This document shows, one piece after another, positions 1 through 64,000 of a stretch of DNA of 64,000 bases. Origin of the DNA: an uncultured Lentimicrobiaceae bacterium (GTDB lineage Bacteria > Bacteroidota > Bacteroidia > Bacteroidales > 4484-276); assembly GCA_964593705.1 (NCBI GenBank), contig CAZQIV010000018.1, positions 586 to 64,585 of the forward strand. Direction: 5' to 3'. The position numbers and the translations under genes were made by a program. Under the pieces are notes generated by a model. The model saw only the letters and a program-made list of their open reading frames with translations, ran no database searches and was not told the DNA's origin. Position 1 is the stretch's first letter; the number at the start of each line of letters is the position of its first letter.

Positions 1-1114
1 TCCCGTTGGGATGCAATTTAATCCTGATACCGCCCGCAATGAGATGATGGATTTTTGGGCTATTTTGTTTTCGCCTACAGCAATTAACAAGTTCCTGCAT
101 ACAATTTTTTCGGGTTATGTACTTGCCTCGATTTTTGTGGTAGGCATTTCTTCGTGGTTTCTTCTTAAAAATCGTGAGGCGCTCTTTGCCAAGAAGAGTT
201 TATTGCTAGCTTCGGTTTTCGGTATTGTTAGCTCAATTTTCCTCATTTGGACCGGCGATGAATCAGCACGTCAGATTGCCAGGGTTCAACCCATGAAATT
301 TGCCGCTATGGAAGCCATGTGGGATGGAAAGACAAATGCCCCGCTTGTTGCCATAGGTTTTCTGGAACAACCCGCACCACCTTATGAAAATGAAGGCTAC
401 AAGGAAAAAGAATTTGCATTTAAAATCGAAATTCCAAATATGCTCTCTTACATGGCCTTTCTCGATGCCAATGCATTTATACCCGGGATAAAAGATTTAG
501 TTAACGGATACACCGATCCGGAAACAGGCAAGGTTACACTATCATATTTTGATAAAATCAAATTGGGACGCGAAGCGATTACTACACTAAAAAACTACAA
601 AGAAGCAGTAAATGCAGGTGATGAAACCACCGCCGCTATCTACAAAACAAAATTTGAGGATAAGGAATGGATGGCCAACACATTCAGGTATTTTGGCTTT
701 GGCTACTACAACAATGAGAACTTTTCAGGTTTAATTCCCAGCGTTCCTATATCATTTTACTCCTTCCACCTTATGGTGGTACTTGGCGGACACTTTTTGG
801 CATTGTTTATTTTAATGCTCATTTTCTCGTTGAAAAACAAACTTGAAAAAATGAGGTGGCTTCTTTACATTGGGCTATGGACAATTCCATTGGTATATAT
901 TGCACAACAATCGGGTTGGGTTTTGGCCGAACTTGGCCGTCAGCCTTGGGTTATACAGGATTTGATGCCGACCCTTGCGGCAGTTTCAAAAATTGATGCT
1001 ACCAGTGTACAAATTACCTTTTGGTTATTTGCTGCCACATTCACCACGCTTTTAATAGCTGAAATAAAGATTATGCTTACACAAATTAAAAAAGGAATAT
1101 CAGGAGGACACTAA
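1..1114 (+). CDS. cydA: cytochrome bd quinol oxidase subunit I (CydA), 5' end outside window
   Basis: The frame of ORF 11..1114 stays open back to the window edge. It is a polytopic membrane sequence with the CydA C-terminal signature AELGRQPWVIQ. A CydB-like ORF starts 1 nt after its stop. Confidence 0.9.
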   Translation, partial: PVGMQFNPDTARNEMMDFWAILFSPTAINKFLHTIFSGYVLASIFVVGISSWFLLKNREALFAKKSLLLASVFGIVSSIFLIWTGDESARQIARVQPMKFAAMEAMWDGKTNAPLVAIGFLEQPAPPYENEGYKEKEFAFKIEIPNMLSYMAFLDANAFIPGIKDLVNGYTDPETGKVTLSYFDKIKLGREAITTLKNYKEAVNAGDETTAAIYKTKFEDKEWMANTFRYFGFGYYNNENFSGLIPSVPISFYSFHLMVVLGGHFLALFILMLIFSLKNKLEKMRWLLYIGLWTIPLVYIAQQSGWVLAELGRQPWVIQDLMPTLAAVSKIDATSVQITFWLFAATFTTLLIAEIKIMLTQIKKGISGGH

Positions 1115-1115
1115 T

Positions 1116-2297
1116 ATGTTTGAATCATTATCACTTTTAGCATTACAACAATACTGGTGGATGATTGTATCATTGCTCGCCAGTCTGCTGGTTTTCCTGT
1201 TCTTTGTGCAAGGCGGACAAACCATGATTTACAGCCTCGGAAAAACCGATATGGAGAAAAAAATGATTGTTAATTCGCTGGGGCGAAAATGGGAATTTAC
1301 ATTTACGACACTTGTAACATTTGGTGGCGCATTTTTTGCCAGCTTCCCACTTTTTTACTCCACAAGCTTTGGTGGTGCCTATTGGGTTTGGATGCTTATT
1401 TTATTTGCATTTATAATTCAGGCTGTAGCTTACGAATACAGAACCAAGCCCAACAATTTTTTGGGAACAAAAACTTATGAAGTTTTCCTGATTATAAACG
1501 GAGCGCTTGGAACCATCCTGGTAGGGACAGCCGTTGGAACATTTTTTAGCGGATCGGCTTTTTCGGTAAATAAACTTAACCTTACCAATATTTTTGGCAG
1601 CGGTTCAACAACTATTTCTGCCTGGGAAGGGTCGGCGCATGGCCTTGAAGCAGCATTAAATATTCAGAATCTTTCGTTAGGATTGGCCATATTTTTCCTT
1701 GCAAGAATCCTCGGCATCCTTTACCTGAAAAGTGACATTGACGATGAAAACATTGTAGCCCGCGCCAAAAAACACCTGCTTTACAACACCGTTCCCTTCC
1801 TTGTATTTTTCCTGACCTTTGTTGGAATACTGCTTACACAGGATGGATTTGCAGTAATACCACAGGCAGGTGTTGACCCGCTACTTTGGAAAGTCGAAAT
1901 GGAACCCTTCAAATACCTCCACAACTTCCTGGCTATGCCTACGGTTTTAATATTATTCCTTATCGGTGTAGTTGCAGTGCTTTGGGGAATTATAGGAACC
2001 CTTATCGGGAAATGCCACAAAGGAATATGGATGGCAGGTTTGGGGACAGTGTTAACGGTTTTCTCCGTTTTGTTAATTGCCGGATTCAACAACACGGCCT
2101 ACTATCCGTCAACCTTTAACATCAACCATTCATTGACCATTATGAACAGTTCGTCAAGCAAATTTACGCTGACGGCAATGAGTTATGTTTCGCTCATGGT
2201 ACCCTTTGTGCTGGCGTACATTATTTATGCATGGCGTGCCATAAACAACAAGAAAATTACAAGCGAGGAGATGGACAGTGAATCTCATACCTATTAA
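1116..2297 (+). CDS. cydB: cytochrome bd quinol oxidase subunit II (CydB)
   Basis: 393-aa polytopic membrane ORF tightly coupled to cydA, with length and hydrophobic pattern typical of CydB. The ORFs nested inside it (1289..1480, 1781..2095, 1886..2119) are treated as artefacts. Confidence 0.9.
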   Translation: MFESLSLLALQQYWWMIVSLLASLLVFLFFVQGGQTMIYSLGKTDMEKKMIVNSLGRKWEFTFTTLVTFGGAFFASFPLFYSTSFGGAYWVWMLILFAFIIQAVAYEYRTKPNNFLGTKTYEVFLIINGALGTILVGTAVGTFFSGSAFSVNKLNLTNIFGSGSTTISAWEGSAHGLEAALNIQNLSLGLAIFFLARILGILYLKSDIDDENIVARAKKHLLYNTVPFLVFFLTFVGILLTQDGFAVIPQAGVDPLLWKVEMEPFKYLHNFLAMPTVLILFLIGVVAVLWGIIGTLIGKCHKGIWMAGLGTVLTVFSVLLIAGFNNTAYYPSTFNINHSLTIMNSSSSKFTLTAMSYVSLMVPFVLAYIIYAWRAINNKKITSEEMDSESHTY

Positions 2298-2335
2298 TAA
2301 TTAAAGTTCTTATCATTCATTATAAATTTAAACTT

Positions 2336-2461
2336 ATGTATTTAATACAAATATTATATCTACTAACATGGCCGGGAGTTATCCTGCTTTCATATTGGCT
2401 GGTAAATTATTACCTGAAAAAACTCGATAAAAAACTTGCCAAAGACGGCGAAGAAATTTAG
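2336..2461 (+). CDS. 41-codon single-TM small protein, CydX-like candidate (below the ORF-track cutoff)
   Basis: ATG at 2336 and TAG at 2459-2461, translated by hand as MYLIQILYLLTWPGVILLSYWLVNYYLKKLDKKLAKDGEEI. One N-terminal TM helix plus a charged tail. It lies 38 nt after the cydB stop and is followed by an intrinsic terminator. Confidence 0.5.
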   Translation: MYLIQILYLLTWPGVILLSYWLVNYYLKKLDKKLAKDGEEI

Positions 2462-2482
2462 GTTAATGTAATTTTAAGATAA

Positions 2483-2516
2483 ACGGCAGAACTTACTATT
2501 CTGCCGTTTTTATTTG
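2483..2516 (+). terminator. intrinsic terminator of the cyd operon
   Basis: Stem ACGGCAGAA (2483-2491) pairs with TTCTGCCGT (2499-2507), with a 7-nt loop, followed by TTTTTATTT. Confidence 0.8.
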
Positions 2517-2575
2517 AACAAATTCTGTGCTTTCAAGGTTTTAAGTTTCAAATAAACTAATAAAACTATCATACT

Positions 2576-3388
2576 ATGAAAAAACTCACGGCAATTTTGT
2601 TGCTACTATTTTCGGTAACTTTACTTCCGGCACAAACACTTTCGGGGCAGGCTGAGAACAATGAACCAACTCATTATAAAAACACGATGGAAGTCAGCGA
2701 CTTTACCGTTGTTGATTCTGACGGTGTTGAATGGAATCTTTACACACTACTCGACGGGGGAACAACGGTTATTCTCGACCTGTTCCAGAGTACGTGAAGT
2801 AGCTGCCAGGTATATGCTCCAATTTTAGAAGAAGTATATATCAACTGGGGAGAAGGTCAGGCCGATGTACAGATGATTAGCCTCACACCTTACGATGATA
2901 ACCAAGTAATTAACGAATACAAAGCACAATTCGGGGTTACCAACCCATGTGCCGGCCAGGAAGGTGGTTCTGGCGAGGCTATCGCGAAAATAATTGATGG
3001 CCAGCAATTTTTTGGCTATCCTACATATTGCGTGGTTTGCCCGGATAAAAAATTGCATTTCAATGTATGCTCTCCGCCCGATACTGATTGTTTTGACGAA
3101 TTTATTATTTCCTGCGGCGCTACTTCAACGGATGAAATTAAAACCGAAACTGAAGAAATTCATGTTTATCCAAACCCGGCTACTGATAATATTACGGTGA
3201 TTTTTGATGGTGTAAATTACACTTCCATTGAATTGTACAATGCTATGGGTGAAAAGGTAAAAAGCCTGAACCTGTCTTCACAGAAGAATTCGTTTAGCTT
3301 TTCTGTTTCAGACCTTCCTACAGGAATTTACTTTTTAAGAATTGGAGATAAAATAAACCAAACAACCAGAAAAATCAGCATTAAATAA
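2576..3388 (+). CDS. secreted thioredoxin-fold (TlpA/redoxin-like) protein with T9SS C-terminal domain; single in-frame TGA (Sec candidate, or a recent pseudogene)
   Basis: ORFs 2576..2797 and 2873..3388 share a frame, and the 75 nt between them contain no stop. The N-terminus is a signal peptide (MKKLTAILLLLFSVTLLPAQ). The sequence VILDLFQST-TGA-SSCQ matches the Trx-fold LDFWATWCxxC segment. The C-terminus (VYPNPATDNITV...GIYFLRI...KISIK) is a Por-secretion-tail type T9SS domain. Confidence 0.6.
2795..2797 (+). other. in-frame TGA at the position of the first redox Cys (U-S-S-C)
   Basis: Codon-by-codon reading gives acg(T) tga agt(S) agc(S) tgc(C) cag(Q). Confidence 0.9.
2809..2842 (+). promoter_or_regulatory. 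possible SECIS-like hairpin
   Basis: GGTATAT (2809-2815) can pair with ATATATC (2836-2842) with one G:U, and the stem can extend inward by G:U, C:G and U:A. It starts 11 nt after the TGA. It is AU-rich and imperfect, and was not validated by any model. Confidence 0.25.
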
Positions 3389-3417
3389 AAAGCGCTTTCC
3401 TGATTAAGAAAAAAACA

Positions 3418-3448
3418 AGTAGCACTATCTTATGGTGCTGCTTTTTTG
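3418..3448 (+). terminator. intrinsic terminator
   Basis: Stem AGTAGCAC (3418-3425) pairs with GTGCTGCT (3435-3442) with one G:U, followed by TTTTTTG. Confidence 0.7.
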
Positions 3449-3581
3449 TTGATCCATAAATTTCTCAATCACCCCCTACCCCATTGTTATCATGCAATTC
3501 AAGGGATTGTAAAAAGTTGAAAGGTGAATTTTATGAAGAATAATTTGTCTATGTAAAATAAACAGTTTTACTTTGACCGAC

Positions 3582-3611
3582 CGTTCAATCATAAATCGTT
3601 CAATCATAAAT
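3582..3611 (+). promoter_or_regulatory. perfect tandem 15-mer (CGTTCAATCATAAAT x2) abutting the tetR start; putative operator
   Basis: Copies at 3582-3596 and 3597-3611 are identical. The tetR ATG is at 3615. Confidence 0.35.
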
Positions 3612-3614
3612 ATT

Positions 3615-4205
3615 ATGCCACGAACACCTGAACAATTTAAAGAAATACGAGAAGAAAGGAAGCTTCTGATTACAAACACTGCACTGGAACTCTTTGCAGC
3701 AAAAGGATTTCATGGAACTTCAATAAGTATGATTGCAGAAGCCGCCGGAATTTCAAAAGGTTTGATCTACAATTATTTTTCGAGCAAAGAAGAATTGGTG
3801 ATTGAATTGATGAAATCAGGTTTTATGGATTTAATGTCATCATTCGATCCAAATTATGATAAAGTACTTAGCAGTAAAGAGTTGAAATATTTCATTATTA
3901 ACGTAATGAACAATACCGCCGGGAAATGTCATTTTTGGAGGTTGTATTTTTCGGTGATATCACAACCCATTGTTAATAATGTAGCTTTTGGTGAAATTAT
4001 GGAAATAGCGATGCCTTTCTTTAAAATCCTAACTGAATATTTTGAAGCAAAAGGGATTAATAACCCTGAAGTGGAAGCAAGATTTTTTGCAGCAATGATA
4101 GATGGGGTTACATTAAATTATGTATTTGATCCCGAAACTTTTCCATTGCATGAATCTATTAACAGGATTCTGGAGATTTATAATCTGAACGAAACAAAGA
4201 ATTAA
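3615..4205 (+). CDS. TetR/AcrR family transcriptional regulator
   Basis: The N-terminal HTH region (RKLLITNTALELFAAKGFHGTSISMIAEAAGISKGLIYNYFSSKEEL) is classic TetR_N. The start is taken at the internal ATG (MPRTPEQFKEIREER) rather than the ORF-track start at 3573. Confidence 0.9.
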   Translation: MPRTPEQFKEIREERKLLITNTALELFAAKGFHGTSISMIAEAAGISKGLIYNYFSSKEELVIELMKSGFMDLMSSFDPNYDKVLSSKELKYFIINVMNNTAGKCHFWRLYFSVISQPIVNNVAFGEIMEIAMPFFKILTEYFEAKGINNPEVEARFFAAMIDGVTLNYVFDPETFPLHESINRILEIYNLNETKN

Positions 4206-4234
4206 ACAATCATCAAAAAACAAATAAAATATCT

Positions 4235-4978
4235 ATGAGAAAGATAACATTTTTATGCTTCATCATTTTTGGCACATTGAGCATTTTTGCCCAGGATGCC
4301 AAAGAGATTGTTCAAAAAGCAAACGACCTGGCGCTTGGAACAACAAGCCAGGGCGAAATGACGATGACTATCGAGCGCCCATCGTGGACGCGCACTGTTT
4401 CGATGAAATCGTGGTCGAAGGGCACCGAATATTATTTGATTATGATTACCGACCCGGCTCGTGATAAAGGTCAGGTATTCCTGAAAAGTGGCAACGATAT
4501 GTGGAACTGGATGCCAGCCATCAGCCGCATGATAAAGCTGCCGCCTTCGATGATGAGCCAGTCGTGGATGGGCTCCGACTTCACCAATGATGACCTTGTA
4601 AAAATGAATTCCATTGTTGATGACTACACCCACAAAGTTTTAGGTGAGGAAAATATCAGCGAACTCGACTGCTACAAAATTGAACTCATTCCACATGAAA
4701 ATGCAGCCGTAGTCTGGGGGAAAGTTATTATGTGGATTGCGAAAGATGAATACTTCCAGATGAAAGCCGAATATTATGATGAGAACATGGCCTTGGTTAA
4801 TACCCAAACCGCAAGCCAGATAAGCCAATTCAACGACCGGAAAATACCCACGCACATGGAAATGATTCCTGCAGATAAAGAAGGGAATAAAACTATCCTC
4901 GACATGAAAAATATGATTTTTAACAAGGACATTCCTGACAGTTTTTTTTCGCAACAAAATATGAAACGGGTGAAGTAG
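4235..4978 (+). CDS. LolA-like outer-membrane lipoprotein-sorting family protein
   Basis: Signal peptide, then motifs ERPSWTRTVSMKSWSKG, PARDKGQVFLK and QSWMGSDFTNDDL that are typical of the LolA_like family encoded next to FtsX-type ABC permeases. Confidence 0.8.
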   Translation: MRKITFLCFIIFGTLSIFAQDAKEIVQKANDLALGTTSQGEMTMTIERPSWTRTVSMKSWSKGTEYYLIMITDPARDKGQVFLKSGNDMWNWMPAISRMIKLPPSMMSQSWMGSDFTNDDLVKMNSIVDDYTHKVLGEENISELDCYKIELIPHENAAVVWGKVIMWIAKDEYFQMKAEYYDENMALVNTQTASQISQFNDRKIPTHMEMIPADKEGNKTILDMKNMIFNKDIPDSFFSQQNMKRVK

Positions 4979-5187
4979 AGGAAAGAGTTAATAGTGTAAT
5001 GGTTAATGGTTATTAGTGTATTAGTTAATGGTTATTAGTTAATGGTTATTAGTTAATCGTGTAATAGTTATCCCGATAGTTATCGGGAGTGTAATGGATT
5101 CTTTAATGACAGGAACTCAATAACAATTCACTTAATAACTCCATAACTATTAACTTAATAACCCAATAACAATCAACATTCATACAT
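4979..5187. repeat. strand-asymmetric low-complexity inverted repeat (C-free arm 4979-5057, G-free arm 5114-5187) around a GC hairpin
   Basis: The left arm is built from GTTATTAGTTAATG-type words. The right arm is built from their complements (CATTAACTAATAAC-like). The central hairpin is TCCCGA-TAGTTA-TCGGGA at 5071-5088. Confidence 0.7.
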
Positions 5188-5315
5188 GAAAAATTCATGA
5201 TAATTAATAACACCCACGCTTGCCCCGATCATTCGGGGGGCATGAATGTCCGAAGGACTCCTACGGAGAAACATCTTTCTATATCATCCGTGCATCAGTG
5301 GCTAATTTTATACAG

Positions 5316-6539
5316 ATGAAAAATTATTTGAAAATAGCCTGGCGAAATCTTTGGCGCAACAAGCGGAGGACCATGATCACCATAGCATCCGTGTTTTTTG
5401 CTATATTTCTCGCCCTGCTCATGCGATCGATGCAGCATGGTTCGTATGACCTGATGGAACGGGATGCCATCAGAAACTCAACAGGTTTTATCCAGGTACA
5501 CGCACCCGGATACTGGGAAGATAAAACCATCGACAACACTTTTGTCAGCTCCCAAAAACTGATGGATGAGGTAAAATCCAATCATAATATTACCATGGTT
5601 ATTCCACGTCTTGAGTCCTTCGCGCTGGCTTCTTCCGGAAACATTACCAAGGGGATTGGGATTATTGGCACGAAACCAGAAATTGAGAACAGTATTACCA
5701 AACTTAATAAGAGAGTTGTTAAGGGGAAATATTTTAATTCCTTTGATGATAATGGAATTTTGCTGGGCGATGATTTGGCAAAATACCTTGAGGTAAAAGT
5801 GGATGATACCCTTGTTTTGCTTTCGCAGGGTTTTCATGGAATTACCGCAGCCGGCGAATACCAGGTGAGAGGCATTATTCATTTCCCGGCGCCTGAAATG
5901 AACAAACAACTAATTTACATGACCCTCAATGCGGCACAGTATTTTTATGCTGCCAACAATAGGGTTACCTCCTACTCCATAATGCTCGATAACCCGGACG
6001 AGCTTGATAAAACTTATGCACAACTAAATAGTGAATATGGAAAAGACTATGAAGTAATGCCCTGGGATGAAATGATGGTGGAACTCAAACAGCAAATCGA
6101 GAGCGATAATATCAGCGGCATGTTTATGCTGGCCATACTTTATGTTGTGGTTGCTTTTGGCATATTTGGCACCATCCTGATGATGACCCACGAGCGCCGC
6201 CGCGAATTTTCGGTTATGATCGCTATTGGTATGCAGCGCTACAAGCTTTCGCTTATCGTTTTTTTCGAGACCATTTACATGGGATTGATTGGCGTATTGC
6301 TTGGCGCTTTGGCGGCAGCCCCGATCGTTTACTACTTCTTCACAAACCCCATCCCTTTGGAGGGAGAAATGGCTAAGGCAATGGAAGAATTTAACGTGCA
6401 GCCCATATTACCATTTGCTTTTGACGGCAGCATTTTCTTGTCGCAGGCCATTATAGTTTTTATCCTAACTGTAATCATCGCGCTCTATCCTTTTATTAAT
6501 ATTAGCAAATTTAAGCTCACAAGTGGTTTAAGAGCCTAA
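5316..6539 (+). CDS. ABC transporter permease, FtsX/MacB-like
   Basis: N-terminus MKNYLKIAWRNLWRNKRRT is the canonical FtsX-permease start. It has a large periplasmic loop and a C-terminal FtsX 3-TM bundle. The start is moved from the ORF-track 5220 to the ATG at 5316. Confidence 0.85.
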   Translation: MKNYLKIAWRNLWRNKRRTMITIASVFFAIFLALLMRSMQHGSYDLMERDAIRNSTGFIQVHAPGYWEDKTIDNTFVSSQKLMDEVKSNHNITMVIPRLESFALASSGNITKGIGIIGTKPEIENSITKLNKRVVKGKYFNSFDDNGILLGDDLAKYLEVKVDDTLVLLSQGFHGITAAGEYQVRGIIHFPAPEMNKQLIYMTLNAAQYFYAANNRVTSYSIMLDNPDELDKTYAQLNSEYGKDYEVMPWDEMMVELKQQIESDNISGMFMLAILYVVVAFGIFGTILMMTHERRREFSVMIAIGMQRYKLSLIVFFETIYMGLIGVLLGALAAAPIVYYFFTNPIPLEGEMAKAMEEFNVQPILPFAFDGSIFLSQAIIVFILTVIIALYPFINISKFKLTSGLRA

Positions 6540-6563
6540 AGAAATCATTTAAAATCAATAAAA

Positions 6564-7784
6564 ATGTTAGCAAGACTTTCATGGAGAAATATTTGGCGAA
6601 ATAAGGTGAGAAGCCTGGTTGTAATTTTTGCCATTGCTGTGGGACTTACCGGTGGAATTTTCATTACCGGAATGATGAACGGCATGGTTGCTCAACAAAC
6701 TACCAACGCTATCAATAGTGAGATATCCGACATCCAGATTCACAATCCCGGGTTTTTGGAAAATAACAGTCCAAAGTTTTTAATTGATGATGCAGATCAA
6801 AAAATTATAAACATAAAATCAAATGCTTTGGTTACTGAAGCAAGCTACCGTAGTAAATCAACGGCAATGGCAAGCACAGCAAGCAAAGGAGCCGGGGCTA
6901 CCATTTATGGCATCATCCCTTCGATGGAGAAAAAAGTAACTTCGATACACGAAAAAATTGTACAAGGAGATTATTTTGAAACAGAGAGCAAAAGTCAGCC
7001 CATTGTGATCGGCGAAAAACTTTCACATAAACTCAATGCTGATTTAGGTAAAAAAATAGTCATCACAGCACAGGCACTCAATGGCGAAATGAGTTGGTCC
7101 TTGTTCCGAGTGGTGGGAATTTATAAAACCAACGATTCGCGCTTTGATGAAATAAACGTATTTGTGCAGAAAAAAGATTTGGACAAAGCACTTGGTATCG
7201 GGAACGACCAAGCCAACGAAATAGCCATCCGTACCACAAACCAAAATGATGCTGCTTCAGTTGCAAAAGCGCTACATACAACTTTTCCAAAACTGAGTGT
7301 ACAATCCTGGCGGGAAATCAAGCCTTCGCTGATTGTAATGATGACCATGATGGATCAGTTTGGCTATTGGCTGATGATCATCATTTTGTTCGCACTCATT
7401 TTTGGCATTATCAATACCATGCTCATGGTTATTATGGAACGGAAAAAAGAACTCGGCATGTTGATGTCGGTAGGGATGAATAAGCGGAGGGTATTTTGGA
7501 TGATCATGCTCGAAACCACGATGCTTTCGCTGGTAGGAGCCATTTTCGGTTTAATTATCAGTATTTCATTAATGCAATTATTTGGCAGTACAGGCATCAA
7601 TTTTGCCTCCTGGGCCGAAGGACTTGAGGCTGTGGGCTACAGCTCCTTTGTTTATCCTTATGTAAGTTCTGATTTTTACATTACTGTAACAATCCTGGTG
7701 ATTTTCACTGCAATTATTGCTTCCATCTGGCCCACACGCAAAGCTTTAAAACTCAACCCTGCCGAAGCAGTAAGGGCGGAGTAG
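6564..7784 (+). CDS. ABC transporter permease, FtsX/MacB-like (second copy)
   Basis: N-terminus MLARLSWRNIWRNKVRS and the same architecture as the preceding gene. Confidence 0.85.
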   Translation: MLARLSWRNIWRNKVRSLVVIFAIAVGLTGGIFITGMMNGMVAQQTTNAINSEISDIQIHNPGFLENNSPKFLIDDADQKIINIKSNALVTEASYRSKSTAMASTASKGAGATIYGIIPSMEKKVTSIHEKIVQGDYFETESKSQPIVIGEKLSHKLNADLGKKIVITAQALNGEMSWSLFRVVGIYKTNDSRFDEINVFVQKKDLDKALGIGNDQANEIAIRTTNQNDAASVAKALHTTFPKLSVQSWREIKPSLIVMMTMMDQFGYWLMIIILFALIFGIINTMLMVIMERKKELGMLMSVGMNKRRVFWMIMLETTMLSLVGAIFGLIISISLMQLFGSTGINFASWAEGLEAVGYSSFVYPYVSSDFYITVTILVIFTAIIASIWPTRKALKLNPAEAVRAE

Positions 7785-7847
7785 AAGATTATGTTATTGA
7801 GTTAATCGTTATTGGGTTATAAAGTTTATGAGTTCTAAAATCATTTT

Positions 7848-8078
7848 TAATTTCTAACATCAAACTTCTAACTTCTAAATTCTAACATCTAACTTCTAAC
7901 ATCTAACTTCTAACATCTAAATTCTAACATCTAAACTCTAACTTCTAACTTCTAAATTCTAACATCTAACTTCTAACATCTAAATTCTAACTTCTAATTT
8001 CTAACATCCAAACTCTAACATCTAATTTCCAACATCTAACATCTAACATCTATCATCTAACATCCAACATCTAATTTC
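7848..8078 (+). repeat. 33 uninterrupted heptamers, consensus TAAMWTC, inside a 257-nt G-free tract (7833-8089)
   Basis: Units were enumerated by hand: 231 nt equals 33 x 7 with no indel. Variation is almost confined to unit positions 4-5. The array ends 9 nt before the ABC ATPase start codon. Confidence 0.9.
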
Positions 8079-8087
8079 TTCACACCA

Positions 8088-8771
8088 ATGAATGTAATCG
8101 AAATAAAAAATCTTCATAAAACATACAACGAAACACAAGTTCCGGTAAAAGCCGTCAACGGCATCGATTTGCAAATAGAGGCCGGTGAATTTACAGCCAT
8201 CGTAGGCCCATCGGGTTGCGGCAAAACCACGTTAATGAATATGATTGGCGGCCTCGATCAACCCACAGAAGGCAGTGTTGCCATTGATGGCCAGCAAATT
8301 AAAAATCTTAAATCTACTCAGCTCATCGATTTTAGGTTGCACAATATCGGATTTGTGTTCCAGGCCTACAACTTGTTGCCGGTACTCACTGTTAAAGAAA
8401 ATATTGAATTCATTATGCAGTTGCAGGGGAAAAGCCGGAAAGAGTGTGAAACCCGTGTGGATGAAATGCTTAAAGCCATAGGACTTACTGATAAGAAAAA
8501 TCAAAGGCCCAATCAGCTTTCAGGCGGACAGCAGCAACGTGTTTCGGTGGCAAGGGCATTGGCCTCAAAGCCAAAATTCATTCTTGCAGATGAGCCTACA
8601 GCTAACCTGGATTCCAAATCAACTTCCGACTTGCTTGAATTAATGGAAACACTTAATCGTGAAGAAAACATGACTTTTATTTTTTCCACCCACGATGAAC
8701 GTGTAATGAGAAAGGCACGCCGCCTGATCACACTCGAAGATGGTAAAATAGTGAAAGATGTTAGGGTTTAA
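8088..8771 (+). CDS. ABC transporter ATP-binding protein (MacB/LolD-like)
   Basis: Walker A GPSGCGKTT, signature LSGGQQQRV, Walker B FILADEPT, and an H-loop. Confidence 0.95.
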   Translation: MNVIEIKNLHKTYNETQVPVKAVNGIDLQIEAGEFTAIVGPSGCGKTTLMNMIGGLDQPTEGSVAIDGQQIKNLKSTQLIDFRLHNIGFVFQAYNLLPVLTVKENIEFIMQLQGKSRKECETRVDEMLKAIGLTDKKNQRPNQLSGGQQQRVSVARALASKPKFILADEPTANLDSKSTSDLLELMETLNREENMTFIFSTHDERVMRKARRLITLEDGKIVKDVRV

Positions 8772-8786
8772 TCTGAATAATTCCAG

Positions 8787-9055
8787 CTTAGTGAAACTCA
8801 GTGATCTCGGTGTCTCAGTGTAAAAACAACCACTAAGGCACTCAGGGCACATAGAAACACTTAGAATTGAATCTTAGTGAAACTCAGTCTCAGTGTCTCA
8901 GTGCAAAAAACAACCACTAAGACACTCAGGGCACATAGAAACACTTAGAAATGAATCTTAGTGAAACTCAGTGATCTCAGTGTCTCAGTGGTTTTATTTC
9001 TTCAAAGTAACCACGCAGACATGGAGAACACGTAGATGCACTAAGGATAACTTAT
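8787..9055. repeat. about 85-bp tandem repeat (about 2.5 units) of CTTAGTG/CTCAGTG/CACTAAG words upstream of GxxExxY gene 1
   Basis: The unit CTTAGTGAAACTCAGTGATCTCRGTGTCTCAGTG plus AAAACAACCACTAAGRCACTCAGGGCACATAGAAACACTTAGAAWTGAAT occurs from 8787, 8874 and 8956. Confidence 0.8.
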
Positions 9056-9100
9056 TAAGAATATTCTTATAAACAAACAAACTAATTTTATTTTAAAATT

Positions 9101-9514
9101 ATGGTTATCACAAAAAAATACATCAATGATTTGGCCTATGAAATTGTAGGCTGTGCTATTGAAGTTCACAAGCAACTGGGTCCAGGTTTACTGGAATCTG
9201 TCTACGAAAAATGCATGATTGAGGAACTTCATAATAAAAATTTAAAGGTTGCCTCACAATTGTACGTGCCATTATTTTATAAAGGAAAGGAAATCAATCA
9301 ACAGCTCAAATTAGATTTGTTGGTTGAAGATTTAATTATTGTAGAGAATAAAGCTGTAGAAATAATGATTCCTCTGTACAAATCTCAACTGCTCACTTAT
9401 TTAAAACTTGCAGAAAAACCAAAAGGATTGTTGATTAATTTTAATTGTGAGAATATCACCAAACACTTAGTTCCATTGGTTACCGATGATTTTGCTAAAC
9501 TTCCGGAATCTTGA
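9101..9514 (+). CDS. GxxExxY family protein (PD-(D/E)XK-like)
   Basis: N-terminal IVGCAIEVHKQLGPGLLESVYEKCMIEEL carries the G-x-x-E-x-x-Y signature. The rest (LDLLVEDLIIVENKAV...QLLTYLKL...KGLLINF) matches the family core. Confidence 0.85.
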   Translation: MVITKKYINDLAYEIVGCAIEVHKQLGPGLLESVYEKCMIEELHNKNLKVASQLYVPLFYKGKEINQQLKLDLLVEDLIIVENKAVEIMIPLYKSQLLTYLKLAEKPKGLLINFNCENITKHLVPLVTDDFAKLPES

Positions 9515-9518
9515 TTTC

Positions 9519-9620
9519 ACCTTAGTGACCCTCAGTGGCCTTTGTGCCTCAGTGGTTTTATTTCTTCAAGGTAACCACTAAGACATGGAGAGCACTAAGA
9601 AACACTTAGGGATAATTTAA
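9519..9620. repeat. about 100-bp direct repeat of the last unit upstream of GxxExxY gene 1
   Basis: 9519-9620 (CTTAGTGACCCTCAGTGG...GGTTTTATTTCTTCAAGGTAACCACTAAGACATGGAGAGCACTAAG...) parallels 8955-9055 in the same orientation, at roughly 80 percent identity by eye. Confidence 0.75.
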
Positions 9621-9659
9621 ACGCCCCAATGTAGGTACTATTAAAATATCCTTTACAAC

Positions 9660-10838
9660 ATGAGAAAATTATTTTTTGTCATTATTATTTCAATTCTCCT
9701 GCCCTATTTAATTTATGGACAGGAAAAGGCAAAACCCGACTTTGGAAGCTTTTCATTGAAAGGCCACCTGCAATACCTCGAAAATGTTTGGATTCAGCCC
9801 AATTCCGAAAAGTGGGCAACCATGGGCTCATTGAACAACCGCCTGGATTTTGAATGGTACAAGGGCGGGTTTGAAGCAAATATTGGCTTGCGAAATATCA
9901 TCAATTACGGACAATTGGTTTACGACTATTACCCCTACCTCGCCGATCAGGCCAAACAGGACTTTGGATTTATAAACCTAAGCAAACAATGGGTCAACGA
10001 CTCATCCTATTATTTCAATTCAACAATCGATAGGGCAAACCTGAGTTTTACCCACAAAAATCTTGAGGTCATTGCAGGCCGCCAGCGCATCAACTGGGGC
10101 ACTAACCTGGTGTGGAATCCAAACGATATTTTCAACACCTTTAATTATTTTGATTTCGACTATGTTGAACGCCCGGGTTGCGATGCTTTGAAAGTTCAGT
10201 ATTACACAGGGATGGCTTCATCTGCACAATTGGCATGGAAAATAGATAAGGATAATAATCACACCATTGCAGGAATGTACAGGTTCAATAAATGGAACTA
10301 CGATTTTCAGTTCCTTGGCGGAGTTATGAGTAACGACATTGTTTTGGGTGCAGGATGGTCAGGGCAGATTAAAGGGGCAGGTTTCAATGGCGAAGCTACT
10401 TGGTTTATCCCAACTGAAGCACCAAAGGGTGGAAATGACAACAGTGTGGTTGTCGCCTCAGCGGGTGCTAACTATACCTTTTCAAACAGTCTTTACATCC
10501 ACGCAAGTGCAATATATAATAGTAACGGAACTACAGACAATGCCTATCCTGGGAATAGTATTATCATCGATCGGGATATCACCGTAAAAACGCTCACACC
10601 TTCAAAAGCGGAAATCTTTGCAGAGATAGCCTATCAAATTTCGCCTTTGGTGAGAGGAACAATTGCCGGCATCATGAATCCTTATGATGGTTCATCATTT
10701 GCAGGTCCATCCCTTGATATTTCCCTTACCGACAACATCGGAGTATTGCTTATCGGACAATTATTTTTTGGGGATGAAAAAACAGAATACGGCGAAATGG
10801 GACAATTGATTTATGGCCGCTTAAAATGGAGCTTTTAG
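9660..10838 (+). CDS. hypothetical outer-membrane beta-barrel (porin-like) protein
   Basis: Signal peptide, alternating beta-strand pattern rich in aromatic residues and Gly, and a C-terminal ...GRLKWSF ending in Phe as in OM barrels. No family was recognised. Confidence 0.5.
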   Translation: MRKLFFVIIISILLPYLIYGQEKAKPDFGSFSLKGHLQYLENVWIQPNSEKWATMGSLNNRLDFEWYKGGFEANIGLRNIINYGQLVYDYYPYLADQAKQDFGFINLSKQWVNDSSYYFNSTIDRANLSFTHKNLEVIAGRQRINWGTNLVWNPNDIFNTFNYFDFDYVERPGCDALKVQYYTGMASSAQLAWKIDKDNNHTIAGMYRFNKWNYDFQFLGGVMSNDIVLGAGWSGQIKGAGFNGEATWFIPTEAPKGGNDNSVVVASAGANYTFSNSLYIHASAIYNSNGTTDNAYPGNSIIIDRDITVKTLTPSKAEIFAEIAYQISPLVRGTIAGIMNPYDGSSFAGPSLDISLTDNIGVLLIGQLFFGDEKTEYGEMGQLIYGRLKWSF

Positions 10839-10935
10839 TAAGGTTAAAAAATCTTTACAACCACACGAATTGGTTTTTGGTAATTTCGGAACTATATTTG
10901 CAATATTAATAATCCATTTAAAACAGGAGGTCGAA

Positions 10936-11337
10936 ATGTTGCGCGTACTTTTTATATTGTTATTCAGCTTTTTCACAATAACAGGTTTTAGTCTTGTGAA
11001 ATCACCGGCACCCATCAGCCACCCAAATCCAGATACCTTAAATATAGCCAAAGGCGATAGTACCGAATACGAAATACTGATTATCGAAACAGGCTATGAA
11101 AGCTGGATAGTTACCAATGCCAAACCCAAGTGGTATCATACCAACGATTATTACCGGAATAAAAATCAGTTTTATGTTATCGACTGGAACAACCGCGTAC
11201 TCGAAACCATGCATACCCCACCTTTTGAAGAAACGATAGAATACAATCCAAACATCGATTACGGCATTGATGTAAACTATCAGTTATATTGGTATTTCAA
11301 ATTCATGGAGAGCAAGTATGGGATTAATTTACGGTGA
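10936..11337 (+). CDS. small secreted protein (DUF6146-like, assigned from memory)
   Basis: The start is moved to the ATG at 10936, which is preceded by AGGAGG. Signal peptide MLRVLFILLFSFFTITGFS. The motifs DSTEYEILIIETGYESW, NRVLE and IDYGIDVNYQLYWYFKF resemble that family. Confidence 0.5.
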   Translation: MLRVLFILLFSFFTITGFSLVKSPAPISHPNPDTLNIAKGDSTEYEILIIETGYESWIVTNAKPKWYHTNDYYRNKNQFYVIDWNNRVLETMHTPPFEETIEYNPNIDYGIDVNYQLYWYFKFMESKYGINLR

Positions 11338-11490
11338 TTTGGCAAGAAATGAGAGCGCATAAAACTCTTCGTTAAAGAGGGTGTCGTTTAAAATAATCCA
11401 CTAAATTCTTTGGCCGATAAGTGCTGTCATTTTTAAATCATTTAAAAACATCCAGAAATAAAAGAAAGCAAAACAGTATATTTCTCAAGA

Positions 11491-11834
11491 CTAATTAGGG
11501 CTTGCTGAAAAACTCAAAACCATATCATTAACTTTAATATTTCGGTGCGCTGCACCTCCCGTATCAAATCTAATAGATGCATCTACAAACCCGCTTCGCC
11601 GCGAGGCGAGGATTATCGCCCCGCCAGCTGGCGGGGCTTTTCTTTCAGGTGCAGAGCACCGGTAATCTTTGTAGAATTTTATCCGGTAATTGGGAGAAAG
11701 GTGCAGCGCACCGAAATATTTGATGCATGGTTTTTAAACAAACATTCTCCTAAACCTTGCACAAGGAATCAAATATTATGGATTAACTTATGATAATTCA
11801 ATGGATTAGGCCTTTTTCAGCAGCCCCTAATTAG
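11491..11834. repeat. nested inverted-repeat (REP/BIME- or MITE-like) element
   Basis: The outer inverted repeat is 11491-11512 paired with 11813-11834 (20/22). The inner one is a perfect 21-bp repeat, AATATTTCGGTGCGCTGCACC at 11536-11556 paired with 11700-11720. The interior contains the palindromes TAGATGCATCTA and GCCCCGCCAGCTGGCGGGGC, the latter followed by a T-tract. Confidence 0.7.
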
Positions 11835-11842
11835 ATCGTTGT

Positions 11843-13840
11843 TTAATTCCTGGTATAAAGGTTAAAAAAAGGAATATCCACAACAATATTAAATCCAAAC
11901 CTAAAATATAGATTCTTATCTAAATTAATATCTTTTGCAGTAACTCCTCTTAGTTGAGGACCCAACTGAGCGCCCAGCCCTATAGAGATTGGACATTTAC
12001 CAAAGCCATAATATAAATAGAGCCCCGGAGAAATGATATTTGAAAGTTTGACTTCCGATGCCACTTCACTACTGTCATTTCCCATTCGAAAACTAGCCAT
12101 TGAACCGACATCGATTAATGGCATAAATAGGGTAATACTTTTACCACCTTTTTTATTTTTAACATCACATGATTCGTGTTTTCCTAAATTCCCCCAACTT
12201 ACAGCAACACCCACGGGAGCTGTCAATCCAAATGTAAATGCCCAAGGATCAATTTTTAGCTTTGGTAAATACTCAATTCCTCCATAAGGACCTATGAATG
12301 CGTTTAAAGAAATATTGAAATCTGTCTCTCTCTTAATTGAAGAACTTCCAACAGGCAGCACGGCAGCTTCTATAGCTTCATTGACTTCATCAGAATTGTT
12401 TGCCTCCACAACATTAGCCATGAAGATTCCGTATTTAATAAAATTTCTTTTAAACGAATCATTATAGCTGTCACCTAATATTTCTGAAAGCATCATCGAT
12501 GTATGTAATACAAGCGCCCCATAGTTCTGCGATTTCAGATCATAACAAGCATTGGTCGCATCATCAATAACATTAGTGAATTTTAGTAACTCATTTGAAA
12601 TCCCTTTTAACGAAGGGTTTATACTGTTATTTACCGGAAAAAAGTTAACGGAAAGTTTAAGAAACCTGGCAATAGATGATGCGTAATCTGCATAAACAAG
12701 AATTGAAGGTTGTTGTCCTTGTTGTTTTGAGTTAATTATACTTTGTGCATTGTCTGCTATTACACTCATTGCAGTAACCATTGAGGAAAAGCTGTTTTTA
12801 AATTCCTGGGCTTCACCTGATTGCCATTTCGAGTTCAGATCAATTAAAAAGTCTTTTAAAAACAATGTGGATCCAACCAGCGAAAATTTAATATTATAAT
12901 TATCATTTTGATCACTTGCATAAATCAATCCTAAATAAATTCTAAACGTTATATCATCTTTTATTAAATCGTTAGCCTGTTGTTTTGTAATCCAAACCCT
13001 ACCTTCTTCATTACTTCTTAATGATTGTGAAATTAGATCAACAAATTTGATTAGATTGGTAAAAATTTCATCAGGATAATCAGTGCAGATTTTATCGCTG
13101 ACAAGATTGTTTATTATCTCTGCCGCATTATTGCCTTTATTAATGCCATCACTCACCATAATAGCACCCAAAACGGATCTTCCTTCCGGTGTGTTTAAGA
13201 GTTTGATGATTGAATCCGCCCTATTTTTGATATTCGTATTTGTGTTATAACCGTCATAATTAGATGTTTCACGCAAGTTAAGAAGATTAGTGCTAAATGC
13301 ATTTAAGTCCTTTTGGAATGCAACTTTTAATGCAGGAAGCATTGCAGCATACTGAAATGAATTGATTTCATTTAAGAACTTTGTAGTAGTTGGGAAAATA
13401 ACAGTCAGTTCTGGATAATCAATGAATAGTTCTTTGAATTTGCGGAAGAAAGCCACATTCAGTTCCTCTTTACTTCTTTCAACCAGAAATTTTGCCAGAC
13501 CATCTGCAAAGTTAGTTACATCAAGGCTTGCGATGGAGGATAATAATTCAGGAGACTTTGATCCTGAAACAGATGCTGACATAGTCCCATCGTTAGTAAT
13601 GTAGTATGGATTTAAAAATGGGTTTGCCATTAAGGCAGAATCAAGATCGTAATCGTTTAAACCCGGGAAATAATATTGCAAAACTTTGCTGGTCTGTATT
13701 TGAACAGTAAACTTACCTTGAGAGCCAGGATCATCAATAATTGATTTAAGAAATAATGCGTCATAATATTGTGACCGCTGTCCAAAAATTATGGAAACAA
13801 CTACAAGTAAAAATGATAATATTAATACTGATCTTTTCAT
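11843..13840 (-). CDS. hypothetical secreted protein, helical N-terminal region plus beta-rich barrel-like C-terminus
   Basis: Signal peptide MKRSVLILSFLLVVVSIIFGQ. The last roughly 170 aa show alternating hydrophobic strands and end in an aromatic-rich ...VVDIPFFNLYTRN. It is the third gene of a tight operon. No family was recognised. Confidence 0.6.
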   Translation of the reverse strand: MKRSVLILSFLLVVVSIIFGQRSQYYDALFLKSIIDDPGSQGKFTVQIQTSKVLQYYFPGLNDYDLDSALMANPFLNPYYITNDGTMSASVSGSKSPELLSSIASLDVTNFADGLAKFLVERSKEELNVAFFRKFKELFIDYPELTVIFPTTTKFLNEINSFQYAAMLPALKVAFQKDLNAFSTNLLNLRETSNYDGYNTNTNIKNRADSIIKLLNTPEGRSVLGAIMVSDGINKGNNAAEIINNLVSDKICTDYPDEIFTNLIKFVDLISQSLRSNEEGRVWITKQQANDLIKDDITFRIYLGLIYASDQNDNYNIKFSLVGSTLFLKDFLIDLNSKWQSGEAQEFKNSFSSMVTAMSVIADNAQSIINSKQQGQQPSILVYADYASSIARFLKLSVNFFPVNNSINPSLKGISNELLKFTNVIDDATNACYDLKSQNYGALVLHTSMMLSEILGDSYNDSFKRNFIKYGIFMANVVEANNSDEVNEAIEAAVLPVGSSSIKRETDFNISLNAFIGPYGGIEYLPKLKIDPWAFTFGLTAPVGVAVSWGNLGKHESCDVKNKKGGKSITLFMPLIDVGSMASFRMGNDSSEVASEVKLSNIISPGLYLYYGFGKCPISIGLGAQLGPQLRGVTAKDINLDKNLYFRFGFNIVVDIPFFNLYTRN

Positions 13841-13851
13841 GATAATTCGTT

Positions 13852-14922
13852 TTAAAGTTTAAAGTAATCGAGCAATAAATCTTTATTGATTTCGGGAAAA
13901 TTAATCCCTATATAATTTCGAAATTTTGATACTCCCATTATTATTTTCTTAATCTCATCAGGGTCGTACTTCCATTTTTTCTTTTCAATTATCAGTGCAA
14001 CAATTCCCGCAACTATAGCATTCGATTGACTTGTTCCAGACTTTTCGATTACTTGACCATTAACATCATAGGAAGGCATATTAATTCCATCAATGATAGC
14101 CGTTAGATTTTTATTCATATATGGGTATAATAAATCTTCTACCGGAATTGACCCTATTCCAATTGTGTTTTTAAGTGAAGCGGGATATAGTGAACTCGAA
14201 TCATTAAACTTAGAAGCATTACCTACTGAACAAATAAGTACTTTGCCTCTACTAAAAGCATAATTAACAGCCAATTGCAATTGCGATATAATATTTTTAT
14301 CTCTAATAATTGATCCATAACTTATGGAAATTACATGAATATGCTCTTGTTCTGCACACCAATTTATGGCCTCAGCATAACGGTTCAATTCAGATGTATT
14401 TAATCTATTTCTCTCGGAAATTTTACAAACAAACAGATTACAATCTGGTGCTACTCCAATTAATTTACCTTGCTTGTTTCTGGCTCCTATCAATCCTGCA
14501 CAATGTGTACCATGACCGTTAGTATCCTGTAATGAGATATTCTTATCAAAAACGTAATAACTCTTTTTGTTATAAGGCAATTGATCATTCAAAATATCAA
14601 TACCTGTGTCTATTACAGCTACTCCTACATCTTTACCAGTTGAAATTCCCCATATTTCCGGGAGGTTTAAATTTAACATCCAACCTGGATATGAATTTGA
14701 TAATTTGGCACTACTTTTTGAAAACTTTTCAACTCCCCCGCTCCAGTAATAATTATCAGCTTCATCTTTGAGCCAGTTACTATTACCAAGGTATTCATCA
14801 CCCGGATATAGTTCCTCATCTACCTCCAGCTCACTGCCCGGAGCAAGGTACTGGTAGCATGGTGCATTAACACTTGCGCTACCCACACGAACATTCAGGT
14901 ATTTCGTAACTATTACTTTCAT
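13852..14922 (-). CDS. S8 (subtilisin-like) serine peptidase with N-terminal SH3b-like domain, no signal peptide
   Basis: Catalytic motifs VAVIDTGID (Asp), NGHGTHCAGLIGA (His), SVGNAS (oxyanion Asn) and SGTSQSNAIVAG (Ser). The N-terminus YLNVRVGSASVNAP...PGSELEV is SH3_3-like. The start overlaps the upstream stop (TAATG). Confidence 0.85.
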   Translation of the reverse strand: MKVIVTKYLNVRVGSASVNAPCYQYLAPGSELEVDEELYPGDEYLGNSNWLKDEADNYYWSGGVEKFSKSSAKLSNSYPGWMLNLNLPEIWGISTGKDVGVAVIDTGIDILNDQLPYNKKSYYVFDKNISLQDTNGHGTHCAGLIGARNKQGKLIGVAPDCNLFVCKISERNRLNTSELNRYAEAINWCAEQEHIHVISISYGSIIRDKNIISQLQLAVNYAFSRGKVLICSVGNASKFNDSSSLYPASLKNTIGIGSIPVEDLLYPYMNKNLTAIIDGINMPSYDVNGQVIEKSGTSQSNAIVAGIVALIIEKKKWKYDPDEIKKIIMGVSKFRNYIGINFPEINKDLLLDYFKL

Positions 14923-16139
14923 TATCCTACACGATTTAGCGGTGATACACTATCACTTGATGTCAATTCTTTTTTTTTTGGGGTTTCTTCTGTTTGGGAT
15001 GTCTTCAATTTCATGATCTTGTTTAGCAAATCGAACCAGAAAGGTGCACCGAGGGAAATGGCTATGGCCGTGACGAGAAATCCGAAAAAGTGATTGTAAA
15101 AGAGCCTGAAAAAATAGGCAATCTTTTTCCAGATTGAAAAATCGATTGTCCCATTTGAGATTTTCTTATCCACGCACGACAAGGACTTTCTATCAATCGG
15201 CGGGGTGTATTTTTTTACCCTTTCAGTATTTGAGGTTTTTTCTGTGCGAACCTTGACCAAATTCGGGGGGAAACCGCCAATTCCGAGAATAGAATTGGCC
15301 CTTGTAATATCACCTTGCAATCGCTTTTTTATGATTAGCAATGAATCGAGTTTTTGAGTAAATTCATTTAGTTCGGCAGCATTTGTAATTTTTAATGTAT
15401 CAACGGCAATTTTATTATTCTCAACATAGGCATTGGCCATGCTTACCATTTTGTCCCTGGCATCTTTATCAACTGAAAGTGTTTTTACAATAACAAAGGT
15501 ATCGGCATAGAAAAACCAGGCCAGTAAAAAACCAAGAACAAAAGTAATGAGCCGAATTTTTCTCTTGTACCATTCGATGGTATGCTCCATGGTCCTGTCG
15601 AACCAAGCTTCCAAAAGCAATTTAAACTTCTCCATATCACCTTGGGAATCTTTCCATAAGCCCTGGATGAATTCGGCAGTTTCGGTATCTAATTTCGTTA
15701 CTACATCCGCTCCATCTTTACTTTTTCCCGTAATTGTGATATCCCCCGCATCTAACTTTGCCTTCATAGCCTCCGGTGTAACAGGTTCTTTATTGGCTAG
15801 AAGGTTTATGATGGTTTTCGCAAAACTACCTGCTTTAAAAGATGAGGGATGTTTAAACACCCCTGAACTACCAAGATACTTGATCTCCTGATTATTATAA
15901 AAGGCATTGACCACTTCATTATTCGGGCTTTTGGTAAGTTTCAGCGTGTCCCATAACCTTTTCCACCAATTTCCTGGCTCTTCATCATTCAGCATTCGGT
16001 CAATAGCTTCTTTTAGGTTTCGGGCCCTGAGGCTCAGCAAGGATGAAATTAATTCGGAGATAATGGTTACAAAAAGGCTGTATAATAGGTAAATAAATAC
16101 CAGCCCGATTACGACATCAAGAACAACGGAATTAAACAT
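14922..16139 (-). CDS. uncharacterised 3-TM membrane protein (C-terminal LGAPFWFDLLNK motif)
   Basis: Hydrophobic helices lie at the N-terminus, mid-protein (IRLITFVLGFLLAWFFYADTFVIV) and C-terminus (FFGFLVTAIAISLGAPFWFDLL). It is the first gene of the three-gene operon. Confidence 0.7.
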   Translation of the reverse strand: MFNSVVLDVVIGLVFIYLLYSLFVTIISELISSLLSLRARNLKEAIDRMLNDEEPGNWWKRLWDTLKLTKSPNNEVVNAFYNNQEIKYLGSSGVFKHPSSFKAGSFAKTIINLLANKEPVTPEAMKAKLDAGDITITGKSKDGADVVTKLDTETAEFIQGLWKDSQGDMEKFKLLLEAWFDRTMEHTIEWYKRKIRLITFVLGFLLAWFFYADTFVIVKTLSVDKDARDKMVSMANAYVENNKIAVDTLKITNAAELNEFTQKLDSLLIIKKRLQGDITRANSILGIGGFPPNLVKVRTEKTSNTERVKKYTPPIDRKSLSCVDKKISNGTIDFSIWKKIAYFFRLFYNHFFGFLVTAIAISLGAPFWFDLLNKIMKLKTSQTEETPKKKELTSSDSVSPLNRVG

Positions 16140-16223
16140 AGCTTTATATTTTTAAATGTTATTTTTATAAGAAAAAAAATTGATTTAATAACTATGTAAT
16201 CTTTGATGACAACTAATAGTTAT

Positions 16224-16231
16224 CAAAAGTA
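16224..16231 (-). promoter_or_regulatory. candidate Bacteroidota -7 box (TACTTTTG = TAnnTTTG)
   Basis: Exact match to TAnnTTTG on the minus strand, 85 nt upstream of the ATG at 16139. No clear -33 element was found. Confidence 0.3.
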
Positions 16232-16390
16232 CTTGCTTTCTTCATAATTAATTGAGATTGATTAATGTGGCGGCTAATATAAGAAAAAACAGCCAAAAGA
16301 AATGACATTTTGGATATTTTTTAATTCGTTATGAAGATGATGTTGAGGAAAAATCGTGGAATTATTATTCCATAGTAAATAGCCCCTGTA

Positions 16391-16496
16391 CATAAAGTCA
16401 GCTCATTTCTGATTTTGCCAGCGCAACCCCTAAGCCCCCCGCCTAGCCGGCGAGGCTGGCCTAAAGTGAAGCCCACTCGCTGCCAGTGCGTTGGCT
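16391..16496 (+). repeat. dispersed about 100-nt GC-rich repeat, copy 1
   Basis: The 84-nt core GATTTTGCCAGCGCAACCCCT...GCCTAGCCGGCGAGGCTGGCCTAAAG...CCAGTGCGTTGG recurs at 45232-45315 in the same orientation, with about 10 mismatches counted by hand. Confidence 0.8.
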
Positions 16497-16611
16497 GATC
16501 CTCCCATTCAGGGTATCCCGAAAAGCCCCGATGGCTATCAGGGTCGGGAAAGGGTATCGTGGCTTTTTAGACTGGCCTCGATAGTGATATCAAAAAGATC
16601 AATTCAGCAAG

Positions 16612-16643
16612 AATCCCCGAATGACATGGTGCATTCGGGGATT
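16612..16643 (-). terminator. 12-bp hairpin 19 nt downstream of the giant-gene stop
   Basis: AATCCCCGAATG (16612-16623) pairs with CATTCGGGGATT (16632-16643). It is flanked by an A-tract and a T-tract, so it may act in both directions. Confidence 0.5.
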
Positions 16644-16661
16644 TTTAATCTATTGCTAAAA

Positions 16662-31600: not shown

Positions 31601-34600
31601 AGCTTTGGAAAAAGCCACTGAATCCTCCTCCAGGTAATCCCGAAAAACCAGTTGCATTATTTTCGGATAAATTATTCCCGATGCTACAAATAAAAGTAGA
31701 AGGATCCCAATGTGTTTGGGCTGCCAGGGCTTTTGCAATGTAACTTGAATTTTCATCGCACCGATAGTCAGGCACGTTGCTAACATAATCTGTAAGTGTG
31801 ATCCACTCAGCATCAGTTGGAAGGAACCATCCTGCTGGGCAAATACCCTGCCTGCCTGAAGTAGTGTCGTATTGCATCATTTCGTTCCACTGATACAGGC
31901 CACCATAAACATTGCAATTGTCTTCCTCGTTATCGTAACAATATTTTTCGATTGTACCGTTGTTAGTCTGCTCTTCCGAACCAATTAATTTTGTTCCCAC
32001 ATTCAGGTTTTCAGCCATCCAGCACTGCTCACCAATTTGTCTGGTGGTATAAATGTGGTTATCACGTACATCAACGAAGGAATTATTACAGGCGAAAGCG
32101 ACGGTTGAAGTTGTAAATTCAAGCTGCGTACTGTAAGCAGTTCCCACGCTGCTGGTGGCATAGGCCCTAATATAATAAGTTTGACCGGGTGCAAGCCCTG
32201 TAATGCTGGCTTCAAAAGTTCCGGTGCCTGAGCCATTGTTAGTATGTGTATTTGATATGCCAGGAAGGGGCTCTGTACCCACACAAAAACCACGTGCAGT
32301 AACTTCCATTCCGCCACTGAGGCTATCCTTTCCGGACAAAGATGCACTTACATCCGTAAAGTTGCTAACTGGTGTTATGCTAACTGTTGGCAAATCCCCC
32401 ATTACACAGCGTACCGAGAAACCATAATCCTTCTCGGGGTGGCCAAGGTAAAACTTTTCGCCATTGTAGTTCATAAAACGGCGCCATGCAAGAAGATCGC
32501 CATCCTGTGTCGATGACCACCAAATTCCAAAGGTTTTCAAGTCATAAAAATTTCCATTGGTATGGCGGCGTCCACCGGGTAATGCTGTAAAGCCGGTGGT
32601 ATTGTTTAACAATGTATCGTTGCCAATTGCACAGGTAATATCACTTGGGCTCCATTTTGTAGAATCTGCCAGGGCTTTGGCAATAAAGTTTGGAGTATTG
32701 TTACATTTATAATCCTGGTTTATCTTTACAGAATCTATTAATGCTGTCCATTCGGCTTTGGTGGGCAAATGCCATCCATCAGGGCAAATTCCCTGCTCAC
32801 CTTCAAGTGCAGTGTATTGCATCATTTCGTTCCATTGGTAAAGGCCACCATACGCATCGCACTTGTCTTCTTCATCATCGTAGCAGTATTTTTCGATGAT
32901 ACCATTTTCCAATTGGTCTTGAGATCCGTCTATTTGTTCTCCGTAATTAAGGTTTGCAGCCATCAAGCATTTGTTGCCCAGATGAAGTGTAGGGTAAACC
33001 CGGCCATCCCTGCTATCAGTTAATGAATCGCCGCAGGCAAAGGATGTAGAAAAGCTTCGCTCATCACCATAGGCCGTCCCATGGGTATTTGTGGCATAAG
33101 CCCTCACATAGTATGTAGTATTCTTGCTAAGTCCGGTAATGGTGTCATTAAATCCACCTATCCCGGAGCCAGATCTGACCGTATCGTTTTCGATGGTGGG
33201 ATTTGGTGAATTGCTCCAGCACAGGCCGTGTTCGGTAACCGGCCTTCCACCGTCCTTACTTATATTGCCACCCGAAATGGCTGTGGTATGGGAGATTTTG
33301 CTTACAGCCTTGGTGCTAAGGATTGGGAGCTTTACTTTAAGGCACCGCACTGAGAAACCATATAAAACATTGTCAACTTTTCGAATTACTTCAGCTGACT
33401 CGGACTTGAGGCCACGCTGCCAGGCCGTGGAGGAATTGTTCCTGTTAGATGACCAGAAATGAGCCACAGCTTTTAATCCCGATAGCGCTCCTCCAGTGAT
33501 ATCGCGATAACCGCTTCCCAAAGCAGCAAATCCGTTTGTGCCGTTTCCAGCATTTGGATTGTTCCAGTGAGCGACACCACTTTCTTTTAAAAAGTCTCCG
33601 GCTGTGCCACGCAAGCCAACGAACAAACAATCAATGTCTTCATCATAATGCTGTTCTAACGCACACCAGTCGGCATCGGCAGGGAGAAACCACCCATCGG
33701 GGCAAATACCCTGCCTGCCTGATGTGGTGTCGTATTGCATCATTTCGTACCATTGGTAGAGGCCTCCATATTCTTTGCACTTGGCGTCGTCATTATCGTA
33801 ACAGTATTTTTGGATTGTATCGTTATTGGTTTGATTTTGAGCTCCATTTATTTTTACTCCCACATTCAAATTATCGGCCATCCAGCACTGCTCACCAATT
33901 TCTATGGTATTGTAAATCTGAAGTGTATCGGAACGATAATCACCGATCCGGTTGCCACAGAAGGCGTATTTTATTTCCCATTGAGCCCCGTATGCTGTAC
34001 CTTTTTCCTCGGTGATGGCATAGGTTCTTACATAATAGCGGGCCAAGGGATTAAGCCCATCAACATTAACTACAAATACATTGTCCTCTCCATCATCAAT
34101 AATTTTGCGATTGGTGATGGTGGGATTTGGGGCTAAGCTTATGCATACTCCACGTTCAGTAATAGTAATATCCACTTCAATGTTGGGATTGGTTTCGCCC
34201 ATAACTTTGGCCGAGTCGGGTGTAATATTAAATACCTGCTTTGTTTTTACAATAGGTAGTGCTGTTCTTACACAGCGCACAGACAAGCCTTCACTCCGAC
34301 CAATACCAAATTCATTAGCCAAAACATTAATTCCATCGCAAGATAGGCCTCGGTATCTGGCTAGCTCATCATCATTTTTTGTTGAAGTCCACCACCAGGT
34401 ATTCTTATAAAGTTCACCATAAGAAGCGGGGTAATTATTAAAGGCTCGGATACCCATACCTGCCGGTAAAGCCGTAAATCCAGTTGCATTGTTTTTTGTT
34501 AAATCATGGCCGGGTACACAAGAATCATATTCAGAAGGTTCCCAATGTTCGTTAGCTGCCAAGGCTCTGGCAATGCCACCAATTCCATAATTGCCGCACA

Positions 34601-37600
34601 GATATTCCTCCTTGTTGCCAATAAAATCGGTAAATGTTGTCCACTCTTCATTAGAGGGTATATGCCAACCAACGGGGCAAATGCCCTGCGCACCTTCTGT
34701 TTCGTTATATTCCATCATTTCGTCCCATTGGTAAAGGCCTCCGTAATAAATACAATTATTTTCATTATCATTATAGCAATATTTTTCAAAAATATCATTA
34801 TCTGTTTGGTCCTCATCAGAACTCTGATCTCTAAATTCACCATGCAAAAGATTTTCGGTCATCCAGCATTGTGTGCCATATGTTGCAGTTGAGTATACAA
34901 TATGATCTCGAGGGTCCATAAATTCAGTGCCACAATCAAAAAGATAGCCGTTAATAAAAGAGTTTGTTTCAAACACCTTCTGGCTGCCATAAACGGTGCC
35001 AATTTCATTGGTGGCATAGGCTCTTACATAATATTTTACCCCTGGGGTGAGCCCTTCAATATTGCTTGTAAATGCACCTATTCCTTCAGAGTTAATGGTT
35101 TTCATGTCGCTTGTATTGGGGTTTTGGGTTTTGTTCCAACATACGCCACGGGCAGTAACCTGCAGGCCACCATTGTTGCCTACAATACCGCCTGTAAGAG
35201 CAGAGGAATCAGTTACATTGCTTACAGATGTGGTGATAATACTGGGGAGAGCTCCCCTTATGCAACGCACACTGAATGCATTCCACCTGCTGGCGGTGTA
35301 ACGGTTCACCTTGTTTCTAGCTGTGGCAATGTGGCGTCTCCATGGCGTAGTTTCATTAAAGCTGGTAGATGACCACCAGTAACAGCTATCTCCAAGTCCC
35401 TCGAAGGTAATGTATTCCTGGCGTTTGCCCGCCATAAGACCATCAAAACCAGAATTTCCGCTTGGCTTTAGCTTTGCACCGGCAACTACGCCTCTCCAAC
35501 CTGTTGCATCGCATAAAACACTATTGGGTTCAGGTTCAACTGCATTTTCCAATGTACACCATTCTGCGTCAGTAGGCAGGTGCCATCCCGGAGGGCATAT
35601 ACCCTGTGCTGCTTCAAAAGTTTCGTATTGCATCACTTCGTTCCATTGGTAAAGGCCTCCAAAGGTGTCGCAGTTGTCTTCATCGTTGTTGTAGCAATAT
35701 TTTTCAATTGCATCATCGTCAGTTTGATCATTCCAACTATCCATTTTTGTTCCCACATTCAGGTTTTCAGCCATCCAACATTGTTCACCTATTTTTACAG
35801 TGGCATATTCTATTGGTTCCTCCCCTCGGGCATCAATTAAGACTTCATTGCAATCAAAAGTGGTAAAAAACTCAAGCTGTTCCCCATAAGCTGTACCATC
35901 GTTATTGGTGGCGAAGGCTCTAACATAATAGAGCATCCCCGGATTAAGATTATCTATGGAAATGGAATAGTCGCCAAGTTCATTTCCTGCAATGCTCATA
36001 TTTCCCGGGCTGTCGATTGTAGGATTTTTCTCCAGGCTGTAACAGACGCCTCGTGTTGTAATATCAGTTCCACCAGCATCGCTTACATTGCAATTGCAGG
36101 TGGCGGAGTTTTTATCGACATCGCTTACCGATCGTGTGGTTACGGTGGGCAAATGCCCCCGAATACAACGCACGGACAGGCCATAAGACTTTTGGTAAAC
36201 ATCGGAAAGTAAAGATGCTGAAGTATGTAAAAGGTATCGGCGCCGGGCCCTTGTATATTCCGTCTGTGTTGATGACCACCACTTGCCAAGGGTTAAGCCA
36301 TCGAAGAAAGAGCCATTGTTGTGGCGACTCCCGGCGGGTAATGCCGCAAAACCTGTGGCGTTGTTCTGACTTAAATCATTACCAACTGCACATGATTCAG
36401 TTGACTCCTCCCAGGCAAGCGTGTCTGCCAGGGCTTTGGCAATAGCATTTGAATCAGTACTACACAAATAATTTGGATTACTTTTTACAGATTCCTGTAA
36501 AGTAAGCCATTCAACATCCGATGGCAGGTGCCAACCCGGTGGGCAAATTCCCTGTCCACCTTCGTTCTCCTCATATTTCATCATTTCGTCCCACTGGTAT
36601 AGGCCACCATAGACAGCACAACTGTCTTCCTCATTATCATAGCAGTATTTTTCGATCACATCATTTTCAGACATGTTTTCCGAAGAATAAACCCTTACCC
36701 CATAGTTCAGGTTTTCGGCCATCCAGCATTGCTTGCCAATCCTTACCATCGAATATTCCTGGCCGCCCTCACGGGTATCGGTAAACAAACCCTCGCACGA
36801 CTCGAGGACTGCAGTAAACTCCACTTCGTTACCATAGGTCGTTCCCTGGCTACTTGTAGCCCAGGCCCTCACATAATAAGTCTGACCCTCGTCTAAGCCG
36901 CTTATTGTGCTTGAAAAACTACCTAATCCACTGCCATTAGTTGTTTCAATGGTATTTGAGCCACCTTTTGTAGGCTTAGGTGTCTTGCTTAAAACAATGC
37001 CCTTTTCGGTAATTGGGTATCCGTTGTCCTCCAATACAGCACCACCGCATACTGCGCTTGATGTAGTTATATTTACAGCATTGTTGGTAGTTACAGTTCG
37101 CGGAGTTTCCCGGAGGCAGCGTACTGCAAGTCCATCATTTTTATTTCGGAGTGGTCGCGCCATCGTTTTAAAACCATTATTAAGGGAACGCCCCCATGCG
37201 CCAGCAGCATCATAATTTGTACAAGTCCATAAGACACCATAGGAGTTCAAATACACAAACGAACCATCTATATCGCGTCGGCCACTCGGCAAGGCTGTAA
37301 AGCCGCTACTGTCGGTAGCTCCATAGTTAGGGCTATTCCAGTGGGCAGTTCCGGTTTCTTTCAGTTGTCCACCGGCATCAGTCCCAGACCAACCGGTAGA
37401 GGAGCAATCTACTGTAGGATCGAGGAATGTTGTCAAGATGCACCAATCGGCATCAGTGGGCAAGCGCCAGCCCTCGGGGCAAATGCCCTGCAGGCCTTCT
37501 TTGGCTTGGAATTGCATCATTTCGTCCCATTGGTAGAGGCCACCGTAAGTATCGCAATTTGCAGGGTCATTGTCATAGCAATATTTTTCATTGGTTTGGT

Positions 37601-40079
37601 TATCAGTTTGGGCATTTGAACCATTAATCATTACACCATGATCCAGGTTTTGAGCCATCCAGCACTGTTCACCTATTAATATGCTAGCGTACTTTTTGCC
37701 ATCGCGGGTATCGGTCAATGAGTCGCCACAAGTAAGTTTGCATGTAAATTCCATTTGTTCTCCATAGGCTGTACCTGTCATACTGGTAGCAAAAGCCCTT
37801 ACATAATAGGTTTCGGACGAATTAAGCCCGTTTATGGTGTGACTGAATGTTCCTGTTCCGGCACCAATAATAATATTATCTCCGGCAATGGTAGGATTTG
37901 GCTCAGTGCCCCAGCACAAGCCGTGGGCTGTAACTTCATTTCCGGCATCACCGCTAACATTTCCACCACATACGACGCTTGTTTCTTTAATATTAAGTAC
38001 TTCTGAGGTGGTTACGTAGGGTAGAACTCCATGTATGCAGCGCACTCCATAACCATCTGTCATAAAGAGTTTTTCGCGGAATACACCACTCGATTCTTTA
38101 TTAAGGAAGCGACACCAAGCTTGGGTAGGGCTGTGCAAGGTAGAGGACCAAAAGCTGCCAAATACTTTCAGGAAGGAAAACTGGTAGTTTTGGCTGTACA
38201 ATCCATTTCCTAAGGCTGTAAAGCCACTGCTATTTGTAGCTCCGGTATAGGGGCTGTTCCAATGAGCTGTTCCGGCTTCTTTAAGTTTTTCACCGGCATC
38301 AGTCCCAGACCAACCGGTAGAGGAGCAATCTACTGTGGCATCGAGGAATGATGTCAAGATGCACCAATCGGCATCTGTGGGAAGACGCCATCCCTCGGGA
38401 CAAACGCCCTGCAGGCCTTCTTTGGCTTGGAATTGCATCATATTATCCCACTGGTAAAGGCCACCGTAGGTAGCGCAATTTGCATCCAAATCTTCATAAC
38501 AATATTTTTCAATATCATCTTCATTGTCCTGGTTTTCTGAACCATCAATCCTAGACCCCACATTTAGGTTTTGGGCCATCCAGCACTGCTCACCAATTTG
38601 TTTGCTAGCGTACTTTTTACCATCACGGGTATCGGTAATTGAGTCTCCACAAACTAGTTTTGTAGTAAACTCCATTTGTTCTCCATATGCTGTACCCGCC
38701 TGGTTTGTGGCAAAGGCTCTTACATAATAAGTTTCGGACGAATTAAGCTCGCTTATGATGCCACTAAAAGCTCCATTTCCGGCACCAATAACAGTAGAGT
38801 AATCGGCAATAGCAGGATATGGTAGCGTGCCCCAGCACAAGCCACGGGCTGTAATTTCATTACCGGCATTATTAGTAACTTCTCCACCACATGCGGCGGA
38901 GTTTTTACCAATGTTGGTTACTGCCTGGGTAGTAAGGGTTGGCAGAATTCCCCTAATGCAGCGTACGCCATATCCATCTGTCATAGCACGGCTGGTACGA
39001 TCCATATTGCTTCTTCCATAGCCAAGGTGCCGACACCAAGCTTGGGATGAGCTGTATGTAGTTGATGACCAAAAACTACCATAATCAAGCAGATATTCAA
39101 AATTATCGGAATGTCTTTCTCCATTTCCTAAAGCTGCAAAACCAATGCTATCTGTAGCTCCGGTGTTATTAGTACTCCAGTGTAGGTTTCCGGTTTCTTT
39201 TAGTTTTCCACCGCCATCATCACCCCGCCAACCGGTACTTCTGCATTCTATGTTGTCGTCAACTTCCTGTTCCAGGATGCACCAATCGGCATCGGTGGGC
39301 AGGCGCCATCCCACGGGGCAAATGCCCTGCAGGCCTTCTTTGGCTTGGAATTGCATCATATTGTCCCACTGGTAAAGACCTCCATAAGTTTCGCAGTTAT
39401 CATCTTCATCATCGTAGCAGTATTTTTCCAGAGTGCCGGTATTTGTTTGGTCGTTAGAACCATTGATTCTCGTTCCTACATTCAGGTTTTCAGACATCCA
39501 GTGCTGTTCGCCGATTTTCACTATACCATACACCTTATTATCACGGGTATCAATAAATGAGGTAGTAAATTCCCTTACTTCACCATAAGCAGTATCCTGA
39601 CTGCTAATGGCCCAGGCCCTTACATAGTAAGTTTTTCCTACGGTAAGGTTAGTTAATGTTCCCGAAAACTCGTCCATACCATCGCCATTATTTGTGCTGT
39701 CTGTCATAAATTCAATGGTAGGGTTTGGTTTAATATGCCAAACTAAGCCCTTTTCCAAAATTGGGTACGCACCATCATCAGTAATTTCACCACCACAAGT
39801 TGCGCTTGTTGTAGTAATATTGCTTACAGAGTCCGTCCTGACTGTTAATTCTCCTATCACAAATGTAATTTCATTTGAAAAGTCTGAACCGGCAAAACCG
39901 TTGTCGATGGCCTGCACAGCACAATAATACCTTCCTGAATTTGGAACTATTAAGTATGCACTAGTATTTTGGCAATTACCCATGGCAGCAATTTTCCGAT
40001 GGCCACTTGCAATATTTGCCATTGCAGATACAATTTCTTGACCTCCTGGTGTAGTCCCTATACGAATATTATAGGTCAA
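16662..40079 (-). CDS. giant multidomain T9SS cargo / adhesin-like surface protein (7,805-codon distal part of a 25-kb frame)
   Basis: Uninterrupted 23,418-nt ORF whose called start is a TTG with no signal peptide. The domain series is listed in the features below. It ends in a T9SS C-terminal sorting domain. Confidence 0.85.
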   Translation of the reverse strand: MTYNIRIGTTPGGQEIVSAMANIASGHRKIAAMGNCQNTSAYLIVPNSGRYYCAVQAIDNGFAGSDFSNEITFVIGELTVRTDSVSNITTTSATCGGEITDDGAYPILEKGLVWHIKPNPTIEFMTDSTNNGDGMDEFSGTLTNLTVGKTYYVRAWAISSQDTAYGEVREFTTSFIDTRDNKVYGIVKIGEQHWMSENLNVGTRINGSNDQTNTGTLEKYCYDDEDDNCETYGGLYQWDNMMQFQAKEGLQGICPVGWRLPTDADWCILEQEVDDNIECRSTGWRGDDGGGKLKETGNLHWSTNNTGATDSIGFAALGNGERHSDNFEYLLDYGSFWSSTTYSSSQAWCRHLGYGRSNMDRTSRAMTDGYGVRCIRGILPTLTTQAVTNIGKNSAACGGEVTNNAGNEITARGLCWGTLPYPAIADYSTVIGAGNGAFSGIISELNSSETYYVRAFATNQAGTAYGEQMEFTTKLVCGDSITDTRDGKKYASKQIGEQCWMAQNLNVGSRIDGSENQDNEDDIEKYCYEDLDANCATYGGLYQWDNMMQFQAKEGLQGVCPEGWRLPTDADWCILTSFLDATVDCSSTGWSGTDAGEKLKEAGTAHWNSPYTGATNSSGFTALGNGLYSQNYQFSFLKVFGSFWSSTLHSPTQAWCRFLNKESSGVFREKLFMTDGYGVRCIHGVLPYVTTSEVLNIKETSVVCGGNVSGDAGNEVTAHGLCWGTEPNPTIAGDNIIIGAGTGTFSHTINGLNSSETYYVRAFATSMTGTAYGEQMEFTCKLTCGDSLTDTRDGKKYASILIGEQCWMAQNLDHGVMINGSNAQTDNQTNEKYCYDNDPANCDTYGGLYQWDEMMQFQAKEGLQGICPEGWRLPTDADWCILTTFLDPTVDCSSTGWSGTDAGGQLKETGTAHWNSPNYGATDSSGFTALPSGRRDIDGSFVYLNSYGVLWTCTNYDAAGAWGRSLNNGFKTMARPLRNKNDGLAVRCLRETPRTVTTNNAVNITTSSAVCGGAVLEDNGYPITEKGIVLSKTPKPTKGGSNTIETTNGSGLGSFSSTISGLDEGQTYYVRAWATSSQGTTYGNEVEFTAVLESCEGLFTDTREGGQEYSMVRIGKQCWMAENLNYGVRVYSSENMSENDVIEKYCYDNEEDSCAVYGGLYQWDEMMKYEENEGGQGICPPGWHLPSDVEWLTLQESVKSNPNYLCSTDSNAIAKALADTLAWEESTESCAVGNDLSQNNATGFAALPAGSRHNNGSFFDGLTLGKWWSSTQTEYTRARRRYLLHTSASLLSDVYQKSYGLSVRCIRGHLPTVTTRSVSDVDKNSATCNCNVSDAGGTDITTRGVCYSLEKNPTIDSPGNMSIAGNELGDYSISIDNLNPGMLYYVRAFATNNDGTAYGEQLEFFTTFDCNEVLIDARGEEPIEYATVKIGEQCWMAENLNVGTKMDSWNDQTDDDAIEKYCYNNDEDNCDTFGGLYQWNEVMQYETFEAAQGICPPGWHLPTDAEWCTLENAVEPEPNSVLCDATGWRGVVAGAKLKPSGNSGFDGLMAGKRQEYITFEGLGDSCYWWSSTSFNETTPWRRHIATARNKVNRYTASRWNAFSVRCIRGALPSIITTSVSNVTDSSALTGGIVGNNGGLQVTARGVCWNKTQNPNTSDMKTINSEGIGAFTSNIEGLTPGVKYYVRAYATNEIGTVYGSQKVFETNSFINGYLFDCGTEFMDPRDHIVYSTATYGTQCWMTENLLHGEFRDQSSDEDQTDNDIFEKYCYNDNENNCIYYGGLYQWDEMMEYNETEGAQGICPVGWHIPSNEEWTTFTDFIGNKEEYLCGNYGIGGIARALAANEHWEPSEYDSCVPGHDLTKNNATGFTALPAGMGIRAFNNYPASYGELYKNTWWWTSTKNDDELARYRGLSCDGINVLANEFGIGRSEGLSVRCVRTALPIVKTKQVFNITPDSAKVMGETNPNIEVDITITERGVCISLAPNPTITNRKIIDDGEDNVFVVNVDGLNPLARYYVRTYAITEEKGTAYGAQWEIKYAFCGNRIGDYRSDTLQIYNTIEIGEQCWMADNLNVGVKINGAQNQTNNDTIQKYCYDNDDAKCKEYGGLYQWYEMMQYDTTSGRQGICPDGWFLPADADWCALEQHYDEDIDCLFVGLRGTAGDFLKESGVAHWNNPNAGNGTNGFAALGSGYRDITGGALSGLKAVAHFWSSNRNNSSTAWQRGLKSESAEVIRKVDNVLYGFSVRCLKVKLPILSTKAVSKISHTTAISGGNISKDGGRPVTEHGLCWSNSPNPTIENDTVRSGSGIGGFNDTITGLSKNTTYYVRAYATNTHGTAYGDERSFSTSFACGDSLTDSRDGRVYPTLHLGNKCLMAANLNYGEQIDGSQDQLENGIIEKYCYDDEEDKCDAYGGLYQWNEMMQYTALEGEQGICPDGWHLPTKAEWTALIDSVKINQDYKCNNTPNFIAKALADSTKWSPSDITCAIGNDTLLNNTTGFTALPGGRRHTNGNFYDLKTFGIWWSSTQDGDLLAWRRFMNYNGEKFYLGHPEKDYGFSVRCVMGDLPTVSITPVSNFTDVSASLSGKDSLSGGMEVTARGFCVGTEPLPGISNTHTNNGSGTGTFEASITGLAPGQTYYIRAYATSSVGTAYSTQLEFTTSTVAFACNNSFVDVRDNHIYTTRQIGEQCWMAENLNVGTKLIGSEEQTNNGTIEKYCYDNEEDNCNVYGGLYQWNEMMQYDTTSGRQGICPAGWFLPTDAEWITLTDYVSNVPDYRCDENSSYIAKALAAQTHWDPSTFICSIGNNLSENNATGFSGLPGGGFSGFFQSFSGSTLFTYWWSSTRMISSSYSLLRSLSHSNKKVFTNGFSKIEGLSVRCIKGKLPTINTADIDDITDNTASSGGNVGNEGSSPVTARGVCWSVSPNPTIYNNLTDDGEGSGDFTSNITGLSPLSTYYVRVYANNSMGTAYGEQMEFTTSTFACDNPMTDSRDGKEYAVVKIGEQCRMAENLNFGERIDGSEEQMNNDVIEKYCYNNIEDSCNTYGGLYQWNEMMQYTINESANGICPAGWHLPTDTEWNIFSDFIMDQSAFLCNANTSNIGKALAAQTNWNTDDTDTCNVGFSLNTNNATEFAGLPGGRRRYTGSFLDVKEHGMWWSSTQVDAENSKRRVLSYNDARFLPHQPLKSQGFSVRCLKGAYPTVSTSSTSNATPGSVITGGHISDGGGMEITARGVCWSTTEHPTLADSFTTDGAGTGIFSSSITGLNIGQSYFVRAYATNSLGTAYGEQQTILTASVMSPSGNALNFDGVNDYVVIPNENQFDFTDSLTVEAWIKVTAFNHPYQAIVTKGDNSWRIHRQGSTNHIAVDINGLNPYKLESNTDVSDGKWHHVAFVFDGTNTYLYIDGKEDDSNLNVDGSINLNNEPVQIAANSEMSGRNFNGMIDEVRIWNDARTVDEIHENMFRPLSDTEDNLVSYWSMDQSSGNILTDHTGRNHGILQNMNDDDWVSSGAFAGPRNGIKLDGVDDRITIDHNSIHPEGTIEFWLYPESFFNFNTIFDNGGVNEWKMLIYANTNLSFAIDGESVEYNLNNLQGDKNWYHVAVLWQQHDGSMVDYYLYIDGVLRDTQKDRNWHDQLRYFYIGGNGDENKGKFTMDEFRYWSDMRTEQEIRENMCRTLTGNENNLLIYYRFDQTDGDNKVYDATSGNKYDYMFFTDASCWVNSNAFNTWVGCTDNSWGTASNWSTQQVPNADTTNVGIPFIAGGNNPSINSSYSCNNLTIETGATLSTSTGLVLSTFGNPYCYGTISGNAKVKMTGPNPMHYPSGNFVNLVLDNPIGASLSGDMTITGTLELTDGNMDQGSYNIKLGEMGYLAESGENSLSGTTGTISTTRALHAGDLSEGKNIAGLGAEITMDGALDITTITRGYSPQGTGQSSIYRYYDIAPASNTGLDASLKFHYNGNELNENEPGALKLYSSSDDGDTWQPRGGEVNEVNESISLDNLYTFSRWTASDDTLGNTLNAAFEADTTIGSTSFDVQFTDLSSYDNVDSVSWSWDFGNGNTSVSRIPASQTYSLNGDDLTNYTVSLTITEADSSSKQVKEDYITVCPDNYWVGEVDTTWTADESPYYVGGEIIVPLGDTLTIEPGVSVLFRPNSIDWQEMPAQPTRENIDFGFMTVYGTLDVQGEENDSVVFTRMGNKGSWGLVHIVDTANPGGEQIRYLKMEHASYMYDEGKELAGLCLDNNDVTVRNSRFSNNYIGIKCNSSNAHIEHNSLSENHIGISLTSSAAYISDNDIMLNQTNGITCLNDTSSITGNRIRFNVKNGLYCEQSDTAKIIGNTIEGNKNGIHSINSIGMIISADTIKANSEYGIICENDSTFISANDISDNGINGVDFYKSFSMVSGNNILNNAHSGIHCDLSDPSIEGNNITGNINGILCKNASKPHIDGNAISYNWAGIGCYEGSVPQILHNIIASNSNTGIDVASGAKATLVSNTITDNNGYGVYCYDDASVIIDNSILWGNGASIVAPGSQATVTWSCVQGGYEGEENIIKDPMFIQKGNEKYHLKWSSFPFKDGVNISPCINTGNPDLNGNDTLWIDDPEDRDPDMSCADMGARYYHQLPLVTIMYDNDSTKNNYNFEEQLFIPDVSEPKMFQVKNDADRLNECRLFFTDPPGYDNQFHVDGRKPDTDTILILLPYALDSVNIVYEPTHVINNLQSHVIVGERETYADSITLSGISIGSGTVQGTITTLFNSNVKDVTVSVIPIPPNGKVYFDSTDVNGFYSVSNVGYGEFYVKPEYNENGLQHEFNPEASTVQLYTNVPSIRNFNDVSVFPVSGRIVFYGDNNNCPSENILMKIDGSPTTATDENGEFTFGGVSLGYHTFAPELTAHTFFPSDYTIYVDGPKGGIDFIDEFTNNLSGYIAGAGGDFDTIPISSDSIPITFHCTANCMPDVEIKTDLKGFYSVDLPPLEYEVTPQGILYNNYGYPGDLPKDTLIKFDPVNVDLTVGDTIQDFFFHSEPVIEIMGFDSVTNGYNMVVLEQFEQYWVDIKVYEPYRGVNDEGSDTLYKCMQDTGIIVIMNNLSDLPGEEIPYSDTLPLYSFYAGLPNISAGGVHPYQKSLDIRYLINDLQRTAHQEWVYIVGQRPRASAFATTSPEIPLLILRDPPGDQSYSELSESTEVSTSISISHKLDESIGLSRTVNLGATFESLSGFGFQINTKVEVTLETTSSLNINMSQNWVKENQLSFETSEIFTTSQSDFDVGQKGDLYVGAAMNLIYGITDVLTIDGSEVKVDQELIVVPDGFETTYIYTEGHLENVVIPTLYLIGDEKSAHRWEDYIALNQSLKDEAEFIENISFNGGPSYSYTETTVKSKTNTFEFDLNIAREIALTAGVEINDFGLNGTVSASFGYTYGNSEVNTEVNTNTVSYTLQDDDQYDNMTVDIMQDPVYGTPVFVTLSGQTMCPHEENTQPRQGCSLGQHEFNMFGAPPDEEVVFQGFRMINEGQSNEAMDYELLVQNASNPYGAIIKAAGTVISASNSLIYNIPANELIEINISVARPPGGIYDFEGLKLELRSTCESGPGFSDIATFNVHFTPPCSPVSLQAPQDNWHVNQSNLDTLAVIINGYDYTNPQLNKIGLEYSSVNGNDWFEIFSFTRQEIQNTITQEGIWVVGNFSGSYRLRAFTECNNGDRNYSMIAEGVIDDVPPQVIIRRPTDNILHSGDEISFTFNEKLDPSSVNLNNIQIVHPDSGTIIPSSIQYDQDLKKVFLTIDPGISYFIEDETLQAEVIGVKDLNGNLLNGKDSINFLVNQGPLGWNPNSHNASIFVDESICFTSTLQNSSSKNVPYSVLLPNWLSADQPLSGNLSGAGGSVVYEFSSDSLTGQFYWDTISVTMLGYPKETLPISVTVTGGGSLEVSPLTDSVPSSIPEGAEYGEVVFNVLSSVVAWSVSENEEWLSLGVPNMGAYNGPFTIRYDENTSYYERTGEIYVSAWGMPDFVVTITQAGAEAPLEIDPYIQEVTATAGITYFYVTTNYNFIDDEQWKVDSIADWLSVSPLTDTANYQLSVAYSKDTMVGGRIGSFSVLIDGVYEVVGKVQQAGADTILSVEADTLNNLSYEQDTAYIIVEANCSWKLNESLDWLGIYPNSGVGDTTLAVYYTENTIAGQRSGVITTSVVGIPNVLWLDTIMVTQNGPPATLAVDTTEMDVPATSGSISFDVTSNTQWTASTDDDWLNPLPEIGNGSGTLSVHYSKNPLAAPRNGTVTLSADSVESIEITINQDAADTALVVSPANRNVSASDGATSFEISSTTTWSVSESANWLSVNQGTGIGDSTLIVNYEVNNLISGRIGMITILADGVPNVMVSINQAGGTPVLEVGPPHRDVTGSSGSTTFNVSSNINWMVWNVEDWISVSPLIGMNTDTITVSYEGNPSTNPRTASILIWGSEVPSAVVTITQDAGNSILTVSPIARNVTSVQDTTTFTITSNTEWTVSVETGVDWFTVLPFEGIENEVLKLVYNENTTIDERQGSITVEVEGVLSEVVTIYQAGGDTTLSVNPSNLNVPAFDSVTIFNVMSNTFWNAASNVNWLSVVPENGADSSAITVEYAKNLTIYPRVGSVMVSSVGVPDAVVTINQAGGDTTLSVNPSNLNVPAFDSVTIFNVNSNTSWKALSNVNWLLVDSTIYNDSSALTVNYAENLTIVPREGRITVSADGVPDAVVTINQARGDTTLSVNPEFLNVPAIDSVTIFNVMSNTFWNVASDVDWLSIIQTNGADSSAITVEYAKNLTIDPRVGSVMVSSVGTPPAVVTINQAGGDTTLSVNPDSLYLAAFEGDTIFNVASNTSWKALSNVNWLLVDSTIYNDSSALTVNYAENLTIVPREGRITVSADGVPDAVVIINQARGDTTLSVNPSNLNVTAIDSVATFNVASNTSWNVASDVDWLSVVQANGSDSSAITVEYAENLTIDPRMGSITVTADGADPATITINQAHGDTTLSVNPEFLNVPAFDSVTIFNVASNTSWDIVSNVEWLTVDSTNGSDSSAIVVHYFENPTIIPRVGSIVVSANGVPPAVVTINQPRGDTTLSVIPDILNVAAIEGDTIFNVSSNTAWDIVSDVGWLTVDTANGSNSSEIIVHYYENPTIISRVGSITVSADGVPNSVVTIYQSRGAPSLSVNPDTLNVQAIAGDTIFNIASNTSWNIACNVDWLTIVPITGSGSNAIAVHYNENPIIDSREGSITISADRIPDVVVPISQAGVEAILSVSPDMLNVLAFAGSETLDVVSNLSWLVRVEGEWLRTSSDTGFGNDVLILEYEENLSLLERFGKVIICSPAGLDAIVKVFQAGANPYLSVNPANQMVSPIEGTLNFDVISNCSWIANETEDWLSIDSPDSTGNGTITVSYMENSSASSKLGEVNIETADGVLGAIFTITQDTWAIHNVSLPLGWSGLSSYVMPKDAGIENIYDSILERLVVAITEEEIYYPAYNINTIDTWKQHSAYKVKTNAGANLNILGLLEENKTLQLAEGWNLIPVVSACPADVASLFAGLEYDLVIVKQLAGYNVYWPAMGINSLGNVMPGKAYYALATNAFEITFEDCMKGAIDYPPNSNTLGEFAAISEISPWELTMPTASTHSFAIYPDAVKGFDQGCLIGVFDPSGKCFGLTPIGFGVNGLTVFGNEMYCAQKVGFDQGELIRFRLYNPDTYLEFEIFPIFDTSLPNADGTFVENGLSAITEFKSSETGITNNFGDEIGIYPNPTTGRFRIMGIDADAIIEIFDINGQAVQYEISNATSQYELSLMNQQSGIYMVRIFSQGKYHYKKLILDTE
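16665..16895 (-). other. T9SS C-terminal sorting domain (Por secretion tail)
   Basis: IGIYPNPTTGRFRIMG...IEIFDINGQAV...SGIYMVRIFSQGKYHYKKLILDTE. Confidence 0.85.
17840..22390 (-). repeat. about 17 tandem BACON-like (Ig-like) modules of about 88-90 aa
   Basis: The recurrent pattern is ...L.V.P..L.V.A......F.V.SN..W.....V.WL.V....G..S..I.V.Y.EN....R.G.I.V.A.GV...VVTINQAG. Seventeen T-I-N-Q-type module ends were counted by hand. Confidence 0.7.
19395..20136 (-). repeat. recent 528-nt (two-module) intragenic tandem duplication
   Basis: 19395-19608 and 19923-20136 are identical at 213 of 214 positions by hand alignment, differing only at 19438/19966. Flanking segments with the same 528-nt offset are also highly similar. 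Confidence 0.85.
22720..23010 (-). other. SbsA-Ig / Big_5-like domain
   Basis: DDVPPQVIIRRPTDNILHSGDEISFTFNEKLDPSSV...LQAEVIGVKDLNGNLL. Confidence 0.55.
23010..25000 (-). other. unassigned roughly 660-aa Ser/Thr-rich beta-type core
   Basis: The sequence from ...PLLILRDPPGDQSYSELSESTEV... to ...FTECNNGDRNYSMIAEGV matches no domain I can name. Confidence 0.4.
25450..25895 (-). other. two carboxypeptidase-regulatory-like (CarboxypepD_reg) beta-sandwich domains
   Basis: GTVQGTITT...DVNGFYSVSNVGYGEFYV and VSGRIVFYGDNN...TDENGEFTFGGVSLGYHTF. Confidence 0.6.
26550..27400 (-). other. right-handed parallel beta-helix (PbH1) repeat region
   Basis: More than ten repeats of roughly 23 aa of the type N.I..N...GI.....S...I..N. 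Confidence 0.75.
27790..28050 (-). other. PKD domain
   Basis: FDVQFTDLSSYDNVDSVSWSWDFGNGNTS...YTVSLTITEADSSS. Confidence 0.7.
29050..30200 (-). other. two LamG / concanavalin-A-like lectin domains
   Basis: ALNFDGVNDYVVIP...TVEAWIK...WHHVAFVFDG...LYIDG...FNGMIDEVRIWN, and a second copy GIKLDGVDDRITI...WYHVAVLW...LYIDG...MDEFRYWS. Confidence 0.8.
30210..39848 (-). repeat. 10 tandem units of [about 95-aa Fn3-like beta-sandwich plus about 205-aa FISUMP (Fibrobacter succinogenes major paralogous) domain], followed by an 11th beta-sandwich
   Basis: Ten YGGLYQW...GICP.GW.LP...W motifs and ten ...SVRC(I/L/V) domain ends were counted. They are interleaved with modules ending YYVRA(Y/F/W)ATN..GTAYG. 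Confidence 0.8.
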
Positions 40080-40124
40080 ACCGTCCTGCGGCGTTTCGGT
40101 GTCGGTGGATTTGTCCCAGCTTAT

Positions 40125-40127
40125 TTA
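40125..40127 (-). other. single in-frame TAA separating the two parts of the 25-kb frame
   Basis: The minus-strand reading is ...tcc ggg atg gag gtt TAA ata agc tgg gac aaa tcc acc gac acc gaa acg ccg cag gac ggt ttg acc tat... The 15 codons from 40124 down to 40080 are open and in frame with both ORFs. Confidence 0.9.
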
Positions 40128-41669
40128 AACCTCCATCCCGGATACATTAATGCTAAGGTTTGCTGGTGTACTCGGTATGGTGTTATTGTTGGTTTCCTCA
40201 TTTTTGTATATTTTTGAAATGTACCCATCAGCGGAATTTCCTGTTAGCAGGATGTCCAGGTCACCATCCTTGTCGTAATCGCCCCAGGTGACACTGGAAT
40301 AGCAAACCCCGGGCAATCCGGCATCAATAGCTGTAAAACTACCTCCCCCATTATTGCCATAAACCTTTGAAACACGCCCATCAGGTGAATATCCTGTCAA
40401 GAGGATATCCAAATCACCATCATTGTCGTAATCGCCCCAGGCTACACTTGATGCATCTACGTCTGGTAAAACGTCATCAATAGGTGTAAAACTATCATCT
40501 CCATTATTGTGGTAAATTATTGAAACATTATTCCCATTGGTTAATTTGCCAGTCAAAAGCAAATCGAGGTTACCATCACTATCGTAATCACCCCAGGCTA
40601 CAGCTGAATTATCCACTCCCTCTAACACATCGTCTGTAGCGATAAAATCCCCTGCTCCATCATTGCGGTAAATACTTGAAATCCTAACACCATTTGAATT
40701 CCCTGTCAAAATAAGATCCAGGTCTTCATCATTATCGAAATCGCCCCATGCTACACTGGAATAATCTAAACCAGGCAATCCGGCATCAATATCTGTAAAA
40801 CTACCTCCCCCATTATTGCAATAAATCTTTGAAACACGTCCATCATCAGGTGAATATCCTGTCAAGAGGATATCCAAATCGCCATCATTATCATAATCAC
40901 CCCATGCTACACTGGATTTTTTTACGCCAATCAATCCGGCTTGGATATCAATAAATCCATTTACTGCATTATTTTGGTATATTTTTGAAATAGAACCCTG
41001 ATCTGATTCTCCTGTTAAGAGAAAATCCAGGTCACCATCATTGTCATAATCGCCCCATGCTACGCTGGAGTTTTTTACACCAATCAATCCGGCATTAATA
41101 TCAGCGAATCCATTTACTGCATTGTTTTGGTATATTTTTGAAATAGGACCATCATCTGAATCTCCTGTCAAAAGAAAATCCAGATCCCCATCGTTGTCAT
41201 AATCACCCCATGCTACACTGGAAGATGATACCCCAGGCAAAGAGGTTACGGTATCTTCTATAAAACCATATTCCCCATCATTACGGTAAATCTTTGAAAT
41301 AAAACCATCATCTGAATTTCCGGTCAAAAGAAAATCCAGGTCTCCATCGCTGTCATAATCACCCCAAGCTACACTTGATGCGTTTACGCCAGTGAGAGAA
41401 TCGGCCTCGCTGAAGCTTCCTATCAGAGGCATCATACCTGGAAAAGGGATCGGCAAATCAGGACTAAGCAAATCTTTATGGGATGCTTTTAGGCTTTCAT
41501 CCTCATCAATGGAAACATGCGCATCTGCGCCAGCAAGCGAAACAGTTTTAAAAACGGTGTTCGTGTTCGGTTTGGTTTCGCTGTTAAAATCAGTGTTATT
41601 GCCAGCAAATCCGGCAAATCCAATAATGCTGCAAAGCAGCAGGGAGATAGAGAGTAAAAGTTTTTTCAT
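40125..41669 (-). CDS. signal peptide plus 8 FG-GAP/VCBS repeats; proximal part of the giant frame, ending at the in-frame TAA
   Basis: Signal peptide MKKLLLSISLLLCSIIGFAG, followed by eight repeats of SSVAWGDYDNDGDLD(F/I)LLTG....ISKIY.N. Confidence 0.85.
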   Translation of the reverse strand: MKKLLLSISLLLCSIIGFAGFAGNNTDFNSETKPNTNTVFKTVSLAGADAHVSIDEDESLKASHKDLLSPDLPIPFPGMMPLIGSFSEADSLTGVNASSVAWGDYDSDGDLDFLLTGNSDDGFISKIYRNDGEYGFIEDTVTSLPGVSSSSVAWGDYDNDGDLDFLLTGDSDDGPISKIYQNNAVNGFADINAGLIGVKNSSVAWGDYDNDGDLDFLLTGESDQGSISKIYQNNAVNGFIDIQAGLIGVKKSSVAWGDYDNDGDLDILLTGYSPDDGRVSKIYCNNGGGSFTDIDAGLPGLDYSSVAWGDFDNDEDLDLILTGNSNGVRISSIYRNDGAGDFIATDDVLEGVDNSAVAWGDYDSDGNLDLLLTGKLTNGNNVSIIYHNNGDDSFTPIDDVLPDVDASSVAWGDYDNDGDLDILLTGYSPDGRVSKVYGNNGGGSFTAIDAGLPGVCYSSVTWGDYDKDGDLDILLTGNSADGYISKIYKNEETNNNTIPSTPANLSINVSGMEV

Positions 41670-42240
41670 AGTTCATTTTCCTTTCATTTTTGTTGAGATG
41701 ATCTATATTTTATAAAATTTCATTTATTACACAGCATGTCCCACAAGGCCAAAGCCAGGAGTTCTCTTGCCATTGCATCACGGAAGTTTAAAAAAAATCA
41801 GTTTCTGGGGGTGCAGAACTTTCAATATCCATATTTGCATGACTAATGCAAATACAACTTTTATCATTTCACTGGTTCTTTCACTAATAAATTTAAACAC
41901 ATAAAGTGCTTAAAAAATGCGGCTTATATTTTGAACAAGGAAAAGCTCCTTGCAGAGCCTTTTTGCAAAGCCAAACATTGGAGGTTAAAAATGTTGAAGG
42001 AAAAATAATTTAAAAAAAGGATAGAAAAACTGTTGGTAGTTGTTGGTAAGGAAATACAGGAAACTTTGCTGGCAGCGATGTTCCCAAGAGATTCGGCGTT
42101 TAGAGTTGTAGCTTTCAATTTTTTGCAAACCCTGAAAGCCACGTAAATTAGATACCTCTTATAATATGAACATTTTTGAATAATATTCATTTTCAACTTT
42201 TTGTGAAACCAAAAATTAAAAAAAATATTCTATTTCAACA

Positions 42241-42283
42241 AGTTATACATCATAAAATAAAAGGGAATTTTCGATTAAGAAAA
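42241..42283 (-). terminator. orphan minus-strand intrinsic terminator in the htpG upstream region
   Basis: AAGGGAATTTT (42254-42264) pairs with AAAATTCCCTT (42273-42283). On the minus strand it is followed by TTATTTTAT. No minus-strand CDS lies upstream of it. Confidence 0.45.
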
Positions 42284-42288
42284 TTCCC

Positions 42289-42344
42289 TTCTACTCAGTC
42301 GGGGTAGTCCCGCTCGATGCGGGACGACCTTCCCGACTGCAAAA
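42289..42344 (+). promoter_or_regulatory. mutually exclusive GC hairpins upstream of htpG
   Basis: CAGTCGGG (42289-96) and AGTCGGGA (42337-44) can each pair with CCCGACT(G) at 42324-32. The inner hairpin is GTCCCGC-TCGAT-GCGGGAC at 42300-42318. Confidence 0.35.
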
Positions 42345-42537
42345 GTCGGGACGTGCTAACCGAAAATATTTCATAAATTTCAGGCTCAACCCCAAAATTC
42401 TAACCAATATGTCAGCACGCCTGCCATTGCAAAAGTCAATTTGTCAGCATTAGCCCGATGGCATATCCTTTGATTTGGGGCGAAACTCAAAGTAAAAATT
42501 ATAACTTGATTTATAACTCCATCAAAATTTGACAGAT

Positions 42538-44448
42538 ATGCAAAAAGGACAAATCAACGTACAAACGGAGAATATTTTTCCGATTATTAAAAAATTCCTC
42601 TATTCAGATCATGAAATTTTTCTTCGTGAGCTGATCTCCAACGCTGTGGATGCTACACAAAAACTCAAAACCCTTGCCAGCACCGGAATATTTAAGGATG
42701 AACTGGGCGATCTTACCATTCATGTTGAAGTAAATAAGAAAAAGGGAACACTAACCATCAAAGACCGCGGCATAGGGATGACCAGCGAAGAAGTAGATAA
42801 ATACATCAACCAGATTGCTTTTTCGAGTGCCGAAGAATTTGTGAAAAAATTTAAAACCAAAACAGAAGCTGAGCAAAATGCCATTATTGGACACTTTGGC
42901 CTTGGTTTTTACTCTTCGTTTATGGTTTCTGATATGGTTGAAGTTATCACTAAAACCTACAAAAAAGGTGGCCCCACAAAACCTGTAAAATGGTCGTGCG
43001 ATGGTAGTCCTAACTACACCTTAGAAGAAACCGTTAAAACAGATCGGGGAACAGAAATTATTCTGCACATTTTAAAAGAAGAAGAAGAATTTCTTGAAGA
43101 TGGTAAAATTAAGGAATTGCTTAACAAATATTGCCGCTTCCTGCCTGTCCCGATTCAATTCGGTATGAAATCAGAAAGCGTAAAGGTTGAAGGTGAAAAA
43201 GATAAAGATGGCAATGATAAATATACCAGCATCGAGAAGCCAAATATTATCAACAACACCAGTCCTTTATGGAAAAGCAAGCCTGCCGACCTAAAGGATG
43301 AAGATTACAAAGCTTTTTATCGCGAACTCTATCCGATGAATTTCGAAGAACCATTGTTCCACATCCACCTAAATGTTGATTACCCTTTCAACCTTACAGG
43401 AATTTTGTATTTCCCTAAGGTGAAGAAAAACCTGGAAGTTCAACGCGATAAAATTCAACTTTACTCCAACCAGGTTTTTGTTACAAATTCTGTGGAAGGG
43501 ATTGTTCCCGATTTCCTAACCCTGCTACATGGTGTGCTCGATTCTCCTGACATTCCACTAAACGTTTCAAGGAGTTACCTTCAAAGCGACAGGCGTGTTA
43601 AACAGATTTCGAACCACATTATGAAAAAAGTGGCCGACAAGCTGGAAGATATATTTAAAAATGACCGTGAACAGTTCGAGAAAAAATGGGACGATATTAA
43701 AGTGTTCATCGAATATGGAATGATTTCGGAAGAGAAATTCTATGAGCGTGGCAAAAAATTCTCACTCCTTAAAAATACAGAAAGCAAATATTTTACTTTG
43801 GATGAATACAACGACAAGGTAAAACAAAATCAAGAAGATAAAGACAAGAAAGTAATTTATCTTTATTCGACAGATAAAGACGAACAATACAGCTACATTG
43901 AGGCAGCCACCCTGAAAGGTTACGATGTTTTATTAATGGATGGGGTTTTGGACAACCATTTTATAAATACCCTGGAACAGAAATTCGAAAACACATCCTT
44001 CGCCCGTGTTGATGCCGATACCATCGACAACCTTATCAAGAAAAACGATGATAAACTACCTTCGAAGCTCGATGATAAACAAAAGGAAAAAATTAAACCA
44101 TTGTTCGAAGAAGCAGTTGACAAATCAATGTTCACCATAATGTTTGACAATCTTAGCGAAACCGATCTCCCAATCCTGATTACTCAACCCGAATTTATGC
44201 GCCGGATGAAAGATATGTCGGCCGTTGGTGGTGGCGGTGGAATGATGGGCATGGGTAACTTCCCCGACAGTTATAATCTTGTTGTAAACGCGAACCATCC
44301 GCTCGTTTACAATTTAATAAACGATGAAAAGACTGACGAAAATAAAAATCTTGTTAAACAATTGACTGATTTGGCACTTCTTTCGCAAAACCTGCTCAAA
44401 GGAAAAGACCTCACTGCATTTATCAAACGCAGTATTGACATTTTGTAA
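42538..44448 (+). CDS. htpG: molecular chaperone HtpG (Hsp90)
   Basis: QTENIFPIIKKFLYSDHEIFLRELISNAVDA and GHFGLGFYSSFMV are canonical HATPase/Hsp90 motifs. The start is taken at the ATG at 42538 rather than the TTG at 42529. Confidence 0.95.
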   Translation: MQKGQINVQTENIFPIIKKFLYSDHEIFLRELISNAVDATQKLKTLASTGIFKDELGDLTIHVEVNKKKGTLTIKDRGIGMTSEEVDKYINQIAFSSAEEFVKKFKTKTEAEQNAIIGHFGLGFYSSFMVSDMVEVITKTYKKGGPTKPVKWSCDGSPNYTLEETVKTDRGTEIILHILKEEEEFLEDGKIKELLNKYCRFLPVPIQFGMKSESVKVEGEKDKDGNDKYTSIEKPNIINNTSPLWKSKPADLKDEDYKAFYRELYPMNFEEPLFHIHLNVDYPFNLTGILYFPKVKKNLEVQRDKIQLYSNQVFVTNSVEGIVPDFLTLLHGVLDSPDIPLNVSRSYLQSDRRVKQISNHIMKKVADKLEDIFKNDREQFEKKWDDIKVFIEYGMISEEKFYERGKKFSLLKNTESKYFTLDEYNDKVKQNQEDKDKKVIYLYSTDKDEQYSYIEAATLKGYDVLLMDGVLDNHFINTLEQKFENTSFARVDADTIDNLIKKNDDKLPSKLDDKQKEKIKPLFEEAVDKSMFTIMFDNLSETDLPILITQPEFMRRMKDMSAVGGGGGMMGMGNFPDSYNLVVNANHPLVYNLINDEKTDENKNLVKQLTDLALLSQNLLKGKDLTAFIKRSIDIL

Positions 44449-44476
44449 TGATCACTATTAAATAAAAATGAAATCG

Positions 44477-44518
44477 AGGCGTTGTTTGTTCTGATAACAA
44501 TCAACGCCTTTATTTTTT
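44477..44518 (+). terminator. htpG intrinsic terminator
   Basis: AGGCGTTGTTTGTT pairs with AACAATCAACGCCT (one mismatch), followed by TTTATTTTTT. Confidence 0.8.
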
Positions 44519-44550
44519 AAATATAAACTATTGCGAAAAGCTATCGATAA

Positions 44551-45015
44551 ATGTTTTACCCACCCCAGGAAATAACCACCGAATACATATCAGAGCATGA
44601 TCTTAGTGATATTAAACAAGCCATTCTTAATGCCGAACTCGATACCTCAGTCGAAATCAGAGTACACATTGAGGAAACTTGCCCGGGGGATGTAATGCAT
44701 CGTGCTTCGGATGTTTTCCTCGAATTGGGCATGCACAAAACCGTAAAGAGAAATGCTGTACTGTTTTACCTCGCCCTGAAGAATCGTAAATTTGCTGCTA
44801 TCCCCGACTATGGAATTCTTGAAAAAGATACTGAACGGTTTTGGGATACCCTCAAAATGGAAATGTTGGATTTCTTTCGGGAAAATGAGTTTTCAAATGG
44901 CTTGATACATGGTATTGGCCGCACCGGCGAATACCTGCGCAGTGTATTTCCTTTTGACAAGACCATTACCAATGAACTTCCTGATGAAATTTCCTTTGGT
45001 AATAATGCTACATAG
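44551..45015 (+). CDS. TPM (TLP18.3/Psb32/MOLO-1) domain protein
   Basis: EIRVHIEE...ASDVFLELGMHKTVKRNAVLFYLALKNRKFAAIPDYGI...FW fits the TPM_phosphatase pattern. Confidence 0.7.
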   Translation: MFYPPQEITTEYISEHDLSDIKQAILNAELDTSVEIRVHIEETCPGDVMHRASDVFLELGMHKTVKRNAVLFYLALKNRKFAAIPDYGILEKDTERFWDTLKMEMLDFFRENEFSNGLIHGIGRTGEYLRSVFPFDKTITNELPDEISFGNNAT

Positions 45016-45047
45016 AGATCATCTTTTGAGTAATTTTTCCCGCAGAT

Positions 45048-45090
45048 TTCGCTGATTAGCGCAGATAAAATTTGCGCTAATCAGCGAAAC
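45048..45090. repeat. perfect 17-bp-stem hairpin
   Basis: TTTCGCTGATTAGCGCA (45048-45064) pairs with TGCGCTAATCAGCGAAA (45074-45090). There is no T-tract after it. Confidence 0.7.
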
Positions 45091-45211
45091 CAGCCTTGAT
45101 CGCCTCGCTGTAGCTCCGGTGAAGCGGGTCGGCAGGCAAGTCTTCGGGAGGATTTTTTTTAGATTATTGAAAAATAACGACTTTATGAACGGACACTACT
45201 TAGTGCGTGTC

Positions 45212-45317
45212 CATAAAGTCGGCTATTTTTTGATTTTGCCAGCGCAACCCCTTAATCCCCCGCCTAGCCGGCGAGGCTGGCCTAAAGGGGAAATCCCTCG
45301 CTACCAGTGCGTTGGAT
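45212..45317 (+). repeat. dispersed about 100-nt GC-rich repeat, copy 2
   Basis: See copy 1 at 16391-16496. The orientation is the same. Confidence 0.8.
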
Positions 45318-45497
45318 GGTTCTTCCGCCAACTGGCGGAGAGTTAGAGGGGTGTGTAGTGGATGGCGAGTTTATTGACGAACTCTACTTAAATTAAAAAC
45401 TTATCTTTTTTGGTGAATTTTCACATCAAAACACAAATTGAGCTTTATCATCATAAAAATAATTATACATTAGCCCAAAATTTTAAACATATTAACT

Positions 45498-45890
45498 ATG
45501 AGTGCATTTAACAAAGTTAAAGAATATCTATTGGAGCTTGAATACAACATCCTCTCCGAGGATATCAAAGAAGAACTTTTTGTTGTTGAAAAAGAAGACT
45601 CCGGGATTAGTAATCTGATCATCGATTGCGAAGAACCAATTTTAATTATCGAATACCCGCTCTTTAAAATTAAAAAAGGTAATGAGGAGCTTTACATCGA
45701 ATTGCTCAGAAAAAACAGGGACATCATTCATGGGGCTTTTGCTCTTTCCGATGACAACACCCTTATTTTCCGCGACACACTCCAACTCGAAAATCTCGAC
45801 CTGAACGAGTTAGACGGCTCACTGGAATCGTTAGAAATGCTGTTGGCCGAGTATGGCAACAGAATTATTGAAATATCAAAAATGCAATAA
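45498..45890 (+). CDS. YjfI/YbjN-like small cytosolic protein (DUF2170-like, assigned from memory)
   Basis: 130-aa acidic protein encoded directly upstream of a PspA-family gene, with 2 nt between them. This mirrors the first gene of the E. coli yjfIJKLMC operon. Confidence 0.45.
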   Translation: MSAFNKVKEYLLELEYNILSEDIKEELFVVEKEDSGISNLIIDCEEPILIIEYPLFKIKKGNEELYIELLRKNRDIIHGAFALSDDNTLIFRDTLQLENLDLNELDGSLESLEMLLAEYGNRIIEISKMQ

Positions 45891-45892
45891 CC

Positions 45893-46600
45893 ATGGGACT
45901 ATTTAACAGAATATTTAAAGTTGGGCAATCGGAAGCCCATGCAATTGTTGATAAACTTGAAAATCCGATAAAACTAACCGAACAGGGAATTCGCGACCTG
46001 AAAACTGACCTTGAAAAAAGTATGGTGGCCATTGCCGAAGTAAAGGCTGTTGCAATTAGAACCAAGCGCGAACTTTCAGAGCATGAAAACAGGGTTGTAT
46101 CTTATGAAAATAAAGCCATTCAATTACTAAAAGGTGCTGAAACAGGAAGGATTAATCCTGCAGAAGCCGACCGCCTTGCTTCTGAAGCTCTCTCAAGAAA
46201 ACAAGAAGCTCAAAATGCTGCCGATACTGCCAAAACTCAATACCAGCAACTTCAAAATCAAATTGGGCAACTGGGTGGTAATGTTGACAAACTCAAGTCG
46301 AATATTGCCAAATACGAAAATGAGCTGAAAATGCTTAAAGCAAGATATCGCGTGAGCAATGCCACTCAAAAGCTCAATAAATCGCTGGCTAACGTTGATA
46401 GTAATGGGACCATTTCGATGCTCGAAAAAATGAAGGATAAAGTTGCCCAGCAAGAATCGCTGGCCGAAGCCTATGGCGAAATGGCAGGCGAAAATACAAG
46501 CATTGATGATGAGATTGATAAAGCATTGCTGGATGCTCCTGCCACAGCAGCAGGTGGCGAACTGGCTGCCCTCAAAGAACGACTTCAATTGAAAGGATAA
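45893..46600 (+). CDS. PspA/IM30 family protein (YjfJ-like)
   Basis: MGLFNRIFKVGQSEAHAIVDKLENPIKLTEQGIRDLKTDLEK is the canonical PspA/IM30 N-terminus, and the protein is coiled-coil throughout. Confidence 0.9.
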   Translation: MGLFNRIFKVGQSEAHAIVDKLENPIKLTEQGIRDLKTDLEKSMVAIAEVKAVAIRTKRELSEHENRVVSYENKAIQLLKGAETGRINPAEADRLASEALSRKQEAQNAADTAKTQYQQLQNQIGQLGGNVDKLKSNIAKYENELKMLKARYRVSNATQKLNKSLANVDSNGTISMLEKMKDKVAQQESLAEAYGEMAGENTSIDDEIDKALLDAPATAAGGELAALKERLQLKG

Positions 46601-46603
46601 ATT

Positions 46604-47143
46604 ATGAAGTTTAACTTCTTTAAAAAGAAAAAAGAACCCGACTACGATCCGCTAAATATAAGAGTTACCGATCTCAAGTTGGGTTTCATATTTGATTACG
46701 ATCTAAAGTCGTGGGAAGTGGTAGAAGAATACACCTACGACTGGGGCGACAATTACTTTAGCAAGGAATATAAAATCTCGACAGGTGCCGACATTTATTT
46801 TCTGAGCGTTGACGAAGACGACATCCTTGAACTTACTTTGCAGAAGAAAATCAAGCTATCATCCATCGATGGTGATATAGAGGGGGAGATTATCAATAAA
46901 AAAATCCCACCAAAAAAGGTAATTTACAAGGGCGTTGATTACTATCGCGACAGTGAATCGCCGGGATATTTCAAAGAAGAAAACTCAGACAAGGACTGGA
47001 TCGAATTTATTAACTGGTCGTACTACAACGAGGAAGAAGACCGTGTGCTTACTATCGAACAGTGGGACGACCGCGAATTTGAGGCCTCTTATGGTAAAGT
47101 AATTAAAGAGTATGAGATTAGCGGCATAACGCCATCAGCATAA
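46604..47143 (+). CDS. DUF4178 domain protein
   Basis: LKLGFIFDYDLKSWEVVEEYTYDWGDNYFSKEYKI...YFLSVDEDD follows the DUF4178 pattern. It starts 3 nt after pspA. Confidence 0.65.
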   Translation: MKFNFFKKKKEPDYDPLNIRVTDLKLGFIFDYDLKSWEVVEEYTYDWGDNYFSKEYKISTGADIYFLSVDEDDILELTLQKKIKLSSIDGDIEGEIINKKIPPKKVIYKGVDYYRDSESPGYFKEENSDKDWIEFINWSYYNEEEDRVLTIEQWDDREFEASYGKVIKEYEISGITPSA

Positions 47144-47233
47144 AACGCATTTAATCACACAAACGCAATACGCAAGCCTGGTCATTGACAAGCAATGAAT
47201 TTCAACTATATAAAATTATCAAAATCTAATGCA

Positions 47234-47995
47234 ATGAAAAAACTGACACATAATTTTTCAATCAAAACCGCAGTACTTTTTTCTTTTATTGCGATGCTAT
47301 TTGGGGCATGCAGCAGTGGAGGAGGATACACCGAAGAAGGCCTCGATACTGTAATTAAATCATATCGCGAAACCCCTGATTTAACAATCATACTTTACGA
47401 CCAAAATTATGAAAGTGGCCGGTATCAGCACCAATACCAGGTTTTAATACCCCTGGCCGATTCAACTTTGGATTCGAAAGTAACCCCATTTTACCCGGTT
47501 TCCGATAAATATTTTAATGCCAACATCGATAACCTCGGGATGGAGCTGGCCAATAAAAAGGATGGCGTAATATCAAAAACTGTAGCTCCGGCAGGTTATT
47601 CACAATATGTGGGCAATCCTAAATATGGCCGTTGGACAGAACGTAGTGGTGGCTCGTTTTGGGAGTTTTACGGGAAATTCGCTTTTATGAACTCCATGTT
47701 CCACATGGTTTCTTCTCCTGCACGATATGGCTACTATAATGATTACCACAGAAATTATGCTCCATCGGGCAGAACTTATCGAGGCCCCAACAATTACTAT
47801 GGCTCACAATCGTACATGAAAAGCAGTACCGGAAGAAACTCTTCGTGGAGCAAAAAACCAAGCACCTTTCGCAACGATGTACGCTCCAGGGTTCAACGAA
47901 GTTCTACTGCCTCAAAGTCGAAAATCAGCCGGACTTCAAGCCGAACTTCAAGCCGCACCAGCAGTCGATCAAGAGGTGGTGGCTCAGGGAAATAA
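47234..47995 (+). CDS. lipoprotein with basic Ser/Arg-rich tail (YjfM/DUF1190-like)
   Basis: Lipobox LFGAC. The segment GGSFWEFYGKFAFMNSMF and the tail ...SRTSSRTSSRSRGGGSGK resemble E. coli YjfM as I recall it. The start is taken at the ATG at 47234. Confidence 0.5.
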   Translation: MKKLTHNFSIKTAVLFSFIAMLFGACSSGGGYTEEGLDTVIKSYRETPDLTIILYDQNYESGRYQHQYQVLIPLADSTLDSKVTPFYPVSDKYFNANIDNLGMELANKKDGVISKTVAPAGYSQYVGNPKYGRWTERSGGSFWEFYGKFAFMNSMFHMVSSPARYGYYNDYHRNYAPSGRTYRGPNNYYGSQSYMKSSTGRNSSWSKKPSTFRNDVRSRVQRSSTASKSKISRTSSRTSSRTSSRSRGGGSGK

Positions 47996-48029
47996 AATCA
48001 TTAAAGTTGTAACATTATAAAATACAGAT

Positions 48030-48935
48030 ATGGAAGAATACATAACAAATACAAATCTGGCTTTGGCAATTGACACCATAATTTACATTGCTTCTGCCTT
48101 CATACTTTTCTTTGTTGGAAAAGTTGCTTATAATATTGCTTACAAAAATATTGATGTAAAAAGTGAGCTGGTAAAAAAAGACAACTTAGCCTTTGCACTT
48201 GCAAATGTTGGCTTTTACATTGGGCTTCTTCTCGCCATTGGCAGTGTAATTATTGGGCCATCGTATGGAATTTTGATTGATTTGATTGATATTTTCATCT
48301 TTGGAATTGTAGCAATAATACTGCTTTTGTTTTCGGCATTTATTATGGATAAATTAATCCTGGCCAGTTTCAGTACCACAAAAGAAATTATTGATGATCA
48401 GAATCCCGGAACCGGCATTGTGGTTGCTGCTAACTTTATAGCATCAGGCTTAATTATTTCTGGCGCAATGATGGGTGAAGGTAAAAACTTCTTCCCCGAA
48501 ATGACCGGAGGGTACATCTTTTCGGGAGTTATTAGTGCTTTGGTTTTTTGGATTACAGGGCAGTTGGTGATGGTTTTGGCAGCCTGGGTTTACAACCTGA
48601 TAACACCATACAATATACACGAACACATCGAAAAAGACAATGTTGCCGTTGGAATTGGTTTTGCAGGAGCCTTGATTGCGATGGCAATTTTAATCAACAA
48701 TGCAACAACCGGCGACTTTGTGAGCTGGCAGGCTAACTTTACCAATGTTGGTATTGAGGTTGTGATTGGATTTATTTTCCTTCCCGTGGTAAGATTCATT
48801 GCTGATAAAATTCTTCTGCCCGGTGAAAGGCTTACTGATGAAATCATCAATCAGGAAACACCAAATATTGGAGCGGCCATTATCGAAGCATTTGCCTACA
48901 TTGGAGGCGCAATTTTAATTACCTGGTGCCTTTAG
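48030..48935 (+). CDS. polytopic membrane protein, duplicated DUF350 (YjfL-like)
   Basis: About 8 TM helices in two similar halves, occupying the position of yjfL. Confidence 0.55.
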   Translation: MEEYITNTNLALAIDTIIYIASAFILFFVGKVAYNIAYKNIDVKSELVKKDNLAFALANVGFYIGLLLAIGSVIIGPSYGILIDLIDIFIFGIVAIILLLFSAFIMDKLILASFSTTKEIIDDQNPGTGIVVAANFIASGLIISGAMMGEGKNFFPEMTGGYIFSGVISALVFWITGQLVMVLAAWVYNLITPYNIHEHIEKDNVAVGIGFAGALIAMAILINNATTGDFVSWQANFTNVGIEVVIGFIFLPVVRFIADKILLPGERLTDEIINQETPNIGAAIIEAFAYIGGAILITWCL

Positions 48936-48951
48936 TCAATCTTAATATTTC

Positions 48952-50496
48952 TTGAAAAATAAAGCTTTCATACTTAAATTAGCCCTGTTTGCCACAGGGC
49001 TTTCAGGTATTGTTGCAGAGTACATTTTAGCTACCCTCGCCAGTTATTTCCTTGGCGATTCCATTGTTCAGTGGGCACTCATCATTTCGTTGATGCTATT
49101 TTTTATGGGTGTGGGTAGCCGCATCACAAAATACATCCACAAAAATATTTTCACCCTGTTTATCGCTACAGAATTTACCCTTTCACTTTTTGTAGCATTT
49201 TCAGCCTTGCTTGCCTATTCAACCGCAGCTTTCAGTATTTATGCCGGAGCCATGATTTATTTTATGTCGATGGTTACCGGGCTACTTATTGGAATGGAGC
49301 TACCGCTTGCTGTGAGGCTCAACGAAAATTTTGAAGAATTGCGGGTAAACATTTCAAGTATTCTTGAAAAAGATTATTACGGAAGCCTGCTGGGAGGACT
49401 GTTTTTCGCTTTTGTTGGCCTCCCCTTTCTTGGCCTCACTTACACACCTTTTCTGCTTGGACTTGTAAATCTTGCGGTTGCCATTGCCATGCTCAATTAT
49501 TTTCCAACTATTCTGAAAAGGAAAAACAGAATCCGGCTAAATTTCATTGCAACATTTGTGTTTTTTATTATTCTTTCAGGCGCTTATAATGCTAAAGATA
49601 TTATCTTTTTTGGCGAGCAAAATAAATACAAAGACAAAATTATCTATTCGGAGCAAAGCCGCTACCAAAAAATTGTAATCACCGAATGGCGGGGAGATTA
49701 CTGGCTCTACCTGAACAGCAATTTACAACTCTCAACTTACGATGAAGCGCTGTACCACGAAGTGCTTGTTCATCCGGCAATGTCATTAAGCAAAACACCC
49801 CATGAAGTATTGATACTTGGTGGAGGTGATGGCTGCGCTGCCCGTGAAGTTTTAAAATATCAAGAAGTTAAAAACATAACATTGGTGGATCTGGATCCTA
49901 CAATGACAGGACTGGCCAAAACTCATCCTGTGCTACTCAAGGCCAACGATAGCTCATTTTATAATCAGAAGCTGGAAATAATAAATCGAGATGGCTACAA
50001 ATTCATTGAAGAAACCAACAAGCTTTTCGATCTGATCATTATCGATCTACCCGATCCTCGCAATGTTGAGTTATCAAGATTGTATTCACAAGAATTTTAC
50101 ACACTTTGCAGGCGGCATCTTCGTCCAAACGGTATTTTGATAACACAGGCCGGCAGCCCGTATTATGCTGCTGAAAGTTTTGAGTGTATCCTGAAAACCA
50201 TCGAAGCGGCAAGGTTTTCAGCCATTCCCTTACACAATCAAATCCTTACCATGGGCGAATGGGGCTGGGTGCTTGGCGTAAATGCCAATGTACCGGATAG
50301 TGAAATTATTAATATGCTTGAAAACGCTGATTTTAATAAAATCGAAACCAAATGGTTGAATAAAGAGGCCATAGGATTGATTACTTCTTTTGGGAAAAAT
50401 TTCTTTATTGATAAAAATGATTCGATCAAAATAAATAAAATCCACGATCCGGTTTTATACCACTATTTTTTAAAAGGTTCGTGGGATTTGTATTAA
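48952..50496 (+). CDS. membrane-anchored spermidine-synthase-like aminopropyltransferase
   Basis: N-terminal multi-TM region followed by an aminopropyltransferase core (VLILGGGDGCAAREVLKY, ITLVDLDP, IIIDLPDP). The called start is a TTG, so the exact start is uncertain. Confidence 0.8.
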   Translation: MKNKAFILKLALFATGLSGIVAEYILATLASYFLGDSIVQWALIISLMLFFMGVGSRITKYIHKNIFTLFIATEFTLSLFVAFSALLAYSTAAFSIYAGAMIYFMSMVTGLLIGMELPLAVRLNENFEELRVNISSILEKDYYGSLLGGLFFAFVGLPFLGLTYTPFLLGLVNLAVAIAMLNYFPTILKRKNRIRLNFIATFVFFIILSGAYNAKDIIFFGEQNKYKDKIIYSEQSRYQKIVITEWRGDYWLYLNSNLQLSTYDEALYHEVLVHPAMSLSKTPHEVLILGGGDGCAAREVLKYQEVKNITLVDLDPTMTGLAKTHPVLLKANDSSFYNQKLEIINRDGYKFIEETNKLFDLIIIDLPDPRNVELSRLYSQEFYTLCRRHLRPNGILITQAGSPYYAAESFECILKTIEAARFSAIPLHNQILTMGEWGWVLGVNANVPDSEIINMLENADFNKIETKWLNKEAIGLITSFGKNFFIDKNDSIKINKIHDPVLYHYFLKGSWDLY

Positions 50497-50530
50497 ACAT
50501 GGAAAAATGATTGAATGATTGAATGATTAA

Positions 50531-50637
50531 ATGAATGAAACAAAAGAATGTTGAGCAAGGCGAAATCCCGCCTTTGCGGGAAGCGTAGTAGCCTGCCCCG
50601 ACCCTTCGGGGAAATCCCGCCCCTGCGGGAACTGAAA
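50531..50637 (+). repeat. 107-nt perfect direct repeat, copy 1 (three GC hairpins)
   Basis: Identical to 50729-50835 by hand alignment. It contains CCCGC-CTTT-GCGGG, CCCCGA-CCCT-TCGGGG and CCCGC-CCCT-GCGGG. Confidence 0.85.
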
Positions 50638-50728
50638 CTACTGAATGATTGAATGACTGAAACAAGGATTGATGGAGGGGTCTTAGAATCTTTGGAGACC
50701 TCAGAGTCCTTAAAGGATGGAGAGATGA

Positions 50729-50835
50729 ATGAATGAAACAAAAGAATGTTGAGCAAGGCGAAATCCCGCCTTTGCGGGAAGCGTAGTAGCCTGCCCCGAC
50801 CCTTCGGGGAAATCCCGCCCCTGCGGGAACTGAAA
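50729..50835 (+). repeat. 107-nt perfect direct repeat, copy 2
   Basis: See copy 1. The offset between copies is 198 nt. Confidence 0.85.
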
Positions 50836-51042
50836 AGAAAAATTATCCGAAGGATGCTTATGAAGAAACAAGTTTCGGATGCGACCATGTAAAAGTTCAG
50901 TAAAGACAAGGCATGCCTTGTCTCCGGGCAACTAAACCTCGAAACGTCCGAAGGACTTTCGAGCGTTTAGGGAATAAGGAGTAAAATTCCAACTTTTCAG
51001 GAATTGAAATTTTTGATAACTTTGTGAAAATATAAATACACC

Positions 51043-51147
51043 ATGACACTTAATTTGAATATTGACATCCATCAAATTATCGGCTTAATCAATCAGCTAC
51101 CTGATCATGATAAATTGCTAATAAAAAATGAAATAAATAAAACATGA
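51043..51147 (+). CDS. 34-codon upstream ORF overlapping the AdoMetDC-like start (ATGA)
   Basis: Hand translation gives MTLNLNIDIHQIIGLINQLPDHDKLLIKNEINKT. Its TGA (51145-51147) overlaps the ATG at 51144-51146. It is below the ORF-track cutoff, and whether it is coding is unproven. Confidence 0.3.
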   Translation: MTLNLNIDIHQIIGLINQLPDHDKLLIKNEINKT

Positions 51148-51440
51148 AAGCCGAAATATTTAATTTTCAGGGATGGATAATCGAAACAGCACAGGAAAAA
51201 CTTACTGAACTCATGGAAAAACTCTTAAATTCCTCCGGTTTTACTGTTCTTGATAAAGTAGAACACGCCTTTAAACCTGACGGATTTACAGCAGTTTGGA
51301 TTCTTGCAGAAAGCCATCTTGCCGTACATTCGTTTCCCGAAGAAAGCAAAACCTACATCGAAATCAGTAGCTGCAATCAAAAAAAGAATAACACATTCGT
51401 CATGTTATTGGATAAATTAGTGATTAAAGAAGCCGGATAA
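51144..51440 (+). CDS. S-adenosylmethionine decarboxylase-like (pyruvoyl, SpeH/SpeD class 1) protein
   Basis: WILAESHLAVHSFPEESKTYIEISSCN matches the self-cleavage and active-site segment (ES-H..H.(W/F)PE......D...C) of prokaryotic AdoMetDC. At 98 aa it is shorter than typical. Confidence 0.65.
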   Translation: MKAEIFNFQGWIIETAQEKLTELMEKLLNSSGFTVLDKVEHAFKPDGFTAVWILAESHLAVHSFPEESKTYIEISSCNQKKNNTFVMLLDKLVIKEAG

Positions 51441-51442
51441 TT

Positions 51443-52513
51443 ATGAATAAAAAAACAATAATTACTGCTACCAGAATTGCTGGTGCTTCATTGTTTTTTG
51501 TACTCCTGCTTTTGATAATCAGGTATGTTGAAAAAGATGCGGAAGGGAGCTCCATAAAAACTATCTTCGATGCTTTCTGGTATTCAATTGTTACCCTTAC
51601 CACGGTAGGTTATGGCGACTCCTACCCCATAACTGTAACCGGAAAACTCCTCAGCCTGGTGTTGATCCTCTTTAGTTTGGGTGTTTTAAGTTATGTTATC
51701 GGACAAATTAGTAGTAAAATTCAGGCATATATGGAAAAGAAAAAACTCGGATTATTTGGAACAGATTTCGAAAATCATGTTATTCTGGTAGGCTGGAATG
51801 ACTTTGGAAAATTGATTGCCGATGAAATTATCCGTGCAAATCAAAAAATGGCCATCATTACCGATGAACGCAATGATGTAGATCTCATCAAAGATTTATA
51901 TGGTGATAATGTTTTTATCAATTTTGGGGAACTCAATAGCATGGAGTCACTCGAAAAAACAAATATCGGAAAATCAGTTTCACTGTTTATTAATCTTTCA
52001 GATGATTCCAAAGCCCTGGTGTATCTCATCAATCTTCGCAAATATTTCAAGGATGTTAATGTTGTGGCCTATCTTTCAAACACCGAGCTAAGAGAAACTT
52101 TTTATAGTGCCGGCGCAACCTATGTTATCCCTGAAAAAGATATAAGCTCAAAGCTTATTGCCAGTTTTGTGTTTGAGCCCGATGTGGCCAAATTTGCCGA
52201 AGACCTCATTACAACTTCAACCAATAAAGAATCATGCGACATGGTTGAGTTTAAAGTTGGCGATAAGAATCCTTTTTTAGGCATTAACTGCCTTGAAGCT
52301 TTTATTTCGCTTAAAAAAGAAAACAATGTCGTCTTGTTGGGCTTATCTAAAAAAAGCAATGACAGGTACAATTTGATTAAAAATCCGGGTGAGGAGGTCA
52401 TTGTCGAAAAGGGCGACTACCTGATAATTGTTGTTGACGGAAACTCCAAAAAAGAAATAGAAAAACTTTTTGAAGCAAAAGAAGGCCGGATGCTTCGGGT
52501 TGAAACAAAATAA
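51443..52513 (+). CDS. K+ channel with RCK/TrkA ligand-binding domains
   Basis: Pore helix plus selectivity filter SIVTLTTVGYGD, then a Rossmann-like HVILVGWNDFG (TrkA-N) and a TrkA-C-like C-terminus. It starts 2 nt after the preceding stop. Confidence 0.85.
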   Translation: MNKKTIITATRIAGASLFFVLLLLIIRYVEKDAEGSSIKTIFDAFWYSIVTLTTVGYGDSYPITVTGKLLSLVLILFSLGVLSYVIGQISSKIQAYMEKKKLGLFGTDFENHVILVGWNDFGKLIADEIIRANQKMAIITDERNDVDLIKDLYGDNVFINFGELNSMESLEKTNIGKSVSLFINLSDDSKALVYLINLRKYFKDVNVVAYLSNTELRETFYSAGATYVIPEKDISSKLIASFVFEPDVAKFAEDLITTSTNKESCDMVEFKVGDKNPFLGINCLEAFISLKKENNVVLLGLSKKSNDRYNLIKNPGEEVIVEKGDYLIIVVDGNSKKEIEKLFEAKEGRMLRVETK

Positions 52514-52552
52514 ACAGAAAGATAGCCACAACCTGTCCCGATTTTTCGGGAG

Positions 52553-52820
52553 ATGCACGGATAAGATGGGAAAAGAAAAGCCACGGATGCACGAATGAAT
52601 GCAAAAAAAGAAGCCACTAATGCACGGATGGTTTTTATCCGTGCATCCGTGGCCTAATTATCATCAGTGCATCCGTGGCCTAATTTCTATCCGTGCATCA
52701 ATAGCCTAATTTCCATCCGTGCATCCGTGGCCTAATTTCCATCCATGCATCCGTGGCCTAATTATCATCAGTGCATCCGTGGCCATTTTCCTCTAACCAT
52801 TCATCCGTGCATCCGTGGCC
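52553..52820. repeat. array of CATCCGTGCATCCGTGGCCTAATT-type units (inverted copies first, then tandem direct copies) flanking GxxExxY gene 2
   Basis: Inverted-type copies (GCCACGGATGCACG) lie at 52553-52630. At least six direct-type copies lie at 52637-52820. Confidence 0.8.
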
Positions 52821-52839
52821 ACATTTTTATTGGTGGTCT

Positions 52840-53214
52840 TCAAAGTACAAGACGTTTATATTTGAACCTTAGCTCCCCAAAATTAGCCAACAAACCAAGC
52901 CTCATCTCCGAAACCTTCAGGTAGTTGATTGTTTGTGCAATAAATTCATTCGTAATAGCCTTAACCCCTTTAACTTCAAGAATAATCTTATCCATCACAA
53001 CAAAATCAGCATAAAATTTATGAGGCAGGATAATCCCCTTATAATTCACCACAAATTCCTGCTCACGTTGATAAGGAATACCAGCCATTTTAAACTCATA
53101 TTCCAGGGCATCCTTATAAACGATTTCAAGGAAGCCGGAGCCAAGGTTGTTATGAACCTCATAACACAATCCAATTATCCGATAGGAGTCTTCTTTATAG
53201 AGTAAGTCTTTCAT
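52840..53214 (-). CDS. GxxExxY family protein (PD-(D/E)XK-like), second copy
   Basis: IIGLCYEVHNNLGSGFLEIVYKDALEYEF carries the G-x-x-E-x-x-Y motif. The start is moved to MKDLLYKE (53214), because the ORF-track N-terminus reads into the repeat array. Confidence 0.85.
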   Translation of the reverse strand: MKDLLYKEDSYRIIGLCYEVHNNLGSGFLEIVYKDALEYEFKMAGIPYQREQEFVVNYKGIILPHKFYADFVVMDKIILEVKGVKAITNEFIAQTINYLKVSEMRLGLLANFGELRFKYKRLVL

Positions 53215-53237
53215 ACATACAAAACTAAAAAATAATA

Positions 53238-53400
53238 TGCCACGGATGCACGGATGCATAAATATTTTTTCATCCGTGCATCCGTGGCCTAATTATCATC
53301 CGTGCATCCGTGGCCTAATTATCATCCGTACATTAGTGGCCTAATTTCTAACCGTGCATCGGTGGCTTTGTTTTTTAATTTCTATCCGTGCATCAGTGGC
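53238..53400. repeat. second CATCCGTG-type array, beginning with a perfect 18-bp inverted repeat
   Basis: GCCACGGATGCACGGATG (53238-53255) pairs with CATCCGTGCATCCGTGGC (53270-53287). Tandem direct units follow, up to 53400. Confidence 0.8.
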
Positions 53401-53460
53401 CATTTAATTTTTTTTTGTATCTTCGATTTTTAATTCTCAACCATAAAAAAGGAGGTATCT

Positions 53461-53757
53461 ATGCAAACTTACATTTTATTTACAAAGCTTTCAACTGATC
53501 TTTCGTATGAAATGAAAAACCGTGAACGCCAGGGACGCAGTTGGCTTGAACAGGTAAAAAGCAAATGTCCGGAGGTGAAATTTATTGCGCACTATGCAAT
53601 TTTAGGAGAGCACGATTTTATTGATATTTATGAAGCACCCGATCCTGAAACCGCCGCCAAAGTTTCGATGATAAGCCAGGCCAATGGTGCCATTCAGGCC
53701 AAGAGCATACTGGCTATTCAGTACAAACGATTTATTGAATTAACCGAAGAAATTTAA
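53461..53757 (+). CDS. GYD domain protein
   Basis: A 98-aa protein containing ...HYAILGEHDFIDIYEAPDPETAAKVSM..., typical of the GYD family. Confidence 0.7.
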   Translation: MQTYILFTKLSTDLSYEMKNRERQGRSWLEQVKSKCPEVKFIAHYAILGEHDFIDIYEAPDPETAAKVSMISQANGAIQAKSILAIQYKRFIELTEEI

Positions 53758-53784
53758 TTTCTGGAGATTTTAATCAAATCAAAA

Positions 53785-53814
53785 AATCCCTTTCTTTACA
53801 TAGAGAAGGGGATT
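53785..53814. terminator. bidirectional terminator between the convergent GYD and FRG genes
   Basis: AATCCCTTTCT pairs with AGAAGGGGATT (one G:U), flanked by an A-tract and a T-tract. Confidence 0.6.
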
Positions 53815-53822
53815 TTCTTATT

Positions 53823-54614
53823 TTATTGCTTTGGTGAGTAATGCCTTTTAAGCCATTTCGAAAGCCCATCAAATCCGGGAAATAAAACACGTTCGTTTAT
53901 ATTAACCTGATCGAGTTTATCTCTTATCTCCCACTTTATTTCAGCAGGTATCCTGATTCTGAAATACAAATCCGGTTTATCTTCCAGCCAATCATCCAGC
54001 AAACTTTCGGCATGCGACATAAAAGTAAAAATAGCAAACTGGTTCACAATACGGTTATCCAACGATGGCGATTCAAAAGCTACTGCAAATTCAGAACTAT
54101 CCTCCGACAGTTCTTCAAGATTTTCATATACCTTACTCAACATGGAGCTTGTAAAGCTATTTGAACCAATCCTGCATAACTCTTTGCTAAGTTTATCAGG
54201 CAAATAATTATTGAGAGCCTCATATTTCAATGCCCAGATAATGCCATCCCGGTCAAATTTATCCAATTCGGCGGTTACAAAATGTAAAGCAACGTAAGGC
54301 GAATATGTCCAGTCTAACAAGCGTGTTGGCAGCCCGTGATGTTGCGCCAGGGCAAGCCAGTCCCAGTCGGTATTATTGATTACCTCGGGGCGGTGCGAAT
54401 ATTTTTTGAAGTTTCGCAGCAGGTGAAATTCAAGCGTTTTAAAATTCCCGCCAAGCCTCATCAACGATGTTTTCATGGAATAATCGAAATTGGATAAACC
54501 ACGGTAAATATAGGGTGACCTGATTCTGTCGATCTTATTGTTATAAGAATCATAAAATAAAATTTCCTGTAAATCAGTCCAACCTGTAGGACAGAGTTCT
54601 TTTTTTAACTTCAT
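53823..54614 (-). CDS. FRG domain protein
   Basis: Contains YRGLSNFDY and LALAQHHGLPTRLLDWTYSPYVALHF, as in FRG-domain proteins. Confidence 0.75.
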   Translation of the reverse strand: MKLKKELCPTGWTDLQEILFYDSYNNKIDRIRSPYIYRGLSNFDYSMKTSLMRLGGNFKTLEFHLLRNFKKYSHRPEVINNTDWDWLALAQHHGLPTRLLDWTYSPYVALHFVTAELDKFDRDGIIWALKYEALNNYLPDKLSKELCRIGSNSFTSSMLSKVYENLEELSEDSSEFAVAFESPSLDNRIVNQFAIFTFMSHAESLLDDWLEDKPDLYFRIRIPAEIKWEIRDKLDQVNINERVLFPGFDGLSKWLKRHYSPKQ

Positions 54615-54797
54615 TATTTTACTTTTGTTACAAAGCTAACTTGTTTTTATCTTATCTGATCGTATTTAAAAAAATATGTGCTAAAAGCAACGATATTTTT
54701 AAAAGTAAAAAAAATTACAATTGTGATTTTCTCAATGAACATACTGGATTATGATGTGTTTAGCCTTTAATTTTTTTTCTACTTGGGGAAAAAAAAT

Positions 54798-54805
54798 TAC
54801 ATTTG
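54798..54805 (+). promoter_or_regulatory. candidate -7 box TACATTTG (TAnnTTTG)
   Basis: Exact motif match 42 nt upstream of the ATG at 54847. Confidence 0.3.
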
Positions 54806-54846
54806 ATTGTTAAAAATAATTTTCATTCACTAAACAAATTAAAAAT

Positions 54847-56205
54847 ATGAAAAAATCTTTATTTATTTTGGCAATTATCGCCGCTTTTGCTTTTACTTCA
54901 AAAGCTCAAAGCACAGATTACCCATGGTTAGTTGGAGTCAGCACCAATTATATTGATTTTAATACTATTGAACAAAGTTTGGGCGATCAGTTTTCGGATG
55001 CAAACTGGATGGAAAAAACCTTGCCCGGGATGATAAGAATTGGAAGAAACATCAACCCTTCTTTCAACGCTTCTGCACTGTTTGCCACAGTTCAGACAGA
55101 TTCTGACAAAATGAATCTGATTCCACTTGACCGAGTAATCGAAACTGATAAATTTTACAAGTTTGGGGTTCAGCTTGAATACAAATTGGCAAACGACTAC
55201 ATCATTAATCAAACCAGTTGGTTTGACCCCTATTTATTTTTAGGAATGAATGGCTCAGCCATTGATGAATTGACCTACCTCTCCAGTTCAATGGGTGTTG
55301 GATTTAATATATGGGTTATCAAGCAATTTGGAGTAAATTTCCAGGGTTCTTATGACTACAATTACGATTTTAATGATTACATGCATTATTCGATTGGATT
55401 GGTTGCCCGCATTGGAAAAAAACATGATATGGATGGAGATGGAGTTTCCGACAAGAATGATCTTTGTCCTGAAGTTGCAGGCTTGCCCGAATTTATGGGA
55501 TGCCCCGACACCGATGGTGATGGCATTGCCGACAAAGATGACGAATGCCCGAGAGCTGCAGGCCCGGCTGAGCTTAACGGATGCCCTGATACAGATGGCG
55601 ATGGCGTTGCCGACAAAAATGATCAATGTCCGAATGAGGCTGGTTTAGCTGAGTTTAACGGTTGCCCCGATACCGATGGTGATGGTGTGATGGATAAAAA
55701 CGACCGTTGCCCTGAAATTGCAGGTCTGGCAGAGTATAATGGATGCCCTGACACTGACGGCGATGGAGTTCCTGACAATTTAGATGATTGTCCTAATGAA
55801 GTGGGTCCAAAGAATAACAAAGGATGTCCTGTTCCAGTTGTTGTCCCTGTAGAAATAACCCAACAATTGGATTTCCACTCTGACCATGTACAGTTTAAAA
55901 CATCAAGTGCTGAACTAATGACACAATCTTATGAAAATCTAAATAAAGCATTAGACATTATGAAGGCTTATCCAAAAGCAAAATTTACAATTTATGGATA
56001 CACTGATAATACCGGGTCGGCTAACCTTAATTTAAAACTGTCAGTAGAGAGGGCTAATTCTGTTAAAAAATATTTTGTGAAAAAAGGTATCGATGCACTT
56101 AGGTTGGAATCAGGTGGATTTGGCGATAAAAATCCCATTGCCCCTAACGATTCACCAGAAGGAAGAGCTGAGAACAGACGCGTAGAAATTAAACTAATTC
56201 AATAA
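54847..56205 (+). CDS. OmpA-family outer-membrane protein with thrombospondin type-3 repeats
   Basis: Signal peptide and an N-terminal barrel-like region. Six D.DGDG(V/I).D..D.CP repeats follow. The C-terminal OmpA_C domain contains FTIYGYTDNTGS...NL.LS..RA..V and NRRVEI. Confidence 0.9.
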   Translation: MKKSLFILAIIAAFAFTSKAQSTDYPWLVGVSTNYIDFNTIEQSLGDQFSDANWMEKTLPGMIRIGRNINPSFNASALFATVQTDSDKMNLIPLDRVIETDKFYKFGVQLEYKLANDYIINQTSWFDPYLFLGMNGSAIDELTYLSSSMGVGFNIWVIKQFGVNFQGSYDYNYDFNDYMHYSIGLVARIGKKHDMDGDGVSDKNDLCPEVAGLPEFMGCPDTDGDGIADKDDECPRAAGPAELNGCPDTDGDGVADKNDQCPNEAGLAEFNGCPDTDGDGVMDKNDRCPEIAGLAEYNGCPDTDGDGVPDNLDDCPNEVGPKNNKGCPVPVVVPVEITQQLDFHSDHVQFKTSSAELMTQSYENLNKALDIMKAYPKAKFTIYGYTDNTGSANLNLKLSVERANSVKKYFVKKGIDALRLESGGFGDKNPIAPNDSPEGRAENRRVEIKLIQ

Positions 56206-56219
56206 TATTCTTTTTAACC

Positions 56220-56374
56220 TGATTAATTCACAAATTCGTTGAATTTGTGAATTAATCACCGAAGGCCGAAAATATTTATTTAAAATATTTTCGAGGGTTA
56301 ATCCTCGAATTTCCTTTGGAAATTCGGCTCTGCAGGCTTTTTAGCTTGCAGAATGAAAAATTCATGAATTTTTC
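56220..56374. repeat. train of six different back-to-back hairpins/palindromes
   Basis: 18-bp stem at 56220-56258; 11-bp stem at 56267-56293; 5-bp stem at 56292-56307; 9-bp stem at 56306-56326; 8-bp stem with one mismatch at 56330-56351; and the 20-nt perfect palindrome GAAAAATTCATGAATTTTTC at 56355-56374. Confidence 0.8.
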
Positions 56375-56390
56375 AGATTAACAACTTATA

Positions 56391-56427
56391 AAAAAAGAGC
56401 AATCATAAATGGTTGCTCTTTTTTTTT
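56391..56427 (+). terminator. intrinsic terminator (A-tract / hairpin / T9)
   Basis: GAGCAA (56397-56402) pairs with TTGCTC (56413-56418), extended by flanking A:T pairs, followed by TTTTTTTTT. Confidence 0.7.
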
Positions 56428-56605
56428 GCCTTACATGCAAAATTTCCCGATCGTTTTGAAAGAAAACGGTGTCGCTTAATCGCAGGGAAGACAATGCTGG
56501 TTGAGTGTTAAATTTGCAACTTTTATCAACATTTATATTTTTTTAATGAGTTCTTAAAAGTACAACTATTTGCAATCAATTCCAACCTGTATGAGCAAAA
56601 TGGGC

Positions 56606-56613
56606 TAACTTTG
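56606..56613 (+). promoter_or_regulatory. candidate -7 box TAACTTTG (TAnnTTTG)
   Basis: Exact motif match 16 nt upstream of the GTG start at 56629. A second match, TAAATTTG, lies at 56509-56516. Confidence 0.3.
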
Positions 56614-56628
56614 CAAAAATTGTAGCAC

Positions 56629-57765
56629 GTGAAGATAGCTGTTAACACCAGGCTTTTATTAAAAGGAAAACTCGAGGGAATTGGCTGGTTTACCTACGAG
56701 AACCTGAAACGAATTACCCGTCAGCACCCTGAACATGATTTTTATTTTTTGTTCGACAGGAAATTTGACCAGGAATTTATTTTTGCCGCCAATGTACATC
56801 CATTAGTAATTCATCCACAGGCACGACATCCAATACTTTATTATTTATGGTTTGAGCAAGCCATCCCCCGTACACTCAAGAAAATTGGTGCGGATATCTT
56901 TTTTTCACCCGATGGATATTTGTCGTTGAATACTGATGTGCCCTCGATGAATGTTTTTCACGACCTGAATTTTGAGCACTATCCAAAAGATTTACCCTGG
57001 ATCGAGCGTAAGTTTTACAGGCATTATTTTCCGGCTTATGCCCACAAAGCCAACCGTATTGCAACAGTATCGGAATATTCAAAAAACGATACCGTAAAGC
57101 TTTATGGTGTGGATAAAAAGAAAATTGATGTGGTATATAATGGTGCAAACGAAGCCTTTAAACCCATCGATGAAACCATAAAAGTTGAAATTAGAAATAA
57201 ATACACTGCCGGATATCCCTATTTTATTTTCGTTGGCTCCCTTCACCCGCGTAAGAATCTTGCAAGATTATTTACTGCTTTTGATGTTTTCAAAAAAACT
57301 GATCAGCAAAACATCAAGCTTTTGATAGTTGGCGAGAAAAAGTGGTGGACACCTGAAATCAATGATACTTTTGAAAAAATGGGGCACAAACAGGATGTCG
57401 TTTTTGCCGGAAGACTCAAGGTCTCTGAATTACATCTTGTTCTGGCTTCAGCATTGGCCACCGCTTATGTTAGCTACTTTGAGGGCTTTGGAATTCCTAT
57501 TATTGAATCCTATTTCTGCGATGTACCGGTTATTACTTCCAACGTTACTTCAATGCCTGAGGTTTCCGGTGATGCATCTTTGCTTGTTGACCCATTTTCG
57601 ATCGACTCGATTGCAAATGCACTAAGCAACATGGCCACCGATGAAAAGCTCAGGCAATCATTAATCGAAAAAGGAAGGGAAAGGCGTAAAATGTTTAGCT
57701 GGCAAAAAACATCTGAGCGACTTTGGTGTTCTATCCAAAAATTGATAGAACAAATTGACAAATAA
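56629..57765 (+). CDS. glycosyltransferase family 4 (GT-B, group 1)
   Basis: MKIAVNTRLL...GIGWF at the N-terminus and an E(G/S)FG(I/L)P..E-type C-terminal motif (YFEGFGIPIIES). The start codon is GTG. Confidence 0.85.
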   Translation: MKIAVNTRLLLKGKLEGIGWFTYENLKRITRQHPEHDFYFLFDRKFDQEFIFAANVHPLVIHPQARHPILYYLWFEQAIPRTLKKIGADIFFSPDGYLSLNTDVPSMNVFHDLNFEHYPKDLPWIERKFYRHYFPAYAHKANRIATVSEYSKNDTVKLYGVDKKKIDVVYNGANEAFKPIDETIKVEIRNKYTAGYPYFIFVGSLHPRKNLARLFTAFDVFKKTDQQNIKLLIVGEKKWWTPEINDTFEKMGHKQDVVFAGRLKVSELHLVLASALATAYVSYFEGFGIPIIESYFCDVPVITSNVTSMPEVSGDASLLVDPFSIDSIANALSNMATDEKLRQSLIEKGRERRKMFSWQKTSERLWCSIQKLIEQIDK

Positions 57766-57767
57766 AA

Positions 57768-58334
57768 ATGATCAGATACACACTTCCTACTTTATTCATT
57801 CTTATGCTTCCTTTATGGCTATTTCCACAACAAAACGGGAATGCCGTGAACACTTCACTCGAATTTCTTGACAATCTTACCAGACAGGATTTTGAAGCCA
57901 ACAAAAAATTTATGGCCAGGCTTTATGCCACCGACGAATTTTCGGAAACATTATCCAATTCGTGGAATTACCAGATTGATGGGTTAGGCTCATATCAAAA
58001 CCTGAAAAGTACAAAATATGACTATTTCCGAGAATATGAAATCGTTTACCTTACCTGCCAATTCGAGAAATCGGACTACACCATTAAATTGGTTTTTAAC
58101 AACAAACAGGAAATAACAGATATTTACTTCATCCCCTACCCTCCGCTTATTGCTGCCGGCGACCTGAACCACCTCTGGATAATAATGTTTTTAATTTTAT
58201 GGGAATTGACATGGAAAGCAATGGGCTTGTGGAAAGCTGGGAAAAATCAAAAACCAGGCTGGTTTATTGCCATATTCATACTTCCAACCGCCGGCATTTT
58301 ACCTATTATTTACACTTTTTTTGTAAGGGATTAA
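57768..58334 (+). CDS. DUF3887-like secreted domain fused to a DUF5652-like two-TM tail (assigned from memory)
   Basis: Signal peptide. The C-terminal LWELTWKAMGLWKAGKNQKPGWFIAIFILPTAGILPIIY resembles the small DUF5652 membrane module. Confidence 0.45.
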   Translation: MIRYTLPTLFILMLPLWLFPQQNGNAVNTSLEFLDNLTRQDFEANKKFMARLYATDEFSETLSNSWNYQIDGLGSYQNLKSTKYDYFREYEIVYLTCQFEKSDYTIKLVFNNKQEITDIYFIPYPPLIAAGDLNHLWIIMFLILWELTWKAMGLWKAGKNQKPGWFIAIFILPTAGILPIIYTFFVRD

Positions 58335-58404
58335 ATTATCACAAAACGAAAAAAGCAAGCTCAATGGGCTGCTCATATTATACTAAAAGATTTTCAAAAA
58401 AATC

Positions 58405-59274
58405 CTAATCTATCGTACCTATATCCCCTTCTGTTATATCAGGGCAATCTTTACAATCCAGACTGCGGTTGTACATTTGCATGGCTCTCAAACTCATACC
58501 CATACTTGAAAATCCACCATCGTGGAAAAGATTTTGCATAGTTACTTTTTTAGTAAGATCCGAGAAAATGGTAACACAATAATCAGCACATTCATCGGCT
58601 GTGGCATTTCCAAGTGGCGACATCCTTTCTGTAAAATCCATCAAGCCATCAATACCTTTTACACCACTACCGGCAGTAGTTTTGGTTGGCGACTGCGAAA
58701 TTGTGTTCACCCTGATTTTCCGTTCCCGGCCATAAATATATCCAAAACTTCGGGCTATCGATTCAAGCAATGCCTTAGCATCGGCCATATCATTGTAACC
58801 ATACAGCGTACGCTGGGCAGCCACGTACGATAGGGCCAGCACTGAACCCCATTCGTTGATAGCATCTAACCTATACGCTACCTGTAAAACTTTATGAAAC
58901 GAAACCGCCGAAATATCCAGGGTTTTCATCAGGTAATTATAATTCAGTTTATCGTAGGTATTTCCCTTTCTCACATTCATCGACATGCCAATGGAATGCA
59001 GGATAAAGTCAACTTTCCCGCCAAAATGCTCCATGGTTTTATTAATCAGCGCTTCCAAATCTTTTTCACTCGTGGCATCGGCAGGAATAACAAGTGAACC
59101 GGTTTTTTTTGCCAGCTCATCAAGTTCGCCAAAACGAAGGGCTACGGGCGTGTTGGTCAATACAAACTCGGCGCCTTCGGCGTGGGCTTTTTCGGCTACT
59201 TTCCATGCAATCGACATGTTGTTTAGCGCACCAAATATAATCCCCTTCTTCCCTTTTAATAAGTTATAAGTCAT
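58405..59274 (-). CDS. fabI: enoyl-[acyl-carrier-protein] reductase FabI
   Basis: LLKGKKGIIFG...SIAW is the SDR glycine-rich start typical of FabI. A SYVAA...Y......K catalytic-region pattern is present. Confidence 0.85.
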   Translation of the reverse strand: MTYNLLKGKKGIIFGALNNMSIAWKVAEKAHAEGAEFVLTNTPVALRFGELDELAKKTGSLVIPADATSEKDLEALINKTMEHFGGKVDFILHSIGMSMNVRKGNTYDKLNYNYLMKTLDISAVSFHKVLQVAYRLDAINEWGSVLALSYVAAQRTLYGYNDMADAKALLESIARSFGYIYGRERKIRVNTISQSPTKTTAGSGVKGIDGLMDFTERMSPLGNATADECADYCVTIFSDLTKKVTMQNLFHDGGFSSMGMSLRAMQMYNRSLDCKDCPDITEGDIGTID

Positions 59275-59311
59275 TGTTACCTTATTTAGTTTTGATTTAA
59301 ATAATAGCGGC

Positions 59312-59319
59312 CAAAAATA
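59312..59319 (-). promoter_or_regulatory. candidate -7 box TATTTTTG (TAnnTTTG)
   Basis: Exact minus-strand motif match 38 nt upstream of the fabI ATG. Confidence 0.3.
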
Positions 59320-59381
59320 GTATTATTCTATTAATTGCAAGATAACGTAGGTTTTCCAATCCAAAATGAAAACCGAAGAAA

Positions 59382-61037
59382 TTAGTTTTTTAACAGCTCT
59401 TGTGCTGTTTGTAAGGCCGAACTGCTAATTTTTGTATCGGAAAGCATCTTGGCAATTTCTACAACCCTGTCTTTTTCTGAAAGAAGTTTTACATAGGTGG
59501 TGGTCGAATTTTCGTCAGAGTCTTTAGTTACAAGGTAATGATGTTGGCCACGCGCTGCAATTTGTGGTAAATGTGTAATCGAAATTACCTGTATTTCTTT
59601 GGCCAATGTTTGCATTATTGCAGCCATTTTACCTGCAATTTCCCCTGATACTCCACTATCGATTTCATCAAAAATAATTGATGAAACAAGGTTTCCTGTT
59701 GCAATTTGCGATTTAATGGCAAGCATCAGCCTTGATAATTCTCCACCTGAAGCAACCTTTGCCATTTCCTGCAATTCGCCACCTTTATTGGCATTAAACA
59801 TAAAACTAACCCTGTCGGCACCATTATGGGCAAGCCCTTCGGTTTTTTGAAGTTTTAACAAAATTTTCGCATCAGGCATACCAAGTCCTAAAATTTTCGC
59901 GGTAATCTGAGATTCAATATCCGGAATTGCATGTTTCCTTTTCGTGCTCAACTCAGAAGCCATATTGGTGAGTTGACTCTTAATTTTGGCAAGTTGTTGT
60001 TCTACTGCTTGAATTTCGTTTGATACAGATTGATGCTGTTCAATTTTTTCGAGGTAATTATCCTTGATTTTAATTAATTCATCAATTCCATTTACCCGGT
60101 GCTTTTGCTCCAGGTGATAAATTAAATTGATGCGCTCGCTTAGTTCTTCGGTTCGTTGTGGATTTACTTCAATTTTATCATCAATTTTCATGAGCTCCCT
60201 CGCTACATCCGAAAATTCAACATAAGTGCTTTCAATCCTGGAATACATTTCTGTTAGTTCACGTGAAATGTTTTTTACCGGTTTAATTTCAGATAAGATA
60301 TTATCGAATATGGAAGTCATTCCGTGTTCACCCTCAATCAGGTTCGACACAGATGATAACCTGGTTTTTATTTCACCGGCATTGTTGAGCACTTTCAATT
60401 CTTCTTCTATCTCCTCTTGTTCACCGGTTTTCAATTCAGCCTTTTCGATCTCTTCATATTGAAACTTGAAAAAATCCTGTTCCGTTTCTGAAATTTTTTC
60501 GCTTTGCCTGAGCAGTTCCAGTTTTGATGTGAGCTGTTGATATTGAGCAAATATTTTTGAATAACTTTCCAGGAGTTGTCCATTTTTACAGAAATGATCA
60601 ACTACTGCAAGTTGGAAGGATGAACTTTGTAATAAAGTTGTGCTGTTTTGTGAGTGCAAATCAAGCACCTGGTCGGCCAATTCGCGAAGCTGGGCAAGGC
60701 TTACCGGTGAATCGTTGATGAAAGCTCTTGATTTACCGGATGGAAGTATTTCACGACGTAATATTGTGTTATCAGGATCAAAATCGAGATCGTTTTGCGA
60801 AAAAAAACTTTCGAACTTTTTTTTATTCACACTAAATAATCCCTCAACAACACATTTTTCCGATTTATTTTTGAGCGATTGCAAATCGGCTCTCTTACCA
60901 AGAATTAACGAAATTGCACCAATTACAATTGATTTTCCTGCTCCGGTTTCGCCTGTCATCACCGAAAATCCCTCAAAAAAATCTACTTCAAGATCATCGA
61001 TGAGTGCAAAATTCTTTATCAATAAATGTTTTATCAA
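59382..61037 (-). CDS. recN: DNA repair protein RecN
   Basis: L.IKNFALIDDLEVDF..GFSVMTGETGAGKS (Walker A), a long coiled coil, and a C-terminal SGGELSR signature followed by IFDEIDSG (Walker B). The start codon is TTG. Confidence 0.95.
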   Translation of the reverse strand: MIKHLLIKNFALIDDLEVDFFEGFSVMTGETGAGKSIVIGAISLILGKRADLQSLKNKSEKCVVEGLFSVNKKKFESFFSQNDLDFDPDNTILRREILPSGKSRAFINDSPVSLAQLRELADQVLDLHSQNSTTLLQSSSFQLAVVDHFCKNGQLLESYSKIFAQYQQLTSKLELLRQSEKISETEQDFFKFQYEEIEKAELKTGEQEEIEEELKVLNNAGEIKTRLSSVSNLIEGEHGMTSIFDNILSEIKPVKNISRELTEMYSRIESTYVEFSDVARELMKIDDKIEVNPQRTEELSERINLIYHLEQKHRVNGIDELIKIKDNYLEKIEQHQSVSNEIQAVEQQLAKIKSQLTNMASELSTKRKHAIPDIESQITAKILGLGMPDAKILLKLQKTEGLAHNGADRVSFMFNANKGGELQEMAKVASGGELSRLMLAIKSQIATGNLVSSIIFDEIDSGVSGEIAGKMAAIMQTLAKEIQVISITHLPQIAARGQHHYLVTKDSDENSTTTYVKLLSEKDRVVEIAKMLSDTKISSSALQTAQELLKN

Positions 61038-61062
61038 TGCAGTAGCGTGTTACATTAAATGA

Positions 61063-61070
61063 CAAAAATA
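61063..61070 (-). promoter_or_regulatory. candidate -7 box TATTTTTG (TAnnTTTG)
   Basis: Exact minus-strand motif match 26 nt upstream of the recN start. Confidence 0.3.
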
Positions 61071-61112
61071 TGGAAATTAAAAGAGGAAAAAGGAAAGAAA
61101 AAAAATGGATCG

Positions 61113-62018
61113 TTAATTTTGACCTATAATTTTTTGATAATCATTGGCATGTGAGGGGTCAATTTCCTTGAGAATATTCACAGCTTTGGTTTTATCCATG
61201 GGAGCAGCGTCAGAAAAAATATTGATAAACTCATCACGTTTGGCTTCCATAAAAAGCTGCATTGCAAACAAACGCGGTTTTTCGCGATGCGCACGCTGCA
61301 AAAGCTCCAGGGCATCCATAATACCCTGCCTCCCATTTTCGACATTGTCGTACATCAAATCGAGACCAAGACGGTGAAAGGTATAATTTGCCTTACGGAT
61401 ATTGCTATAGGATGAATTGTTGTAATTTTCGGCTAACCAGTAACGGTTTTTCATGCTCTCGAAAGCTTTCCAGCCCGACTCACGGGCGCTTTGAGCAGTA
61501 TTAACAACGTTTTGTGCCTTGTCGAAATATGGTGAACCTCCCATACTTTTAAAGGAATCATAATCCAAACCTAAAAACATATAAATGTAAAATGCAATGG
61601 TTGAGGTAAGGTTTGAAGAAAAAGAATTATCACTGTAATCGATGGGCTGCCCCTCCTGCCACTGAAACTGAAAGTCGTTATCGATATAATTAAATACCGT
61701 TGAATTGTAGGAAGTTCCAAAAACAGGCCGTTTCAACACCAGGTTTATTCTGCCCCGAAACTCATCCGACGACAATTCCTCCATGATGGTTATGCCAATG
61801 GTGCATTCGATACGCTCATCAATTTTATACGAAAATTGTGTCCAGTGTCTGTCGTTCACAAATTCATAAAGTCCCTTTCTGAGTTCATTAAACTTTTCAC
61901 GGTTCGACTGCTGAACTTGTGGTGCTGATACCTGCACCGATGCATTAAATTCCTGTGCTGTAACAAGTCCGGAAAATATGAATATTAAAAAGAAAGAAAG
62001 ATAATATTTAGTCATTAT
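61113..62018 (-). CDS. DUF4835 family protein (conserved Bacteroidota neighbour of recN/coaBC)
   Basis: Signal peptide MTKYYLSFFLIFIFSGLVTAQ. The start is moved to 62018, which removes the overlap with coaBC. The family was assigned from synteny and memory. Confidence 0.6.
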   Translation of the reverse strand: MMTKYYLSFFLIFIFSGLVTAQEFNASVQVSAPQVQQSNREKFNELRKGLYEFVNDRHWTQFSYKIDERIECTIGITIMEELSSDEFRGRINLVLKRPVFGTSYNSTVFNYIDNDFQFQWQEGQPIDYSDNSFSSNLTSTIAFYIYMFLGLDYDSFKSMGGSPYFDKAQNVVNTAQSARESGWKAFESMKNRYWLAENYNNSSYSNIRKANYTFHRLGLDLMYDNVENGRQGIMDALELLQRAHREKPRLFAMQLFMEAKRDEFINIFSDAAPMDKTKAVNILKEIDPSHANDYQKIIGQN

Positions 62019-62055
62019 TGCAAAGTTTAATTTGATTTGCAAATACTCAAAATGC

Positions 62056-63252
62056 TTAGAGCAGCTCGGAAATTTTATCAAGAATGTCTCCGGCAACTTC
62101 TTTTTTTGATTTTAAATGATAGTTGCTAACCTTACGGTTTTTATCAATTATCGTGATTTTGTTTGTACTAACGCCAAACCCGGCACCACTATCTTTAAGA
62201 GAGTTTAAAACGATTAGATCAAGATTTTTATTATCGAGTTTTATGCCGGCATTCTGCAACTCATTTTCGGTTTCAAGTGCAAAGCCAACCAGAACCTGAT
62301 TTTTAGATTTTTGTTTACCGAGTGTAGCCAGGATATCTATGGTTGGTTTGAGATGAATTTCTTTTTTATCAGCGGATTTTTTAATTTTCTGAGGTGCAAC
62401 ATTTTCAGGAGTGAAATCTGCAACAGCAGCAGCCATAATGGTTACATCAGCTTTTATGAACTTTGCCGAAACAGCCTCGTACATTTCCCGGGCCGAAATG
62501 ACATCGATTTTTTCAATACCTGAAACAGAAAGCTTCAAATCTGTCGGGCCGGACACAAGTGTTACTTTTGCCCCCCTGTTAGCAGCCTCTTCGGCCAAAG
62601 AATAACCCATCAACCCTGAAGAATAATTCCCGATAAATCTAACGGGATCAATAGCTTCGTGGGTAGGGCCGGCTGAAATTAGAAAATGTTTTCCACTTAG
62701 TGATTCACTTTTCCTGAAATAAGCAAACAAAACTTCAACAATATTTTCCGGCTCTTCCATTCTGCCGGCACCAGTTAAACCACTGGCCAGTTCACCTGTT
62801 TGTGGTTCGATAAGTTTATCGCCCCGATTCACAAGTTTTTCGATATTTTCGGAAGTCGTGGGATGCTTATACATATCGAGATCCATTGCAGGTGCAACAA
62901 ACACCGGGCATTTGGCCGACAAATAAGTTGTAACTAAAAGGTTATCCGCCATTCCTGAGGCCATCTTACTAAGTGTAGCCGCCGATGCAGGTGCAATCAA
63001 CATCAAATCGGCCCATAGCCCCATGTCAACATGGCTGTTCCATGTACCATCTTTTTGATCAAAAGGAAAGGTAAGGGCGGGAAGTTTTGAAAGGGTTGAA
63101 AGGGTTAAAGGTGTTACAAAATCCCTTGCGTTCGGGGTAAGGATAACCTGAACCTCAGCGCCTTCTTTTATAAGAAGCCGTACAAGATAAGGAATTTTGA
63201 AAGCTGCAATGCTCCCTGTAATTCCTATTATTATTTTTTTGCCGGCGAGCAC
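62056..63252 (-). CDS. coaBC: bifunctional phosphopantothenoylcysteine decarboxylase / phosphopantothenate-cysteine ligase
   Basis: The N-terminal flavoprotein motif KKIIIGITGSIAAFK and the C-terminal DFP ligase motifs (ISAGPTHE.IDPVR.I.N.SSG) are present. Confidence 0.95.
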   Translation of the reverse strand: MLAGKKIIIGITGSIAAFKIPYLVRLLIKEGAEVQVILTPNARDFVTPLTLSTLSKLPALTFPFDQKDGTWNSHVDMGLWADLMLIAPASAATLSKMASGMADNLLVTTYLSAKCPVFVAPAMDLDMYKHPTTSENIEKLVNRGDKLIEPQTGELASGLTGAGRMEEPENIVEVLFAYFRKSESLSGKHFLISAGPTHEAIDPVRFIGNYSSGLMGYSLAEEAANRGAKVTLVSGPTDLKLSVSGIEKIDVISAREMYEAVSAKFIKADVTIMAAAVADFTPENVAPQKIKKSADKKEIHLKPTIDILATLGKQKSKNQVLVGFALETENELQNAGIKLDNKNLDLIVLNSLKDSGAGFGVSTNKITIIDKNRKVSNYHLKSKKEVAGDILDKISELL

Positions 63253-63253
63253 T

Positions 63254-63607
63254 TTATTCTATGATGTCGTTTGAGATTTTATTTTGGGCTTCTTTTGATG
63301 GATTCCTATAATAAATTTGATCATCCAAAAACTCCTGGATAGCCATCAATGTAGGTTTTGGAAGCCTTTCATAAAATTTTGCGATTTCGATTTGCTCACG
63401 ATTTTCAAAAATTTCTTCAAGGTTATCACTTGATGTTGCAAATTCTGATACTTTTTTATTCAACTCTTCTTTCAATTCAAGAGATATTTGATTTGCCCTT
63501 TTTGACAACATTGCTGTTGTTTCGTAAACATTTTCTGTACCCCTGTTAAAATCGTTCATTCTGCGTGTTACAGCAGTTGTATCTGTTTTAATTTTCTTGT
63601 AATCCAT
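63254..63607 (-). CDS. rpoZ: DNA-directed RNA polymerase subunit omega (Bacteroidota type)
   Basis: The length of about 117 aa, the NVYETTAMLSKRANQI core, and the position between coaBC and bamD all fit. Confidence 0.7.
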   Translation of the reverse strand: MDYKKIKTDTTAVTRRMNDFNRGTENVYETTAMLSKRANQISLELKEELNKKVSEFATSSDNLEEIFENREQIEIAKFYERLPKPTLMAIQEFLDDQIYYRNPSKEAQNKISNDIIE

Positions 63608-63621
63608 ATACTATAAGTTGT

Positions 63622-64000
63622 TTAAAGTTCTTCAAATCCTGATGTGCGTAATTTTTCTTCCACTTTATCGTGCAATCTTTCCACATCTGTTACATATTCA
63701 CTCTCCGGGTAAAGCGCGATAAAATCAAAATAGGCCTTCACCGAATTTTCGAATCTTTCTTTCTTTTTGTCTTCAATGCTCTTAATTGCATAACTATAAT
63801 ATGCCGTAATAATATTGTACAACACATCCTCCTTGAACTCGGTATCGGGGAAATCTTTCAACAAGTTTTCATAAGATATGATAGCTGCCCGGTAATCTTC
63901 CATTTTAAAATAGAGATTTGCAATATTATAGGATTTCTTTTCGAGCTTGTCCCTAAGTTCAATAATTAATTCAGTAGCTTCAACGGCCTTTTCTCCATAA
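63622..64000 (-). CDS. bamD: outer-membrane protein assembly factor BamD (TPR lipoprotein), 5' end outside window
   Basis: The frame is open to the window edge. TPR-like repeats (YRAAIISYENLLKDFPDTEFKEDVLY) and conserved synteny support the call. Confidence 0.7.
   Translation of the reverse strand, partial: YGEKAVEATELIIELRDKLEKKSYNIANLYFKMEDYRAAIISYENLLKDFPDTEFKEDVLYNIITAYYSYAIKSIEDKKKERFENSVKAYFDFIALYPESEYVTDVERLHDKVEEKLRTSGFEEL

Follow-up and report, generated by a model that had tools for sequence, protein, structure and literature searches.

Background

Thioredoxin-fold selenoproteins with a UxxC motif are an established class that includes a TlpA-like 'thiol-disulfide isomerase-like' family, and selenoproteins that are exported or located in the outer membrane are already known as well (PMC1088965, PMC13188914). 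The initial annotation likewise described Cys/Sec pairs at the CxxC position of thioredoxin-fold proteins as a recurrent class. The gene described here, encoded in a 64-kb stretch of DNA (the window, by which we mean the whole stretch analysed), resembles the 'thiol-disulfide isomerase-like' family (Zhang and Gladyshev 2005), as that family is represented by its name, UxxC motif and cd02966 assignment alone, in having a proposed selenocysteine (Sec) in place of the first Cys of CxxC, a TlpA/ResA-like fold, Cys homologues, a stem-loop after the UGA and a history of misannotation as a truncated protein. Unlike that family, the candidate carries a type IX secretion system (T9SS) tail and further conserved cysteines, among them a second CxxC; it is also only distantly related to TlpA and ResA, scoring below Pfam and NCBIfam cut-offs, and comes from anaerobic Bacteroidales.

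The Cys-based relatives ResA, TlpA, DsbE (CcmG) and DsbF share with the candidate their fold, an active site at the N-terminus of helix alpha-1, a cis-Pro loop and an extracytoplasmic location. These are membrane-anchored proteins or lipoproteins (periplasm or outer leaflet) that are re-reduced by CcdA/DsbD, whereas the candidate combines a putative Sec with a cleavable signal peptide and a T9SS tail, and has no anchor and no CcdA/DsbD gene nearby. From type A T9SS cargo (gingipains, and the proteins of structures 8glj and 8glk), with which it shares a signal peptide and a C-terminal Por_Secre_tail domain scoring above cut-offs, the candidate differs in its proposed Sec, full-text literature searches having returned no report of a Sec-containing T9SS cargo and no paper linking selenoproteins to T9SS. 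Because UxxC and exported selenoproteins are both known and no selenoprotein-T9SS report was found, the T9SS tail is the one new element here, the UxxC thioredoxin-fold class being already known. The initial annotation had suggested a Sec-containing, T9SS-exported oxidoreductase and called it unusual; the Sec part is upheld by the comparative evidence below, and 'unusual' holds for the T9SS tail but not otherwise.

Reading frame and annotation of the candidate gene

Translation agrees with the original observation that one TGA is the only break in an 813-nt frame. The plus-strand segment 2576..3388 comprises 271 codons in which TGA 2795-2797 is the sole internal stop; the ORFs at 2576..2797 and 2873..3388 share a common frame, and the 75 nt between them contain no stop. 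The TGA stands in the context VILDLFQST-TGA-SSCQVYAPILEE, and the candidate gene contains no further stops or frameshifts. This in-frame TGA, which lies within the active site of a protein that resembles ResA/TlpA redox enzymes and bears a type IX secretion tail, is very probably a selenocysteine codon, a reading of 2795-2797 for which the comparative evidence offers strong support. We are accordingly confident, short of certainty, that 2576..3388 is one gene encoding a secreted selenoprotein (Table 1).

Because gene callers end one ORF at the UGA and begin another at Met100, databases hold only fragments of 73 and ~171 aa, the latter products starting at the Met100 ATG. The terminator-like hairpin at the end of the upstream cydA-cydB unit sets the candidate gene off as its own transcription unit. 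We rejected the cydAB neighbourhood as a functional clue: it is kept only in the closest clade and not family-wide, and terminator-like hairpins lie between the genes.

Table 1. Features of the candidate selenoprotein locus, in window coordinates
Feature	Position	Strand	Basis or remark
Terminator-like hairpin, end of upstream cydA-cydB unit	2481..2509	+	11-pair stem, then T run
Selenoprotein candidate CDS	2576..3388	+	270 residues and stop, proposed Sec at residue 74; orthologues with same architecture
Signal peptide MKKLTAILLLLFSVTLLPA	2576..2632	+	By inspection; predicted cleavage before Gln20
ResA/TlpA-like thioredoxin-fold redox domain	2687..3118	+	~residues 38-181; profile and structure model
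Proposed Sec codon TGA	2795..2797	+	First position of U-S-S-C redox motif (2795-2806)
SECIS-like stem-loop	2806..2848	+	Within CDS; per-pair counts, covariation, RNAalifold
Internal ATG (Met100)	2873..2875	+	Gene callers' start for 171-aa 'gene'; not the real start in the Sec reading
G-Y-P-T-Y, predicted cis-proline loop	3014..3028	+	Aligned to P-L-P-T-T of ResA; then CVVC
T9SS C-terminal sorting domain, type A	3164..3385	+	PF18962, TIGR04183, CTD structures
Terminator-like hairpin, 29 nt past TAA stop	3417..3443	+	12-pair stem, then T run

Conservation of the TGA and selection on its flanks

A database search with the merged protein as query returned 34 homologues of ~170 aa that span the post-TGA part alone, from which it follows that gene callers cut every one of them at the same place, together with a few full-length homologues that have CVFC or CPPC at the aligned site. 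A further ~50 database clusters represent full-length Cys-type homologues. With all 34 Sec-type database entries found cut at the UGA, the family is invisible in current protein catalogues.

At the DNA level, we compared the window with 3 genome loci from metagenome-assembled genomes (MAGs) labelled Lentimicrobiaceae and with 42 metagenome loci. TGA occupies the same column in 24 loci (20 distinct sequences, about 38-84% protein identity, the lower figure being to the window protein), where a Sec reading yields T-U-[S/G/P]-x-C; TGC or TGT stands there in 22 loci (19 distinct homologues), giving CxxC as against UxxC. Codons flanking the TGA vary at many synonymous sites and the TGA itself is constant, in sequences that were sampled and assembled independently (JGI, ENA, Logan, NCBI MAGs). 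A comparison of orthologues for TGC or TGA at this position had been proposed at the outset, and its outcome is that orthologues keep TGA at the column and that Cys is found in more distant homologues.

Ratios of dN/dS for pairs of Sec-type sequences were 0.14 over the 32 codons before the TGA, 0.34 over the 25 codons from the TGA to the internal ATG, and 0.12 over the next 40 codons. Both flanks of TGA 2795-2797 are thus under purifying selection, and the decay after the TGA that had been named as a possible counter-indication is absent (dN/dS 0.12-0.34 past the TGA). Synonymous divergence is itself depressed at one place in the Sec forms, the hairpin segment, where dS is 0.99 compared with ~1.6 in the flanks.

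Sec and Cys forms make up largely separate clades. A neighbour-joining tree nevertheless places two Cys forms, L050 and L051, on its Sec side; they are 63-66% identical to Sec forms and 60% identical to other Cys forms.

Use of TGA as an ordinary stop was surveyed in the window and at related loci. It terminates 3 of 36 non-nested ORFs of >=120 aa in the 64-kb window, with similar fractions at the related loci, and none of the 26 window ORFs of >=200 aa (longest ORFs alone). Four Sec-type genes themselves end at TGA (L031, L032, L036, L044), although the TGA of L036 may not be a true stop. Across the 64 kb, 2795 is the sole in-frame TGA within a real gene. Genome-wide reassignment of TGA, which the zero count among the longest ORFs had suggested, is rejected on the other counts; recoding of the UGA at 2795 is site-specific, and TGA is otherwise an ordinary but rare stop.

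A hairpin downstream of the TGA

The claimed hairpin at 2809-2842, 11 nt after the TGA, is present, and TGA forms alone retain it, with compensatory changes. Its main helix pairs 2809-2818 with 2833-2842 (10 bp, starting 11 nt past the TGA) and is extended by the pair 2820:2831; a lower helix, 2806-2808 with 2846-2848, occurs in close relatives only. The helix is AU- and GU-rich, as is in part the apical region 2819-2832, which is AU-rich, 10-14 nt long and includes an invariant G at 2828 (+34). Folding of 2795-2860 from the window sequence alone gave a stability no better than that of shuffled sequences (z = -0.36), so that the hairpin is not evidence on that one sequence and takes its significance from comparative data.

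Those data come from an alignment without indels, all sequences being in register, of 19 distinct Sec-type and 18 Cys-type sequences. Numbering the T of TGA as 1, columns 15-24 with 39-48 plus 26:37 are paired in 92% of cells across the 19 Sec-type sequences, and the whole structure in 88% of cells when the lower helix (12-14:52-54) is added. Both sides have changed at 8 pairs; 17:46, for example, is C-G in 13 Sec-type sequences, U-A in 4 and G-C in 1. The covariation score of 0.279 compares with 0.147 in shuffles (0/500 reach the observed value), slid controls are 22-50% paired, and RNAalifold recovers the same helix de novo. In the Cys-type sequences (n = 18), which encode the near-identical peptide CQxYAP[VI]IEE[VI]Y, the same columns are 35% paired, no better than slid controls, and L050 and L051 retain just 5-6 of 10 hairpin pairs despite their position on the Sec side of the tree. 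The hairpin is thus an RNA structure that has been conserved together with the TGA. The contrast between Sec and Cys forms could be partly phylogenetic, given that they lie in largely separate clades.

An 11-nt distance after the UGA is the spacing of the minimal Escherichia coli fdhF element. The hairpin is like fdhF-type SECIS elements in being a stem-loop within the CDS with this 11-nt start and a conserved apical G. It is unlike them in its AU-/GU-rich helix, its unremarkable stability on one sequence and its status as a putative SelB target, and its apical region of 10-14 nt departs from the small loop of fdhF-type and other textbook bacterial elements. An Rfam scan of the window matched no RNA family, at the hairpin or elsewhere. 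According to BSepDB, 12.6% (about 13%) of catalogued bacterial selenoprotein genes have no canonical element (PMC13326102). The hairpin provides a well-supported, non-textbook example that may be useful for refining bacterial SECIS models.

Redox domain and active site

The domain that contains the proposed Sec was characterised with a profile built from 24 family members and with a structure model. Searched against ResA structures, the family profile matched 4nmu with E = 2.6e-11 and Bacillus subtilis ResA with E of ~1e-7 over nearly the whole domain, and the profile alignment sets the U/C column against the first (nucleophilic) Cys of the ResA CxxC. For the structure we used the AlphaFold model of a Cys-type homologue, P0026, which is 42% identical to the window protein. 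This model has a pLDDT of ~97 in the redox domain, shows a helix (alpha-1) starting at the CxxC, and in Foldseek gave target-normalised TM scores of 0.72-0.83 to ResA, TlpA-like proteins, DsbE, DsbF and DipZ-C. Profile and model together confirm the initial assignment of the TGA to the nucleophilic Cys of CxxC. The P and T of the predicted cis-Pro loop are invariant in the family, and the second CxxC that follows it (CVVC) is conserved.

Curated models place the protein at a distance from the described families. Pfam Thioredoxin_8 scored 16.3 bits (E = 0.013; cut-off 27) and NCBIfam ResA NF002854 scored 24.5 bits (E = 2e-5; cut-off 170); neither these nor Pfam Redoxin or AhpC-TSA reached its curated cut-off, and the curated selenoprotein HMMs of NCBIfam gave no match to the merged protein. 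The candidate is a distant relative of TlpA and ResA that lies outside the curated families.

Export signals

Both export signals named in the initial annotation were recovered, the signal peptide by inspection and the complete T9SS domain by two models above their cut-offs. The N-terminus reads MKK, a hydrophobic run and A19|Q20, and nearly all family members likewise begin with a ~19-residue signal peptide and then Gln. Signal peptidase I substrates of Bacteroidota typically show such a pattern. At the other end, Por_Secre_tail (PF18962) matches residues 197-269 with 59.7 bits (cut-off 27) and TIGR04183 scores 49.7 bits (cut-off 23), and the domain matches the solved T9SS CTD structures 8glk and 8glj. 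The tail is present in every complete family member but L036, whose ORF, ending at a TGA, lacks it, and some Sec forms have an extra PKD-like insert. No T9SS component genes were identified within the 64-kb window.

Selenocysteine machinery in the lineage

ARAGORN, Rfam and a gene survey detected no sel genes, no tRNA-Sec and indeed no tRNA of any kind within the 64-kb window; the empty Rfam and ARAGORN scan is uninformative, since sel genes need not be nearby. The species of the window is absent from the genome collection that we searched, where the best orthologue is 55% identical, and because of this absence the Sec competence of the organism is judged from its relatives. The closest orthologues come from MAGs labelled Lentimicrobiaceae, whose CydB shares 87% identity with that of the window.

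In L022, a locus with a Sec-type orthologue, a tRNA-Sec lies 2.2 kb away on the same contig, with anticodon TCA (ARAGORN) and an RF01852 score of 64.5 bits against a gathering score of 47. With this tRNA as probe, complete selC-selA-selB-yedF-selD operons were found in Bacteroidales loci, all above NCBIfam cut-offs, and a stricter tRNA-Sec probe of the genome collection gave 9 loci, none of them labelled Lentimicrobiaceae. A scan with a SelA N-terminal profile gave one Lentimicrobium match among the matches listed. In a Lentimicrobium sp. MAG (L202), SelA scores 534 bits (cut-off 268) and SelB 321 bits (cut-off 242), and database SelA clusters are 55-58% identical to the Lentimicrobium SelA. 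From the tRNA-Sec of L022, the SelA and SelB of L202 and the Lentimicrobiaceae CydB match, we infer that the Sec trait exists in this family; by extension from these relatives, the genome of the window probably has it too.

Proposed mechanism and alternative readings

On the comparative evidence, UGA 2795-2797 would be decoded as Sec by SelB with Sec-tRNA(Sec), the recruiting signal presumably being the stem-loop that begins within the CDS 11 nt downstream of the UGA. The predicted product is a ResA/TlpA-like thiol-disulfide oxidoreductase with a U-S-S-C centre; at the N-terminus of helix alpha-1, Sec would replace the first Cys, the nucleophile. Judged by its domains, the protein would cross the inner membrane by way of its signal peptide (Sec translocon) and would then be carried by type IX secretion, through its type A sorting domain, to the cell surface or the medium. 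There the Sec may attack a disulfide in the substrate, or sulfur or selenium in some other oxidised form, to give a selenenylsulfide that the Cys three residues on would resolve. No reductant partner for such a surface-exposed reductase is evident, and a CcdA/DsbD gene is absent from the 64-kb window; Sec may ease re-reduction and resist over-oxidation where this usual electron supply is absent. If confirmed, the candidate would place selenoenzymes on the surface of, or among the proteins released by, anaerobic Bacteroidales, raising the questions of which substrates they meet outside the cell and how they are recycled without CcdA/DsbD.

Three other readings of the TGA need to be weighed against this one. 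It is unlikely that the UGA is read through without Sec, a near-cognate tRNA inserting Cys or Trp and the hairpin serving as a general stimulator of read-through or pausing. The apex of the hairpin, which is unlike the textbook SECIS loop, would suit such a process, as would a window without sel genes, but the recoded site is the catalytic Cys of CxxC, a classic Sec/Cys pair, and the lineage has SelA, SelB and tRNA-Sec, the last of these in one case on the orthologue's own contig. An ordinary Cys codon would moreover serve, as the Cys-type homologues show, which makes the retention of UGA across such divergence (about 38-84% identity) hard to explain, and Trp cannot stand in for the nucleophile.

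The remaining two readings deny that the frame is continued at all or that it is intact, and conservation of the TGA together with selection on its flanks makes a real stop with a separate gene, a pseudogene and a sequencing error all very unlikely. Were the TGA a genuine stop, the locus would encode a secreted peptide of 73 residues and a separate protein of 171 residues from the ATG at 2873, which are the two products that gene callers consistently give, and the internal Met is present in 18 of 20 Sec forms (Cys forms have Phe, Val or Leu at this position). The 25 codons between the TGA and that ATG nonetheless show purifying selection, and their residues line up one to one with those of Cys-type homologues. 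The split would also fall mid-way through the active site and break the thioredoxin fold in two: the half with the T9SS tail would have no signal peptide, and the half with the signal peptide would lack the fold. No terminator-like site lies directly after TGA 2795-2797; we give this reading very little weight. A pseudogene or a TGC-to-TGA sequencing or assembly error, which the initial annotation had kept as its alternative, is the default reading of an interrupted ORF, TGA being one base from TGC. Its probability is close to negligible, as the same TGA stands in 20 distinct sequences from the independent samples and assemblers listed above, dN/dS is 0.12-0.34 on both sides and the frame shows no further damage.

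A second T9SS-tailed selenoprotein candidate

In at least 5 Bacteroidales loci, including one from Lentimicrobium sp., a gene directly upstream of tRNA-Sec/selA encodes a ~598-aa protein that has no known domain apart from its signal peptide and T9SS tail. The gene has a conserved TGA, in frame, within the motif T-M-G-x-x-C-x-x-U-G-x-T-P-P-G, and a hairpin with clear compensatory changes and a 7-nt, G-containing loop starts ~13 nt after it. Judged by these features, the CxxU protein looks like a second family of T9SS-sorted selenoproteins, unrelated to the ResA-like UxxC family and likewise invisible in current protein catalogues.

Two unrelated families, each combining a T9SS sorting domain with a conserved putative Sec-UGA and a covarying SECIS-like hairpin, raise the prospect that type IX-secreted selenoproteins, comprising the UxxC and CxxU families, are an unrecognised class in anaerobic Bacteroidales, a generalisation that we hold to be about evenly balanced between true and false. 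If true, a main use of selenium in these bacteria would be redox chemistry at the surface or outside the cell, beyond the usual supply of cytoplasmic or periplasmic reductant.

The order of genes at the CxxU loci is the CxxU gene followed by tRNA-Sec-selA-selB(-yedF-selD). Within the window, a second T9SS cargo is encoded at 16662-40079, a 7805-aa protein with the same tail as the UxxC candidate.

A second candidate selenoprotein family beside the sel genes

A family of proteins of about 598 residues, encoded at five of the fetched DNA loci (see table), contains a conserved in-frame TGA and is, judging from sequence, a candidate second selenoprotein family, here called CxxU after the motif TMG-x-x-C-x-x-U-G-x-TPPG that surrounds this codon. 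Its members carry a signal peptide and a type IX secretion system (T9SS) sorting domain, beyond which no Pfam or NCBIfam domain was matched, and the hairpin 3' of the TGA has a 7 nt loop (AAAUGCA) and shows compensatory changes. In every case (5 loci), tRNA-Sec/selA lies directly 3' of the family gene; in L202, a Lentimicrobium sp. MAG, the gap 5' of selA was searched and tRNA-Sec was not found. The sel gene order in Bacteroidales is tRNA-Sec, selA, selB, a yedF-like TusA protein gene and selD (loci L179, L186, L192, L195 and L196), with each gene scoring above its curated cut-off.

Coordinates of features in the window and at fetched loci
Feature	Locus	Position	Strand	Content
41-codon ORF	window	2336-2461	+	between cydB and selenoprotein gene
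7805-residue single ORF	window	16662-40079	-	Fib_succ_major, BACON and fibronectin-type domains; T9SS tail
CxxU family member	L077	4121-5896	+	conserved in-frame TGA
CxxU family member	L178	2550-4346	-	conserved in-frame TGA
CxxU family member	L186	4001-5794	+	conserved in-frame TGA
CxxU family member	L192	3870-5663	+	conserved in-frame TGA
CxxU family member	L202	5792-7615	+	conserved in-frame TGA
sel locus	L179	817-5961		tRNA-Sec, selA, selB, yedF-like TusA protein, selD

Variation within the UxxC family

A subgroup of the TGA-bearing (Sec-type) homologues of the ResA/TlpA-like UxxC candidate has an extra PKD-like module, placed after the redox domain and ahead of the T9SS tail. Six of these (L031, L032, L033, L040, L044, L046) measure about 432-456 aa; the seventh, L036, reaches at least 716 aa, with additional domains besides the PKD-like module located after the redox domain. 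Because the L036 frame runs into a TGA and includes no sorting domain, it may, from its sequence, extend further or hold another recoded codon. P0033, a truncated Sec-type database protein, has a T9SS sorting domain although NCBI attributes it to a 'Clostridia bacterium' MAG; a mistake in binning or labelling probably accounts for this.

Twenty-six codons past the Sec codon, 18 of 20 Sec-type sequences have Met (window 2873-2875, the ATG chosen as start by gene callers), and all Cys-type sequences have Phe, Val or Leu, including L050 and L051, the Cys forms on the Sec side of the tree. This Met may have a role such as re-initiation after termination, or may simply record clade history.

Other features of the window

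TGA is a rare stop in the window. It ends 3 of the 36 non-nested ORFs with 120 aa or more; when the threshold is raised to 200 aa, the count is 0 of 26. The 41-codon ORF, a gene call in three independent assemblies, could encode a putative small cytochrome bd subunit. The product of the 7805-residue ORF, with its C-terminal sorting domain, is by sequence a predicted giant T9SS cargo protein.
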